A program made the position numbers and the translations under genes. Under the pieces are notes generated by a model. The model was not told where the DNA came from. It saw only the letters and a program-made list of their open reading frames with translations, and made no database searches. Of a DNA stretch of 44,164 nt, positions 1 through 44,164 are shown in pieces. This stretch comes from a virus. Lineage: Duplodnaviria > Caudoviricetes. Position 1 is the stretch's first letter. Every line of letters begins with the position of its first letter. The DNA lies in IMG/VR virus record IMGVR_UViG_3300017911_001227, positions 1 through 44,164 of that record; one strand, written 5' to 3'.

Positions 1-141
1 TCGAAACAGGGGCAGGCCTTAGTACTGTCTAAGTCCCTATGGCCTAACCAGATTGGGTCGTTGTGGGCCTCGTCCAGCTCTTGCTTTAGTTCACGTAGAG
101 CGTGCATCTGAGCGAGTGTGTAGTTGAACTCAGGGCGTCCA
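1..141. repeat. Terminal direct repeat (copy 1), identical to 44024-44164; circular-assembly overlap
   Basis: TCGAAACAGG...GGGCGTCCA occurs at both window ends. It falls inside a gene (amidase), so it is an assembly overlap and not a biological terminal repeat. Confidence 0.95.
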
Positions 142-398
142 AAGTTATCGACGCCACCGATAAGGCAGATACCGAGAGAGTTCTCGTTATTCCCGCGAAC
201 GTGAGCCCCCATAGTAGTCTCAGGGCGACCCACTTCTACCTCGCCGTTCCTGCGGATGACATAGTGATAACCTATACCACTCCAGCCGCGCTGAACGTGC
301 CACGAGTTTATCTCGGCAGCGCCGATATCCCTTCTAGGGCTAGTGGCTGAACAGTGCACCACTACCGTGTCTATAGGGTCGTTATTTACGATAGGCAT
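1..398 (-). CDS. N-acetylmuramoyl-L-alanine amidase (T7 gp3.5 lysozyme-like), 5' part; continues across the origin to the stop at 43996; not in the ORF track
   Basis: Manual translation from ATG 398: MPIVNNDPIDTVVVHCSAT...GWSGIGYHYVIRRNG..GR....GAHVRGNNENSLGICLIGG...GHRDLDSTKACPCFDV. These are the Zn-amidase motifs of T7 lysozyme, in the position after endonuclease I. Confidence 0.93.
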   Translation of the reverse strand, partial: MPIVNNDPIDTVVVHCSATSPRRDIGAAEINSWHVQRGWSGIGYHYVIRRNGEVEVGRPETTMGAHVRGNNENSLGICLIGGVDNFGRPEFNYTLAQMHALRELKQELDEAHNDPIWLGHRDLDSTKACPCF

Positions 399-874
399 TT
401 GAGTAGCTCCGTGTTTTGAGCGCTGATAACTGCTCGCAGTGCGTCTAAAGCTGCCCGATCCAGAGTTTCACTCAGCCACTCTTCGGGTATGGACCTAGCG
501 GCGTACTGGAAGCCGAAGCGCTCGCACCACTTGGCGTACGTTGTCTTCGACCTTTTACCTATCCGGGTTCCGGTTCGACTGAACACGAAGCGTATATCCA
601 GATCAGGATATTGCTTACGTATAGCCCTGTGCTTCTGCCTGTCGTCAGTATCGAAGTGGCCCTTGGTTTCTATGATGATGCCGTTAGGCAACAGGAAATC
701 AGGGGTATACTTGCAGTCCCTATGAAGTACCCACGGTATGTGGAACTGCTCGTAGACTACAGGTAACCCCTGAGTTTCTAGTTGCTTCGATACGGTATCT
801 TCGAGTCCGGACCTGTAGCCTTTTATGTAGGCTACTTTGGACGCTGTACTATTCGAAGTCGTAGTCGTCATCAT
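386..874 (-). CDS. Endonuclease I / Holliday junction resolvase (T7 gp3-like)
   Basis: Motifs GYRSGLED, YTPDFLLPNGIIIETKG, DIRFVFS and TYAKWCE. Probable start ATG 874/871 overlaps the end of ssb; the ORF-track start at 964 lies well inside ssb. Confidence 0.93.
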   Translation of the reverse strand: MMTTTTSNSTASKVAYIKGYRSGLEDTVSKQLETQGLPVVYEQFHIPWVLHRDCKYTPDFLLPNGIIIETKGHFDTDDRQKHRAIRKQYPDLDIRFVFSRTGTRIGKRSKTTYAKWCERFGFQYAARSIPEEWLSETLDRAALDALRAVISAQNTELLKCLS

Positions 875-1478
875 CGTTAGACGCTTCTGCTTCCTGATCC
901 TGCGCAGCGGTGCTCTCCTGAGCCTCGTCCTCGTAGTCGATGTCCTCTGCGTCTGCGACTGCACCGAAGCCGTACGCCTCAGAAGCTGCGAGTTTGATCA
1001 CTTGGACAGCCTTCAAATATAGCTTAACGCCAACCTCGAATTTAGGGTTGGACCAAGCCTTAGGCTCTACACACACGATAATGGTAGACCCCCCGCGTAC
1101 GTATACGCCCGATTTGATAGGCTTCCCGCGCCCGTCGAAGATAGGCAGAACTTTAGTGTAGTGCTCGCCTTGTTTGTTCTTTCCGCTGGCCCGAGTAGAG
1201 GTTTTCAGGATGTAGTATCCTGTCTCTTCGCCGGTATCTTCGTCCAACTCAGGGACGATAGGCAGATCGTTCAGCTTAGCCCGCTTGCCCTTGCGCTTGC
1301 GCTCTACCTCTTCCTTTTCTGCCAGTTGCAACTCTTCGAGGCGCTCTAGCAGCGGTGTGGCCACTTCTTCTGTAATGCGCAGCTTCGTGTGGAACTCGCC
1401 TTCCTCTTTGAACTTAGTGTCCGGACGGTTCAGGTGAGGCCATACAGCAATACCGCGTACGTTAGTGTTTCTAGCCAT
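849..1478 (-). CDS. ssb: Single-stranded DNA-binding protein (T7 gp2.5-like)
   Basis: WPHLNRPDTKF, GVKLYLKAVQVIKL, acidic tail ending DDDDYDFE; synteny with gp3. Confidence 0.9.
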   Translation of the reverse strand: MARNTNVRGIAVWPHLNRPDTKFKEEGEFHTKLRITEEVATPLLERLEELQLAEKEEVERKRKGKRAKLNDLPIVPELDEDTGEETGYYILKTSTRASGKNKQGEHYTKVLPIFDGRGKPIKSGVYVRGGSTIIVCVEPKAWSNPKFEVGVKLYLKAVQVIKLAASEAYGFGAVADAEDIDYEDEAQESTAAQDQEAEASNDDDDYDFE

Positions 1479-1506
1479 AAGTTTTCCTTTATGTGTTAGG
1501 TCGTAC

Positions 1507-1761
1507 CTATTCGAATAGTTCTAGTTGCGCAGATACATAGCCATTGTCATGGCGTACTAGCTGCTGGAAATACGGAGTGATCCAAGGCAAAGTCAGCATT
1601 AGCAGTTTCAGGCTATCGCTCGATAGCGCGAGTACCACGTTGTCCTGCCCTGTATCGTTATCTGTGACCACTAGAACAACTGAGAGTTCCTCAGAGTACT
1701 CTAGGTGAACCGAGAGCGCTGTCCCGGGGACATAGAGTTTGTTTATAGTAAGATCATTCAA
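1507..1761 (-). CDS. Hypothetical protein
   Basis: 84-aa ORF on the coding strand, coupled to the upstream gene by an ATGA overlap. Confidence 0.6.
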   Translation of the reverse strand: MNDLTINKLYVPGTALSVHLEYSEELSVVLVVTDNDTGQDNVVLALSSDSLKLLMLTLPWITPYFQQLVRHDNGYVSAQLELFE

Positions 1762-2042
1762 TCGGGCACCTCGTCGCGTACGAACGCCTTGAGCGCTTTG
1801 ATGTAGTTATCTCCCGCAGCGCCCTCGGCTTTCAGCATGTTACTCGCCGTAGTCATAAGGTCCTGAGGTGCTATGTGCTTCTCTTCGGTGAGCGCTTTCA
1901 GCACAAGAGCTAGACTTACCGCTAGGTACTCCAGAGGCTCGTCCTGAATAGCGTCGAGGATAGTGAATGCACGCACGGCAGCCCGCTCTCGACTGAGAGA
2001 GGCTAACTCCAACTCTCTATGCCTAGCTCTGCGCTTCGTCAT
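1758..2042 (-). CDS. Hypothetical protein (probable start MTKRR at 2042)
   Basis: Tightly packed ORF in the class II operon; ATG at 2042 overlaps the end of the upstream gene. Confidence 0.65.
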   Translation of the reverse strand: MTKRRARHRELELASLSRERAAVRAFTILDAIQDEPLEYLAVSLALVLKALTEEKHIAPQDLMTTASNMLKAEGAAGDNYIKALKAFVRDEVPD

Positions 2043-2274
2043 CTTGTGTCTTCTTTTTGCGAGGGGCTTTCGGCTTAGGCGGGTTCCTGCGCAGCAGCTC
2101 AGCTTCACCCATAGTCGCCAGAAATTGGCCAATAGCAATCAGGTCGTTAGGCCCTGCGGCTACGTTTATAGCCTTGATATTGAAGCAGGCCTCAGGGTTA
2201 GGATAGGTGGCCGTAACAGTCACATACCCGTTGCCTGTCCCGCCGTTCACTTTGAGGTCGTACGTTTCTTGCAT
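2023..2274 (-). CDS. Hypothetical protein, first gene after the phage promoter
   Basis: Shine-Dalgarno AAAGGA upstream of ATG 2274. Confidence 0.7.
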   Translation of the reverse strand: MQETYDLKVNGGTGNGYVTVTATYPNPEACFNIKAINVAAGPNDLIAIGQFLATMGEAELLRRNPPKPKAPRKKKTQDDEAQS

Positions 2275-2302
2275 GTAGTTTTCCTTTCGATGCAGGGTAC
2301 TG

Positions 2303-2324
2303 TTCCTCTAACGTGGGGTTTTAA
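2303..2324 (-). promoter_or_regulatory. Putative phage RNA polymerase promoter TTAAAACCCCACGTTAGAGGAA
   Basis: 20/22 identical to 10443-10464. It sits right after the RNAP gene terminator, as T7 phi1.1 follows gene 1, and has the T7-like AT-rich / specificity / TAGAGG layout. Confidence 0.8.
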
Positions 2325-2333
2325 GTTTTGACG

Positions 2334-2379
2334 AAAAAAAAACCCCGGGCATATGCCTAAGGCAGGGACGCACCGGGGT
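2334..2379 (-). terminator. Intrinsic terminator after RNA polymerase gene (early terminator-like)
   Basis: Minus strand ACCCCGG...CCGGGG followed by a run of 9 T. Confidence 0.75.
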
Positions 2380-2407
2380 GAATTTCAGTAAGTGTTAGTG
2401 TGCTTAT

Positions 2408-4870
2408 CTACGCGAAGAAATATTGACTATCCAGAACCTCTTCGAGAACTAAGTCTCCGCTCTCAGGGACAGGCGGCAGCTCGATGCCCAGTTGACCCTC
2501 TAGGCTGGCCTTAAAGTCTTCTAGCCAGTTCTTCTCGCTGTACATCTGCACGAACGCTTCACGGATACCGTAGCTAAGCCTCTCAGTGTCGCAAGCGTGC
2601 GTAGCGTAGCTATCGTGTACCATGCTGAAGTGCATAGAGGGGTCAATGTCAATCAGGTGCTCTACTGTACGCATCATGTGCGCAGCGTCTAGCGCGTGAA
2701 TGAAGTTAGGCGCGATAGAGAATGACATTTTGCGGCTGTGTATCTTAGGCGTTGTGCCGTCCGCTATTGTCACTCTCAGCCTGTTACCTACCGCGTTCAA
2801 CTCTACAGATGTAAGGTTAGGTTTGCGGTAGTCCTGCACCAGCAGGAAGCCTGAAGGCGTCGTCCAGTGTATCCCTGAGCCTTCCACAGATACTATCCTA
2901 GCGCACTCTTGAAGCCACGCCATGGCCTTCTGTGCGGCTACTACTACCTGCCCTGTAGCGTTCCAGACTATCTCACCTAGGTAGCGTGCAGCGTTGTACG
3001 GCTCATTAAATGGGCAAAGTTTATCGCGCTGTAGAGGCCTCAGAGTGTCCTCCATGATCTGGTCTGCGAAGCCTTGGCGCGTGGCCCCGTACGGTAGGGT
3101 CATCACGTTTCGCTTTACAGTCTTACGCTTCATGAGCGGTAACCACGCTTGGGCTGTAGGCTCACCGCGCTGCGCTCTCACTTTCAGCTCGGCCACTGTA
3201 GCGCCCAGAACCCTACTGTACAGGTCCTGAGGCTTGTCGGCAGGCGTAAGGTTCACCGCTGAGCCACCTATAGGGTCCTTCAAGAGCGCTGAAAGGTGTT
3301 GCAATCCATTACAAGACCCGTCTAGGGCGACTGGAAGGTGAGAAACGTAGTCGTCCCCGCACTCACGCGCCCCTGCCCACTCGAAGCAGAACGCTAGGAA
3401 CTGGAAAGGCTTGTCCGCCTCCATCCAGAACCGCTCAGCGAATGGCTCCGCTGCTGCTGCGAGTATCCTAGGCTCATTGGTGAGGACCCACTCCACACGC
3501 TCGTCAAGGCTGATCTTGTCTTCGCCGTGAGTGTTAGCCCCGTGTACAGCCAGCCAGTACCCGCCCTCAGTGCCTAACGGCTTACCTGTGCCGAATAGCA
3601 GGAGACCCTTGCTAAGGTCGTCCCCTTGCGGTTTCAGGAACTTAGGCTTGTCGTAGCAACGCCCACGGAAGTCTAGGTGCTTCGGGAAGTATATTTTCTC
3701 GAAGTCCTTGTGACGCTCGGCAACCTCTATAGTCTTCGTGACTGCTAAGATTTTGCCCTTGAGCGCGTTGTTCCTGAGGTGTGCTTCCCGGGCCGCTAAT
3801 TTGTATGCGTTGCGAGCCTCTTCATTAGTAGCGATGTCGTGCGGCTTTGTAGGTAGCGGCTCCAGCTCCATGGGAGGGAGTGACTCACAACTTATACCCG
3901 CTTCACGCATACGCTGCACCACGTCCAGTACACGCTTGTTAATTTTATACGGGACTTTCTGTAGGTAATTGAGCGAGTCAAACACTCTCGGCATCTCTGT
4001 TCGGTCGGCATTTTTAATGCCATTAGTGGCATGTCTCGCCACTACCATGCGGTTACTCGTGAGAGAATAGTACCCACCTACACGTGTATCCTCCCAATCG
4101 AGGGGAGGGGCTATCATAGGGCTCAGGTTAGGCGATAGGTCAGCCAATAGGTTATCCATAGAGGTAATCTGCTGGAAGAACTGGTCACTAATCTCGTAGA
4201 GTTTCTGAGCGCGTCTCTTGCGGGTCTCTACCCGCGATGTGACTATACCCAAGGTCTCCATTGCGGCCAGAAGGAACACGCCTAAGCGCACCTTTTCCTG
4301 AGTGCCCATAGGGTCAGCCTCAGGGCCTACCATTTTCCTGTACTTCTCTAGGATGTCTGTGCTACGGTTCACCGCCCCGTGAGCCCTAGCGTTACACCGG
4401 AGGACGATTGCCTTGAACATCCCCGGGTCGGCTTTGCGCAACTGAGTAGCCGCGTACTCCCGAGCGATAGCATCGCCTATGCCGAACCCTAGCTTAGCGT
4501 GCGTAGCGTCCTTGGCTCCGCTCGAAGCTGTAAGGTCAGTCATTACTGTTAGTGCGATAGCCGCCGTAGCGGTAGGCTTTAAGAGTTTCAGGGTGCGTAT
4601 CTCCGGGGGCTTCCGGCGCACCTTTCCGTCTTCCAGTCTGGCTATTTCGTCCACAATGAGGTCAGCTAGGGGCTGGATCATCATACTGATCACCGAGCGA
4701 GCGCCTTGTGTGTAGCTGGCCCGGCCTACACCGCGTGCTTTACTGTTGCTGGCCAGATACCGTGCGCGTCCAGCATCCGCCATGTCTCTCTCATGGTTAA
4801 GTTCCATGATCATTTCTTCTTCAGTCACATTTTGTGACCTCAAGTCTGAGCTTGTCAATTCAGTCTCCAT
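2408..4870 (-). CDS. Single-subunit DNA-directed RNA polymerase (T7 gp1-like)
   Basis: Motifs DFRGR, PVALDGSCNGLQH, RKTVKRNVMTLPYG, APNFIHALDAAH and VHDS. ATG 4870 is preferred over GTG 4903. Confidence 0.98.
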   Translation of the reverse strand: METELTSSDLRSQNVTEEEMIMELNHERDMADAGRARYLASNSKARGVGRASYTQGARSVISMMIQPLADLIVDEIARLEDGKVRRKPPEIRTLKLLKPTATAAIALTVMTDLTASSGAKDATHAKLGFGIGDAIAREYAATQLRKADPGMFKAIVLRCNARAHGAVNRSTDILEKYRKMVGPEADPMGTQEKVRLGVFLLAAMETLGIVTSRVETRKRRAQKLYEISDQFFQQITSMDNLLADLSPNLSPMIAPPLDWEDTRVGGYYSLTSNRMVVARHATNGIKNADRTEMPRVFDSLNYLQKVPYKINKRVLDVVQRMREAGISCESLPPMELEPLPTKPHDIATNEEARNAYKLAAREAHLRNNALKGKILAVTKTIEVAERHKDFEKIYFPKHLDFRGRCYDKPKFLKPQGDDLSKGLLLFGTGKPLGTEGGYWLAVHGANTHGEDKISLDERVEWVLTNEPRILAAAAEPFAERFWMEADKPFQFLAFCFEWAGARECGDDYVSHLPVALDGSCNGLQHLSALLKDPIGGSAVNLTPADKPQDLYSRVLGATVAELKVRAQRGEPTAQAWLPLMKRKTVKRNVMTLPYGATRQGFADQIMEDTLRPLQRDKLCPFNEPYNAARYLGEIVWNATGQVVVAAQKAMAWLQECARIVSVEGSGIHWTTPSGFLLVQDYRKPNLTSVELNAVGNRLRVTIADGTTPKIHSRKMSFSIAPNFIHALDAAHMMRTVEHLIDIDPSMHFSMVHDSYATHACDTERLSYGIREAFVQMYSEKNWLEDFKASLEGQLGIELPPVPESGDLVLEEVLDSQYFFA

Positions 4871-5030
4871 TACGTGTATGTGTGTTGTGTGTTCTCGCAC
4901 CACCGCCCGCGCCCATTCTCTTGCTTTAGAAAGAATGGTTATAATGTCGTATATACGTATAATACCGTATATGCCTGTTGCACCTACAGAACCCGCATAA
5001 ATACGTGCGAGGGTGCATATTTTTATTATG

Positions 5031-5072
5031 GGATTTTGAATCCGTCGTGTATACCAATTTCACCAGAGAGGC
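5031..5072 (-). other. attP core: 5' half of a tRNA-Leu(CAA)
   Basis: Minus strand GCCTCTC-TG-GTGAAATTGGTATACAC-G-ACGGA-TTCAAAA-TCC gives acceptor 5' strand, D arm and anticodon arm (CAA). The match breaks after the anticodon loop and no T arm follows. It lies directly downstream of the integrase. Confidence 0.85.
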
Positions 5073-5092
5073 CCTTATTGTTTCCCTGTGCC

Positions 5093-5149
5093 GTGCCACC
5101 GTGTGGCGCTGAGTGCCACTAAGCGCACCACCTGTACCACTCGTGCCAC
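5093..5149. repeat. Cluster of GTGCCAC-like heptamers; putative integrase arm-type sites
   Basis: GTGCCAC at 5093, 5113 and 5143; GTACCAC at 5134; GCACCAC at 5125; all between int and the att core. Confidence 0.55.
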
Positions 5150-5175
5150 TAATATAGTCCTCATGTATGTGTAGA

Positions 5176-5222
5176 GAAAAGCCCCCGGCACAATATCCCT
5201 GTGGATAACGCGCCGGAGGCTC
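5176..5222 (-). terminator. Hairpin/terminator downstream of integrase
   Basis: Minus strand GAGCCTCCGGC...GCCGGGGGC followed by TTTTCTCT. Confidence 0.6.
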
Positions 5223-5255
5223 TCTCTTTCACACACATACACCAGAGGTGTTTCG

Positions 5256-6332
5256 TTAAACCTTCGCCTCTAATAGGTCACGTGCAGCGTCCATCTCGAA
5301 GGGGAACAGCTTCACATATCGAAGGGTCATCTTTATATTCTCGTGCCCTAACCATCTCTGTGTCAAGGTTAGGTCCTTAGTAAGGTTGTAAACGCGGCTT
5401 CCACATGTGTGCCGTAAAGCGTAAGGGATGAACCCTTTGTCATCCTCTAGGCCCATGCGAACCTTAGCCCAATCCCAAGCGTGCCGGATTATATCGTTAG
5501 TGGCCCACCCGAACGGCTCAGAAGTCCCGCTGCACTTAGAGTGCTGCCTGTGAAGCGCAATGTTAGCGCGTACAGTTAGCGGTACCGTGCGAGCTTGGCC
5601 GTTCTTTGTTTCGCGAACTGTTAGCCTGCGATCCACTAGGTTTGACATGTGTAAAGCTCGGGCCTCACTAGGGCGCACACCAGTATCCATAAGGAAGGTG
5701 AACAGGTCTTCAAAGTCCTCCCCGGGGCGCGAGCGCAGGGTGTTGCAATCGTACTCCTGCTTGAACAGGCGAATAAGCTCCCCGAACTCTTCATCAGTGA
5801 TCACTCTGTCCCTAGTGTTATCGCCTACTTTAGGCAGATTGAAATGCGGCACGTTCTTGACGGCACCTAGCCTAGAGTAGTGATTGAAGACCTTGGTCAA
5901 GGCGCTCGCTTTGTTGCGAATAGTGGCCGGCTTGAGGTCCCTGTCCTTCAGCTTTGTAATCCAAGCGTTCACTCTCGCTGTTGTTATGTCGTTCAAGGGC
6001 GTGTTCTCCCCGAAGTGGGCACATATCTCCTCGATCTGATATGACCGGGCCTTATCGTTAGCAGTACCAGACCAGTGTTCCTTGTGGACAACCTCAAAGG
6101 CTGTTCTGAGAGGTATACTCCCCGGAGACATTGAGCCTTGTGTGTTACCGCCTGTAAGCTCCCTGTAAGTGGACACGGGGTTACCGGCCATAAGGTCGGC
6201 CCGTACCTGAGCCTCGTACGCTCTAGCGCTATGAATGTCACAGTATACAACTTCACGGTGCCTATGCTTAACACCTGAGCGGGTTACCTGTACGGACACT
6301 TCAAGTCCGTTACCTCTAGGATTTACTGGCAT
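5256..6332 (-). CDS. int: Tyrosine integrase
   Basis: TGVRPSE (R), TKNG (K), YALRHT (HxxR variant), WLGH and MTLRY (catalytic Y); N-terminal arm-binding-like region. Confidence 0.95.
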   Translation of the reverse strand: MPVNPRGNGLEVSVQVTRSGVKHRHREVVYCDIHSARAYEAQVRADLMAGNPVSTYRELTGGNTQGSMSPGSIPLRTAFEVVHKEHWSGTANDKARSYQIEEICAHFGENTPLNDITTARVNAWITKLKDRDLKPATIRNKASALTKVFNHYSRLGAVKNVPHFNLPKVGDNTRDRVITDEEFGELIRLFKQEYDCNTLRSRPGEDFEDLFTFLMDTGVRPSEARALHMSNLVDRRLTVRETKNGQARTVPLTVRANIALHRQHSKCSGTSEPFGWATNDIIRHAWDWAKVRMGLEDDKGFIPYALRHTCGSRVYNLTKDLTLTQRWLGHENIKMTLRYVKLFPFEMDAARDLLEAKV

Positions 6333-6348
6333 GATAGTTCAATCTCCG

Positions 6349-6744
6349 TTAATCTCTGCGTACGTGTTCACAGACCCGCGCTAACAGGCCCCTACCTTTA
6401 ACACTCAAGGCCCACCGGGTGATCCTCAAGTCCACAGGGTCATCCCTGCGCTCTAGTAGCCCTAAGGACTTCCTAGAGTTCTCTGTCCTTGGCTGGCCCA
6501 CTCTGCGACCACCTAAGCGCCTGCCCCCTAGGGCCTGCGTTATGCGGGATATTGTAGGCGAGAACATACCAGTGTTATTTGATATGTCGCTCACACTAGG
6601 GGGCTCCCCGTGGTTCAGTTCGTGCTGTGCCACGTATAGAAACACTGTGGCGTAACTCACAGGCAAATCGTTCTCTATTGCCCTGAAGGAATTTAACACT
6701 AACCGTAACCGACGTATCTCCTCATTATCGCTGCTGTTTTGCAT
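6349..6744 (-). CDS. Winged-helix (MarR-like) transcriptional regulator, putative repressor
   Basis: SVSDISNNTGMFSPTISRITQAL (HTH) and GLLERRDDPVDLR..ALSVKGR (MarR wing); immediately upstream of int. Confidence 0.8.
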   Translation of the reverse strand: MQNSSDNEEIRRLRLVLNSFRAIENDLPVSYATVFLYVAQHELNHGEPPSVSDISNNTGMFSPTISRITQALGGRRLGGRRVGQPRTENSRKSLGLLERRDDPVDLRITRWALSVKGRGLLARVCEHVRRD

Positions 6745-6851
6745 CCCGTTGTTACCTTGTACCTATCAAAGCTATGTGTGTTTTTATATACGTATTAACG
6801 CTTATTAACGCACGGTAACATCATAAAAGTTAATTTACAAGGTCGATGCTA

Positions 6852-6888
6852 ATACCCAAAAAACCCCCCGGGGATTGCCCGGAGGGGT
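6852..6888 (-). terminator. Intrinsic terminator, exact 37-bp duplicate of 7185-7221
   Basis: ACCCCTCCGGGCAATCCCCGGGGGGTTTTTTGGGTAT on the minus strand. Confidence 0.8.
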
Positions 6889-6898
6889 AAGTGGAGGT

Positions 6899-7129
6899 TT
6901 AACCAAAAGTGACTTCTTCGCCGTAATTCGGCTTGCGTACGTGCAGAGACCAGTAAGGCTCCGCATATTGTTTATCCTTTGAAAGCGCCTTGTAGCCGCG
7001 CATCCCAATGGTAGCTGCCTGCGCTTGTGTGTGCGCGAAGCGTTGCTCTAACAGGTCATCCCCGTCATAGAAACGTACCTCAAAGATAGGCTTAGGGTTC
7101 ATAGGATCGTACAGGTTATTAGTTCGCAT
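6899..7129 (-). CDS. Small early hypothetical protein
   Basis: SD AAAGGA upstream; bracketed by the duplicated terminators. Confidence 0.7.
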   Translation of the reverse strand: MRTNNLYDPMNPKPIFEVRFYDGDDLLEQRFAHTQAQAATIGMRGYKALSKDKQYAEPYWSLHVRKPNYGEEVTFG

Positions 7130-7184
7130 GTTTCTTCTTCCTTTATGAAGTGCTGTGTGCGTGTGTTAAATGTGGATAGTCCAC

Positions 7185-7221
7185 ATACCCAAAAAACCCC
7201 CCGGGGATTGCCCGGAGGGGT
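7185..7221 (-). terminator. Intrinsic terminator, exact duplicate of 6852-6888
   Basis: Same hairpin plus T6 tract. Confidence 0.8.
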
Positions 7222-7229
7222 TAATTAGG

Positions 7230-8102
7230 TCAGACACTAGAGGTAGTCTTGATGTTATCGTTAAGCGCGTGCATCGTGGGCTTTACTTCCTGCGGCTTAC
7301 GGGTCCGAGCGCTTGAGGGTCGTTTCCTGCGGCGCTTGGCCTGACTTGCAGCAAGTGCAGCTTCACGCGACCGTATGGCCATTGCGTGTGTGCCAATAAA
7401 CGCTATCACGATAGCCAGTGCCACAAGAACGGCAACACTAGCAGAAACAGCCTTAGGGAGTAGCCTAGGGGCCGCAGGTGGGACCCATGCCCGCCCATAT
7501 TCCCTAAGTTCCTTGAGGTCGTCCAGAGCTCTCTCTCTGTCCCTTATCAAAGGATCAGCTAGCGCATTGTAGACCATAAGGTCAGAGGTGCGCGTCTCAG
7601 GACACCAGCACGCCCTTTCAGGCATTTGCGGGATGTGTGCTAGGGCATGTTCAGCATTAGCCAGCCTGCCAGTAGCGTCCTGAGTTGTCTGAGAGATATA
7701 CGCTTCATGCGCCTCTAGTTCACTGGCGACTTTCTCGGCTCCGTAGTTCTTTTCGAACTGCCAGAAAGCCCTAGTGTTTCCCGCACCGTCCACCAAGGCG
7801 AGCCCTAGTGTTGCCACAAACAACAACGCAGCGGTGGCGTGTTGCTTATGGTGCGCCGCGTGAACTAGAGGCCCAGTAACCGCAGCGGCAGCGAGCGGGA
7901 CCCCTAGGAAAACACTGGCCAGCCCAAAGGCTAAGAACTTGCTGATTGCCCAGAAGGTAAACAGCCAGCCAATAGCCCCGAAAGCAGCGAATAGCAACGC
8001 CACGATCCACAGAATGGACAGCGTGGCGCTATAGGTGTGCGCGTCTATTGTGAGAGGTTTCTTTCTCACAGCAGAACCGCGCTTCCTGCCTTTATTAGAC
8101 AT
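7230..8102 (-). CDS. Early multi-pass membrane protein (about 4 TM segments with a soluble coiled region)
   Basis: Hydrophobic segments near the N-terminus and one near the C-terminus. The likely start is ATG 8102 (MSNK) after AAGAGAG; the ORF-track extension overlaps the ribozyme. Confidence 0.75.
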   Translation of the reverse strand: MSNKGRKRGSAVRKKPLTIDAHTYSATLSILWIVALLFAAFGAIGWLFTFWAISKFLAFGLASVFLGVPLAAAAVTGPLVHAAHHKQHATAALLFVATLGLALVDGAGNTRAFWQFEKNYGAEKVASELEAHEAYISQTTQDATGRLANAEHALAHIPQMPERACWCPETRTSDLMVYNALADPLIRDRERALDDLKELREYGRAWVPPAAPRLLPKAVSASVAVLVALAIVIAFIGTHAMAIRSREAALAASQAKRRRKRPSSARTRKPQEVKPTMHALNDNIKTTSSV

Positions 8103-8135
8103 TGTTTTTACTCTCTTTTTGTGTGTGTGTAAGTG

Positions 8136-8217
8136 TAGCCTAGTCATCATCAGTACCCATTCGGCTAGTCATGGGTAGACTATGAGAGGACCCTAAGGCC
8201 CCCTCACAGTTTCGACT
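8136..8217 (-). ncRNA. Type II hammerhead ribozyme (copy 3 in transcription order); predicted cleavage GUC^ between 8178 and 8177
   Basis: AGUC-GAA-[14-bp stem III ACUGUGAGGGGGCC/GGUCCUCUCAUAGU]-C^-[stem I UACCCAU/AUGGGUA]-CUGAUGA-U-GACU. Stem II is GACU/AGUC; loop-I UAGCC pairs with the 3' tail GGCUA. Confidence 0.92.
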
Positions 8218-8218
8218 T

Positions 8219-8755
8219 TTAAATCACTTTGAACGCGTAATATTCACCCATGCAATGCTCACTACCGTCATAGTGTGCGAAGTGGTGGCCATAACCATCT
8301 GCATCCGCGTAACCTTGCGCTATGTCTTCAATGTGAGGCAAACACGCTTCCCCTAGGGCCTCATATACATCGGCCTTTTGTAGCGCCTCAATGACCTTCA
8401 AAGGAAGCCCAGTGTGACGTGCGAGGAAACTAGCGTTGAAACTACCTAGGATATAAGTATCATTAGACAATTCTTCGGCCAGTATTGACAGAATGTCGCC
8501 CTCATGAATGAACCTATAACCGCCCGCCTCAAAGTCTGAGCTGCCACGAGATAGCTGTTCAACTAACCATAGACATTCGTCCAAATCGACTACTAGTTGG
8601 AACATCTCCTCAAGCTGTTTAGGTGTTAAGTCCAACTCTCGTATATGCTCTAAGGCTTCCGGATACATCTCAATCAAAAGATTAGTCTGCTTGTACTTGC
8701 CAGCCGCAACCAGCTTAGCTGTACCGCGTTCAATTTGTGTTTCAAGATTATTCAT
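8219..8755 (-). CDS. Acidic early hypothetical protein
   Basis: 178 aa, D/E-rich; flanked by ribozymes on both sides. Confidence 0.8.
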   Translation of the reverse strand: MNNLETQIERGTAKLVAAGKYKQTNLLIEMYPEALEHIRELDLTPKQLEEMFQLVVDLDECLWLVEQLSRGSSDFEAGGYRFIHEGDILSILAEELSNDTYILGSFNASFLARHTGLPLKVIEALQKADVYEALGEACLPHIEDIAQGYADADGYGHHFAHYDGSEHCMGEYYAFKVI

Positions 8756-8813
8756 AATCTTAAGTCTCTCTTTTAGTGTGTGTAAGTGATAGTTCGGTAA
8801 GAACGGCTTACCT

Positions 8814-8894
8814 TAGCCTAGTCATCATCAGTACCCATTCGGCTAGTCATGGGCAGACTATGAGAGGACCCTAAGGCCCCTCATAGTTTCGACT
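8814..8894 (-). ncRNA. Type II hammerhead ribozyme (copy 2); predicted cleavage between 8856 and 8855
   Basis: Same core CUGAUGA/GAAA/GUC. Substitutions relative to the other copies keep pairing (A-U for G-U in stem III, G-U for A-U in stem I), with a 1-nt bulge in distal stem III. Confidence 0.92.
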
Positions 8895-8895
8895 T

Positions 8896-9384
8896 TTAAC
8901 GGAGTGTCAACTCGTACCCATGTTTGCGCGCCATGTATACAGCGACACAATCGACCTGATCAATAGGGAACTCCCCTCCGTTATTGCTGGCATACTCCAA
9001 CTGACCGTTTATTTCACTGTCAATCAGAGCGCACCAGAACCGCGTTGTGTCAGACTGACCATAATGTTCAATCAGTTGTTGACACTGTATAGCCGCCACT
9101 TCTCTTTCACCTTCAGGTGTAAAAGGCAGATCATAGCGAATATGCACCGCGTCATGCCATGCCCGGAACGCCCAGTTGAACTCTGGGCATCCGAATATAG
9201 TATTCTCAGAAGCCCCGGACCATACCTTAATGTGGCCCTTGCTTCTTTCGTAATACTCTTTCAACTCAGCGAAGGACTGCGGAGCGTCCTCGCCTGCCGT
9301 CCATCCTGTGGCATAAGTGTTTGCCATTGTGAGAACAGCGGCGTTGAAAGTACGGGAAACGCGTGGTTTAGGTTGAAAAATCAT
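8896..9384 (-). CDS. Early hypothetical protein with HxxxH motif
   Basis: 162 aa containing FRAWHDAVH; first gene after the early promoter, flanked by ribozymes. Confidence 0.8.
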   Translation of the reverse strand: MIFQPKPRVSRTFNAAVLTMANTYATGWTAGEDAPQSFAELKEYYERSKGHIKVWSGASENTIFGCPEFNWAFRAWHDAVHIRYDLPFTPEGEREVAAIQCQQLIEHYGQSDTTRFWCALIDSEINGQLEYASNNGGEFPIDQVDCVAVYMARKHGYELTLR

Positions 9385-9437
9385 AAGATTTATCTCTCTT
9401 TGTGTGTGTGTTTGAGTTCGGTAAGAACGGCTTACCT

Positions 9438-9543
9438 TAGCCTAGTCATCATCAGTACCCATTCGGCTAGTCATGGGTAGACTATGAGAGGCCCTGAGTT
9501 CGGTAAGAACGACTTACCTTAAGGCCCCCTCACAGTTTCGACT
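9438..9543 (-). ncRNA. Type II hammerhead ribozyme (copy 1) with insertion in the stem III loop; predicted cleavage between 9480 and 9479
   Basis: Core intact; a ~25-nt module (9497-9520) replaces the UUAG loop of stem III. Confidence 0.9.
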
Positions 9544-9602
9544 TCTGGTCCCTTAAAGGCCTTCCTTGTTACACACACTAGGCCCGGGATTGAAGGTTGC
9601 TT

Positions 9603-9636
9603 ACGATGTCAAACAGCTGGCGGCTATCTGTCCGCC
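9603..9636 (-). promoter_or_regulatory. rrn-like antitermination element: hairpin (boxB-like) followed by boxA-like GCTGTTTGACATCGT
   Basis: GGCGG-ACAGATAG-CCGCC hairpin, then GCTGTTTGACA (compare boxA GCTCTTTAACA), just after the predicted start site. Confidence 0.6.
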
Positions 9637-9646
9637 GATGCCCATA

Positions 9647-9675
9647 GAGATAGATGAGAGGTCGCACCTTGTCAA
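9647..9675 (-). promoter_or_regulatory. Host sigma70 early promoter TTGACA-N17-TATCTC
   Basis: Perfect -35 box, 17-nt spacer, and a -10 box lacking the last T (common in Alphaproteobacteria); it points into the early genes. Confidence 0.7.
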
Positions 9676-10015
9676 CCCCTAGTGAACATTGGGGTTCTGA
9701 GTGAACAAGCGCTCACAAAATCACAAAACGCATCAAAAATGCGCCTCTCCCCCACATACAGGCACGAAGGAAGGCTTGCGCTTATGCATAGATGCATGGG
9801 TTAAGCTATGCATAATTGCGAAAAAGCAATGGGGATAGCGCCACACATAGGATCATACATCCCCCGCCGATCCCCGTCACCATTGGCATTCTAGCGTGAC
9901 CCGTGGCGCGTCTCGTGGCGTGGCCTGCCTCACAGCCTTGCGGGCCGGGGGCACGGGGGGCGCACGCTGAGCCACGGGGTCTTATATAGGGTCTCAGATT
10001 TTTGTACCAAAATCC

Positions 10016-10059
10016 AAAGTCCACCTAAAGTCCACCTAAAGTCCACTTAAAGACACCCT
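10016..10059. repeat. Tandem 11-bp repeats (AAAGTCCACCT x~4) in the presumed genome-end region
   Basis: AAAGTCCACCT AAAGTCCACCT AAAGTCCACTT AAAGACACCCT; contains CCTAAAG as in the T7 short terminal repeats. Confidence 0.75.
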
Positions 10060-10442
10060 TTGAGTACATAGAAGGTCGCACACAAGTTTATATTAAAGGC
10101 ACCCTTTAACGGTGACCATAAGTCAACCTTATGTTAAACCTAGTGTATAACATGGAGTTAAACACTATGTGATAATTACCCTATGGTAACGATACCATAG
10201 AAATAAAAACCTAGGTAATCACTTAGGATAACACTTAGAGTTAACTCTAAGTTATACTTAAAGATGACTTAAAGTTACCCCCCTTACCCCCCATAGAATA
10301 ATTCTAAGGTGATAAGGGTAGTGGTATACGAGGTCTTATAACCCTAAGTTACTTAGGGAGTGTCAAGATTATCACTTAGTGTTATGAACTTATGGCAGCT
10401 CATTAGTGGCGATACACAATTACGTTAGACCAAGGATGTTAA

Positions 10443-10464
10443 TTCCTTTAACGTGGGGTCTTAA
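10443..10464 (-). promoter_or_regulatory. Putative phage RNAP promoter TTAAGACCCCACGTTAAAGGAA (phiOR-like)
   Basis: 20/22 match to 2303-2324; after terL and facing the AT-rich end region. Confidence 0.78.
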
Positions 10465-10497
10465 ATACCCTAGGTATATCAAGGGTATCTAAGGTGG

Positions 10498-12369
10498 TCA
10501 TACAGGTCTACTATTGTTACTGTTATCATTGGTCTTCCCCCTTATGGTCATTCCCCCTAGGGACCTTTTCATGGGGTTGTTACCTTTAGACTTAAAGGAA
10601 CTATTAGTCCTAGGGTCTATCCCTGTGAACACTTGGTCCTTAAGGTGTTGCTTGATCTCTTTCATGAGGTCTTTTTCCTTGGCCTTCTCAGCGGCGGACT
10701 TGGCGTCTTGAGCCATAGCGTCTACCCAGTACCCTACAGCTTCTGCCACAGCGTCAAGGCGGTCATCGTGAGCTAGTGCCCCTTTGTCTTTTGTTATGCG
10801 AGTCATTTGGTAGAACAAGCGGTACTTTAGGCTCTTATCGGGTGTCCCGTAGCTTTTCACTAGATCGTCGTCCAAGCGTATAGCATTCTCGCATACCACC
10901 AGACGGTGTTGTGTCATTATGGGCTCTAGGGTATCTATGATCCTCTTTTCCTTCTGTACGGTGCTCCTAACGCTTTCTACGGCGCACATGTGCCCTACAG
11001 CTCTCAGGTGGGGTATGAGTAGCTTGGCGAACATGCCCTGTCCGAAGTTCTCTTCTACAAGGATAAGGTTGACCCCTTGGTTCTTAGCGTCAGTAGCTAT
11101 TTCCCTAAGGATAGTATCTTCGTAACCTCCTTGTTTACCCTTACAGAGTGTCAGGAAGACTGTAGCGTTGAGCATCTTAGTGACAGCCCAAGCAGTTTCG
11201 TCTTTACCTCTGCCTGAAGGGTCAATGGCCATTACTGACCCTGTGTACGGTAGGAAGGTACTGTCCACGTATGGGGGCCTAAAGAAGGCATCTCCGTCTA
11301 ACCCGGGGGTAAACAGGTCGCTATACTTGAGGTTACCCTTAGGTCCCCATGCGAAACTGGAGGGGGCTCTAGCTCGATCTAGAGGATAGACTATGAGGTC
11401 TTTCAGTTTGAGCGGGTATCTCTCAGCGTCACTCAGGGACGTATCTAGGAGGAACTGTAGAGCGTACCCTGCTGAACCGTAGGACAGCTTACGTTCTGCA
11501 AGGTCAATATCGGTGAAGCGTTTAGGGTCAAGGGAAGTCTTTAAGCCGTGCCTAGGTATAGCCACGTCCAGCACGAAAGGGGCCAGCTTGTAGCCCATTC
11601 TTTCGATGTACTTATCGTTAGGTATCTCAGAGGGCCATATGCGTATCTCGTAGCCTCTTTCCCCTAGTCTATTGTAGAGGGACTGCTCGGTCTGTGGGGT
11701 CCCCAGATAGATCACATGTCCAGCAGGTTTAAGCACAGCGTCGAACTCTTTGACGCTTTCGGATAGTTTGTCTCTTTGGTCCTGTGTAGCAGAGTTACCG
11801 GGGACCTCAACGTCATCGGCAATGATTACATCAGCACGAGAGCCTGAGAGTTGCCCTGTGATACCTACAGATTTAACTGAGGGTGAGTGCTTAGCTTTGG
11901 CTGGGCCTACGTCGAAGGCTACGTTACTGTCCCGTTGCCCGGTCTTAGCTTGCAAGTGCTGAAGGATGCCCATCTCAGAGATAAGGCGCTTGGTAAACGT
12001 AGAGAAGTCATCAGCGCGTATCTTAGAGGCCGATACTACCATGATACACAAATCAGGGTCTCTCAATAGGAGCCAGCACACGAAGGCAGAGGTAACGTAG
12101 GATTTACCTACACCTCGGAAGCCCATGATGATCCTACGCTTCACTCCGTGTTGCAGGTAATCAGCGATGTCTAGTTGGATAGGGGTAGGCTCAGGGAGGC
12201 CCAAGTGTTCCCAAGTTAGCCTTAGGAATACCTTGAAGTCAGTGTATATAGGCCAGATGTCCGGATGGGCAGGATACGCTTGTTCCCACCATGGGTCTAC
12301 ACTGGGTAGGTGGCCTTCAGGGTGCAACAATGCAGTGTCAGTTACAGATGTAACGGGCATATGTCTCAT
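10498..12369 (-). CDS. terL: Terminase large subunit (T7 gp19-like)
   Basis: GFRGVGKS (Walker A), IIADDVE, YLGTPQ, AIDPSGRGKDET and HDDRLDA. Confidence 0.97.
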   Translation of the reverse strand: MRHMPVTSVTDTALLHPEGHLPSVDPWWEQAYPAHPDIWPIYTDFKVFLRLTWEHLGLPEPTPIQLDIADYLQHGVKRRIIMGFRGVGKSYVTSAFVCWLLLRDPDLCIMVVSASKIRADDFSTFTKRLISEMGILQHLQAKTGQRDSNVAFDVGPAKAKHSPSVKSVGITGQLSGSRADVIIADDVEVPGNSATQDQRDKLSESVKEFDAVLKPAGHVIYLGTPQTEQSLYNRLGERGYEIRIWPSEIPNDKYIERMGYKLAPFVLDVAIPRHGLKTSLDPKRFTDIDLAERKLSYGSAGYALQFLLDTSLSDAERYPLKLKDLIVYPLDRARAPSSFAWGPKGNLKYSDLFTPGLDGDAFFRPPYVDSTFLPYTGSVMAIDPSGRGKDETAWAVTKMLNATVFLTLCKGKQGGYEDTILREIATDAKNQGVNLILVEENFGQGMFAKLLIPHLRAVGHMCAVESVRSTVQKEKRIIDTLEPIMTQHRLVVCENAIRLDDDLVKSYGTPDKSLKYRLFYQMTRITKDKGALAHDDRLDAVAEAVGYWVDAMAQDAKSAAEKAKEKDLMKEIKQHLKDQVFTGIDPRTNSSFKSKGNNPMKRSLGGMTIRGKTNDNSNNSRPV

Positions 12370-12486
12370 AACTTTCTATAATTGTGTAATGTCCACGCTA
12401 AGGCCCCTAGGAGGCCCGTGGAGAGCCTTTAGGAAATTCTAGGTACAATGTGTTACCTTTGGCCCTAAAGGCTCTCTGTGAGCTTC

Positions 12487-13131
12487 CTAGGAGGTTTCTA
12501 GCTCTTCTATGACCTTGAGGCCATTAGTAGCGGCCAGATAGTCAACGTGGGGTCTGCCGAAGAGTATCGCATCGTCGACCATAGGGTCTGCGCTACTGAT
12601 AATCATGGCTCTCAGTTGCTCGATTTGTGCAGGGTCAACACCACCATCAGCACTGGCGAGTTGTGCCATATACCCATTGTAGACTGCTAGGTCTCTGTCT
12701 AGGTCATACACTTGCTTGATGATAGCTTCGCGCTCTCTCACCGCTTGTCTGTAAGCGTTCGCAGGTGCTCGTATAGCTGTAAGTTCGTCATAGTAAGCCA
12801 CAATGTCGGCCTGATATGTCTCACTTTCAGGGTCTACAGGGTACACCAGCTCGGCCTCTTGAGTAGCGGCCAACTCCATCTGCTCTTCTGTTAGTGGCTC
12901 AGGGGCCTCAGGGATGTCCGGAGGTGTCTCAGGTTGCCCTGTGACTAGCCAGTAGAAGTATCTGTGGGCAGCCGCGTGCAGGCCCATATGGGTAGGCTCT
13001 CCTGTCCCTGAGGGGCTCATGGGGATGCTGAAGCCTGATGAATAGCCCAAGGCTCCTGCGAGTTGGTTTATGGGCTCTAGGGCGGCTACGGGTGCTATGA
13101 GCACCATAGACCTGATATTGTAAGTGCTCAT
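12487..13131 (-). CDS. Hypothetical protein (possible tail-associated/chaperone)
   Basis: Coupled to the upstream fibre/spike gene; contains PMSPSGTGEPTH. Confidence 0.7.
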   Translation of the reverse strand: MSTYNIRSMVLIAPVAALEPINQLAGALGYSSGFSIPMSPSGTGEPTHMGLHAAAHRYFYWLVTGQPETPPDIPEAPEPLTEEQMELAATQEAELVYPVDPESETYQADIVAYYDELTAIRAPANAYRQAVREREAIIKQVYDLDRDLAVYNGYMAQLASADGGVDPAQIEQLRAMIISSADPMVDDAILFGRPHVDYLAATNGLKVIEELETS

Positions 13132-15476
13132 TAGAGTGTCACTCCTGATAGTTTAGCTAGGTATTTCTCGGACTTACTCAGTTCGTCGTCTGTGAGCGGA
13201 GTGACGCCCCAAGCGCCGCCGTAGAAACGTCCGTCTAGGCCGTTTGCCCAATTGTCATTTTTGTTGCTGAACAGAACTAGCCCTTTAGTTTCTGCGCTGG
13301 CATCGTAGATCGTAACAGTTCCTATTTCGCTATTACCGTTATGCCTAGCCGATAGGCTGGTAGCTGTCGCTTGTTCAACTGTTACAATATGCGGAACATT
13401 GCCAGCGCTTGCGGTGACGTCTACGTAAGCTGAACCATTCCACCAAGTATGATCGTCTCCGTTATAATACAGGCCAGCCGTTCCACCACCATTGCCAGTC
13501 GCAAACGTGAAATCGCCGTTAGTGTCAACTTGCCACCCCCCAACGTGCCACCATTGTTCCCCAAGGTTCAACGTAGGGCTAACCTGCATCCAATCATCAG
13601 CACCGTCCGTGTCCAGATAGTATGAACGCGGGGTGGTTGAGGGGAGTTCTTGAACAGAGACGTTGTCGATGGAGCCCGTGAACGTACTCGTTAAGAAGTT
13701 TACCGGCGTGCCGTTTGCCCGCAATATTTCAGACTTCCATCCTGTACTGTTGTAAGAAGCGCCCGAAACCCCGCCAATATTAGGTGTAACAGTCCCGCTA
13801 GTATAGGCCGATATGTAGAACTGTATTCTATACCACTTATTAGCTGTTGCAACTCCGGCCTGTTGTAGTGTGCCTGTCGCAGAGGACGCGCTCGCCACCC
13901 CACTCCCTATGCTCCACCCGGTGCCCTTCGTCCAATCGGAGTCAGTGTCGAACGTGCCGTTGGTTACGAGGTTGGGGTAGAGGACTTGTTTGACGGAGAC
14001 GTTATCGTAAACAGTTGTGCCGTCTGATACACCATCACCGAAACCCCACAACTGCACGTAGGACGTAGTTGAGGTAGCTTGGAATATAGCAGTAACAGTC
14101 CCCGTGTCCGAATTTGTAAAGTTCGCTAAGTCTCTTGCGCTACTCGGTGTGGTAGCGACGCCCCATGCGCTAGGTGCATCTTGACTGATTTTGGTTATAG
14201 TTACTTCATACCGCTCACCTACAACTGTTGTAAAGGCTTGATACGCTAGTCCAGTTGTATCCGGCGCTGTGCAAGTAACATGGAGTTCTACTGAAACACT
14301 CGACAAAGTAGCACCAGAGGCTGATGTCCACCCTGTAGTGTCACTATTAAAAGTCCCATTCGTAACCAACTCCGGCCCACGCTCGTCAAACGCGGTGAGG
14401 ACCTTGCGGACGGAGACGCTCCGTATCCGTACATCTGTCACGCTGCCGCTCAAACGCCGAAAAATCTGTAATGTGCTTGTATTAGGCTGAAAAGTAAATT
14501 TGTGTATGCCCGACGTAGTAATTACGCCGATAGAACTGTCCGTCCCGGAATACTGAATTTTTATTCCTGCCTCGTCGCTAGGGTTTACTGTAACATCAAT
14601 CTCTAGTTCGTAATAATCGCCGTTTGCTGCAAAAGCGCTTGTCTGTTCGAACCTCAATGCCGAAGTACCGTCGCCAACTATGTCCACACCCTCGCCGGAA
14701 ACGAGTGTTATTGTGTTGTTCGAGTCAGTACTGTATTGATTCCAGCCATCTAGGTTTGTTGCAGAATAGAATTGACCATTCGTAACCAGCTCATCCCCAC
14801 GCTGACCATTATCCGTAAGAGGCCCCCAAGTCGTATCGGGGTCGTCCATCAAGGTAGGACGCGCAGCATCACTGGGGGCTATCGCATGGTAACCGGGGAT
14901 TTCTTTGATGGAGACGTTGTCGATGGTGCCATTTGTGGCCACTTGACCCTGAAATGCAAGCCGATCATTTGTGGCCGATGCTTGCAAAATGAAAGTATAA
15001 CTGCCGCTAGTCGTAATTGTTTCAACTGTATTCCCCGTAAAGAACACAACAAACGTTCCTGCGCTTAGTGTCACATCAAACGTAACTTTGTACCAACTTA
15101 AATCTGTAAGTCCGCTTGAAATGTCTTGATAAAGCGCGTTCTGTGTTCCGGGCACCTTTACCGCAACGCCTCCACTAATCGCCCAGTCCGCACCCTTGGT
15201 CCAATCATTGTCAGTATCAAACCCGCCATTAGTCACCAACTCAGGCTGCCCATCAATAAACTGCTGCATAGTCCCAGAAACACCCGAGCTGTCCAGCATC
15301 ATGCCCACAGGATCGCCAACCACAGGTGAACCGCCGCTCCCGTCCGTGCCTACGCGAAGGGAAGTCAAGTCTTGCGGGTTGTAGAACACGGACGGATTGT
15401 AGAGCCTAGCGCCTTTAACGATGGCGGCCACTGAGGCCCCCATTCGCGACGCTAAGCTAATCAATAACATGTGCAT
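13131..15476 (-). CDS. Tail spike/structural protein with four tandem carbohydrate-binding-like (CBM4/9-type) modules
   Basis: Four (E/N)LVTNGxF...W...(D/S)(N)VS(V/I)(K/R/Q) repeats; T/G/S-rich. Confidence 0.75.
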   Translation of the reverse strand: MHMLLISLASRMGASVAAIVKGARLYNPSVFYNPQDLTSLRVGTDGSGGSPVVGDPVGMMLDSSGVSGTMQQFIDGQPELVTNGGFDTDNDWTKGADWAISGGVAVKVPGTQNALYQDISSGLTDLSWYKVTFDVTLSAGTFVVFFTGNTVETITTSGSYTFILQASATNDRLAFQGQVATNGTIDNVSIKEIPGYHAIAPSDAARPTLMDDPDTTWGPLTDNGQRGDELVTNGQFYSATNLDGWNQYSTDSNNTITLVSGEGVDIVGDGTSALRFEQTSAFAANGDYYELEIDVTVNPSDEAGIKIQYSGTDSSIGVITTSGIHKFTFQPNTSTLQIFRRLSGSVTDVRIRSVSVRKVLTAFDERGPELVTNGTFNSDTTGWTSASGATLSSVSVELHVTCTAPDTTGLAYQAFTTVVGERYEVTITKISQDAPSAWGVATTPSSARDLANFTNSDTGTVTAIFQATSTTSYVQLWGFGDGVSDGTTVYDNVSVKQVLYPNLVTNGTFDTDSDWTKGTGWSIGSGVASASSATGTLQQAGVATANKWYRIQFYISAYTSGTVTPNIGGVSGASYNSTGWKSEILRANGTPVNFLTSTFTGSIDNVSVQELPSTTPRSYYLDTDGADDWMQVSPTLNLGEQWWHVGGWQVDTNGDFTFATGNGGGTAGLYYNGDDHTWWNGSAYVDVTASAGNVPHIVTVEQATATSLSARHNGNSEIGTVTIYDASAETKGLVLFSNKNDNWANGLDGRFYGGAWGVTPLTDDELSKSEKYLAKLSGVTL

Positions 15477-15706
15477 TATGCCAGCCCTATGATCCCCGTA
15501 GCTGTAGTGCCGGTCGCTAGGACCTTCTCAGCAGCAACTGCGTATTGAACCCCGGGGACTAGGCCGGGCATAGTTCCAGTAGTGCCACGAGTAGTCTCGA
15601 TAGCCACGTCACCCTCTGTAGTTACCATGATGAACTGCGTCTGAGGGATTTTGTTAGTGTCGTTAGGTGTAATCGCAAAGATATTATCAGGTTTAGGTAA
15701 ACTCAT
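15476..15706 (-). CDS. Small structural protein (spike-base-like)
   Basis: FAITPND and VLATGTTATGIIGL, typical of small phage structural proteins that precede spikes. Confidence 0.65.
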   Translation of the reverse strand: MSLPKPDNIFAITPNDTNKIPQTQFIMVTTEGDVAIETTRGTTGTMPGLVPGVQYAVAAEKVLATGTTATGIIGLA

Positions 15707-15729
15707 TTTCGTATTTTCCTTCGGTAGTG

Positions 15730-15978
15730 TTAGTTAAGGTAAGAAGAGGCGTCATCTTCGCCTGATTGAAACCTGCGGACTTGCTCCGCTAGGCTGTTCA
15801 GCGCACTGTGGTCCGCATCTTTCGCGGCCTCTATGCGATTATCCTTCAAGAACTTAATGGCCTGCGCTAAGGTTTGCGGAGTGATCTCCGTAGAACTCTC
15901 TTTGAGTTGCTCTGTTAGGACCTTAGCGACTTGGCTATGGAGCAGCTCCAGTGCGTCCATTGTAGCCGATTTACTCAT
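15730..15978 (-). CDS. terS: Terminase small subunit (T7 gp18-like)
   Basis: LELLHSQVA and TPQTLAQAIKFLKDNRI. Confidence 0.85.
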   Translation of the reverse strand: MSKSATMDALELLHSQVAKVLTEQLKESSTEITPQTLAQAIKFLKDNRIEAAKDADHSALNSLAEQVRRFQSGEDDASSYLN

Positions 15979-16002
15979 TTAGTGTTATCCTTGTGTTTAT
16001 GT

Positions 16003-16326
16003 TTACTTGTCCTTGCGTAGCTTCTTTATGCTCTCTAAGAGTTGGAACAGGTCTTTGTGCTGGAGAGCGGCCAGAGTTGAAGGCCCAGTGATCGTCCCGA
16101 GTACGGCTAAGAGATAGTCGAAGTGGGCAATGGCTGGCGTGTTAGACGCGGCCAATCCTAGTACAGTCCCAAATATAACTGCACTAAAGAAGTAACCGTG
16201 GTTCTTTCTCCAAGAAGCTGATACAAATAGAACACTCATGGCCAGCAATAGGCTAATAGTTGCATACTCAATAGACGCTTCTGTTAATTGCGTAATCTTA
16301 TCGAGTATTGAGTTAGTCGTCTTCAT
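16003..16326 (-). CDS. Small membrane protein, putative holin
   Basis: 107 aa, about 3 hydrophobic segments, basic C-terminus; occupies the gp17.5 position before terS. Confidence 0.6.
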   Translation of the reverse strand: MKTTNSILDKITQLTEASIEYATISLLLAMSVLFVSASWRKNHGYFFSAVIFGTVLGLAASNTPAIAHFDYLLAVLGTITGPSTLAALQHKDLFQLLESIKKLRKDK

Positions 16327-16732
16327 TGTTTACCCCCAGCCGCGCTTTAGCGACCCAATACCAAACTGCGAGGGAACCGCCGATGTTGAACGTGTGAATG
16401 CAGAACCAGAGTACGCTGTCTCGGACCCCCACCGCCAAAACATCACCAGTTATTAAATATTCTAGGTGCATAAGTGAAAGCATTGCACTGCTGCCGCTTA
16501 TAAGCATCGCGCCTATGTACAGACCGAACCAGCCCAAGCGATTGTTTACAGCTTTACTCGGATCACCACAAAGAACATGGACACTCTCTGCTATCATGTT
16601 CTTTAAATCTACAAGGGTGAAAGAGTGCCAATGCTGCAAGCTTAACAATGCCAAGTAAGAGACGTAAGAACATAGAGCGTACGCTAGAACAATGAACATG
16701 TTAAAGGTATACAGGAAGAAATGTTCAGCCAT
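16313..16732 (-). CDS. Membrane protein (about 3 TM)
   Basis: Strongly hydrophobic 139-aa ORF overlapping its neighbours. Confidence 0.65.
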   Translation of the reverse strand: MAEHFFLYTFNMFIVLAYALCSYVSYLALLSLQHWHSFTLVDLKNMIAESVHVLCGDPSKAVNNRLGWFGLYIGAMLISGSSAMLSLMHLEYLITGDVLAVGVRDSVLWFCIHTFNIGGSLAVWYWVAKARLGVNNEDD

Positions 16733-17394
16733 CAGTCTTCTGCCTGTTCTTCTAAGGATTTAATGTCCTCTAGCGCTTTACATATAGCCTCTGCGTGGAC
16801 GAAGGCGGCGAACCCTTTGTCTGGTATTGACGACACGATGACCCCAAGGAAGTCGCCGTTATCGAGGGACCACACGCCACCGCCAGAGTACCCCGGGCGA
16901 ACTCCGGGTGCCTTAGCGTATGCGCTGTGGCTCACTATGTTTTCCAGAAAAGGTCTACCAGTTTTCACTTGGATATGCGGCGCATCAGTGATCGAGACTA
17001 CGCCTACAGCCTCTTCGTACCTGCGTCCGTTTAGTCCACTTAAAAGACTAGAGCGCGTCCGGGCAGGGTAGCCCTTGAACACTACCTTCTCGCCCTTGTA
17101 CGGTAGTCTACAAGTAGGCAAAGAGTAATCGCCCGGGTTCAGTATGTGTAGGTCTAGGTTCTTTACATCGTACCCTATGTTATCTAAAGCACACTTATAA
17201 GTAACGTGCCGGGCCGTTATTTGAACTCCGCTTACACTGACGCGGCTTCCTAGATTGTACCCATTAAGTTTAGCGTGGGCGCACTCGTATTTATCGACGT
17301 AATCACCGGCCTCACTCTTGTTTGTAACCGCAAGAGCGGGCGCAGGCGAGCACGTAGCGACGGCCATGCAGGCCGCTGCTATTAGTCTTTTCAT
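16732..17394 (-). CDS. Exported trypsin-like serine protease
   Basis: Signal peptide MKRLIAAACMAVATC; catalytic triad contexts ITARHV (H), LDLHIL (D) and PGYSGGGV (S). Confidence 0.75.
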   Translation of the reverse strand: MKRLIAAACMAVATCSPAPALAVTNKSEAGDYVDKYECAHAKLNGYNLGSRVSVSGVQITARHVTYKCALDNIGYDVKNLDLHILNPGDYSLPTCRLPYKGEKVVFKGYPARTRSSLLSGLNGRRYEEAVGVVSITDAPHIQVKTGRPFLENIVSHSAYAKAPGVRPGYSGGGVWSLDNGDFLGVIVSSIPDKGFAAFVHAEAICKALEDIKSLEEQAED

Positions 17395-17430
17395 GGTATT
17401 GTTCCTTGGGAGGTAAGTATTGTTTTATTT

Positions 17431-19773
17431 TTATCTAGCGTGAGCAACGCCCACGAAGGTTCTGTCCTTAAGGGTCCAAAAGGTCCCAGTAGTTGTTGAC
17501 AGTTTGTATTGCAGCTTGTACGTGCGAGTACCTGTAGCGGCCCCTACATCTGTAACAACAAAGGCATCTGTGCCTGCAATTTGGTCTGGTATTGTTACTG
17601 TCTCCAGCCCTGTGCTGCCCCCGGAGACGTTAATCAAAGCAGGGGCGGCTAGGCTGTTCACCTCTATTTGGCCAGTTATGTCTACACCGTCGCGCAACAC
17701 ACGCGCATACAGAGTAGCCCCAGAGGACGCCGTGGTGCTGCTGCCCACAGAGGACGCAGAGGCATCCAGCTTAACCAGAGAGGCGTTAGCCGGTATGTCC
17801 AAAGTGAACTGAGCAACGTCCTGCCACGAGGTCGTTAAAGCTACCGCGCTTGTGGCTGAGTCTGACCCTGCTTTTGTTAATCCGCCTATTTCTATTTTAT
17901 CGCCTGTAAGTGTCCCGGTGATCACCACGTCACCATCCAGTGTAATCTCACTGGCGGTAAGGTTTATGGCTGAGCCGTTCCACACGCCATCACCTTCCCC
18001 TGCGTACGCCTCAAAGCTCGCTGAGTTGTTAGTAGTGTTCACTGAAAGGAACAGGCGAGCCTGAGAGGAACTCCCAGTAGCCAGCGCATCCTTGAGGATG
18101 TTCACTGCGGCCTCGTTATAGGCACTGCCGTCGTCGTCAATCCATGGAATGTCTGCATGGTTCTCACCAGTAAACATGTGGACTAACTGTAGCCTGTACA
18201 GCCAGTTGTTTGAAGTCCCTGATGTACTGGTAACTTGTAGTTCGAAGGAATACTTCTGTGTAGATGGAGGGGACCAGCTACTTGTTATGACTTGAGTGGC
18301 CCCTGTAGGTGTAAACGTACCTACTGTGTACACCCCTCCGTTATCGTTACCGCGTGCGTACAGGGTGCAAGCACTGGCGTTTACGTCTATGGCCAAGTGC
18401 ATCTTGAGCGCGTAGTCTTTACCAGAGTCGAGTAGAACCCCTATCCTGTCGCTCGTATCGAAGAAGGTGACCCCTGATAGCTCAGGGGTAAAAGCTACAC
18501 GCCCGTCTGCGGCACTCGTAGTGAACTTGAAGGCATCTGTAGAGGTCCATGGGCTCTGCTGGCCGGTGTCTACAAGTGTAGCGTTGTACGTTCGAACGAA
18601 CTTACTATCGGACACCCAGTCCGACTCTTCCAGTACACGGTAAGGCCCGGGTATCAGGTTGTTCCGGGGCATCTCGTTGCGGAACTGAGCCTCTAGTGAG
18701 TCGAGCGCAGAGGACCTTGCAGTAGTCTCGTTAGCAATGAGAATAGCGTTGTTATCCGCCGTAGATTGTGCAGTGTTTACCGAGACGGTCAGTGAGTTTA
18801 CGTCTGAAATCCGTGCGGTTTCTTCGGTAGCTACAAGGCTCAGGGCGCTAGTAGCGTCTGCCTGTGCGCTGTTCACGGCTGTAGTTAGCGTGTTGACGTC
18901 ATCAATCCTTGCGGTTTCTTCTGTAGCTATTAACTGTAGAGCGCTAGTAGCGTCTGCCTGTGCCGCTTGAGTTGCAACAGTAACGGCACTAATGTCTGAA
19001 GCTCTAGCCGCCTGTTCAGTAGCTATCGCAGTGTTAAGGCTTGTTATAGAGGCCTTAGTGGGCAGCCCCGTGGAAGGGTCCTCTACGATAGCCTGCAGAG
19101 CTGTGAGGCTTGATGCCTCTGCTTTGCTGTTCTCTAGGTCAACCGCTGTGGTCTCTAGTGTGCCCATACGGGCCGTTAAGCCGGTCACAGGTGTATCCAC
19201 GGTAGTCTCTAGTGTATCTAAGCGCTGCCCTTGTGCGAGGTCCTCGGCAGTAAGGTTAAACACATCGTCAGCCCTAGCTGCGGCCTCTGCGGATACCGCT
19301 TGAGCCCTAGCGACCTCTTCGTCTGCAATCCTCTGTAGAAGCTCAGTGTACGCTTGGCTCGTGTATTGGTTCTGCTCTAGTTGCGAGTTCACCCATTGCA
19401 CTGTGAGGTAGCCGCTATCGGGATTAGTAACAGGGACTGTGCCTGTCAGGACCCCGTCATATATCTCGTCTATCATCTCTTGTACGATGTAGAAGTTCTG
19501 TAGGTCACCAGCATTCAGATCACCTGCGAGTAGCGTCTGACCGTCCGAGTAATCTGTTATCCTTGTGGCTCTATCGGTGAGCCTTTGGACCTTCACGGTC
19601 TGATCAGGGTCCGGGGCAGTGGTGAGTTCTACCCGTGTTGCGGATACCCACGAGAAGCTACGCAGCTCTCCGTCTACAAACACAAAGACATGGTTCTTAC
19701 TCAGGTATCCGAAAGTTAAGTCGTATTGCGTTGTTACACCGTCAGAAGTGTACTCAACAAAAGATAAGGCCAT
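17431..19773 (-). CDS. Tail fibre protein (T7 gp17 N-terminal adaptor domain)
   Basis: YDLTFGYLSKNHVFVFVDG...RLTD...DYSDGQTLLAGDLN, then coiled-coil repeats (ATEETARI) and a beta-rich C-terminus. Confidence 0.9.
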   Translation of the reverse strand: MALSFVEYTSDGVTTQYDLTFGYLSKNHVFVFVDGELRSFSWVSATRVELTTAPDPDQTVKVQRLTDRATRITDYSDGQTLLAGDLNAGDLQNFYIVQEMIDEIYDGVLTGTVPVTNPDSGYLTVQWVNSQLEQNQYTSQAYTELLQRIADEEVARAQAVSAEAAARADDVFNLTAEDLAQGQRLDTLETTVDTPVTGLTARMGTLETTAVDLENSKAEASSLTALQAIVEDPSTGLPTKASITSLNTAIATEQAARASDISAVTVATQAAQADATSALQLIATEETARIDDVNTLTTAVNSAQADATSALSLVATEETARISDVNSLTVSVNTAQSTADNNAILIANETTARSSALDSLEAQFRNEMPRNNLIPGPYRVLEESDWVSDSKFVRTYNATLVDTGQQSPWTSTDAFKFTTSAADGRVAFTPELSGVTFFDTSDRIGVLLDSGKDYALKMHLAIDVNASACTLYARGNDNGGVYTVGTFTPTGATQVITSSWSPPSTQKYSFELQVTSTSGTSNNWLYRLQLVHMFTGENHADIPWIDDDGSAYNEAAVNILKDALATGSSSQARLFLSVNTTNNSASFEAYAGEGDGVWNGSAINLTASEITLDGDVVITGTLTGDKIEIGGLTKAGSDSATSAVALTTSWQDVAQFTLDIPANASLVKLDASASSVGSSTTASSGATLYARVLRDGVDITGQIEVNSLAAPALINVSGGSTGLETVTIPDQIAGTDAFVVTDVGAATGTRTYKLQYKLSTTTGTFWTLKDRTFVGVAHAR

Positions 19774-19882
19774 TACTGGTGTCCTGTCCGTATTTATTAT
19801 ATTGTATGTAAAAGGTATGAGGAGAAGACACTAGGCCCTCTCCCCCTTGCCTTATTACTGGACAGAGGGGAGAGGTTAGCTA

Positions 19883-22800
19883 TTAGTCTTCTTCTTCAGG
19901 GAGGTACTGCGCTACTTCATCTGTGAGCGCTTGGACCATCAGGTGGTTACCTAACGGGAACAGCCTCACAAAGTCGTGCAGGTCTTCCTGAGTCACACCA
20001 TCTGTAAGTTTTGATGGTGTTGTTAGTACTTTATTTATGAAGTCCGACGTAGGGTTAGAGGCTAGAGGGTTAGCCCCTAGTGTCGCTAGGTCAGTGTTAC
20101 GTGCCTGAGAGAACACAGGGTCCTGCCCCAGAGCCGCCGCAGACACGTCTACCAGTGTAGGAATGTGCGCAGCGTGCGGAGTGTAGTAGATAGCCTTAGC
20201 GGCCACCTTGCGCGGCTCTAACTGCTTATCCATGAACTCTTTGCGCTCTTTCTCATCCTTTATGGTAGCGGCTTGCATGTATATCTTAGAGTACACACCC
20301 AGAGTAGAGAAACCGGCAGCGGCCAGTAGCCCCACGGCGGCTGTAGGGTCCCTGTAAGCCAGAGAGTTGCCTGTATGCTTTAACAGTGCGCCTTGAGGGA
20401 ACTGAAGGAACTGTAAGAAAGCTCCCCAGTACGGCCTCTCGGACGCTGCTAGGATCGAATGCCCTACACCTACGTCCATATTCAGCCGCCGTGTTTTACG
20501 GTCAATAGCCGCTACGAACGCCTCGAAGGCCTGAGGGTCGGCCCAGTTCCTGTCGAAGTCGGGGAGTTTACGCCCCGTGTCCGGGCTAACTGTAGTACCC
20601 ATATTTTTCAGGTTCTCTGAAATACGTGACCACATGTCCTCGTCGATACCCAAGTCTCTCATACGCTTAACGCTGAACGGCATCTTGCCTTTCATGGCAG
20701 ACCTGTAGAACTTCTTAGCGAGGTTCGTAGCAATGGCGAGCCTTAAGGTTTCCGTTATAGGAGCCATGCCGGACAGGCGAGCTGTAAGGTTTGCAGCTTT
20801 GCGAGAGGACGTATCCAGTGCGCGCCATATAGGCCCACTCTCATCGAGAGAGTAGTTATCCACTACGCCTCTCTCTGATACGCTAGAAGCTAACCTAGAG
20901 CGCACCTGAGATGTCCCGTGGCCCATCATATCGTCAGCCATTGCCACCCAGCTATCGGCCTCTTCGTAGTTGCCGTCTCTGAGCGCCTTGCGGAACTTCC
21001 TGAGGCCCATGACAGTATCTGCCCACCGCACAGGCCCTGCGGTAGTAGCCGCTAAGCCTATCTCCCCAAACATGGAGAACGCTACGTTATTCAACAAGCG
21101 AGCCATATTTAAACGCTTCATGATAACTGCCAGTGAGTTCGCAGTCTGCTGAGTAGTGTTAGCCTCTAGGGTTTCACCCATCACAGCCTTCTTTACACGC
21201 TCCAGTTTATCCGCAGCATCTGCTATGGCCTTCTGGTTCGCCGGGTCCTTTCGGGCATCCCTGCGTATCCGCTCTATCCGAGAGTCGAACTTCTTAACAT
21301 CATTAATGCCTACAGCGTTGAACCCTACATGCCCAGCTATATTCCTGCGAGACGTAGCGAACGCCTTAGAAGCGTTCCAGTCAAACATGTTCAATATAGT
21401 AGAGTGCTTGTTATAGTCCAAGTCCAGCTTCAACTTAGTCTTAGCGAAGTTCGGAAGGTCTGCCTCTTTAACAGGCGCTAGGAGTTCAAGTAGAAACTCC
21501 ATGGCATCTTCGGCATCTTTACCTAGGACACCTTCCATCTCCCTGCGTACGATAGCTTTAGCTTCCATCTGAGAGGCTTTACTGTGAGGCCTGTACGGGC
21601 TCCCACTGCCTTCAGCATCGTTCATCAAGGTTTCTAGTGTCCTGATGTATTTACCTGCAACACTTCGTACTAACTCGTACGGGTCTTTGCCGCGTTTCCT
21701 AGCGAGTTCGTCAAAGTAGTCCCGGTTGACCGGGTGGCTGTGGATAGCGTCTGCCAGCTCGTTCTTGATCTTGACCTTACCGTTAGGCAGTAACATGGCC
21801 TGATCGAAGCCTTCCTTGTTGAAGGAACGCTTAGCGTAGGTCTCGTCTACAGGTATCCCCTCCATGCCCTTTACGCCCGTGTAGGGGCCTTGTTCTTTGA
21901 GCAGGGTAGGTGATATAGACTTAATAGACAGAGAGCCTTCAGGGGCCTTCTTATCGAGCCCTGTGAGCTTCATCTGGTTCTTAGAGTAGAACCGCTGCAA
22001 CGTAGCTTCCATATCGGTTACGTTGTTACGGACGAAGGCAAAGATACTCTTCTCACCGCGTGACGTAGCGTAGGACGCATGGACCGCTTGGTAATCATCA
22101 GGGTTACGGTTAGCCATTAGCTTGCGCTGCTGCCTAGCGTGACCATTAGTCAGCCCTGTGAACATTAGGACAGGGTGCTCCCCTTGGGCTAGAAGTGCCT
22201 GCACTTGCTGGTTTACAGCCTCGAACGCCTTAACGCCGTCCTTAGCCCTACCTTCAAGTATAGCCATTTCAGTCTCAGGGTCCTTAGCGTTTGACATAAA
22301 GTCCCACTCTGCCTCGAATACACCGTCGTCGTACGGAGCGAGACGGAACACTATTCCATCATCAGTATCCGGAAGGTCGATCTCCCAGACCTCTCTGCCC
22401 TCGTCGTCGAACCCTGAGTACCTGCTGTTCTCTTCCAGCCAGCCCTCAGTGCGCATAGCACGCAGGTCGTCCTTGATTTTATCAGAGAACTTAGCGGCAC
22501 CTTCAGGCGTGAATATCTCGTCCTCAGGTACATCCAGACCAGCCCATGGTGGGTTGTTACGCCGCCATGTCTTAGACTTACCTAGTCGCACCTCTGCGGA
22601 CCTAGCCTCTACCTCGCCTTGGGCTCTCAGGTATTCCCTTACACCCTGCACGGCTTTTAGGTTAGTCCCGCTTTGCCTTCCCTGAGTTTCCTGCACAGCG
22701 TGCTGTAGCTCGTGGAATAGCGCAGCTAGTTTCTTACCTTCGGGCAGGTTAGTGTCTATCTCGATCCTTGCAGGTTTACCGTCGAAAGCGGGGAAGTAAC

Positions 22801-25690
22801 TACCTTCAGAACCGGACAACATGACTTCAGACACGAGCACATCGTGAAGCTCCGGGTAATCTTGAAGTAACTGCTGGTCTATCTCTAGGTTGTAAGGATA
22901 AGGCTTATACTCAGTGCTTGTAGTGTTCTCTGTTATCCACTCGCCAGAGGGTGACTTGCCCCAGAGAGTTTTCTTCCATATGACGTCCCTATCGACGCCT
23001 TTGGCTTCCATCTCTTTAGCTTTACTCAGTGCGTCTAGGTCTACCCCTTCGCTAGTTTCGTTCACGAATAGCCCGGCGCGTGGGTATCTAGCTTTCCAGC
23101 GTGCTAGCTGTGCTCTTCTTGAAGCACGTATAGAGCCTCTCCTGCCCGCCGCGCCTGCCGTGGCCATAAGTACAGCCCCTAGAACACCTGCGGCGTACCG
23201 TTGGTCGTCATCAGTGAACAGAGAGGCAATAGCGCCAGCGCTGCCACCCGCAGCTCCGCCTACCAGCCCACCCACAAGAGCGCCCTCTGCGGTGCCTTTG
23301 TTCAGCTCTTTAGAACTGGCCTCACCCGAAGGCGCGGCCCGGTCGAACTCTTCTGTTTGCTGGAGCCACTCTAGGGCGCTGTCTGCCCCATCGTTAAGCC
23401 CAGTGTTGCTAGTAGTAGACTTGGCTGATAGGTTTCGGCTATCAGTAAGTTCCGGATCAAATTTAGCGTACACGGAGCGTACGTTAGCAGGGTCGAAGAT
23501 AACAAGCTGCGTGCTCATATTGTCTTCGAATTGGATCAGACCCGCGTAACCTTCCTCGGCCATCTTCTCATTAGCAATCCGGTCAAAGGCAGTGCTGAAG
23601 ATCGCATCTTCGCGCATAAAGTCGTTCGCCTCTAGGGCTTCCTGATTGGCCCGGCTCTCGATTTCATCAGCGTGTTTAGCGATAATCTCACTACGCTTAC
23701 CAATCGGCGCTAGTTTCCCCCGCACGTAAAGCGGAATAACTTGCGCCGCATCGGCAGCGTTCGTATAGGCACCAGCTTCGGCCGGGTCGTTTGTGAGATA
23801 TATCCCCGGGCCGCTTACACCTCTCTCTGAAGCCTGAAACTCATCGAATGTCTTCGATGTCCCGTGGTAAAACACTCTCTCAGTATCGAAGCCCATTTCC
23901 TTAGCCCGCTGCGTGCGAGCCTCAGTTTCCATGTCGAGTTTCTCTGAGGGAGGGTTAGAAGGCCTAGGCCCGCCTCTGCCCTCAGAACGGAAGGACTTGC
24001 GCCCGAAGTACCGGTTAGCCGTCTTAACGTCGTCCACCTTATTACCTTCGATGCTTCCATCCAATAGGCTATCGCTTTCAACTTTAGGTGGCGCACCCTC
24101 AGCCTGCGGAGCGTCTGGCTCGAATAGACCCGATGGTGGGTCCTGAGGGTCCACAGGGGTAGTCCCTACAGGCTTTTCCGGCTCAACGCGGGGCTTCCAC
24201 TCGCCGTCCCTGCCGGAACCCATAACGTAGTCCCTGTTCTGTAGCAGAAAGAGGTTCTCCTTACTGCCCTCACGGAACGCTTGAACAGCTTCAAGAATGT
24301 CCGGGTCGTTTAGGATTTCTTCGGGTAGACCCTTGACGCGGGTAACGACCATATGGACGTACCTGTCGAACTCTTCTTGCCTAGCAGGGCTTACCCCGCC
24401 AAACATTGAAGTTTTACCCCGGGCTCTCCAGTAGTTCTTCCCGGCGTCCTGCATTCTCCGCAGGTACACGCCGCCCGCCTCGTGGACCCTGTGGGCCTTC
24501 TCAGCCGCGGTTTGCCGCTGAAGGTTAGGCTTAGTAGGGTCTTCCATTACAAGCGCACCTAAGCCTCTGAGTTCCTCTACGGGCGCTCGGCCTACGGAAC
24601 GCACAGGTGCGCCGAAGGACGGCAAGGTGTTCTGCTCGGGTATACCCTCTTCAGGATCGAGGACGTTCCAGATTACGTCATCTTCCTCCAGATCAGCATC
24701 GAGAAGGGAGTTGCCTTCCTCGTCCACTAGGGACCTAAATACTGGCTTGCGTTGTTTAGCGCCAGCAGTACCCGGCTCTGAGCCTTCCTCTTTATCCGCT
24801 ATGGCCTCTAAGGTACTCTGCCGTGCATCTTTTAGTGCCTTCCGTTGGGCCTTAGCTTGCTTGTACGTCAGTGCCTCACCTACGCCTGAGAACACTCCTG
24901 TGAGAGCCGCAGAGCCTACCGTGGCCAGTATAGCGTCCTGATAGGTAGACATAGGATCGAGAGCAGCGTTGGCGAACTCTATGGACCCGTCCGCAATACC
25001 CGCAGCGGCCATGTTCTTGAGCACGCGCCCGGCAGAACTTGCAGTCTTGACGCCATTGAACGCTGAACCTACCACACCGCCAGTCAGCAGGAAGGTAGGG
25101 TCCATCATTGCTACACCCATCTGAGCCCCAAAGCCCCCGATGCCCGTGTAGTTAGCGGCCACGTAAGCCTCGTTCTCCCGGCGAGAGCCTAGCACCTCTG
25201 CGCGTATCTCAAGGTCCTCTTCTGACCTTGCGAAGGCTAGTTGCGTGTAGTCGTCGGGCAGTAAGTTGTGCTTCTGCGCTGCCGCTTTCATCTGCGTTTC
25301 ACTAGGTGACCATGTGGTATGTCTCCAGTCAGGGTCACCTATAGGGCTCCCGTACTTCTCCATGTACGCTGCGCCTAACTCACGGTTGTACGAGAACACA
25401 AAAGAGTTACGAGATAGAGCATCAAACTCACGGGCCGTAGCGAGCGCCATAATGCCGGGCCTTGCGCCCAGTTCGGTGAACCGCCGCGTGAACTTGAACG
25501 CTCCCATGTTAGGGTTGCTAGGCTTCTCGTTGGTTTCTTCTTCTTCAGGTTGATCGAAGATAGCCCCGAGAGGGTCCTCCTGTGGAGCTGAGTAATTCAA
25601 AGGCGCGGCTTGATCCGCTTTATTGGCCAGCTCTAGCAACTCGGCACTAGATAGCACCTTGTTCTTAGTCCCTTCAGCGGGTACTGCCAT
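19883..25690 (-). CDS. Large internal virion/ejection protein (gp16 position) with ART-like and HExxH peptidase-like modules
   Basis: 1935 aa, after the gp15 equivalent; contains VFYHGT..GIYLT..QLVIFDPANVRS and FHELQHAVQ..GEVEAR. Confidence 0.85.
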   Translation of the reverse strand: MAVPAEGTKNKVLSSAELLELANKADQAAPLNYSAPQEDPLGAIFDQPEEEETNEKPSNPNMGAFKFTRRFTELGARPGIMALATAREFDALSRNSFVFSYNRELGAAYMEKYGSPIGDPDWRHTTWSPSETQMKAAAQKHNLLPDDYTQLAFARSEEDLEIRAEVLGSRRENEAYVAANYTGIGGFGAQMGVAMMDPTFLLTGGVVGSAFNGVKTASSAGRVLKNMAAAGIADGSIEFANAALDPMSTYQDAILATVGSAALTGVFSGVGEALTYKQAKAQRKALKDARQSTLEAIADKEEGSEPGTAGAKQRKPVFRSLVDEEGNSLLDADLEEDDVIWNVLDPEEGIPEQNTLPSFGAPVRSVGRAPVEELRGLGALVMEDPTKPNLQRQTAAEKAHRVHEAGGVYLRRMQDAGKNYWRARGKTSMFGGVSPARQEEFDRYVHMVVTRVKGLPEEILNDPDILEAVQAFREGSKENLFLLQNRDYVMGSGRDGEWKPRVEPEKPVGTTPVDPQDPPSGLFEPDAPQAEGAPPKVESDSLLDGSIEGNKVDDVKTANRYFGRKSFRSEGRGGPRPSNPPSEKLDMETEARTQRAKEMGFDTERVFYHGTSKTFDEFQASERGVSGPGIYLTNDPAEAGAYTNAADAAQVIPLYVRGKLAPIGKRSEIIAKHADEIESRANQEALEANDFMREDAIFSTAFDRIANEKMAEEGYAGLIQFEDNMSTQLVIFDPANVRSVYAKFDPELTDSRNLSAKSTTSNTGLNDGADSALEWLQQTEEFDRAAPSGEASSKELNKGTAEGALVGGLVGGAAGGSAGAIASLFTDDDQRYAAGVLGAVLMATAGAAGRRGSIRASRRAQLARWKARYPRAGLFVNETSEGVDLDALSKAKEMEAKGVDRDVIWKKTLWGKSPSGEWITENTTSTEYKPYPYNLEIDQQLLQDYPELHDVLVSEVMLSGSEGSYFPAFDGKPARIEIDTNLPEGKKLAALFHELQHAVQETQGRQSGTNLKAVQGVREYLRAQGEVEARSAEVRLGKSKTWRRNNPPWAGLDVPEDEIFTPEGAAKFSDKIKDDLRAMRTEGWLEENSRYSGFDDEGREVWEIDLPDTDDGIVFRLAPYDDGVFEAEWDFMSNAKDPETEMAILEGRAKDGVKAFEAVNQQVQALLAQGEHPVLMFTGLTNGHARQQRKLMANRNPDDYQAVHASYATSRGEKSIFAFVRNNVTDMEATLQRFYSKNQMKLTGLDKKAPEGSLSIKSISPTLLKEQGPYTGVKGMEGIPVDETYAKRSFNKEGFDQAMLLPNGKVKIKNELADAIHSHPVNRDYFDELARKRGKDPYELVRSVAGKYIRTLETLMNDAEGSGSPYRPHSKASQMEAKAIVRREMEGVLGKDAEDAMEFLLELLAPVKEADLPNFAKTKLKLDLDYNKHSTILNMFDWNASKAFATSRRNIAGHVGFNAVGINDVKKFDSRIERIRRDARKDPANQKAIADAADKLERVKKAVMGETLEANTTQQTANSLAVIMKRLNMARLLNNVAFSMFGEIGLAATTAGPVRWADTVMGLRKFRKALRDGNYEEADSWVAMADDMMGHGTSQVRSRLASSVSERGVVDNYSLDESGPIWRALDTSSRKAANLTARLSGMAPITETLRLAIATNLAKKFYRSAMKGKMPFSVKRMRDLGIDEDMWSRISENLKNMGTTVSPDTGRKLPDFDRNWADPQAFEAFVAAIDRKTRRLNMDVGVGHSILAASERPYWGAFLQFLQFPQGALLKHTGNSLAYRDPTAAVGLLAAAGFSTLGVYSKIYMQAATIKDEKERKEFMDKQLEPRKVAAKAIYYTPHAAHIPTLVDVSAAALGQDPVFSQARNTDLATLGANPLASNPTSDFINKVLTTPSKLTDGVTQEDLHDFVRLFPLGNHLMVQALTDEVAQYLPEEED

Positions 25691-25703
25691 TACGTTAGTT
25701 CCT

Positions 25704-27959
25704 TTAGTCTGTTAGTATTTCACTAAGTTCTTGATCTTTCTGCCTGCGCTTTGACAGGTTTCGGCCTTTATTAGCGGCCTTTGCAGCAGCGCGATTTTCG
25801 GCTTCGATCTCTTCCTGTTCAGCTACGAGCTGCTGGTTTATTCGGTTAGCTCCGTACAGTGCTTGGAAGCCTGCCGCTCGAAGCTGGAAGCTCTCGTCCT
25901 GATCTACAAAGGTAAGAACGTAAGCGTCTCTTTGAACGCCCGGCAGTTTGGACACTTGGACATTCCCCGGCTTGAGTAGCCGCTTTGTGCTATCCCCGCC
26001 GCTCTCTTCTATGGCCTTGGCCTGTGTAGTGATCCACGTATCCAATGCCTTAGCTGTAGTCTCACGGTCCATGTAAGTCTCACCGGCCACCTCAGGCAGC
26101 TCTACAAGACTGCCACGGACAGGCACGAAGCGTGCCTCTACAAAGTCCTCCACTGCTGCGTCTACCTCGTCTGGCTGTAAGCCTGTAAGAGTATGCATCA
26201 GTTCCGCTTGGACTTCCGGGCGGTCTAAGAACTCACCGAACTGCCCCGCACTGAACGAAGCTCGGCCTTTGCCCGCAAGGTTCTTCGGGGTGTACTGTTG
26301 ATTAAAGTTGCGAACTGTACGGTTAAACCCGTCAATGTTCTTTTTGGTTATCGGGTTGCTCTTGATTTCAGCAGCGTACCGGATCAGCTCATTAGCGCTC
26401 ATTCCGGGCCTAGTGCTACTAAGAGCTACCGCAGTGTTCCATACTGCACTGCCTTCACCTATGATGTCCTTACGGAGCGCAGGGTCTGCACCTACAAGAA
26501 TACCCAATAGGTTCTCTGCTTCCTCATCGGGTAGGTCCTCTAGCCCCTTCAGGTGGTCCGGGTGGAAGTTCCGCGCTACATCGTCAAAGGCGGCAGTTAC
26601 GAACCCCGGCACCTTGACGCCTGCGTTCCCTGCGTTGCTCAGGGCGGTTAGGGCTGCCGCAGGTTCCGTGTTAGCTACACCTTCACTAAACACGAAGTCG
26701 CGCATCATGTTCACTACGGAGCGCTTTACTTGTGATGCCGTCACGGACACCTTGCGGTCGTTACCGTTCCCATCCACGAACGATTTACTTAGCTCGGGTA
26801 GCATATCAGAGTCACCGTTCAGCACAGCCACGGCAGCGGTAGTTTTGAACTCCTGCTCCGCAGCTTGTATGTTAGCATTCAGCGCCGCTCTTTCTGCCTT
26901 CTCTCGTTCCCGGCGGTCCCGCGCCCTGATCTGGTTTTGCAGGCTATTCTGCTGCTCAGGGGATAGGACCTCGTAGGTAGGGTGGCTTTTGAGTTGCTCT
27001 ACGGTTAGACCTTGAGCTATCATTGCCCCTATCTCGGGGAGTTCCTTCATTAAGCGCTCAGTGCGTGCCTTATCCCTAGTGGCTCTTGCAGTGTTTAAGA
27101 GCATGGCTACACGTCCGGCCTCTTTGGACTTAGCAAGCGGCGGGGCGTCGCCTCTACTAGCGCTCGCTAGGGCTTCGGCTAACTCTACATTACCAGAGCG
27201 AGACAAGCTCTCTAGGGCTGTCATTTGTATACTGGTTAGTTGCTTCCCTGTAAGGTCGCTGTACGCCTCCATGCTCTTAAGGGTAGCTAGGGCCTTCTCG
27301 GGACCCATACCGTCCTCTAGGCTAGTCATGAAGTTACCCACTGCGCTTTCTACTACACGGTTCTCGTACTCAGCAGCGGCACGCGCCACGGTCTGTTGTG
27401 TTATTTGCGCCTGCGACCGGGACCACTCTTGATTGAACCCTGAGGCGAAGTGCGGGTCGGACTTGCCTTCAATTACCTGCTCTAGGTAAGCACCCACGGC
27501 CTCGTCGTCAGTGACGTCAATGCCCTGTTCTGCCATACCTTCCCACGCTTCTTGCGCACTGCGGCTACCCTCGTATTTCATAACAGCAGCGTAAGCGTAC
27601 GGGTTATCGGCCAGCTTAGCTGCGAACTCGGTTTCGCCTATAAAAGCTGCACGTTCGCTGCCGTTCATTGCGGCCAGCTTCATCTTAGCGGCGTCTGCTA
27701 GTTTCTGGCCCTCTTCTTTCAGTAAGGCATCCTGAGCTTTCTCAGCGTCCAGTGCTTGCTTCGCTGCTAATTTAGCTTCTGCGTCGTTCTTTTGTTTAAG
27801 GCCGTAGGCGTACTGACCCATCCCGCCTGAGAGTGAACCCAGAGCGTCAGCTAGTTGTGTTAGTGAGCCGCCCTGAGCAGCCTGCGGCCTTACATATGAG
27901 CCGCCAGTGAAGCCTCCAGACTGAACGCCGCTAGTGCGCATTATTCTTTGCCGTGGCAT
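25704..27959 (-). CDS. Internal virion protein (gp15 position)
   Basis: 751 aa, helical and Ala-rich; synteny. Confidence 0.75.
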   Translation of the reverse strand: MPRQRIMRTSGVQSGGFTGGSYVRPQAAQGGSLTQLADALGSLSGGMGQYAYGLKQKNDAEAKLAAKQALDAEKAQDALLKEEGQKLADAAKMKLAAMNGSERAAFIGETEFAAKLADNPYAYAAVMKYEGSRSAQEAWEGMAEQGIDVTDDEAVGAYLEQVIEGKSDPHFASGFNQEWSRSQAQITQQTVARAAAEYENRVVESAVGNFMTSLEDGMGPEKALATLKSMEAYSDLTGKQLTSIQMTALESLSRSGNVELAEALASASRGDAPPLAKSKEAGRVAMLLNTARATRDKARTERLMKELPEIGAMIAQGLTVEQLKSHPTYEVLSPEQQNSLQNQIRARDRREREKAERAALNANIQAAEQEFKTTAAVAVLNGDSDMLPELSKSFVDGNGNDRKVSVTASQVKRSVVNMMRDFVFSEGVANTEPAAALTALSNAGNAGVKVPGFVTAAFDDVARNFHPDHLKGLEDLPDEEAENLLGILVGADPALRKDIIGEGSAVWNTAVALSSTRPGMSANELIRYAAEIKSNPITKKNIDGFNRTVRNFNQQYTPKNLAGKGRASFSAGQFGEFLDRPEVQAELMHTLTGLQPDEVDAAVEDFVEARFVPVRGSLVELPEVAGETYMDRETTAKALDTWITTQAKAIEESGGDSTKRLLKPGNVQVSKLPGVQRDAYVLTFVDQDESFQLRAAGFQALYGANRINQQLVAEQEEIEAENRAAAKAANKGRNLSKRRQKDQELSEILTD

Positions 27960-27961
27960 TG

Positions 27962-28501
27962 TTAATCCTTCGTGTCTTGATACATGCGATAGCCACTCAC
28001 GGCGGCTTGGCCCAGTTGCGCCCCTAGAGCTAACAGGCTAGGCTTGCGCCCGGGCCGGGTGGATTGCATCCTACTGATCATGGTGTTCCTAGCGCCCCTA
28101 GTGGCCGTCCTGTTCCTCTCCATGTCTAACTCAGCGTTACGGTTTAGGGTGGCTACAGTGCTGCCCTCTTCGAACCCTATGTCCTGCAACAGAGCCGCCG
28201 CTGTGACGCCGCCTAGCCCTCGCTCCCCTGCGGACACACGCGAACTGGCCCGTGCGGCTAAGCCCTGCCTAGCAGCGTCTACACGCTCCATAGTCGTGTT
28301 CTCTTGCCGGGCCATAGTGTCTAGGTTTATGGCCTCAATGTCGTCCCTGAACGCTTGCAGAGAGTTTATCTTGTTCTGGTTATGTTGAGCTGTCTGAGCC
28401 GCAGCGAGTTGCGCTTGGCCCATATGACTTACCACGGCAGAAGTGGCCTTCGTAACAGCAGCAGCCACAGCAATTTCAGTTGCACCCGGCACGTAGCACA
28501 T
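27962..28501 (-). CDS. Internal virion protein (gp14-like)
   Basis: Starts MC, Ala/Gln-rich, contains VSAGERGLGG; synteny. Confidence 0.8.
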   Translation of the reverse strand: MCYVPGATEIAVAAAVTKATSAVVSHMGQAQLAAAQTAQHNQNKINSLQAFRDDIEAINLDTMARQENTTMERVDAARQGLAARASSRVSAGERGLGGVTAAALLQDIGFEEGSTVATLNRNAELDMERNRTATRGARNTMISRMQSTRPGRKPSLLALGAQLGQAAVSGYRMYQDTKD

Positions 28502-28965
28502 CAGCGGGCTCCCTTCATGTTATAAGTGAATTTCCGAAAGAGAGCATTGAATGGCCCTCTAGTTTCTGCCTTGTCGCTCAATGTAGCGCCTAAGGACTTT
28601 ATATATTTCTTGTGTAACTCGTTAGTATCGAGCACGTAGTTACTAAGCTCCCCGCGCTCCTGATACCACTCAGGGAATAGGACATTCCCGATCCGACGCA
28701 TGGCCATTCCGACTTGGACGCCCTCGATTGCCGAAGTGCCAAGGAACCACGGGTGTCTCTTATAACACCCAAAGATAGCCGCAGGTTTGCCGTCCACTAC
28801 ACCACACCGTAGACCCTCTATGTTGTAGAGTTCCTTAGCGAAGGTAATGGACGGATGCCGCCCTGTACTCATGACGTACTCTTCGAAGTCCGCCTCTCTT
28901 AGATTATCGCCCACATATACTAGGTCGGTAACCAGAGCAGAGCGAACTTCGATTTGTTTAGACAC
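28501..28965 (-). CDS. gp13-like protein (acetyltransferase-like fold)
   Basis: NLREADFEE, PWFLGT, NYV..N..HKKYIKSLGA; synteny. Confidence 0.75.
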   Translation of the reverse strand: MSKQIEVRSALVTDLVYVGDNLREADFEEYVMSTGRHPSITFAKELYNIEGLRCGVVDGKPAAIFGCYKRHPWFLGTSAIEGVQVGMAMRRIGNVLFPEWYQERGELSNYVLDTNELHKKYIKSLGATLSDKAETRGPFNALFRKFTYNMKGAR

Positions 28966-31318
28966 GTTGCGATTTACTTTCTACGACGCCTCTCCACGAT
29001 GCCGACAATATACGGCACGGGAACGGGCTATCATTGCTTAGTGTTAGTCCCCAGTACAGGTTTTTGGTGGGGGTTTTTATGCGAAACGCCCCATCATCTA
29101 GGGGCTTATAGTCAGTAGCATCCGAGCCTAGTATCTGCCCGGAGAATACCTTAGTGTACCCTGTACGGTACGTAGGGTTGAATGTAAGGTTGAAGTACCC
29201 AGTCTCTGCGTAATCCACGGAGAAGTCTCGGACCTTAAGGATAGCCTGCGTGTTTGCCACTAGGCCGTTCTGAGAGTTCTGCATGTAGTACGGCCTGCTG
29301 AAGCTCACAAGCTGCTCGTATTGTAACCCGAAGGCCACATTATGGCCGCTAGTGTTACCTGATAGTCTCACGGTAGTCCCCGAGACGCTCTCAGGTGTGT
29401 AGCCAATCCCCGGGGCGTGTACACCTACGTTAGATAGCGAATAAGCCTTGACTGTAGCGTCGGGCTCATACGGTAGAGTGTACTCGGTCCTATTGTTTAT
29501 AGCATCGTAAATGCCTGTAAGTCCGGACACTCTGTGATCGAGACAAGTGTAGTACTCTAGGCCTACGTCTGTAAGGTCCGGGCGTAGCCTTATGCGCTCA
29601 AGGTGGAACCCGTCGCTACGCTCAGTGACAATGTAAGCCACGTTCTCGAAGAACTCTGCGAAGTGCAAGTTGTTGCCTGAGTGGAACTCCCACAGGCCCC
29701 ATGAGCTTTGCAGTTGATCTGCCCCGGAGAAGTAGTACTCGTACACGTACACTTTGTTAGGCGTATCCGTGGATAGAGCCAGTATAATGTTTTCCAGAGT
29801 AGTCCCAGACATGGACACTAGGTTAGACGGGAGGTAAGTAGGGACATGTCCTGTTACTTCCTGTGCATCCTCAGTTTGCGCTGCGTTGTCCACGTAGAAC
29901 TGACGGACACCAGAAGCGCCGTCCCTGTCGAAGGCGAAGTACACGTACCTACCTTGGCTTGTAGGTCTGCAATTAGGCGCACACGCGAACGAAGTCACAG
30001 GGTCCACTTCAGCCTCGAATGGCGTTAAGTACCCCTTGCTCGTCATGATGAACTGAGCGTTGTCAGAAAACAGCACCAGTTTTTTATCGAAGGCTACAGC
30101 GTGCCTCAGGATTGACACGGGGGAGTTCTCCCCGGAAGCATCAGAAGCCGGAGTATCTATAGGGTCATCGTCCAGAAGCTGCGTAGCTGTAGTCCTAAAG
30201 AAGTTGAAGTAGTCACCGGCTTTAGACAGTACCACGTTCTCGTCTGCAAGGAACCCTAGCCTGTTCCTAAAGTAGAACATTCCGTTTAGCTTGAAGTCCA
30301 CGAAAGAAGGGAACGGGCAGCTATCGTCATCACCGGCCTGCCTATCCACCCACGGTATCTCTTCGAGTGTAAAGGTGTTGTCCGGTTGTCTGATCAGCGC
30401 TACGGGCATAGTAGTAGCATCGAGCTGGTAAGTTATACCGGGCTTGGCTACCTCTTCCCATACACCTTCAGCGGTATACGACACATAGTAATCATCGAAT
30501 GCCGAAGTGTTGTCCCCCGCTACCCTGAGGACCACGCCTTCCTTGGCTTTCTCAGGTAGATCAGAGAAGCGCTGAGTAGAGTCCTTGAACGCTTTCATGG
30601 CTTGGTTGCCCTGATCGTCTTCTACGGATAGCGTGAAGTCTACAGAGTGTTGAATGTAGATCACTGAGCCTATAAGCTCCACAGTATCGAGATGTGCAGT
30701 AAGCTGCGACTGCAACTGTGCGGCTATGTTAGTCGTCCGGATACTGTCCGTGTGCGAGCTATCAGAACCGTCCTGTGTAGTGTACGTCGCTGTCCTAGCC
30801 CCGGAGCCATCCTTAAAGGTGACTGTGAGCGTATAAGTCCTATCGTAGTTAGACGCTCGGACAAACACAATGCCTTCAGGGTCGCGTGTAGGCGTAAGGG
30901 CAGGGAGTTTCTCTACGGTCACCGAGCGATTGACTATGTAAGTATAGTCCGCAACGGTTAGCGTGGTTATGTCGCTCTTAGGTGTGGCAGTACTCAGGTA
31001 GTTAGACCCTACAGTAGTGTTGTCCGTAACTGTCTGCTCTGTCCCTGTGAACACATCGAATACACGGGCAGTGCCGTTCTCAACCATACCTACGAAGCGG
31101 TTCTGGCTGTCCCTGTCCACCTTAAAGAAGACTGGCGGGGTCGTTAGGCTACCTGAGATGATCTTACGGACATGCTCAGAGGGTGGCCTCTTAGATAACC
31201 CTCGCACAGGGTCAGCAATGCAGTTAACTTGTGCGTCCACTTGGTTTAGATAGCGGGACTGAGGGGGCTGTTGCGAGACGCCACCGTGAACATTAGGTAA
31301 CGGTTGGTCTACTAGCAT
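28958..31318 (-). CDS. Tail tubular protein B / nozzle (gp12)
   Basis: GGVSQQP, GLSKRPP, PFPSFV, FRNRLGFLADENVVLS and DDDPID. Confidence 0.95.
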   Translation of the reverse strand: MLVDQPLPNVHGGVSQQPPQSRYLNQVDAQVNCIADPVRGLSKRPPSEHVRKIISGSLTTPPVFFKVDRDSQNRFVGMVENGTARVFDVFTGTEQTVTDNTTVGSNYLSTATPKSDITTLTVADYTYIVNRSVTVEKLPALTPTRDPEGIVFVRASNYDRTYTLTVTFKDGSGARTATYTTQDGSDSSHTDSIRTTNIAAQLQSQLTAHLDTVELIGSVIYIQHSVDFTLSVEDDQGNQAMKAFKDSTQRFSDLPEKAKEGVVLRVAGDNTSAFDDYYVSYTAEGVWEEVAKPGITYQLDATTMPVALIRQPDNTFTLEEIPWVDRQAGDDDSCPFPSFVDFKLNGMFYFRNRLGFLADENVVLSKAGDYFNFFRTTATQLLDDDPIDTPASDASGENSPVSILRHAVAFDKKLVLFSDNAQFIMTSKGYLTPFEAEVDPVTSFACAPNCRPTSQGRYVYFAFDRDGASGVRQFYVDNAAQTEDAQEVTGHVPTYLPSNLVSMSGTTLENIILALSTDTPNKVYVYEYYFSGADQLQSSWGLWEFHSGNNLHFAEFFENVAYIVTERSDGFHLERIRLRPDLTDVGLEYYTCLDHRVSGLTGIYDAINNRTEYTLPYEPDATVKAYSLSNVGVHAPGIGYTPESVSGTTVRLSGNTSGHNVAFGLQYEQLVSFSRPYYMQNSQNGLVANTQAILKVRDFSVDYAETGYFNLTFNPTYRTGYTKVFSGQILGSDATDYKPLDDGAFRIKTPTKNLYWGLTLSNDSPFPCRILSASWRGVVESKSQRV

Positions 31319-31908
31319 TACAGGGGCCTCCTGATAGAAATCCTTTGGCCAGTATAGGTACGCGCAAAGCCTCTAGGGCGCGCCCTAAGGTCAGCCTGCT
31401 TCATCACTGCACGTGCTCGTATCTCGTCTTCTTCGGTGTAAGCGTCCTGCGCGCCTGAGCCTGTGGATTGTGTCTGGTACTTCCTCGCAGCTACGATAGT
31501 AACGTAATCGCGCATTGCTGAAGGCATCTCGGAGAACTCTAGCATCTGGCAGATGTTCAGGTATACTGGCGCGTCGAAAGTGTAAGTGTTACCCTCAAGG
31601 TCGTACAGCTTGCGGCCCCTCTCTACTAACGATAGGCTCTGCGAGATGTACGTGGGGCGAACCCATAGGGTGTCTGCTGGAAGGATAATGTCGCCGTTTA
31701 TATCTGGCGTGAACTTCCGCTCGTAATCTGTGTTATAAGCCCAGCCTTTGGACTGGTGCTCTCTAGTGGCGTGGGTGAGGCGAGCATAAGCGTCTGAGGC
31801 CTCACTGAACCCGCTCTCGTCTAGTGACGCTACAGGTGCTTCGCCGTCGTTTCTGAGTATCTCGTTGACAGCCTCTAGCTCGGTCAACGGGGTTGTGGTC
31901 ATCGGCAT
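31318..31908 (-). CDS. Tail tubular protein A / gatekeeper (gp11)
   Basis: TELEAVNEIL..GEAPV, QSKGWAYNT and LYD. Confidence 0.93.
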   Translation of the reverse strand: MPMTTTPLTELEAVNEILRNDGEAPVASLDESGFSEASDAYARLTHATREHQSKGWAYNTDYERKFTPDINGDIILPADTLWVRPTYISQSLSLVERGRKLYDLEGNTYTFDAPVYLNICQMLEFSEMPSAMRDYVTIVAARKYQTQSTGSGAQDAYTEEDEIRARAVMKQADLRARPRGFARTYTGQRISIRRPL

Positions 31909-31931
31909 TGAAGCCCTCTCCCTTGGTTTCT

Positions 31932-31966
31932 AAAAAAAAGGGGAACCGCCCGAAAGCAGTCCCCCT
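31932..31966 (-). terminator. Terminator after major capsid gene (T-phi equivalent)
   Basis: AGGGGGACTGC-TTTCGG-GCGGTTCCCC followed by T8. Confidence 0.85.
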
Positions 31967-31989
31967 GTTAAGGTGTTAAGTTTGTACTA

Positions 31990-32805
31990 TTATACCGGAT
32001 CGGCTGTACGTGTTACAGCGGCACACTCAGGACGCAGAACGCCGTGACCCACCAGCATACGTGTGGTGATCAGGGTAGCGTTGTGAGTGACGATGTAATC
32101 GTTACCAGTCATTCCTACAGAAAGGTCACGCATCTTGAGAGTACCAACGGCGCTCTCGTGCATGGCCAGACCGACAACATTACGAGCGTCAACATTGTAC
32201 TTGTTCTCGTAAGTGCCTGTGACGTTAGTAGTCGGCAGGTTGTTAGTCTTGATCAGGTTGAACCCGTGCAGAGTAGGAACTGAGAGACGCTGAATAACAC
32301 CAGCAGCGCCGTAGTCAGCGTTGATAGTCTCAGGATCAGCGGCCAGCAGGTTATACTGAGCGGGCTTCAGGAAGTAGTTACGTCCTGCCTCGGAGACGTC
32401 CTTCTCGTCGAAGTTCGTAGCGATAGCAACCAGAGAAGCCTTAAGGGCGGCTGCGGAAGTATCAGTAGTGGCGCGGTCGTCAATGAAGCCTACAGTCTTA
32501 GCCTCGTAGATGTCTCCGCTACCATTGAACCGAGATGTAGTTTCCAGAGCAGCCTGAACACCAACGCGGGCAACGTTCATATCGTAGAACCGAGCGATAG
32601 CCCGACCGTCTTCGCGGGTCAGAGGCTGGCGGAACTCGAAGTGAGACATGGCTTCGTCGATAACGGCGATAGATGTAGCAGCTTCGACAAAGGCGTCGAT
32701 AGTCAGGACGACTTCTGTGAGGTTAGCAGTTTCACCTACGGACATAACGCCGGGTGTGCGGTAAGCGGCAGTCTTGCCACCTACAGCAGGGAATTGAGCA
32801 GATTT
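31990..32805 (-). CDS. Major capsid protein (gp10), exon 2
   Basis: Begins KSAQFP; contains LTIDA and GHGVLRPECA. Joins in frame to exon 1 for a 325-aa spliced product. Confidence 0.92.
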   Translation of the reverse strand, partial: KSAQFPAVGGKTAAYRTPGVMSVGETANLTEVVLTIDAFVEAATSIAVIDEAMSHFEFRQPLTREDGRAIARFYDMNVARVGVQAALETTSRFNGSGDIYEAKTVGFIDDRATTDTSAAALKASLVAIATNFDEKDVSEAGRNYFLKPAQYNLLAADPETINADYGAAGVIQRLSVPTLHGFNLIKTNNLPTTNVTGTYENKYNVDARNVVGLAMHESAVGTLKMRDLSVGMTGNDYIVTHNATLITTRMLVGHGVLRPECAAVTRTADPV

Positions 32806-33411
32806 CAGGGGTTGTTCAAACAAGGGTGCAAGCCTTGTCCCGCCCACTAAGTGGGGCAGCTACATGTTGCCATGTAGATCAGACTATATCTTCACTAGAG
32901 TGTTTTTGCAGATAGTGTATAGCACTTTGTAACCGTACCGGGTCGTCCTTCATAAGGCCCAACGCGGTGTTGCAGTTAGTACAGAGTAAGCCCCTGACCT
33001 TGCCTGTTTTATGGCAATGGTCTACAGCGAACTTTCTGAACCTCGAGCTTTCAAGTTTGGTCCTGCAAATAGAGCAGCCATGGCCTTGCGCTTTCAGAGT
33101 TTTGTGGTAGAAGGTAAAATCTACACCTAGTCTTGCAATGAGTTTCTTCTCTTGCCAGCAGGTTTTGCAATCTGTACGGAATGTTCCGGACTCAGATCGC
33201 CAGTAAAAGTGCTTTTTGTCGAGGGGTTTTTCAATCCCACACGTCTTACAAACTCTAGTGTCCGGTGTTTCAGAACACATGAGCTTTGTCCTTACGGGCG
33301 TTTTCCGCCCTAGTCGTTGAACCTACCTCCTGTTAAGTGAGGCAGGCTGCTGATTGTCTCAGAGAGAGTTTCCAGCAATTAACCAGATTTTACTCGGGCA
33401 AATCTTTAGCT
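32806..33411 (-). mobile_element. Group I self-splicing intron (606 nt) in the major capsid gene
   Basis: 5' exon ends in U and the intron ends in G. P1: exon UCGGGU pairs with IGS GCCCGA. P10: AGAUUU pairs with exon 2 AAAUCU. Core elements P AAUUGCUGGAAA, Q AAUCAGCAG, R GUUCAACGACUA, S AAGAUAUAGUC (P7 GACUA/UAGUC). Confidence 0.93.
32879..33280 (-). CDS. Intron-encoded homing endonuclease, EndoVII (His-Me finger) family
   Basis: CKTC..CKTC zinc finger, then CSIC...VDHCHKTGKVRGLLCTNCNTALG; lies between R and S, and its stop overlaps S. Confidence 0.9.
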   Translation of the reverse strand: MCSETPDTRVCKTCGIEKPLDKKHFYWRSESGTFRTDCKTCWQEKKLIARLGVDFTFYHKTLKAQGHGCSICRTKLESSRFRKFAVDHCHKTGKVRGLLCTNCNTALGLMKDDPVRLQSAIHYLQKHSSEDIV

Positions 33412-33573
33412 ACCCGAAGTGAGAGTTCGTACAGTGTGGCGGTCGCCAAATACGTTGCTCTCTTCAAAGGCGGTCATAACTTCTCCGCCATAAGTTTTGA
33501 GGAACAGGGCGCGTTCATCTACACCCTGAAGGTTCTCACCCGCACGGGCAAGAGTAAAGTTTGGTGCGGCCAT
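33412..33573 (-). CDS. Major capsid protein (gp10), exon 1; not in the ORF track
   Basis: SD AAGGAG; MAAPNFTLARAGENLQGVDERALFLKTYGGEVMTAFEESNVFGDRHTVRTLTSG matches the T7 gp10 ALFLK.F.GEV.TAF...R.I.SG motif. Confidence 0.92.
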
Positions 33574-33745
33574 TTCGGCTACTCCTTTGTGTTTAATTAG
33601 AGGTGGGTGCTTAACGAGAACAGTACCTGCGGTATCACTAAGGCGATGCCCCTCAGGACTTCAGCGAGCATAAGTATTTACACACGGGGTATTGAATAGT
33701 TAGAGCATTCGCGGCCCGCTAGGGAGCGGCGGCGCTATAGCCTCT

Positions 33746-33784
33746 AAAAAGACCGCCTCTGTGGGGATTACCCAAGAGACGGCC
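33746..33784 (-). terminator. Probable terminator upstream of the capsid leader
   Basis: GGCCGTCTCTTGGG-TAAT-CCCCACAGAGGCGGTC followed by TTTTT. Confidence 0.6.
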
Positions 33785-33840
33785 TTCACACACACACACG
33801 TAAAGAGAAACGTGTGATAATATAATTCTAAATAGAAAGC

Positions 33841-34254
33841 CTACTGTGTCAAGGTTGCTTTGTTGCTATCAGCAGGCTTGCTGAGTTTCTGAATGAAAGG
33901 CTTGGCGATAGCCTTGTAGCCGAATGAGGCCCCAATGGCAGTCGCTAAGAAAGCCTTATAGTAATCTGGCATCTGATCTAGGTGAGCAAAGCCATCGGAA
34001 ATATACGGCTGGAGTTCAGGGATGAATGCGCCCACCAGAGGGACACTCAGAAGCAGGACGAACCACTCGTCTTTCCACGAGCCCTTAGCGCCTTCCTGAG
34101 CCACTACGTCCCACTTCTGCTCTGCTTGTTGTGCAGAGCGGATATGGTCAATCCTCGCCTGCGTCTCGGCCTCTTTGATCTTCCGCTTACTGGCGAGGTT
34201 ATCTGCAAAGATACCTACAACATCACGTATGATACCGCCCACAAGATTGATCAT
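33841..34254 (-). CDS. Membrane protein, putative holin (3TM-type)
   Basis: SWKDEW followed by a hydrophobic segment; second segment AIGASFG. Confidence 0.6.
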   Translation of the reverse strand: MINLVGGIIRDVVGIFADNLASKRKIKEAETQARIDHIRSAQQAEQKWDVVAQEGAKGSWKDEWFVLLLSVPLVGAFIPELQPYISDGFAHLDQMPDYYKAFLATAIGASFGYKAIAKPFIQKLSKPADSNKATLTQ

Positions 34255-34255
34255 G

Positions 34256-35026
34256 TTAGAACTCCGAGACTGCTAGGCGGCGCTGGACTTGTGCCACGAA
34301 AGCTGCGTCCTTGCGGTACTCAGGCTTGCGCATATCCGCCATCATTTCAGTTTTACTAGCGTAAGGCTGTACACCACCGCCGTTAGTAGGTGCGGACTGA
34401 GAAGAGACGTAGTTAGGCTCTGTGGACATTCTGGCCCGGATACCCGGGATCAACATAGAGACGCCTACAGTATCTCCCTCGAAGATAGCAGCATCCACCG
34501 CAGAGTTGAAAGCTGCCTGTTCTGCCTCTGTGAGGTTCTTACTACCATAAGCCACCATAGCCTCGTACTGCTCCTGCCCACCAGCGATTTCGATAAGGGC
34601 GTTACCGCGCTGAGTTTGCAGGGCCTCTACGCCTAGCATGAACATATCTACAGTGTCCCTGTCCAAGCCTCGCTCGGCCAATTCCTTGTAGCTGTCTTCC
34701 GAAAGCTCACCACCTTCGTAGTATTCAGTAGCGTACTTAGAGACATTAACAGGTTCTACTTCACCTCCCTCCGTGGTTTCAGTCTCGGCTTCCGATACAT
34801 CCTCTGTTGTGGCGGCTTCTTCGCTCTCCTCTTCCTGTCCCATTTTGGTAGGCTTATTAGGGGTTTCCTGTTCAACGGATGTCTCCGGAGGGGTTTCGGT
34901 TGGTTTCTCGGCTGCAGGCTCTTGAGTGGTCCCACTGGAGGTGGTGGGCTCTACGCTTATTGTTTGGCCCTGCGTGTCACTCAAAATATCCATAGACGGA
35001 CCAACCGATATGGCTTCTGTGCTCAT
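34256..35026 (-). CDS. Capsid scaffolding protein (gp9)
   Basis: Acidic; GELSEDSYKEL, AGGQEQY and MRKPEYRKDAAF.AQVQRRL. Confidence 0.92.
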   Translation of the reverse strand: MSTEAISVGPSMDILSDTQGQTISVEPTTSSGTTQEPAAEKPTETPPETSVEQETPNKPTKMGQEEESEEAATTEDVSEAETETTEGGEVEPVNVSKYATEYYEGGELSEDSYKELAERGLDRDTVDMFMLGVEALQTQRGNALIEIAGGQEQYEAMVAYGSKNLTEAEQAAFNSAVDAAIFEGDTVGVSMLIPGIRARMSTEPNYVSSQSAPTNGGGVQPYASKTEMMADMRKPEYRKDAAFVAQVQRRLAVSEF

Positions 35027-35053
35027 ACTCTGTATTCCTGTTATTGTTACTGT

Positions 35054-36640
35054 TTATTGGCCAGCAGCGGCAGACTGGTTAGCCATTGCGCTGATCGCGG
35101 GGGCTGTCCCTTTGTCCACTAGAGCCTGAGCCATTGCGGCCTCTTGCTGTTGCTGCTGCTCTGCGGCTATCTCTGCATCACTCTTGACAAGCCCTGAGGT
35201 ATCTATATTATGCCCATTAGCTATGCGCGTAATGAGCTCAGAGTGGTTTAACCTCTGAAGTATCTCAGGCATCGCGCCTGCTAGAACCATAAGGTCATTA
35301 GAGAAGCCTCTAAGCCTGTTCAGGTCCTGCCCTCTACCCAGTGCTTCTGTACCAGTGATGATTATAGGCTCAATGTAGCCCTCAATAGCAGGGATGTCCG
35401 GAAGTTTACCTTCGCGCATCATGAGCTGCATCCAGCGCTTAACTAGCGGCAGTTGAAACTCTTGAGCCATCAGGGAGTAGTAGCCCCCCAAAACATCCTC
35501 GATCTCGCCTGCCATGATTTGCAGCTCGTAGGCTGTAACTCGCTCGGCATCCCGCTGAACCGAAGAGTTCATCAGGAAGGCCCTTTCAAGGCGGTTAAGG
35601 ATAGTCTGTAGTACACGCTCTGCAACTTGGAAGTCTGCCAGTTTATCGGCACGCAGCGCGTTTACATCCTCTTCTCGTCCAGAGGCAAAGTCACCGTTCT
35701 CTGCTTCGTTCAGGTCGTCAACATCTGTAAGCCCGTTGGGGTTCACAAGCCAGAGAAGTTTACTTGCAATCATACCGCCCTGCACGATGGACTTAGTAAG
35801 TTCCTCGGCAGACATTAGGTCGCCATAGAGTTCCTCGACGTAGGACCTTCCGTAATCCTCACCGTCCACACTGATCATGCGCAGAGGGAGCCACGGGTTG
35901 CTGTTGTTATTATATGTCCCACGTGTCCCGGGGACCTCTTCGCCTTCGATCTCTTGATAGGACACCCATCTGTCTTTCGACTGTAGCTCTACTATCGTGT
36001 AAATCTCTAGGTCCTCTTTGAGGTCCTGCTGCTTTTCGGCCTTTACCTTAGCTTCGATCTGTGTTACAAACCTAGGGTCTAGTGTCTTCTTTGAGACCAT
36101 CTCTCTTAAGATGACCAAAGTAGTGTTACCTGCGCGGTCCCGTTTGACGATATAGTCACGCAGAGAATAGCAGTTAGCAGTGTCCACGTTCACCAGAGCG
36201 TTACCTGAGACTATCAGGTGCTTCATGATGCTGAACGTGTTAGTCCGGAGCTTTGTAGTCTCCATGTCGTCAGCTATCTCGTTCTCTAGGCGCTGTAGCC
36301 CCGAGTCGATCTCAGCTTTAAGTTTCTCTGCTTCCTCGCCCTCAAGTTGGAGAACCTCTTCTCGGGCTTCCTTAGACATGCGCATCATAAAGAAGGGCGA
36401 GTTAGAAGGTAGCAGCGTCATGACCATCTTAGCGGTCAAAGTGTTTACACCTATAGACCCTACAGATTGCCAAGGTTGCTCTAGTGCAATATCCTCGTTA
36501 CGCTGCGTCCTGTCCTTCTCGTCAGGTATAAGCGCGGGTATCGTTAGCTTGGCGCACTCATAGGCGCGTCTCAGGTATCTGTGCCGGGAGGGTTTGTGGC
36601 TGTCGTAAAGGCTCTTAACGGATTTCTTCTTGTCTTCCAC
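35054..36640 (-). CDS. Portal / head-tail connector (gp8)
   Basis: CAKLTIP, PWQSVG, GEDYGRSYVEE, RDAERVTA and TGTEALGRGQD. Confidence 0.97.
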   Translation of the reverse strand: MEDKKKSVKSLYDSHKPSRHRYLRRAYECAKLTIPALIPDEKDRTQRNEDIALEQPWQSVGSIGVNTLTAKMVMTLLPSNSPFFMMRMSKEAREEVLQLEGEEAEKLKAEIDSGLQRLENEIADDMETTKLRTNTFSIMKHLIVSGNALVNVDTANCYSLRDYIVKRDRAGNTTLVILREMVSKKTLDPRFVTQIEAKVKAEKQQDLKEDLEIYTIVELQSKDRWVSYQEIEGEEVPGTRGTYNNNSNPWLPLRMISVDGEDYGRSYVEELYGDLMSAEELTKSIVQGGMIASKLLWLVNPNGLTDVDDLNEAENGDFASGREEDVNALRADKLADFQVAERVLQTILNRLERAFLMNSSVQRDAERVTAYELQIMAGEIEDVLGGYYSLMAQEFQLPLVKRWMQLMMREGKLPDIPAIEGYIEPIIITGTEALGRGQDLNRLRGFSNDLMVLAGAMPEILQRLNHSELITRIANGHNIDTSGLVKSDAEIAAEQQQQQEAAMAQALVDKGTAPAISAMANQSAAAGQ

Positions 36641-36642
36641 GG

Positions 36643-36861
36643 TTAGCCCATCCTAGCCACGTTGGCCCCAGAGCTACCTGAAATCCTAATATCAGTGCGC
36701 ATACTTCTGCGCGACCTTGCGTTGTTACTGCGAATATCCCCGTCGCGGTAGGTTGTTCTCTCGTTCATCTTGAACCGCTCAGCGGTGGGTAGTGGTGCCG
36801 CAGGTGCAGCGCCGGTATTCTGTGCGCTCTTGTCGGGCTTAGGCGCTTTAATCGTACACAT
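36643..36861 (-). CDS. Small virion protein (gp6.7/7.3 position)
   Basis: Starts MC, basic, directly before portal. Confidence 0.65.
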   Translation of the reverse strand: MCTIKAPKPDKSAQNTGAAPAAPLPTAERFKMNERTTYRDGDIRSNNARSRRSMRTDIRISGSSGANVARMG

Positions 36862-37042
36862 ATACGCGCTCCTGTTGTCTATTGTAGTTTTGTCTTAGTA
36901 GGTTCATTACATCCTGCTGTCCGCGCACTACCTCGAAGTTTTCTTTCGTGGCGTGGTACGGGAACTTATCAGGGAACACCCTTTCCAAGGCCTCCATAAG
37001 TACCGGAGGTATTTCTGGTAGTTTATGTTTATGGCTGTCCAT
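36848..37042 (-). CDS. Small conserved protein (gp6.5 position)
   Basis: LERVFPD...RGQQDV pattern and synteny. Confidence 0.65.
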   Translation of the reverse strand: MDSHKHKLPEIPPVLMEALERVFPDKFPYHATKENFEVVRGQQDVMNLLRQNYNRQQERVYVYD

Positions 37043-37065
37043 AGTATACCTCCAGTCAGTTCTGT

Positions 37066-37320
37066 CTATTTACGCGGGGTTATTTTGCGCCTCCTGTGGT
37101 GGTGCGGGAAGGTGCGAATTACCTTAACAGAGCCGATGGTGTCACCGATTTCGTTTGAGTACATTAGAAGTTGCCCATATTCCCCAGACAGGATTTCATC
37201 TAAGAACCATGCAATCGACTCCTCGTCATCGCCGTGCATGAGTTCTGCATCATAACGCATCTCAATTTCCATTCTCACTATGCCTTCTTTGCCAGTCATA
37301 TAGCTACCGTCATGTCTCAA
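37066..37320 (-). CDS. Hypothetical protein (start uncertain)
   Basis: ORF on the coding strand filling the gap. Confidence 0.45.
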   Translation of the reverse strand: MRHDGSYMTGKEGIVRMEIEMRYDAELMHGDDEESIAWFLDEILSGEYGQLLMYSNEIGDTIGSVKVIRTFPHHHRRRKITPRK

Positions 37321-37417
37321 GCTCCCATAATCTTTCGTCTTTCTCCCGTGGCGCGGTCACTATCGGTTGCCAATCAGGCATTTTTATATCCTCTAGGTTT
37401 ACAAATACACACAAGGT

Positions 37418-37446
37418 TAAAAACCCCCAGCAAATACCGGGGGCTC
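37418..37446 (-). terminator. Intrinsic terminator after replication genes
   Basis: GAGCCCCCGG-TATTTG-CTGGGGG followed by TTTTT. Confidence 0.7.
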
Positions 37447-37462
37447 ACAAAGAACATTTCCA

Positions 37463-38065
37463 TCACACCTTCTCCCCTCTAAGGCTGTTCCTGCACTGCG
37501 CGTGGCGAAGTACACCCTCAAGCAACTCAGGGTTACCGTAAGGGTTTCGGTCGTCGTTAAGCGTTTCGTTCACAACTGCGTCCAAAAGGATAGCGCAGGA
37601 TGACATGATGTGGGCTAGGTGACTAAGGCCACTGTCCGAAGCGTTATCCTGTCCTGCCCGGTACAGCAGGAGGTGCCGCTCTATAGCGTCCACATATACA
37701 GAAGCGCGAACCTTAGACGCTCTCCAGTTGAAAGCGCCATACTTTAAAGCGCCGTCCCTGAACGCTTGCGCCAGTTGCACTATGGCAATCTCGGGGATTA
37801 GCGAGGGAGATATTTTATGTACAGATGTAAGGTCCTTGTAGTTAGGGTCCTTAGTCTCTCCTGTAGGTTCATCTTCGAGCGTAACCGTGTAGTAACCGTC
37901 GTCCTCAGGCTCGTCAAATCTAGGCATAGTATCCTCGTTGCTTTCTTTTCTCTTTGTACGCACAGCGTAATCAGGATCGAGACACGAAGTGTAAGGCTGC
38001 GAGCCGCACCATGTGCAACGAACCCCGGGGTCCTTAGGGCAAGGTTCTTTGATAAATTCAGTCAT
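37463..38065 (-). CDS. dATP/dGTP diphosphohydrolase-like protein (DUF5664-type)
   Basis: GALKYGAFNWR, DAIERHL and DSGLSHLAH motifs. Confidence 0.8.
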   Translation of the reverse strand: MTEFIKEPCPKDPGVRCTWCGSQPYTSCLDPDYAVRTKRKESNEDTMPRFDEPEDDGYYTVTLEDEPTGETKDPNYKDLTSVHKISPSLIPEIAIVQLAQAFRDGALKYGAFNWRASKVRASVYVDAIERHLLLYRAGQDNASDSGLSHLAHIMSSCAILLDAVVNETLNDDRNPYGNPELLEGVLRHAQCRNSLRGEKV

Positions 38066-38846
38066 TGTATTCCGGAGGTAACCAAGGGATCACCTGTTTA
38101 GTTTTAGGGTTATAGTCCGACGCTCTCAGTATCCGGGCCACGCGGGCCTGAGATAAGGCGAAGTCACCGTCCAAGCCTTTAGCCTCGTAAGAAGGAACAA
38201 TAATGTCGTCCCAGACTTCTGAGATTTCAGTAGAGGCTACAGGTGCGTCTAGCAGTTTCAGGGCAGTCTTAAGGCCTACTCCCGGACACCCGGGGTAACC
38301 ATCAGTAGCGTCCCCGGTTAGAGCCTGTAGCAGGTGCATCCAGTTTGCTTCTGCTTCTGTGACTTCAAAGAACTCGCCCTTGCGGAAGTTGTAGTGTCTC
38401 CCGGGTATAGTGGCTAGGTCCTTATCAACAGTAACGCATATAGTATCCCCAGAGCCGGGCTTGGTCTGGAGGATGCCCATAATATCATCACCCTCCAGTC
38501 CGGGGATGTATCTACCCCAGCTCTGCTCTGAGGCCCACTTGCGTAGAGGCCCTACGAGCATAGGTTTCCACTGAGGTTTAGACGGGGAACGGTTAGCCTT
38601 GTAGTCCGAGTAGTAATCGAAGCGCCAATTCTCGGAGCTTTCAGTTACTGCCCCTATGAACTCAGAAGCACCTACAGTCTCGGCTATGTCCTGTAGCTGT
38701 CCGCTGAGCATACACTTAGCTTCGTCCCAGTGAGCCGTCCGGGTCCACAGGTAATCTCCTGTTTCTTCGTCTGGCCACGGGATAGTCTCCTCGCATGTAT
38801 TTGCGACCTCGTATATAAGTATGTCAGCGTCTATCAGTGCTTTCAT
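38058..38846 (-). CDS. 5'-3' exonuclease (gp6)
   Basis: LIDADILIY, YKANR, LEGDD, DKDL and LTGDATDGYPGCPGVG. Confidence 0.95.
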   Translation of the reverse strand: MKALIDADILIYEVANTCEETIPWPDEETGDYLWTRTAHWDEAKCMLSGQLQDIAETVGASEFIGAVTESSENWRFDYYSDYKANRSPSKPQWKPMLVGPLRKWASEQSWGRYIPGLEGDDIMGILQTKPGSGDTICVTVDKDLATIPGRHYNFRKGEFFEVTEAEANWMHLLQALTGDATDGYPGCPGVGLKTALKLLDAPVASTEISEVWDDIIVPSYEAKGLDGDFALSQARVARILRASDYNPKTKQVIPWLPPEYND

Positions 38847-38850
38847 TGTG

Positions 38851-39456
38851 TTAGGCCTTTCTACCGCCTAGAACCTCAACGGCAGGCTCAGCGAACTCCG
38901 GGTATTTGTTGTAAATATCGCCCCAGATTTCATTTGTTATTTTGCAACTATCCGGGTGGTTATCCCGCAGGTAATGGACGCTACTATACAGCCCGAAGAA
39001 GTCTAACAATGAGCCTGTGAGCAGTACTTTCTGCTCTGCGCTTTGGGGCAAGAACTCTAATGCTTGTTTGCGGTTTATATCAGCATCAACTGCAATTTGG
39101 TGCTGCACGAGACATGCAGTGACTAGACTTTCTAGGGCGCTCTCTAGGTCATCACTGTCCGGGTGAAACAGGTTAGACCAGCGCTTAAGGAACCCCGGGG
39201 TGTCCTTAACGATTTGACCGTGTGCAGGGGCCAAAGCGACCTTACCAGTAAACACATTGGCAAGCTCCAAGGCCGCTGCTGCTGATACTACACAAGAGTA
39301 GGTCAACATGTAACAACGCAGAGGCGCAGTGTGGTTCCGCTCTAACCAAGTCCGTATTACAGCCTTAGCGGCGTGGGCTGTATCTACATGACCAACACCT
39401 CCGGCCTCTAGTGCTGTGGTTATAGGGCTGTACTCCCGTAAAACTGTGTCTGTCAT
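38851..39456 (-). CDS. Hypothetical protein, possibly a degenerate ThyX-fold protein
   Basis: HTAPL near the N-terminus and QALEFLPQS....LTGSL near the C-terminus resemble ThyX; RHRxxS is absent. Confidence 0.5.
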   Translation of the reverse strand: MTDTVLREYSPITTALEAGGVGHVDTAHAAKAVIRTWLERNHTAPLRCYMLTYSCVVSAAAALELANVFTGKVALAPAHGQIVKDTPGFLKRWSNLFHPDSDDLESALESLVTACLVQHQIAVDADINRKQALEFLPQSAEQKVLLTGSLLDFFGLYSSVHYLRDNHPDSCKITNEIWGDIYNKYPEFAEPAVEVLGGRKA

Positions 39457-39692
39457 TCTATGATCCCCTTCAGTGACCAGAGTGTAGTGAGGCCTTTTGG
39501 CGTGATAAGGTGGACAACTCCGAATAGGTTAGGCCCTACTCTAGTTGTTATAAGGTTGCGCTCGGTAGCCATGGCCACCACTTCGGCGTGCTCCCGAACC
39601 AAAGTAGAGCGAGTAGTGAACCCGCCCTGCCACGCGCTATCGAGCACGTTTATGAGTGTATCTAGGTGTTCCATCAGTGTGTATCTTTCCAA
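39453..39692 (-). CDS. T7 gp5.7-like winged-helix protein
   Basis: FTTRSTLVREHAEVVAMATERNLIT...ITPKG resembles gp5.7 (FQSNYVRNNASLVAEAASRGHIS...ITASG); follows polA. Confidence 0.7.
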   Translation of the reverse strand: MERYTLMEHLDTLINVLDSAWQGGFTTRSTLVREHAEVVAMATERNLITTRVGPNLFGVVHLITPKGLTTLWSLKGIIE

Positions 39693-41701
39693 GATTGGCC
39701 AACTTCAGCTTCGCCCGCTAATGGGCACCTGAAGTGTAGTAGTTTCCCTGCTTCCTCGATGGACCACGTAGCTACCGCTTGCAGTGTATCCGCTAGGTCG
39801 GGCCTAACAGTCATCTGGAACTCGTCGTGGACATTGGCTACCAGAGCCCAGTCCTTGCCGTGCTCGTGTCCAAGGTCGCACATTTTCTCGTAAACCAGTG
39901 CCGTGGCTAGTTTCATGGCTACTGCCCCTGCGTTCTGCAACAGGGTGTTCAGGGCAGCGTGGAGGTGCCTTGTAGGTATACGCCTACCGTCGATCCCTCG
40001 TACCCACCCGTTCTTTTTTGCAGCGGCCTTAACGGCAGACACCAGACCTGCAAGGCCCGGAGTTCCCTTTAAGAACTTCTTCTTTAGCTTAGAGCCGTCC
40101 TCCGCTGTGCCTTTAACAATCCGGCCTATCTCTGCGTCCCCGGCACCGTAAAGGAACCCGTATATGAAGGTTTTCGCATTAGCACGGGAAGGTAAACCTG
40201 CGGTCTTCTGGTTCATAGTGTGAATGTCCGTGCCGTCCTCTTTGCGGCCTTCAGCTACGATCTTAGCGTATCTCCCGCCGTCATTAATGAAGTGGGCAAG
40301 GCATCTCAGCTCTAGTTCGGAAGCGTCGCAACCAACCAGAACATGGCCATCGTCAGGTATAAACAGTGCTCGGCATTCTGCGCCGTAAGGAACCGGGCCT
40401 TTAGCGTTCTGTATAGAGGGCACTTGAGCCACGTTAGGTTTACTGTGGGTGCATCGTCCTGTGATCGCCCCGAGTGTGTTGACCTGTCCATGTATTCTTC
40501 CATTCTTTACTGTTTTGAGCCACGCTTGGTCACCGTCTGCTAACTGAGACAGGCGCTTGATAACCATGAAGTATTCAGAGAGGCGCTTGGCTGGAGGGTA
40601 AGGAAGCTTAGACAATACAGCGTCGTCAATCTTAGCCTTACCAGTATCCGTGAACACCGAAGGCGACCAGCCGTACAACTTCTTGAGCCTGTCCTCTATG
40701 TGCGCCCTAGAGCCCGGGTTAAACACTCTGAGTTCTGCTTTACTGTACGGTGCCTCGGGGTCCGTGTGCTCGTAGTACCCGCGCTGCGTGACTGGCACTT
40801 TCACCTTACGCTGCACTTTCTTACCGTTCTTCTGCGTGTGCGTGTACGTCTCTCCAGTTTCCCTCTTAATAGTGCGCGTAACACTACCTTCAGGGTGCTC
40901 TACGAAGCGCCTCTGCATCTTCGCAGGTGTGAACTTACCAGAGGCTGTCCACCACGGCTCGAACAGGCTCAGCAGTTCATCATCAAGCTCAGCTTTGCGT
41001 AGACGCAGGGTAGCTTCGAGTTCCTTAGCTGCACCAACGTCGAACCTGAACCCGTGCTGCTCTTGAGCGTGTATAGCTGACTGAAACCTGTGCTCTATAT
41101 CTAAAGCGAGCGCCCACTCACTATCTATGGCGAACTTCTTGCGGATCATAAAGTACAGGTCTGCGGTTACTACTACATCCTGCTCGCAATAGTCCTGCAT
41201 GGCCTTATTCCACGAAGCCCAAGGGTCCAAGCCCTTCGCCTTCATTTCCTCGGAGTAATCACCCTTGAGGACGTTCAGGCGGTAGCCCCACGCTTCTAGC
41301 GCGTGAGACCCTATGCGTTTGCCGGGAAGCGTGGGAGGTACCCCTCTCTTTTCCTGCTGTTTGCGCACGCGGAAGTCCATGTCGCGTATGTTAGGGAACA
41401 ACAAGCGAACCATAAGAAGCGTATCAGTCAGCTTAGCGTTGTGCTCCCATGTAGGGTGTAGCTTCTGAATGACAGGCACATCGAACTTAATAATGTTATG
41501 TCCGCACAATTCTGTAGCGGCGCTGAGCCGGAAAAGCCCTTCGCTCACCGGGCGGTACTTCCGCTTATCATCGCCCCAGAAGCCTTCGTCAGCATAACTG
41601 AACATCTCACCAGTGTCCATATCCATGAGCACTAGGGAGTGTATAGTTGTTACTGTGTCCAGAAAGCCATCAGTCTCTATATCGAAGAAGTACCGAGCCA
41701 T
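39674..41701 (-). CDS. polA: DNA polymerase, family A (gp5)
   Basis: FDIET, GHNIIKFD, DASELELR, AKTFIYGFLYG and VHDE. Confidence 0.98.
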   Translation of the reverse strand: MARYFFDIETDGFLDTVTTIHSLVLMDMDTGEMFSYADEGFWGDDKRKYRPVSEGLFRLSAATELCGHNIIKFDVPVIQKLHPTWEHNAKLTDTLLMVRLLFPNIRDMDFRVRKQQEKRGVPPTLPGKRIGSHALEAWGYRLNVLKGDYSEEMKAKGLDPWASWNKAMQDYCEQDVVVTADLYFMIRKKFAIDSEWALALDIEHRFQSAIHAQEQHGFRFDVGAAKELEATLRLRKAELDDELLSLFEPWWTASGKFTPAKMQRRFVEHPEGSVTRTIKRETGETYTHTQKNGKKVQRKVKVPVTQRGYYEHTDPEAPYSKAELRVFNPGSRAHIEDRLKKLYGWSPSVFTDTGKAKIDDAVLSKLPYPPAKRLSEYFMVIKRLSQLADGDQAWLKTVKNGRIHGQVNTLGAITGRCTHSKPNVAQVPSIQNAKGPVPYGAECRALFIPDDGHVLVGCDASELELRCLAHFINDGGRYAKIVAEGRKEDGTDIHTMNQKTAGLPSRANAKTFIYGFLYGAGDAEIGRIVKGTAEDGSKLKKKFLKGTPGLAGLVSAVKAAAKKNGWVRGIDGRRIPTRHLHAALNTLLQNAGAVAMKLATALVYEKMCDLGHEHGKDWALVANVHDEFQMTVRPDLADTLQAVATWSIEEAGKLLHFRCPLAGEAEVGQSWKDTH

Positions 41702-41709
41702 TGTTAGTC

Positions 41710-41955
41710 CTAACTGTTCTTAATTACCGCCCTGTAGTAGGCCTTATTGTAGGCTGAGACTTTCTCTAAGTTCTCAGCCCTGTATCTCTTAGCGTATTCT
41801 TTTCGCTCTTTAGAGTTTTTCTGATAATATTCTTTCCGACTTTTGCTGATACAATGTTTACATTGTGAAACTCTGCCATCACTTGTTCTCGTGTCTTTGT
41901 AGTAATTTGTTAGAGGATATGTTACCCTGCACTTACTGCATGTCTTCCATGCCAT
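41710..41955 (-). CDS. Zinc-finger protein resembling the N-terminus of an HNH homing endonuclease (no nuclease domain)
   Basis: KTCSKC..YYKD...DG..SQCKHC plus a basic helix; AT-rich relative to its neighbours; probable start MAWK at 41955. Confidence 0.55.
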   Translation of the reverse strand: MAWKTCSKCRVTYPLTNYYKDTRTSDGRVSQCKHCISKSRKEYYQKNSKERKEYAKRYRAENLEKVSAYNKAYYRAVIKNS

Positions 41956-41965
41956 AGGGTCAGAA

Positions 41966-43657
41966 CTATACGAAGTTGTACCCTTCTGAGTCGGCGTGCT
42001 CATCTTCTGTATCTCTTTTTGTCTGTGTAGTTGGAGGGGCCTCGCCCTCTTCTTGCAGTGCAGTCTCCGGGTTATACTTTAAGTAGAACGTCTGGCCCGT
42101 AGATTGTCCTGTAAGTCTGTCCTTAATCACCCTGAATAATGAGGTGTGCCTAGCTTCCTCGCACTCCGCTTGAGTGTCCCGCTCTAGTCCCCACATGTAA
42201 TCAGCGAACCGCATGATAGCACGTGAACCTGTGAACTGCTTACCTTCCACACGCCCGCCTTCTTCGTGCGGCGCTCCGGAAGATGGCGTTGTGAGGTGAG
42301 ACAGGAAGTGGATCGTTACACCGAGCTGCGAAGCCATCTGCTTAGCGTCACTGAGTAGGCCGTCCAGAAACCTGCGCTCGTCGTCAGCGTGTGACGCTAG
42401 TAGAGTGAGGTTATCGAGGTAGACAGTCTGAACACCGTAGACCTTAGCAGTCCAGCGAACCCACTTGGCAATCTCAGGCCAGCTTGTGGGTAACTTGCGG
42501 TGATCATAGATGTGTACCTTTTCTAGGTACGGCTTCAGTACGCGGCGTAGCTCGTCTTCGTCGTACGGGTAATCCGGCTTAAAGTACGGAACACCTGCGA
42601 GCTTTGCTGCTAGTCTTTTGGGTGTCTCAGCAGGGGATTGCTCACCGTGCCAGATAGCCACAGAGTGGCCCATAGACAGGTCATGCGCTTCCATCTCGGT
42701 GAACAGGTCCGTCTTACCGATGCCTACACCTGCACCCCCTACCCACACTTGGCCGGGCTTAGGGCCGTAGGACATTTCATAGAGTTTGCGCAGGCAAGTA
42801 GGAAGACTAAGGCCCCACTCTACAGGCTTTACGGCTTCGTCTATCAGGTCCGATAGCGACACCATGTTATCCGGGCGGTAAGGCTGCGCGTTAAACACGG
42901 CGCTTATGATGTCCCTAGAGCGCCCGGCTAATAGCAGGTCGTTAGGGTCGTAGCCGTCCGGCATCTCGGCTATGTAAGCCTTCCCCGGCGTGAGCAGCGC
43001 TGCACATTCGCGGGCAGCTTTACGCCCCGGGTCGTCCCCGTCAAACATAAAGATGACTTCATCGAACGTCTCTAGCCAGTCTGAGGCTCGCTGTACGTAC
43101 TTCTCCGAGTTGGTCCCCGGGGCTCCTACCACAGGCCACTTGAGGTCCTGCACTTGCGCCACGGTCATAGCGTCAATCTCGCCCTCAGTGACGACTATCT
43201 TGCGACCGCCACTGCCCCACGCTTGCTGGCCGAACAGTTGGAATATCCGAGCAGTTTCACCTGTCCACGGCATATCCTTGTTACCATCAGCATCCTTAGG
43301 GAGACGGATGTGCTGAGCTACCATATCGCCCTTGCGGTCGAAGTACGGGGCTATATGGCACGGGCTACCTGTCTTATAGGTACCCACTTGATACCGGAAT
43401 TTGCGTAGAGTTTCTTCGCGCAGGCCGCGACTGGCCAAATCAGTATAAGTTCCATGCAACATACCAGAAAACACTCCAGTTTTAGATTTTGAACGAATAG
43501 AGCCCCCCTCAGAATTACCTGTGGGAGGCTCATAGTGGCCGCATCCGAAGCAGTAAGCGTGGCCATCAGAGTAGCGTGCTAGGTTATCCCTAGAACCGCA
43601 CTCGGGGCATGGCTCTTTCGCTACGAATACAGAGGTGTCCTCGCTGTCCTCATACAT
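41966..43657 (-). CDS. Primase-helicase (gp4)
   Basis: CPECGSRD..HAYCFGC zinc finger, TEGEIDA, FDGDDPG, GAGVGIGKT and HEEGG. Confidence 0.97.
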   Translation of the reverse strand: MYEDSEDTSVFVAKEPCPECGSRDNLARYSDGHAYCFGCGHYEPPTGNSEGGSIRSKSKTGVFSGMLHGTYTDLASRGLREETLRKFRYQVGTYKTGSPCHIAPYFDRKGDMVAQHIRLPKDADGNKDMPWTGETARIFQLFGQQAWGSGGRKIVVTEGEIDAMTVAQVQDLKWPVVGAPGTNSEKYVQRASDWLETFDEVIFMFDGDDPGRKAARECAALLTPGKAYIAEMPDGYDPNDLLLAGRSRDIISAVFNAQPYRPDNMVSLSDLIDEAVKPVEWGLSLPTCLRKLYEMSYGPKPGQVWVGGAGVGIGKTDLFTEMEAHDLSMGHSVAIWHGEQSPAETPKRLAAKLAGVPYFKPDYPYDEDELRRVLKPYLEKVHIYDHRKLPTSWPEIAKWVRWTAKVYGVQTVYLDNLTLLASHADDERRFLDGLLSDAKQMASQLGVTIHFLSHLTTPSSGAPHEEGGRVEGKQFTGSRAIMRFADYMWGLERDTQAECEEARHTSLFRVIKDRLTGQSTGQTFYLKYNPETALQEEGEAPPTTQTKRDTEDEHADSEGYNFV

Positions 43658-43964
43658 CTAATACGTCTGAGGCTTGCTCTATCAGTACCGTGAGTTGGTC
43701 CAACTGAGCTATTTCGTCGTCGAGAAGCGTGATAGTCTCATTAAGATACGCTACCATTCGCTCGCAATCCTCGGCTCTTTTGTTGCGAAGTTCAGCAGCT
43801 TTTGCAATCTCTGTGAGAAGGTATTCTGTCCTTCCTTTTATCTGCACTAATGTAGGCGCAACAAACAGGGAAGATACACTGCGACCTATAGAGCCTGCAA
43901 AGTCACGAATATTTTCGGCAGCGTAGCTCAAGCGTTCTCGTGTTGTTGAGAGGAAATTTTTCAT
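43650..43964 (-). CDS. Hypothetical coiled-coil protein
   Basis: 104-aa ORF between the amidase and primase genes. Confidence 0.65.
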   Translation of the reverse strand: MKNFLSTTRERLSYAAENIRDFAGSIGRSVSSLFVAPTLVQIKGRTEYLLTEIAKAAELRNKRAEDCERMVAYLNETITLLDDEIAQLDQLTVLIEQASDVLDV

Positions 43965-43995
43965 TGCAATACCTGCTGTTATTGTTTGGGGAGTG

Positions 43996-44164
43996 TTAGT
44001 CTAATGCGAAGTACGCGGGTACATCGAAACAGGGGCAGGCCTTAGTACTGTCTAAGTCCCTATGGCCTAACCAGATTGGGTCGTTGTGGGCCTCGTCCAG
44101 CTCTTGCTTTAGTTCACGTAGAGCGTGCATCTGAGCGAGTGTGTAGTTGAACTCAGGGCGTCCA
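43996..44164 (-). CDS. Amidase 3' part (continuation of 1-398)
   Basis: Reads ...GHRDLDSTKACPCFDVPAYFALD, then stop at 43996-43998. Confidence 0.9.
   Translation of the reverse strand, partial: GRPEFNYTLAQMHALRELKQELDEAHNDPIWLGHRDLDSTKACPCFDVPAYFALD
44024..44164. repeat. Terminal direct repeat (copy 2)
   Basis: Identical to 1-141. Confidence 0.95.

Follow-up and report, generated by a model that had tools for sequence, protein, structure and literature searches.

Can a T7-like phage use RNA catalysis to process its early RNA, as T7 does with host RNase III? The question is raised by a complete 44-kb virus record, analysed here over its whole length of 44,164 nucleotides (hereafter, the window). 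It belongs to a T7-like phage showing temperate traits and encodes a single-subunit RNA polymerase of the T7 type (2408–4903), a terminase and a primase/helicase, together with a MarR/IclR-type helix–turn–helix (HTH) regulator (6349–6744) and a tyrosine integrase (5256–6332). The minus strand encodes every long gene and also carries the promoter, ribozyme, module, leader and terminator features described below. The hammerhead region is placed between the regulator–integrase–polymerase block and the gene for the terminase large subunit (10498–12369), the final gene ahead of the likely genome end. Pasto and LUZ100, two cultured phages, have their left terminal repeat immediately upstream of the equivalent block, so the original prediction was entitled to speak of first-injected genes: it is a fair inference from this layout that the hammerhead-flanked genes would have that role. 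Our guess for the host is an alphaproteobacterium, based on an 83-nt match of the window to Caulobacter phage ERS (79.5% identity) and on a layout common with Rhizobium phages.

A type II hammerhead descriptor finds three matches, each on the minus strand of the window, with C17 at 9480, 8856 and 8178, as opposed to a mean of 0.01 and a maximum of 1 in 200 dinucleotide shuffles, which bears out the three ribozyme units of the original prediction. Hammerheads 1 (9438–9543), 2 (8814–8894) and 3 (8136–8217) are predicted to be cut after C9480, C8856 and C8178, respectively. In each, the core elements CUGANGA, GAAA and a UH triplet, here GUC, follow the type II order, with a 7-bp stem I, a 4-bp stem II and a stem III of 11, 11 or 14 bp. 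Loop I pairs with the 3′ tail over 5 bp to form a pseudoknot. A single, tolerated extra U lies between A9 and G10.1 in each ribozyme. Folding z-scores are −3.0, −3.3 and −3.9, and ribozyme 2 in its transcript context has low stem II pairing (0.12) in a fold prediction that leaves the pseudoknot out. Two ribozymes had been placed 1–2 nt past a stop codon; ribozymes 2 and 3 indeed begin 1 nt past the stops of genes 1 and 2. Cleavage is predicted to yield pieces of 624, 678 and about 987 nt, the first two in agreement with the earlier figures of about 620 and 680 nt.

The window copies share the core, three stems, an open stem II and the pseudoknot with members of RF02276, but they are left unscored by Rfam even at E ≤ 10 on 2.7 kb, below the RF02276 cut-off, although other members with the extra U pass it. 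A sequence-only model of 22 relatives' ribozymes, whose alignment is poor in the stems, also gives no match in the window; because both models miss the three copies, their identity rests on the descriptor. The long stem III and 10-nt loop I are probably the cause of the RF02276 miss, and the missing score is a limit of the model, not a mechanistic feature. A pattern search for the extra-U subtype yielded 135 viral loci, and 11 of the 20 tested with Rfam hold 25 matches above the RF02276 cut-off. Within the subtype, 97 of 150 distinct cores form a pseudoknot of at least 4 bp, compared to 29 with swapped tails. An extra U at this place is described as raising trans-cleavage 3–4-fold in a viroid hammerhead (PMC3705267). 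Judged from sequence, the three window motifs are very probably hammerhead ribozymes.

Upstream of the array, the promoter named in the original prediction stands in part. Its TTGACA −35 box (9675–9670) occurs at the aligned position in five of eight relatives; its −10 box is weak, and a consensus promoter scan of the window did not return it. We regard 9647–9675 as a likely host sigma-70-type promoter. The boxA antiterminator was dropped. The reference 11-mer is exact in the T7, T3 and phiYeO3-12 leaders, and the site at 9607–9617 has 2 mismatches, which is indistinguishable from chance, with 13 such sites across the window. It is also unconserved in the leader alignment, and a search of five relatives found boxA-like 11-mers only in L153, at two sites, neither between the promoter and the first ribozyme.

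Downstream, each of the three genes is preceded, as had been described, by a CA-rich leader that contains AAGAGAG. Leader 1 (9385–9412, AAGAGAG at 9400–9394) serves gene 1 (8896–9384, 162 aa, phrog_7806), leader 2 (8756–8788, AAGAGAG at 8772–8766) serves gene 2 (8219–8755, 178 aa, an acidic protein with 27 homologs) and leader 3 (8103–8135, AAGAGAG at 8117–8111) serves gene 3 (7230–8102, 290 aa, hydrophobic and likely a membrane protein). The likely start of gene 3 is 8102, because the annotated ATG at 8150 falls within the ribozyme core. The leaders are predicted to be open, 0.56–0.84 unpaired against an average of 0.43. The array closes, as stated earlier, with an intrinsic-terminator-like hairpin and T run (7191–7221), which is real as a sequence pattern. 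A structural look-alike of gene 2 in an atlas is named antirestriction, with TM scores of 0.66/0.73 that are under the atlas naming bar, and ArdA is absent from the matches to Pfam and to solved structures, where the best fold-search Z is 3.9; an assignment of gene 2 as ArdA is unconfirmed. We found no RNA holder for the hammerhead region.

We propose, with a probability of about 70% on sequence evidence, that the three type II hammerheads cut a host-transcribed early RNA into single-gene messages, and thereby serve the purpose for which T7 relies on RNase III of its host. Host polymerase would transcribe one early RNA. Each cut would leave an upstream RNA with a 3′ hairpin, formed by stem III and ending in a cyclic phosphate, directly past the stop codon, and a downstream RNA with its 5′-OH end held within stem I and the pseudoknot, followed by the open CA-rich leader. 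5′-OH ends are poor substrates for RNase E. Each gene would thus become an insulated, end-protected unit with expression uncoupled from its neighbours, and accessory genes would be free for gain, loss and reordering. In relatives, the same slot holds hammerheads of other sequence or a two-hairpin element, likely an RNase III site that would leave both ends protected in the same way. The idea of self-processing into monocistronic RNAs, as first put forward, is well supported by the anatomy, by the precedent of Perreault 2011 and by element swaps in front of orthologous genes, both described below. The claim that it makes the phage independent of the host was overstated, because the phage still depends on host RNA polymerase for transcription and because long hairpins of the RNase III type are still present ahead of the polymerase gene (5148–5243, z −7.4) and ahead of the terminase gene (12406–12491, z −5.7). 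Both look like RNase III substrates.

A 22-nt hairpin module accompanies the first two ribozymes. Copy 1 (9498–9518) lies within the stem III loop of hammerhead 1, copy 2 (9416–9436) forms a 6-bp hairpin with an alternative fold that pairs with the ribozyme pseudoknot tail, and copy 3 (8792–8812) follows hammerhead 2. The original prediction listed this element as an optional pseudoknot. Folded as an H-type knot, its loop 3 has 0 nt, too short to cross stem 1; such a knot is sterically implausible, and this fold was ruled out. The element is instead a hairpin of 6 bp (−6.0 kcal/mol), and it has an alternative fold into two hairpins (−7.9 kcal/mol) that would take up the ribozyme tail, the pseudoknot energy being left uncounted in this comparison. 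A role as a repressor operator was also rejected, as the palindrome occurs in three copies only, with none at promoters even when 2 mismatches are allowed. The module has no exact match in viral contigs and no match with up to 3 substitutions among 354 loci, and looks private to this phage.

The two folds of the module, one of which would block the pseudoknot, hint at regulation, and bear on a different reading of the cuts. The ribozymes might cleave so as to limit or time expression, with genes uncoupled and either decaying faster or silenced as a block, for example in a lysogen. Cleavage of the glmS type sets off decay in Bacillus, which counts in favour of this reading, as does the presence in Alphaproteobacteria of the 5′–3′ exonuclease RNase J (PMC4179960). 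RNase J, however, requires a 5′-monophosphate and affects few Rhodobacter transcripts (PMC4179960), and hairpins are predicted to cap both new ends. The element that replaces hammerheads in some relatives is likewise predicted, for 12 of 14 copies, to leave a hairpin at the 5′ end. We consider a limiting or timing role unlikely, and protected single-gene messages remain our preferred product of the cuts.

Comparison with relatives indicates what has been preserved in this region. Searches with the polymerase, integrase and terminase yielded eight close relatives in which the early region is visible; two further clade fragments without it (L137 and L138) were left out, and metagenome and genome scans returned no additional close relative carrying the early region. 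The window and the eight relatives form a single clade with support 100/100. All eight carry hammerheads in the early region, with 1–10 in each (four in L139, one in L140, two in L141, ten in L153, one in L187, nine in L270, five in L276 and ten in L280). Among more distant loci, hammerheads are found there in 8 of 32; this outgroup was restricted to loci that extend 4 kb or more past the terminase, which removed 40 of 72. Ten cultured T7-like phages were also checked. Eight have no hammerhead here, which makes hammerheads dispensable in a T7-like lifestyle; RHEph01 has one and RHph_I20 has three.

The position next to stop codons extends to the clade. Among its type II ribozymes, 27 of 37 begin between −3 and +5 nt from an ORF stop and 34 of 37 within 16 nt, and for 26 of 34 ribozymes there is a stop triplet no more than 3 nt away, against a random expectation of 6.1. 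Gene maps of the nine genomes show early-region genes shuffled, gained and lost between hammerheads, in the comparison of gene content between repeats that the original prediction proposed. Homologs of gene 1 lie behind hammerheads in L270 and L280.

Such shuffling could also be read as the main purpose of the repeats, which would then be chiefly DNA recombination anchors for swapping accessory genes, with catalysis incidental. The three window copies, 97% identical over their shared core, would suit such a role, and so would the differing gene order and content of the relatives and the identical 37-nt terminator repeat on both sides of a 76-aa ORF. The ribozymes of the relatives, however, have invariant cores and variable stems, and even copies within one genome (L153, L270 and L280) differ in their stems while keeping pairing and invariant cores. 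Stem variation with kept pairing and cores points to RNA catalysis, rather than DNA identity, as what selection has preserved, and we regard the anchor reading as very unlikely. The earlier suggestion that the repeats serve as swap points, a conjectural mechanism, fits the shuffled gene order of the relatives.

Returning to RNA processing as the preferred function, a further comparison comes from three relatives in which another element occupies the hammerhead slot. We identified a two-hairpin element there in eight copies in L187, three in L141 and two in L140. It consists of an upper stem of 8–12 bp that a 3×3 internal loop separates from a short lower stem, then a second hairpin of 4–5 bp, and is followed by the CA-rich leader. 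In an alignment of seven of the eight L187 copies, the other being a duplicate, pairing holds in 96% of cells and both partners vary in 7 of 16 pairs, a covariation that exceeds all 500 shuffles and all slid controls. Hammerheads and hairpins swap in the slot of three gene families. One is the family of window gene 3, whose homolog stands behind a hammerhead in the window, L153, L270, L276 and L280, and behind a hairpin in L187. The hairpin users fall in two separate, well-supported subclades adjoining hammerhead-only phages, which implies at least two switch events.

The geometry of the swap element recalls an RNase III site. The L187 copies have A–U and U·G pairs at the register of the T7/T3 RNase III distal box, which lies about 11 nt from the cut, and these pairs are invariant in all seven aligned copies; of the 13 swap copies, the five from L140 and L141 lack the canonical distal box. 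In the T7 register, 10 of the 14 elements tested would be cut exactly where the second hairpin begins, at its first base, and 2 more would be cut 1–2 nt earlier, where the register was taken from the 28-nt product given in a figure legend (PMC1540722) and the offset was picked after the elements had been seen. Automatic stem choice misread one of the eight L187 copies, and one further L140 hairpin falls outside the pattern. A covariance model of T7/T3 RNase III sites has no match in five relatives, swap hairpins included; in the window it gives only noise, with nothing at 7230–9675. The early repeats of the window are hammerheads, not T7-type RNase III sites. From the geometry and the post hoc offset, we consider the swap hairpins probable host RNase III sites.

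A composite reading would give this phage group an exchangeable RNA-cutting socket ahead of every early gene, make the swap element an uncatalogued class of self-cleaving ribozyme and, at the same time, have the two-state 22-nt module toggle window ribozymes 1 and 2, regulating the cutting of the early message. The swap hairpins have no match among the known ribozymes of Rfam, and a pattern search with the L140/L141 motif returned only L140, L141 and a single match, due to chance, within coding sequence. The loop letters of the swap hairpins vary among copies, which argues against a catalytic core. The two propositions together are quite unlikely, and host RNase III is the enzyme that we favour for the swap hairpins.

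A last reading of the cleaved products concerns their topology. The doubly cut 624- and 678-nt RNAs could be ligated, by RtcB or by the ribozyme, into circular mRNAs as the functional form. Their ends are compatible, and circularising either piece recreates, where the ends meet, a hammerhead that passes the descriptor. That same rebuilt hammerhead would re-cut the circle, as hammerhead equilibrium favours cleavage, and the ends that RNase III-type cuts would leave in the same slot of relatives are no RtcB substrates. Perreault 2011 proposed circles along with single-gene mRNAs for clustered prophage hammerheads flanking single genes, and reports no spliced or circular products detected (PMC3088659). 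The RtcB-type circles of the original prediction are accordingly doubtful, and circular mRNA as the functional form is highly improbable.

Linear single-gene messages, our preferred products, have close precedents. According to Perreault 2011, three triple arrays cleave in vitro and in E. coli, the loop I/tail pseudoknot is a type II feature, and one triple array lies in a tail-ardA-marR-integrase context (PMC3088659). Similar to the window, the Agrobacterium tumefaciens triple array has three hammerheads around single genes, of type II with a loop I/tail pseudoknot (PMC3088659), in a comparable context of tail/terminase side, accessory genes, marR and integrase (PMC3088659, Fig. S2 legend), and the flanked gene content of the Perreault arrays varies between genomes as in the window clade (PMC3088659). 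As far as that array is described, the window differs from it in sequence and genes, in the extra U after A9, in the 22-nt module and in going unscored by Rfam. With several hammerheads around single genes near an integrase, and with inconstant flanked genes, the window belongs with these clustered arrays. The arrangement itself has thus been known since 2011, and the Perreault supplement may hold further T7-like examples. New here are the hammerheads with shuffled genes in eight of eight relatives and the exchange, in three gene families, of hammerheads and hairpins that resemble RNase III sites. The main text of Perreault 2011 has no occurrence of RNase III or stop codons (PMC3088659), and we found no literature linking phage hammerheads to RNase III sites within our coverage, outside which most subscription journals fall. 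A 2019 review treats polycistron processing by phage hammerheads as a suggestion needing further work (PMC6765202).

Three other systems share parts of the arrangement. The T7/T3 sites R0.3–R1.3 occupy the same genomic position, and their intergenic cuts in host-transcribed early RNA leave a 3′ hairpin (PMC3867540, PMC1540722). The window cuts, as opposed to these, would be RNA-catalysed, with 5′-OH and cyclic phosphate ends rather than 5′-phosphate and 3′-OH. RiboJ, like the window, sets a hammerhead and hairpin ahead of the ribosome-binding site to give a standard 5′ end, with mRNA raised about 2-fold and protein 2–10-fold, but is engineered, single-copy and derived from a viroid-satellite ribozyme (PMC6206723). 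The theta ribozymes of gut phages similarly put a phage ribozyme in place of a host processing enzyme, but they have an HDV-like fold and process tRNA 3′ ends, not mRNA (PMC10879173).

The clade is a natural paired comparison, in which the same gene has a hammerhead ahead of it in one phage and a hairpin that is likely an RNase III site in another. Should the two elements yield the same end-protected single-gene RNA, phage hammerheads would be natural insulators, equivalent to T7 RNase III sites and RiboJ. The cultured Rhizobium phages RHEph01 and RHph_I20 have the arrangement, which makes in vivo work feasible. As a separate observation, the terminator of the window has an identical 37-nt copy at 6852–6888, 333 nt downstream, and the two repeats flank an ORF of 76 aa.

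In three close relatives of the phage (L187, L140 and L141), a covarying, uncatalogued two-hairpin element occupies the slot that is otherwise filled by a hammerhead. This element is present in eight copies in L187 (3845–7515), in three in L141 (4917, 6054 and 6463) and in two in L140 (4648 and 6115), and an Rfam search with it returned no match. It is likely to be an RNase III site, and is possibly a new ribozyme. Thirteen nucleotides are identical between stem I of a hammerhead in the relative L139 (1670–1682) and the swapped-in hairpin of L140/L141 (L141 6077–6089), hinting that one element may derive from the other by recombination.

The first ribozyme of the early region is type III in all eight close relatives in which this region is visible (L139 925, L140 3314, L141 4645, L153 483, L187 3445, L270 on the minus strand, L276 and L280), preceded by a conserved purine-rich stretch, whereas the window has a type II ribozyme in its place. 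The early genes at L270 1–340 and L280 13930–14290 are made up of hexapeptide-like tandem repeats, and each sits behind a hammerhead.

The type II subtype with an additional U after A9, as in the window copies, is widespread (~220 stored sequence stretches) and forms tandem arrays of 4–9 per contig in the unrelated viral contigs L038, L078, L018 and L029. Unannotated hammerheads also lie in the early regions of the cultured Rhizobium phages RHEph01 (L354 2107) and RHph_I20 (L358 770, 3141 and 3833), which are ready test systems.

Elsewhere in the window, two identical 37-nt terminators (6852–6888 and 7185–7221) flank a 76-aa ORF (6899–7129), an arrangement resembling a second kind of swappable cassette. 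Very long minus-strand hairpins before the RNA polymerase gene (5148–5243, z −7.4) and the terminase gene (12406–12491, z −5.7) are candidate RNase III sites. The non-coding gap that follows the terminase contains short repeats arranged head to tail (10015–10050), which probably lie close to the physical genome end. Three relatives carry a tRNA between integrase and polymerase, whereas an Rfam search found none in the window. A minus-strand group I intron (32860–33477; RF00028, 73.7 bits) contains an endonuclease VII-type ORF; weaker group I matches occur in L139 and L140.

Follow-up and report, generated by a model that had tools for sequence, protein, structure and literature searches.

The early operon of a T7-like phage genome

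The window, that is, the whole stretch of 44,164 nucleotides analysed here, represents a complete virus record that has terminal repeats, and its DNA is present in the seawater DNA runs of one study. The genome is that of a T7-like phage in which a T7-type single-subunit RNA polymerase (2408..4903), a tyrosine integrase (5256..6332; phrog_1, E 3e-40) and a transcription regulator (6349..6744; phrog_9665, weak MarR/IclR helix-turn-helix) are encoded on the minus strand. The same strand carries, in order, a candidate promoter, a leader, hammerhead 1, gene 1, hammerhead 2, gene 2, hammerhead 3 and gene 3, followed by a terminator, gene 4, an identical terminator, the regulator, the integrase and the polymerase; several ribozyme motifs thus lie around individual genes of this phage operon, all on the same strand. 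The placement in an early operon, already proposed in a first-pass annotation of this DNA, agrees with the early region of a T7-like phage, the polymerase, the MarR-like regulator and the integrase all lying downstream.

The candidate host promoter (9647..9675, minus strand) was recognized by eye and is absent from the computational promoter scan; it combines a perfect -35 hexamer, a 17-nt spacer and a weak -10. The leader that follows (9603..9636) holds a hairpin (9636-9619) and a 15-mer (9617-9603), which we take to be boxA-like and which may help the host polymerase to read through the early operon. This 15-mer agrees at 14 of 15 positions with a motif in genome G045, whose four copies form two pairs separated by 2.4 kb, one of them in an alphaproteobacterial rRNA spacer; the leaders of L042-L044 did not show it.

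Gene 1 (8896..9384, minus strand) encodes a protein of 162 aa (phrog_7806) with homologues in the early regions of the relative G001 (48%) and of Caulobacter phage ERS (49%). The product of gene 2 (8219..8755, minus strand; 178 aa) is acidic, with 31 D/E against 12 K/R, and has no Pfam, PHROG or solved-structure match; its nearest predicted-structure cluster bears the automatic name 'antirestriction protein' (TM 0.66), and neither Pfam nor solved structures gave a match to the antirestriction proteins ArdA and Ocr. Gene 3 (7230..8102, minus strand) encodes 290 aa from an ATG at 8102, with a hydrophobic N-terminal part, and weak homologues of it are located behind hammerheads in G001 and L053. 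An intrinsic terminator-like hairpin with a U tract (7185..7221) follows gene 3, and an identical copy (6852..6888) follows gene 4 (7129-6899, 76 aa), both on the minus strand; the presence of identical 37-nt elements on either side of gene 4 further hints that genes were inserted through short repeats.

Other structured elements occur in the same genome. Between the integrase and the polymerase a stretch resembling the 5' half of a tRNA-Leu (5073-5031, minus strand) occupies the place where relatives have a whole tRNA-Leu, and is a candidate attachment site; a search of 401 genomes from the class to which G002 belongs did not find this tRNA-like fragment. A group I intron (32860-33477, minus strand; Rfam 73.7 bits) splits the major capsid gene (33573-33406 and 32847-31990) and contains an endonuclease VII open reading frame (33280-32879), and a group I intron is found in L053 as well.

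Three type II hammerhead motifs and their surroundings

Three type II hammerheads lie on the minus (coding) strand, at 9543-9438, 8894-8814 and 8217-8136, the second and the third beginning one base past the stop codons of gene 1 and gene 2, respectively. Each repeat reads AGUC-GAAAC-stem III-GUC-stem I hairpin-CUGAUGA-U-GACU-A-GGCUA, and the conserved core (CUGANGA, GAAA and UH around the three-way junction) is complete in all three. One extra U follows A9, between A9 and G10.1, in every copy; stems I, II and III comprise 7, 4 and 10-12 bp, G10.1-C11.1 closing stem II. Loops close stems I and III, and stem II is open, which is the type II topology of Perreault et al. (2011), and the minimum-energy fold of each copy alone is a three-way junction with an open stem II, with z values of -3.28, -2.91 and -3.90 for hammerheads 1, 2 and 3 relative to 200 shuffles. 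In hammerhead 1 the loop I sequence UAGCC (9469-9465) is complementary to the tail GGCUA (9442-9438), and this pseudoknot between loop I and the 3' tail has five Watson-Crick pairs in all three copies, the threshold being at least 4. Cleavage is predicted at 9480/9479, 8856/8855 and 8178/8177.

The first-pass annotation had described the type II topology with its full core, the extra U, the 5-bp pseudoknot and these three cut sites, and the sequence, the folds and a structural scanner bear it out, with the cuts mapped to the same positions. It had also claimed that substitutions between copies preserve pairing, which needs a qualification. The stem I hairpins of the three copies are about 97% identical, and the core-side helices differ only by a G-U to A-U change in stem III and an A-U to G-U change in stem I; both keep the pair, but both are one-sided wobble changes, so the three copies alone give almost no evidence of covariation, and such evidence comes from the hammerheads of other phages. 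A search with the Rfam Hammerhead_II family (RF02276), which the annotation had proposed as a check, went against it: the scan of the window gave no match at the cut-off (37 bits) or at E<=10, and a dedicated search returned a single copy at 20.1 bits. The window copies have the same permutation and core as RF02276, and the shortfall of 20.1 against 37 bits is probably due to the long stem III, the 4-bp stem II and the extra U. Other phage loci (16 scanned) contain 31 related type II motifs that pass the same cut-off, and another set of hammerheads scoring under Rfam cut-offs is described in the available text of a preprint (bioRxiv 10.64898/2026.10.21.760802). The structural scanner found exactly these three motifs on both strands of the 44 kb and none in 60 simulated 44-kb sequences. 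Likewise, a covariance model built from 52 hammerheads of phages other than the window scored the three copies at 40-43 bits (40.1, 42.7 and 40.8 for hammerheads 1, 2 and 3) and gave no further match to E=1. The idea that one enzyme strand serves extra substrate-only sites was rejected for this window, the 14-nt word around the cut site occurring only at the three ribozymes when up to two mismatches were allowed.

A 23-nt tail motif is present in exactly three copies in the window, all at ribozymes: one downstream of hammerhead 1 (9416..9436), one downstream of hammerhead 2 (8792..8812) and one, with a single change, in the stem III loop of hammerhead 1 (9498..9518), all on the minus strand and none after hammerhead 3. 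It can fold either into one 6-bp hairpin compatible with the pseudoknot or into two 4-bp hairpins, one of which takes up the pseudoknot strand; the 3' product calculated without the pseudoknot has -14.3 kcal/mol in the former and -16.2 kcal/mol in the latter, and the five pairs of the pseudoknot are worth -5.5 kcal/mol as a duplex. In context, the cost of adopting the active fold is 6.3-6.6 kcal/mol for hammerhead 1, 1.2-4.8 for hammerhead 2 and 0.6-1.3 for hammerhead 3, in an energy model that omits the pseudoknot as well as core and tertiary contacts. Stem II of hammerhead 1 is disfavored in the full leader context, and its cost before the pseudoknot is added suggests that this ribozyme may be slow. 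No homologue of the tail motif was found, the searches giving one viral-contig match, away from any hammerhead, and none in metagenome contigs, so the motif offers no covariation; metagenome contigs also yielded no close relative with the ribozyme tail of the window. The tail motif may be a DNA operator. Its interpretation as a phage promoter was discarded, as there are just three copies and none ahead of late genes.

A GU-rich stretch in the leader (9580-9535, minus strand) shows 12-nt complementarity to a CA-rich run ahead of gene 2. Judged against 500 shuffles, the pairing of this stretch with the CA-rich runs is significant for gene 3 only (2/500) and not for gene 2 (80/500) or gene 1 (192/500). 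In relatives a similar GU-rich stretch forms the 5' strand of stem III in a leader type III hammerhead, and pairs with a CA-rich run; the stretch in the window may therefore be what is left of a type III ribozyme that has since been lost.

Hammerheads in related and distant phages

Among 37 loci with a related polymerase, seven show 49-70% identity, two of these being fragments that lack the early region. All five close relatives in which the early region is present (49-53% RNA polymerase identity) have hammerheads in that operon, none of them on the non-coding strand: 1 in L049, 2 in L051, 4 in L050, 9 in G001 and 10 in L053, the last of which sits ahead of the integrase. Between these relatives and the window, stem I hairpins share only 43-50% identity, which indicates that the slot is conserved and the sequence is not. 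Within a genome, stem I identity is 87% in L050 and falls to 54-59% in G001 and L053 with the core intact in all copies, which points to selection on catalysis. In G001, the homologues of gene 1 and gene 3 are placed behind ribozymes of its own. Genes 1 and 2 do not need a hammerhead, since of the 80 loci that contain a gene 2 homologue a single one has a hammerhead, and the gene 1 homologue of Caulobacter phage ERS has none.

Several variants of the early slot were observed. In G001 (C1:400-4300) and the early region of L053, 17 type II copies lack the pseudoknot between loop I and the tail by the scanner test, and the hammerheads of these two genomes may use another tertiary contact. In L051, a 77-nt intergenic hairpin motif occurs in three copies (4916-4992, 6053-6129 and 6462-6538) with paired changes between them; it occupies slots that hold hammerheads in relatives and has no Rfam match at E<=2. 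L042 (~807-880) and L043 (~2201-2270) have in common a stretch that looks structured; it lies upstream of the type III hammerhead of the leader and has no Rfam match at the cut-off.

Hammerheads were also found in the early stretches of three of eight named integrase-bearing Autographiviridae records, all three being cultured Rhizobium phages: RHEph01 has a type III and a type II hammerhead, RHph_I20 a type III and two type II, and vB_RleA_TRX32-1 a single type II, with the extra nucleotide in every type II copy. The early stretches analysed from Lo5R7ANS, LUZ100, HTVC309P, CRP-403 and uvMED S28-C10 contain none. In each of the seven records that have a type III hammerhead it is the most upstream ribozyme, and type II hammerheads occupy the later gaps, an order that would follow from the use of type II at junctions whose two products must each end in a hairpin. 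The window has no type III, and a type II takes the first place. The distant T7-like loci (461 kb, many of these loci without an early region) yielded one type I motif, a hammerhead with an extra nucleotide that lies upstream of the polymerase in L070 (~358-412).

Scanning viral contigs with a pattern gave 38 loci, two pairs of which overlap or are near-duplicates; the scanner found at least one motif in 33 of the 38 and two to eight in 15. The pseudoknot has at least four pairs in 58 of 64 distinct type II motifs, as against 30% (maximum 45%) when tails were swapped between loci. In an alignment of 52 sequences, 93% of cells are paired and 15 of 17 pairs show two-sided changes, pair counts that are inflated by kinship and that compare with only 29-46% paired in slid controls; the pseudoknot helix itself is 82% paired, with four of its five pairs covarying. 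The extra nucleotide is found in 54 of the 64 motifs, a figure biased by the search pattern. When these 64 are combined with 24 from the window and its relatives, 53 of the 88 type II motifs begin -3 to +6 nt from an upstream stop codon (random positions, 3.5%) and 71 end at most 45 nt before a start codon with a Shine-Dalgarno-like run (random, 19%). At one locus, L008, a Twister-P5 ribozyme (4448-4508) is adjacent to two type II hammerheads.

Predicted processing of the early transcript and its precedents

The window motifs very probably self-cleave. They lie between a stop codon and the ribosome-binding region of the next gene, and based on this position and on the predicted product ends we hypothesize that the cuts serve to divide the early transcript, in the manner of RNase III in T7, so that each mRNA carries one gene and every new end has a hairpin; on balance, this is the purpose that we favor. 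The nascent early transcript would be cut co-transcriptionally before each of the first three early genes, to give a leader of ~160 nt (161) and one-gene mRNAs of 624 nt, 678 nt and, to the terminator, ~990 nt. Each upstream product would end in stem III with a cyclic phosphate, and each downstream product would begin flush with stem I with a 5'-OH, followed by an unstructured CA-rich run, a purine-rich site and the start codon. The new ends would shield the pieces from host nucleases, and each ribosome-binding site would be freed from its upstream context for quick synthesis of early proteins, the outcome being a counterpart, made of RNA only, to what RNase III does to the early transcript of T7. 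Host nucleases would be hindered by a 5'-OH, a cyclic phosphate and terminal hairpins, a protection for which our literature search found no supporting text; against this purpose, a 5'-OH end is open to degradation in hosts that have RNase J. Hammerhead and RNase III cleavage also differ in end chemistry. Candidate RNase III sites are found elsewhere in the genome, namely a 34-bp hairpin directly after the integrase stop codon (5239-5162, minus strand; -57 kcal/mol) and long hairpins around late genes (12491-12406 and 33795-33740), so an absence of RNase III does not account for the ribozymes. Counting long hairpins proved too noisy to show whether RNase III sites take the place of ribozymes in distant phages.

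The same cuts could have the opposite effect on the early mRNA, shortening its life or uncoupling it from the polymerase, as an early shut-off after takeover by the phage polymerase or as a means of keeping a prophage silent. Ribozyme cleavage triggers decay via RNase J in glmS, a precedent that, with the integrase and the regulator encoded downstream, speaks for this explanation; nevertheless we consider it unlikely, since the type II geometry puts a hairpin at both new ends, every cut lies upstream of an intact ribosome-binding region and, according to the available text of PMC6206723, a hammerhead ahead of a gene raised expression in E. coli. It is equally doubtful that the repeats act mainly as DNA, spread by duplication or conversion and used as joints for the swapping of early genes, with cleavage tolerated or secondary. 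The near-identity of stem I within the window (97%) and within L050 (87%), as opposed to 43-50% between the window and other genomes, and the variable gene sets between the ribozymes of relatives would be accounted for in this way, but the copies of G001 and L053 have diverged to 54-59% identity with the core always kept, and no gene-skipping joint was found in the contigs of two DNA runs, one of them possibly the source of the window. Each segment between two ribozymes comprises one whole gene with its ribosome-binding region, and the 5'-OH and cyclic phosphate ends would suit ligation into circular mRNAs of 624 and 678 nt. Such circles are the least credible of the alternatives, given that every gene retains its stop codon and that, in the text available from Perreault et al. 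(PMC3088659), no circular or spliced products of tandem hammerheads were found. The same text reports that 4 of 18 consensus hammerheads failed to cleave when tested, which, along with the scores below the Rfam cut-off, would fit inactive or functionless relics; this is very improbable, as core, stems and pseudoknot are intact in all three copies, the same slot is filled in all five close relatives and 31 related motifs exceed the Rfam cut-off.

Another alternative concerns the control of cleavage. In hammerheads 1 and 2 the tail, and in hammerhead 1 also the leader, might compete with the pseudoknot and stem II and make cleavage conditional, hammerhead 3 being constitutive; cleavage would then be set by a protein, by translation or by the speed of transcription, and could tune early output, for instance in the choice between lysis and lysogeny. 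The AGCC of the tail is able to pair with the pseudoknot strand, the active-fold cost falls from hammerhead 1 to 2 to 3, and the only three copies of the tail motif are all at ribozymes. Even so, we judge conditional cleavage improbable, because the motif lacks homologues and hence covariation, the energies leave out the pseudoknot and core contacts, and recent duplication explains the tail copies equally well; the modeled tail alternatives allow a switch but do not demonstrate one. The preferred reading of one-gene mRNAs can be extended to a history in which a branch of temperate T7-like phages moved early processing from host RNase III to ribozymes of its own, type III opening the first gene and type II capping both sides of later junctions, with two of the three ribozymes in the window switchable by a tail that competes with the pseudoknot. 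This full scheme is speculative and, as a whole, rather unlikely; if true, it would provide natural regulated hammerheads governing early gene output.

The layout itself is already known from prophages since 2011. The available text of Perreault et al. (PMC3088659) describes type II hammerheads with the loop I/tail pseudoknot in prophage clusters that flank single genes. Three arrangements in tandem cleaved in vitro, and one of them, from Agrobacterium tumefaciens, in E. coli too. The window shares with these clusters the type II topology, the pseudoknot and the spacing, three ribozymes in ~2 kb with one per gene junction, and differs in being a complete T7-like phage genome from seawater with near-identical copies, the extra U and the 23-nt tail motif. 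According to the same source the triple array of Agrobacterium tumefaciens adjoins ardA, marR and an integrase; the window array is likewise near a marR-like gene and an integrase, whereas its gene 2 has no ardA match by Pfam or solved structures. An extra nucleotide at A9/G10.1 is also known, from viroids: with a U at that point, cleavage by a viroid hammerhead rose 3-4-fold, as stated in the text seen of a review (PMC3705267), where the insertion point is the same but the permutation and the context, viroid replication, are different. The crystallized 'PK hammerhead' (PMC11300833), having a pistol-like topology in the text available, was rejected as the same motif.

In RiboJ, the text seen of PMC6206723 reports that a hammerhead and a hairpin before the gene raised mRNA ~2-fold and protein 2-10-fold in E. 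coli. The window likewise has a hammerhead and then the 23-nt hairpin/motif before a ribosome-binding site, an analogy of layout only, RiboJ having been derived by engineering from the ribozyme of a plant satellite RNA. The consulted part of a 2017 review (PMC6155905) described what prokaryotic hammerheads do as an open question, and our literature search, which left out most subscription journals, found no paper joining hammerhead ribozymes with Autographiviridae. What is added here is the link to temperate T7-like phages, the pattern of type III first, and cultured phages in which function is testable; core-dead mutants of RHEph01, RHph_I20 or vB_RleA_TRX32-1 could settle the purpose of the cuts. 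The closest functional parallel is the early RNA of T7, in which, according to the available text of PMC4858673, RNase III makes five cuts that are needed for optimal translation and are not essential. Those sites occupy the same place, in an early operon that the host transcribes and that precedes the phage polymerase, and the predicted result is shared as well, namely mono- or dicistronic mRNAs produced by cutting as transcription proceeds; the window ribozymes would need no protein enzyme, and the two probably share a purpose. The hammerheads are thus placed in the slot where T7 has RNase III sites, and this slot is kept among relatives while the sequence of the ribozyme changes.
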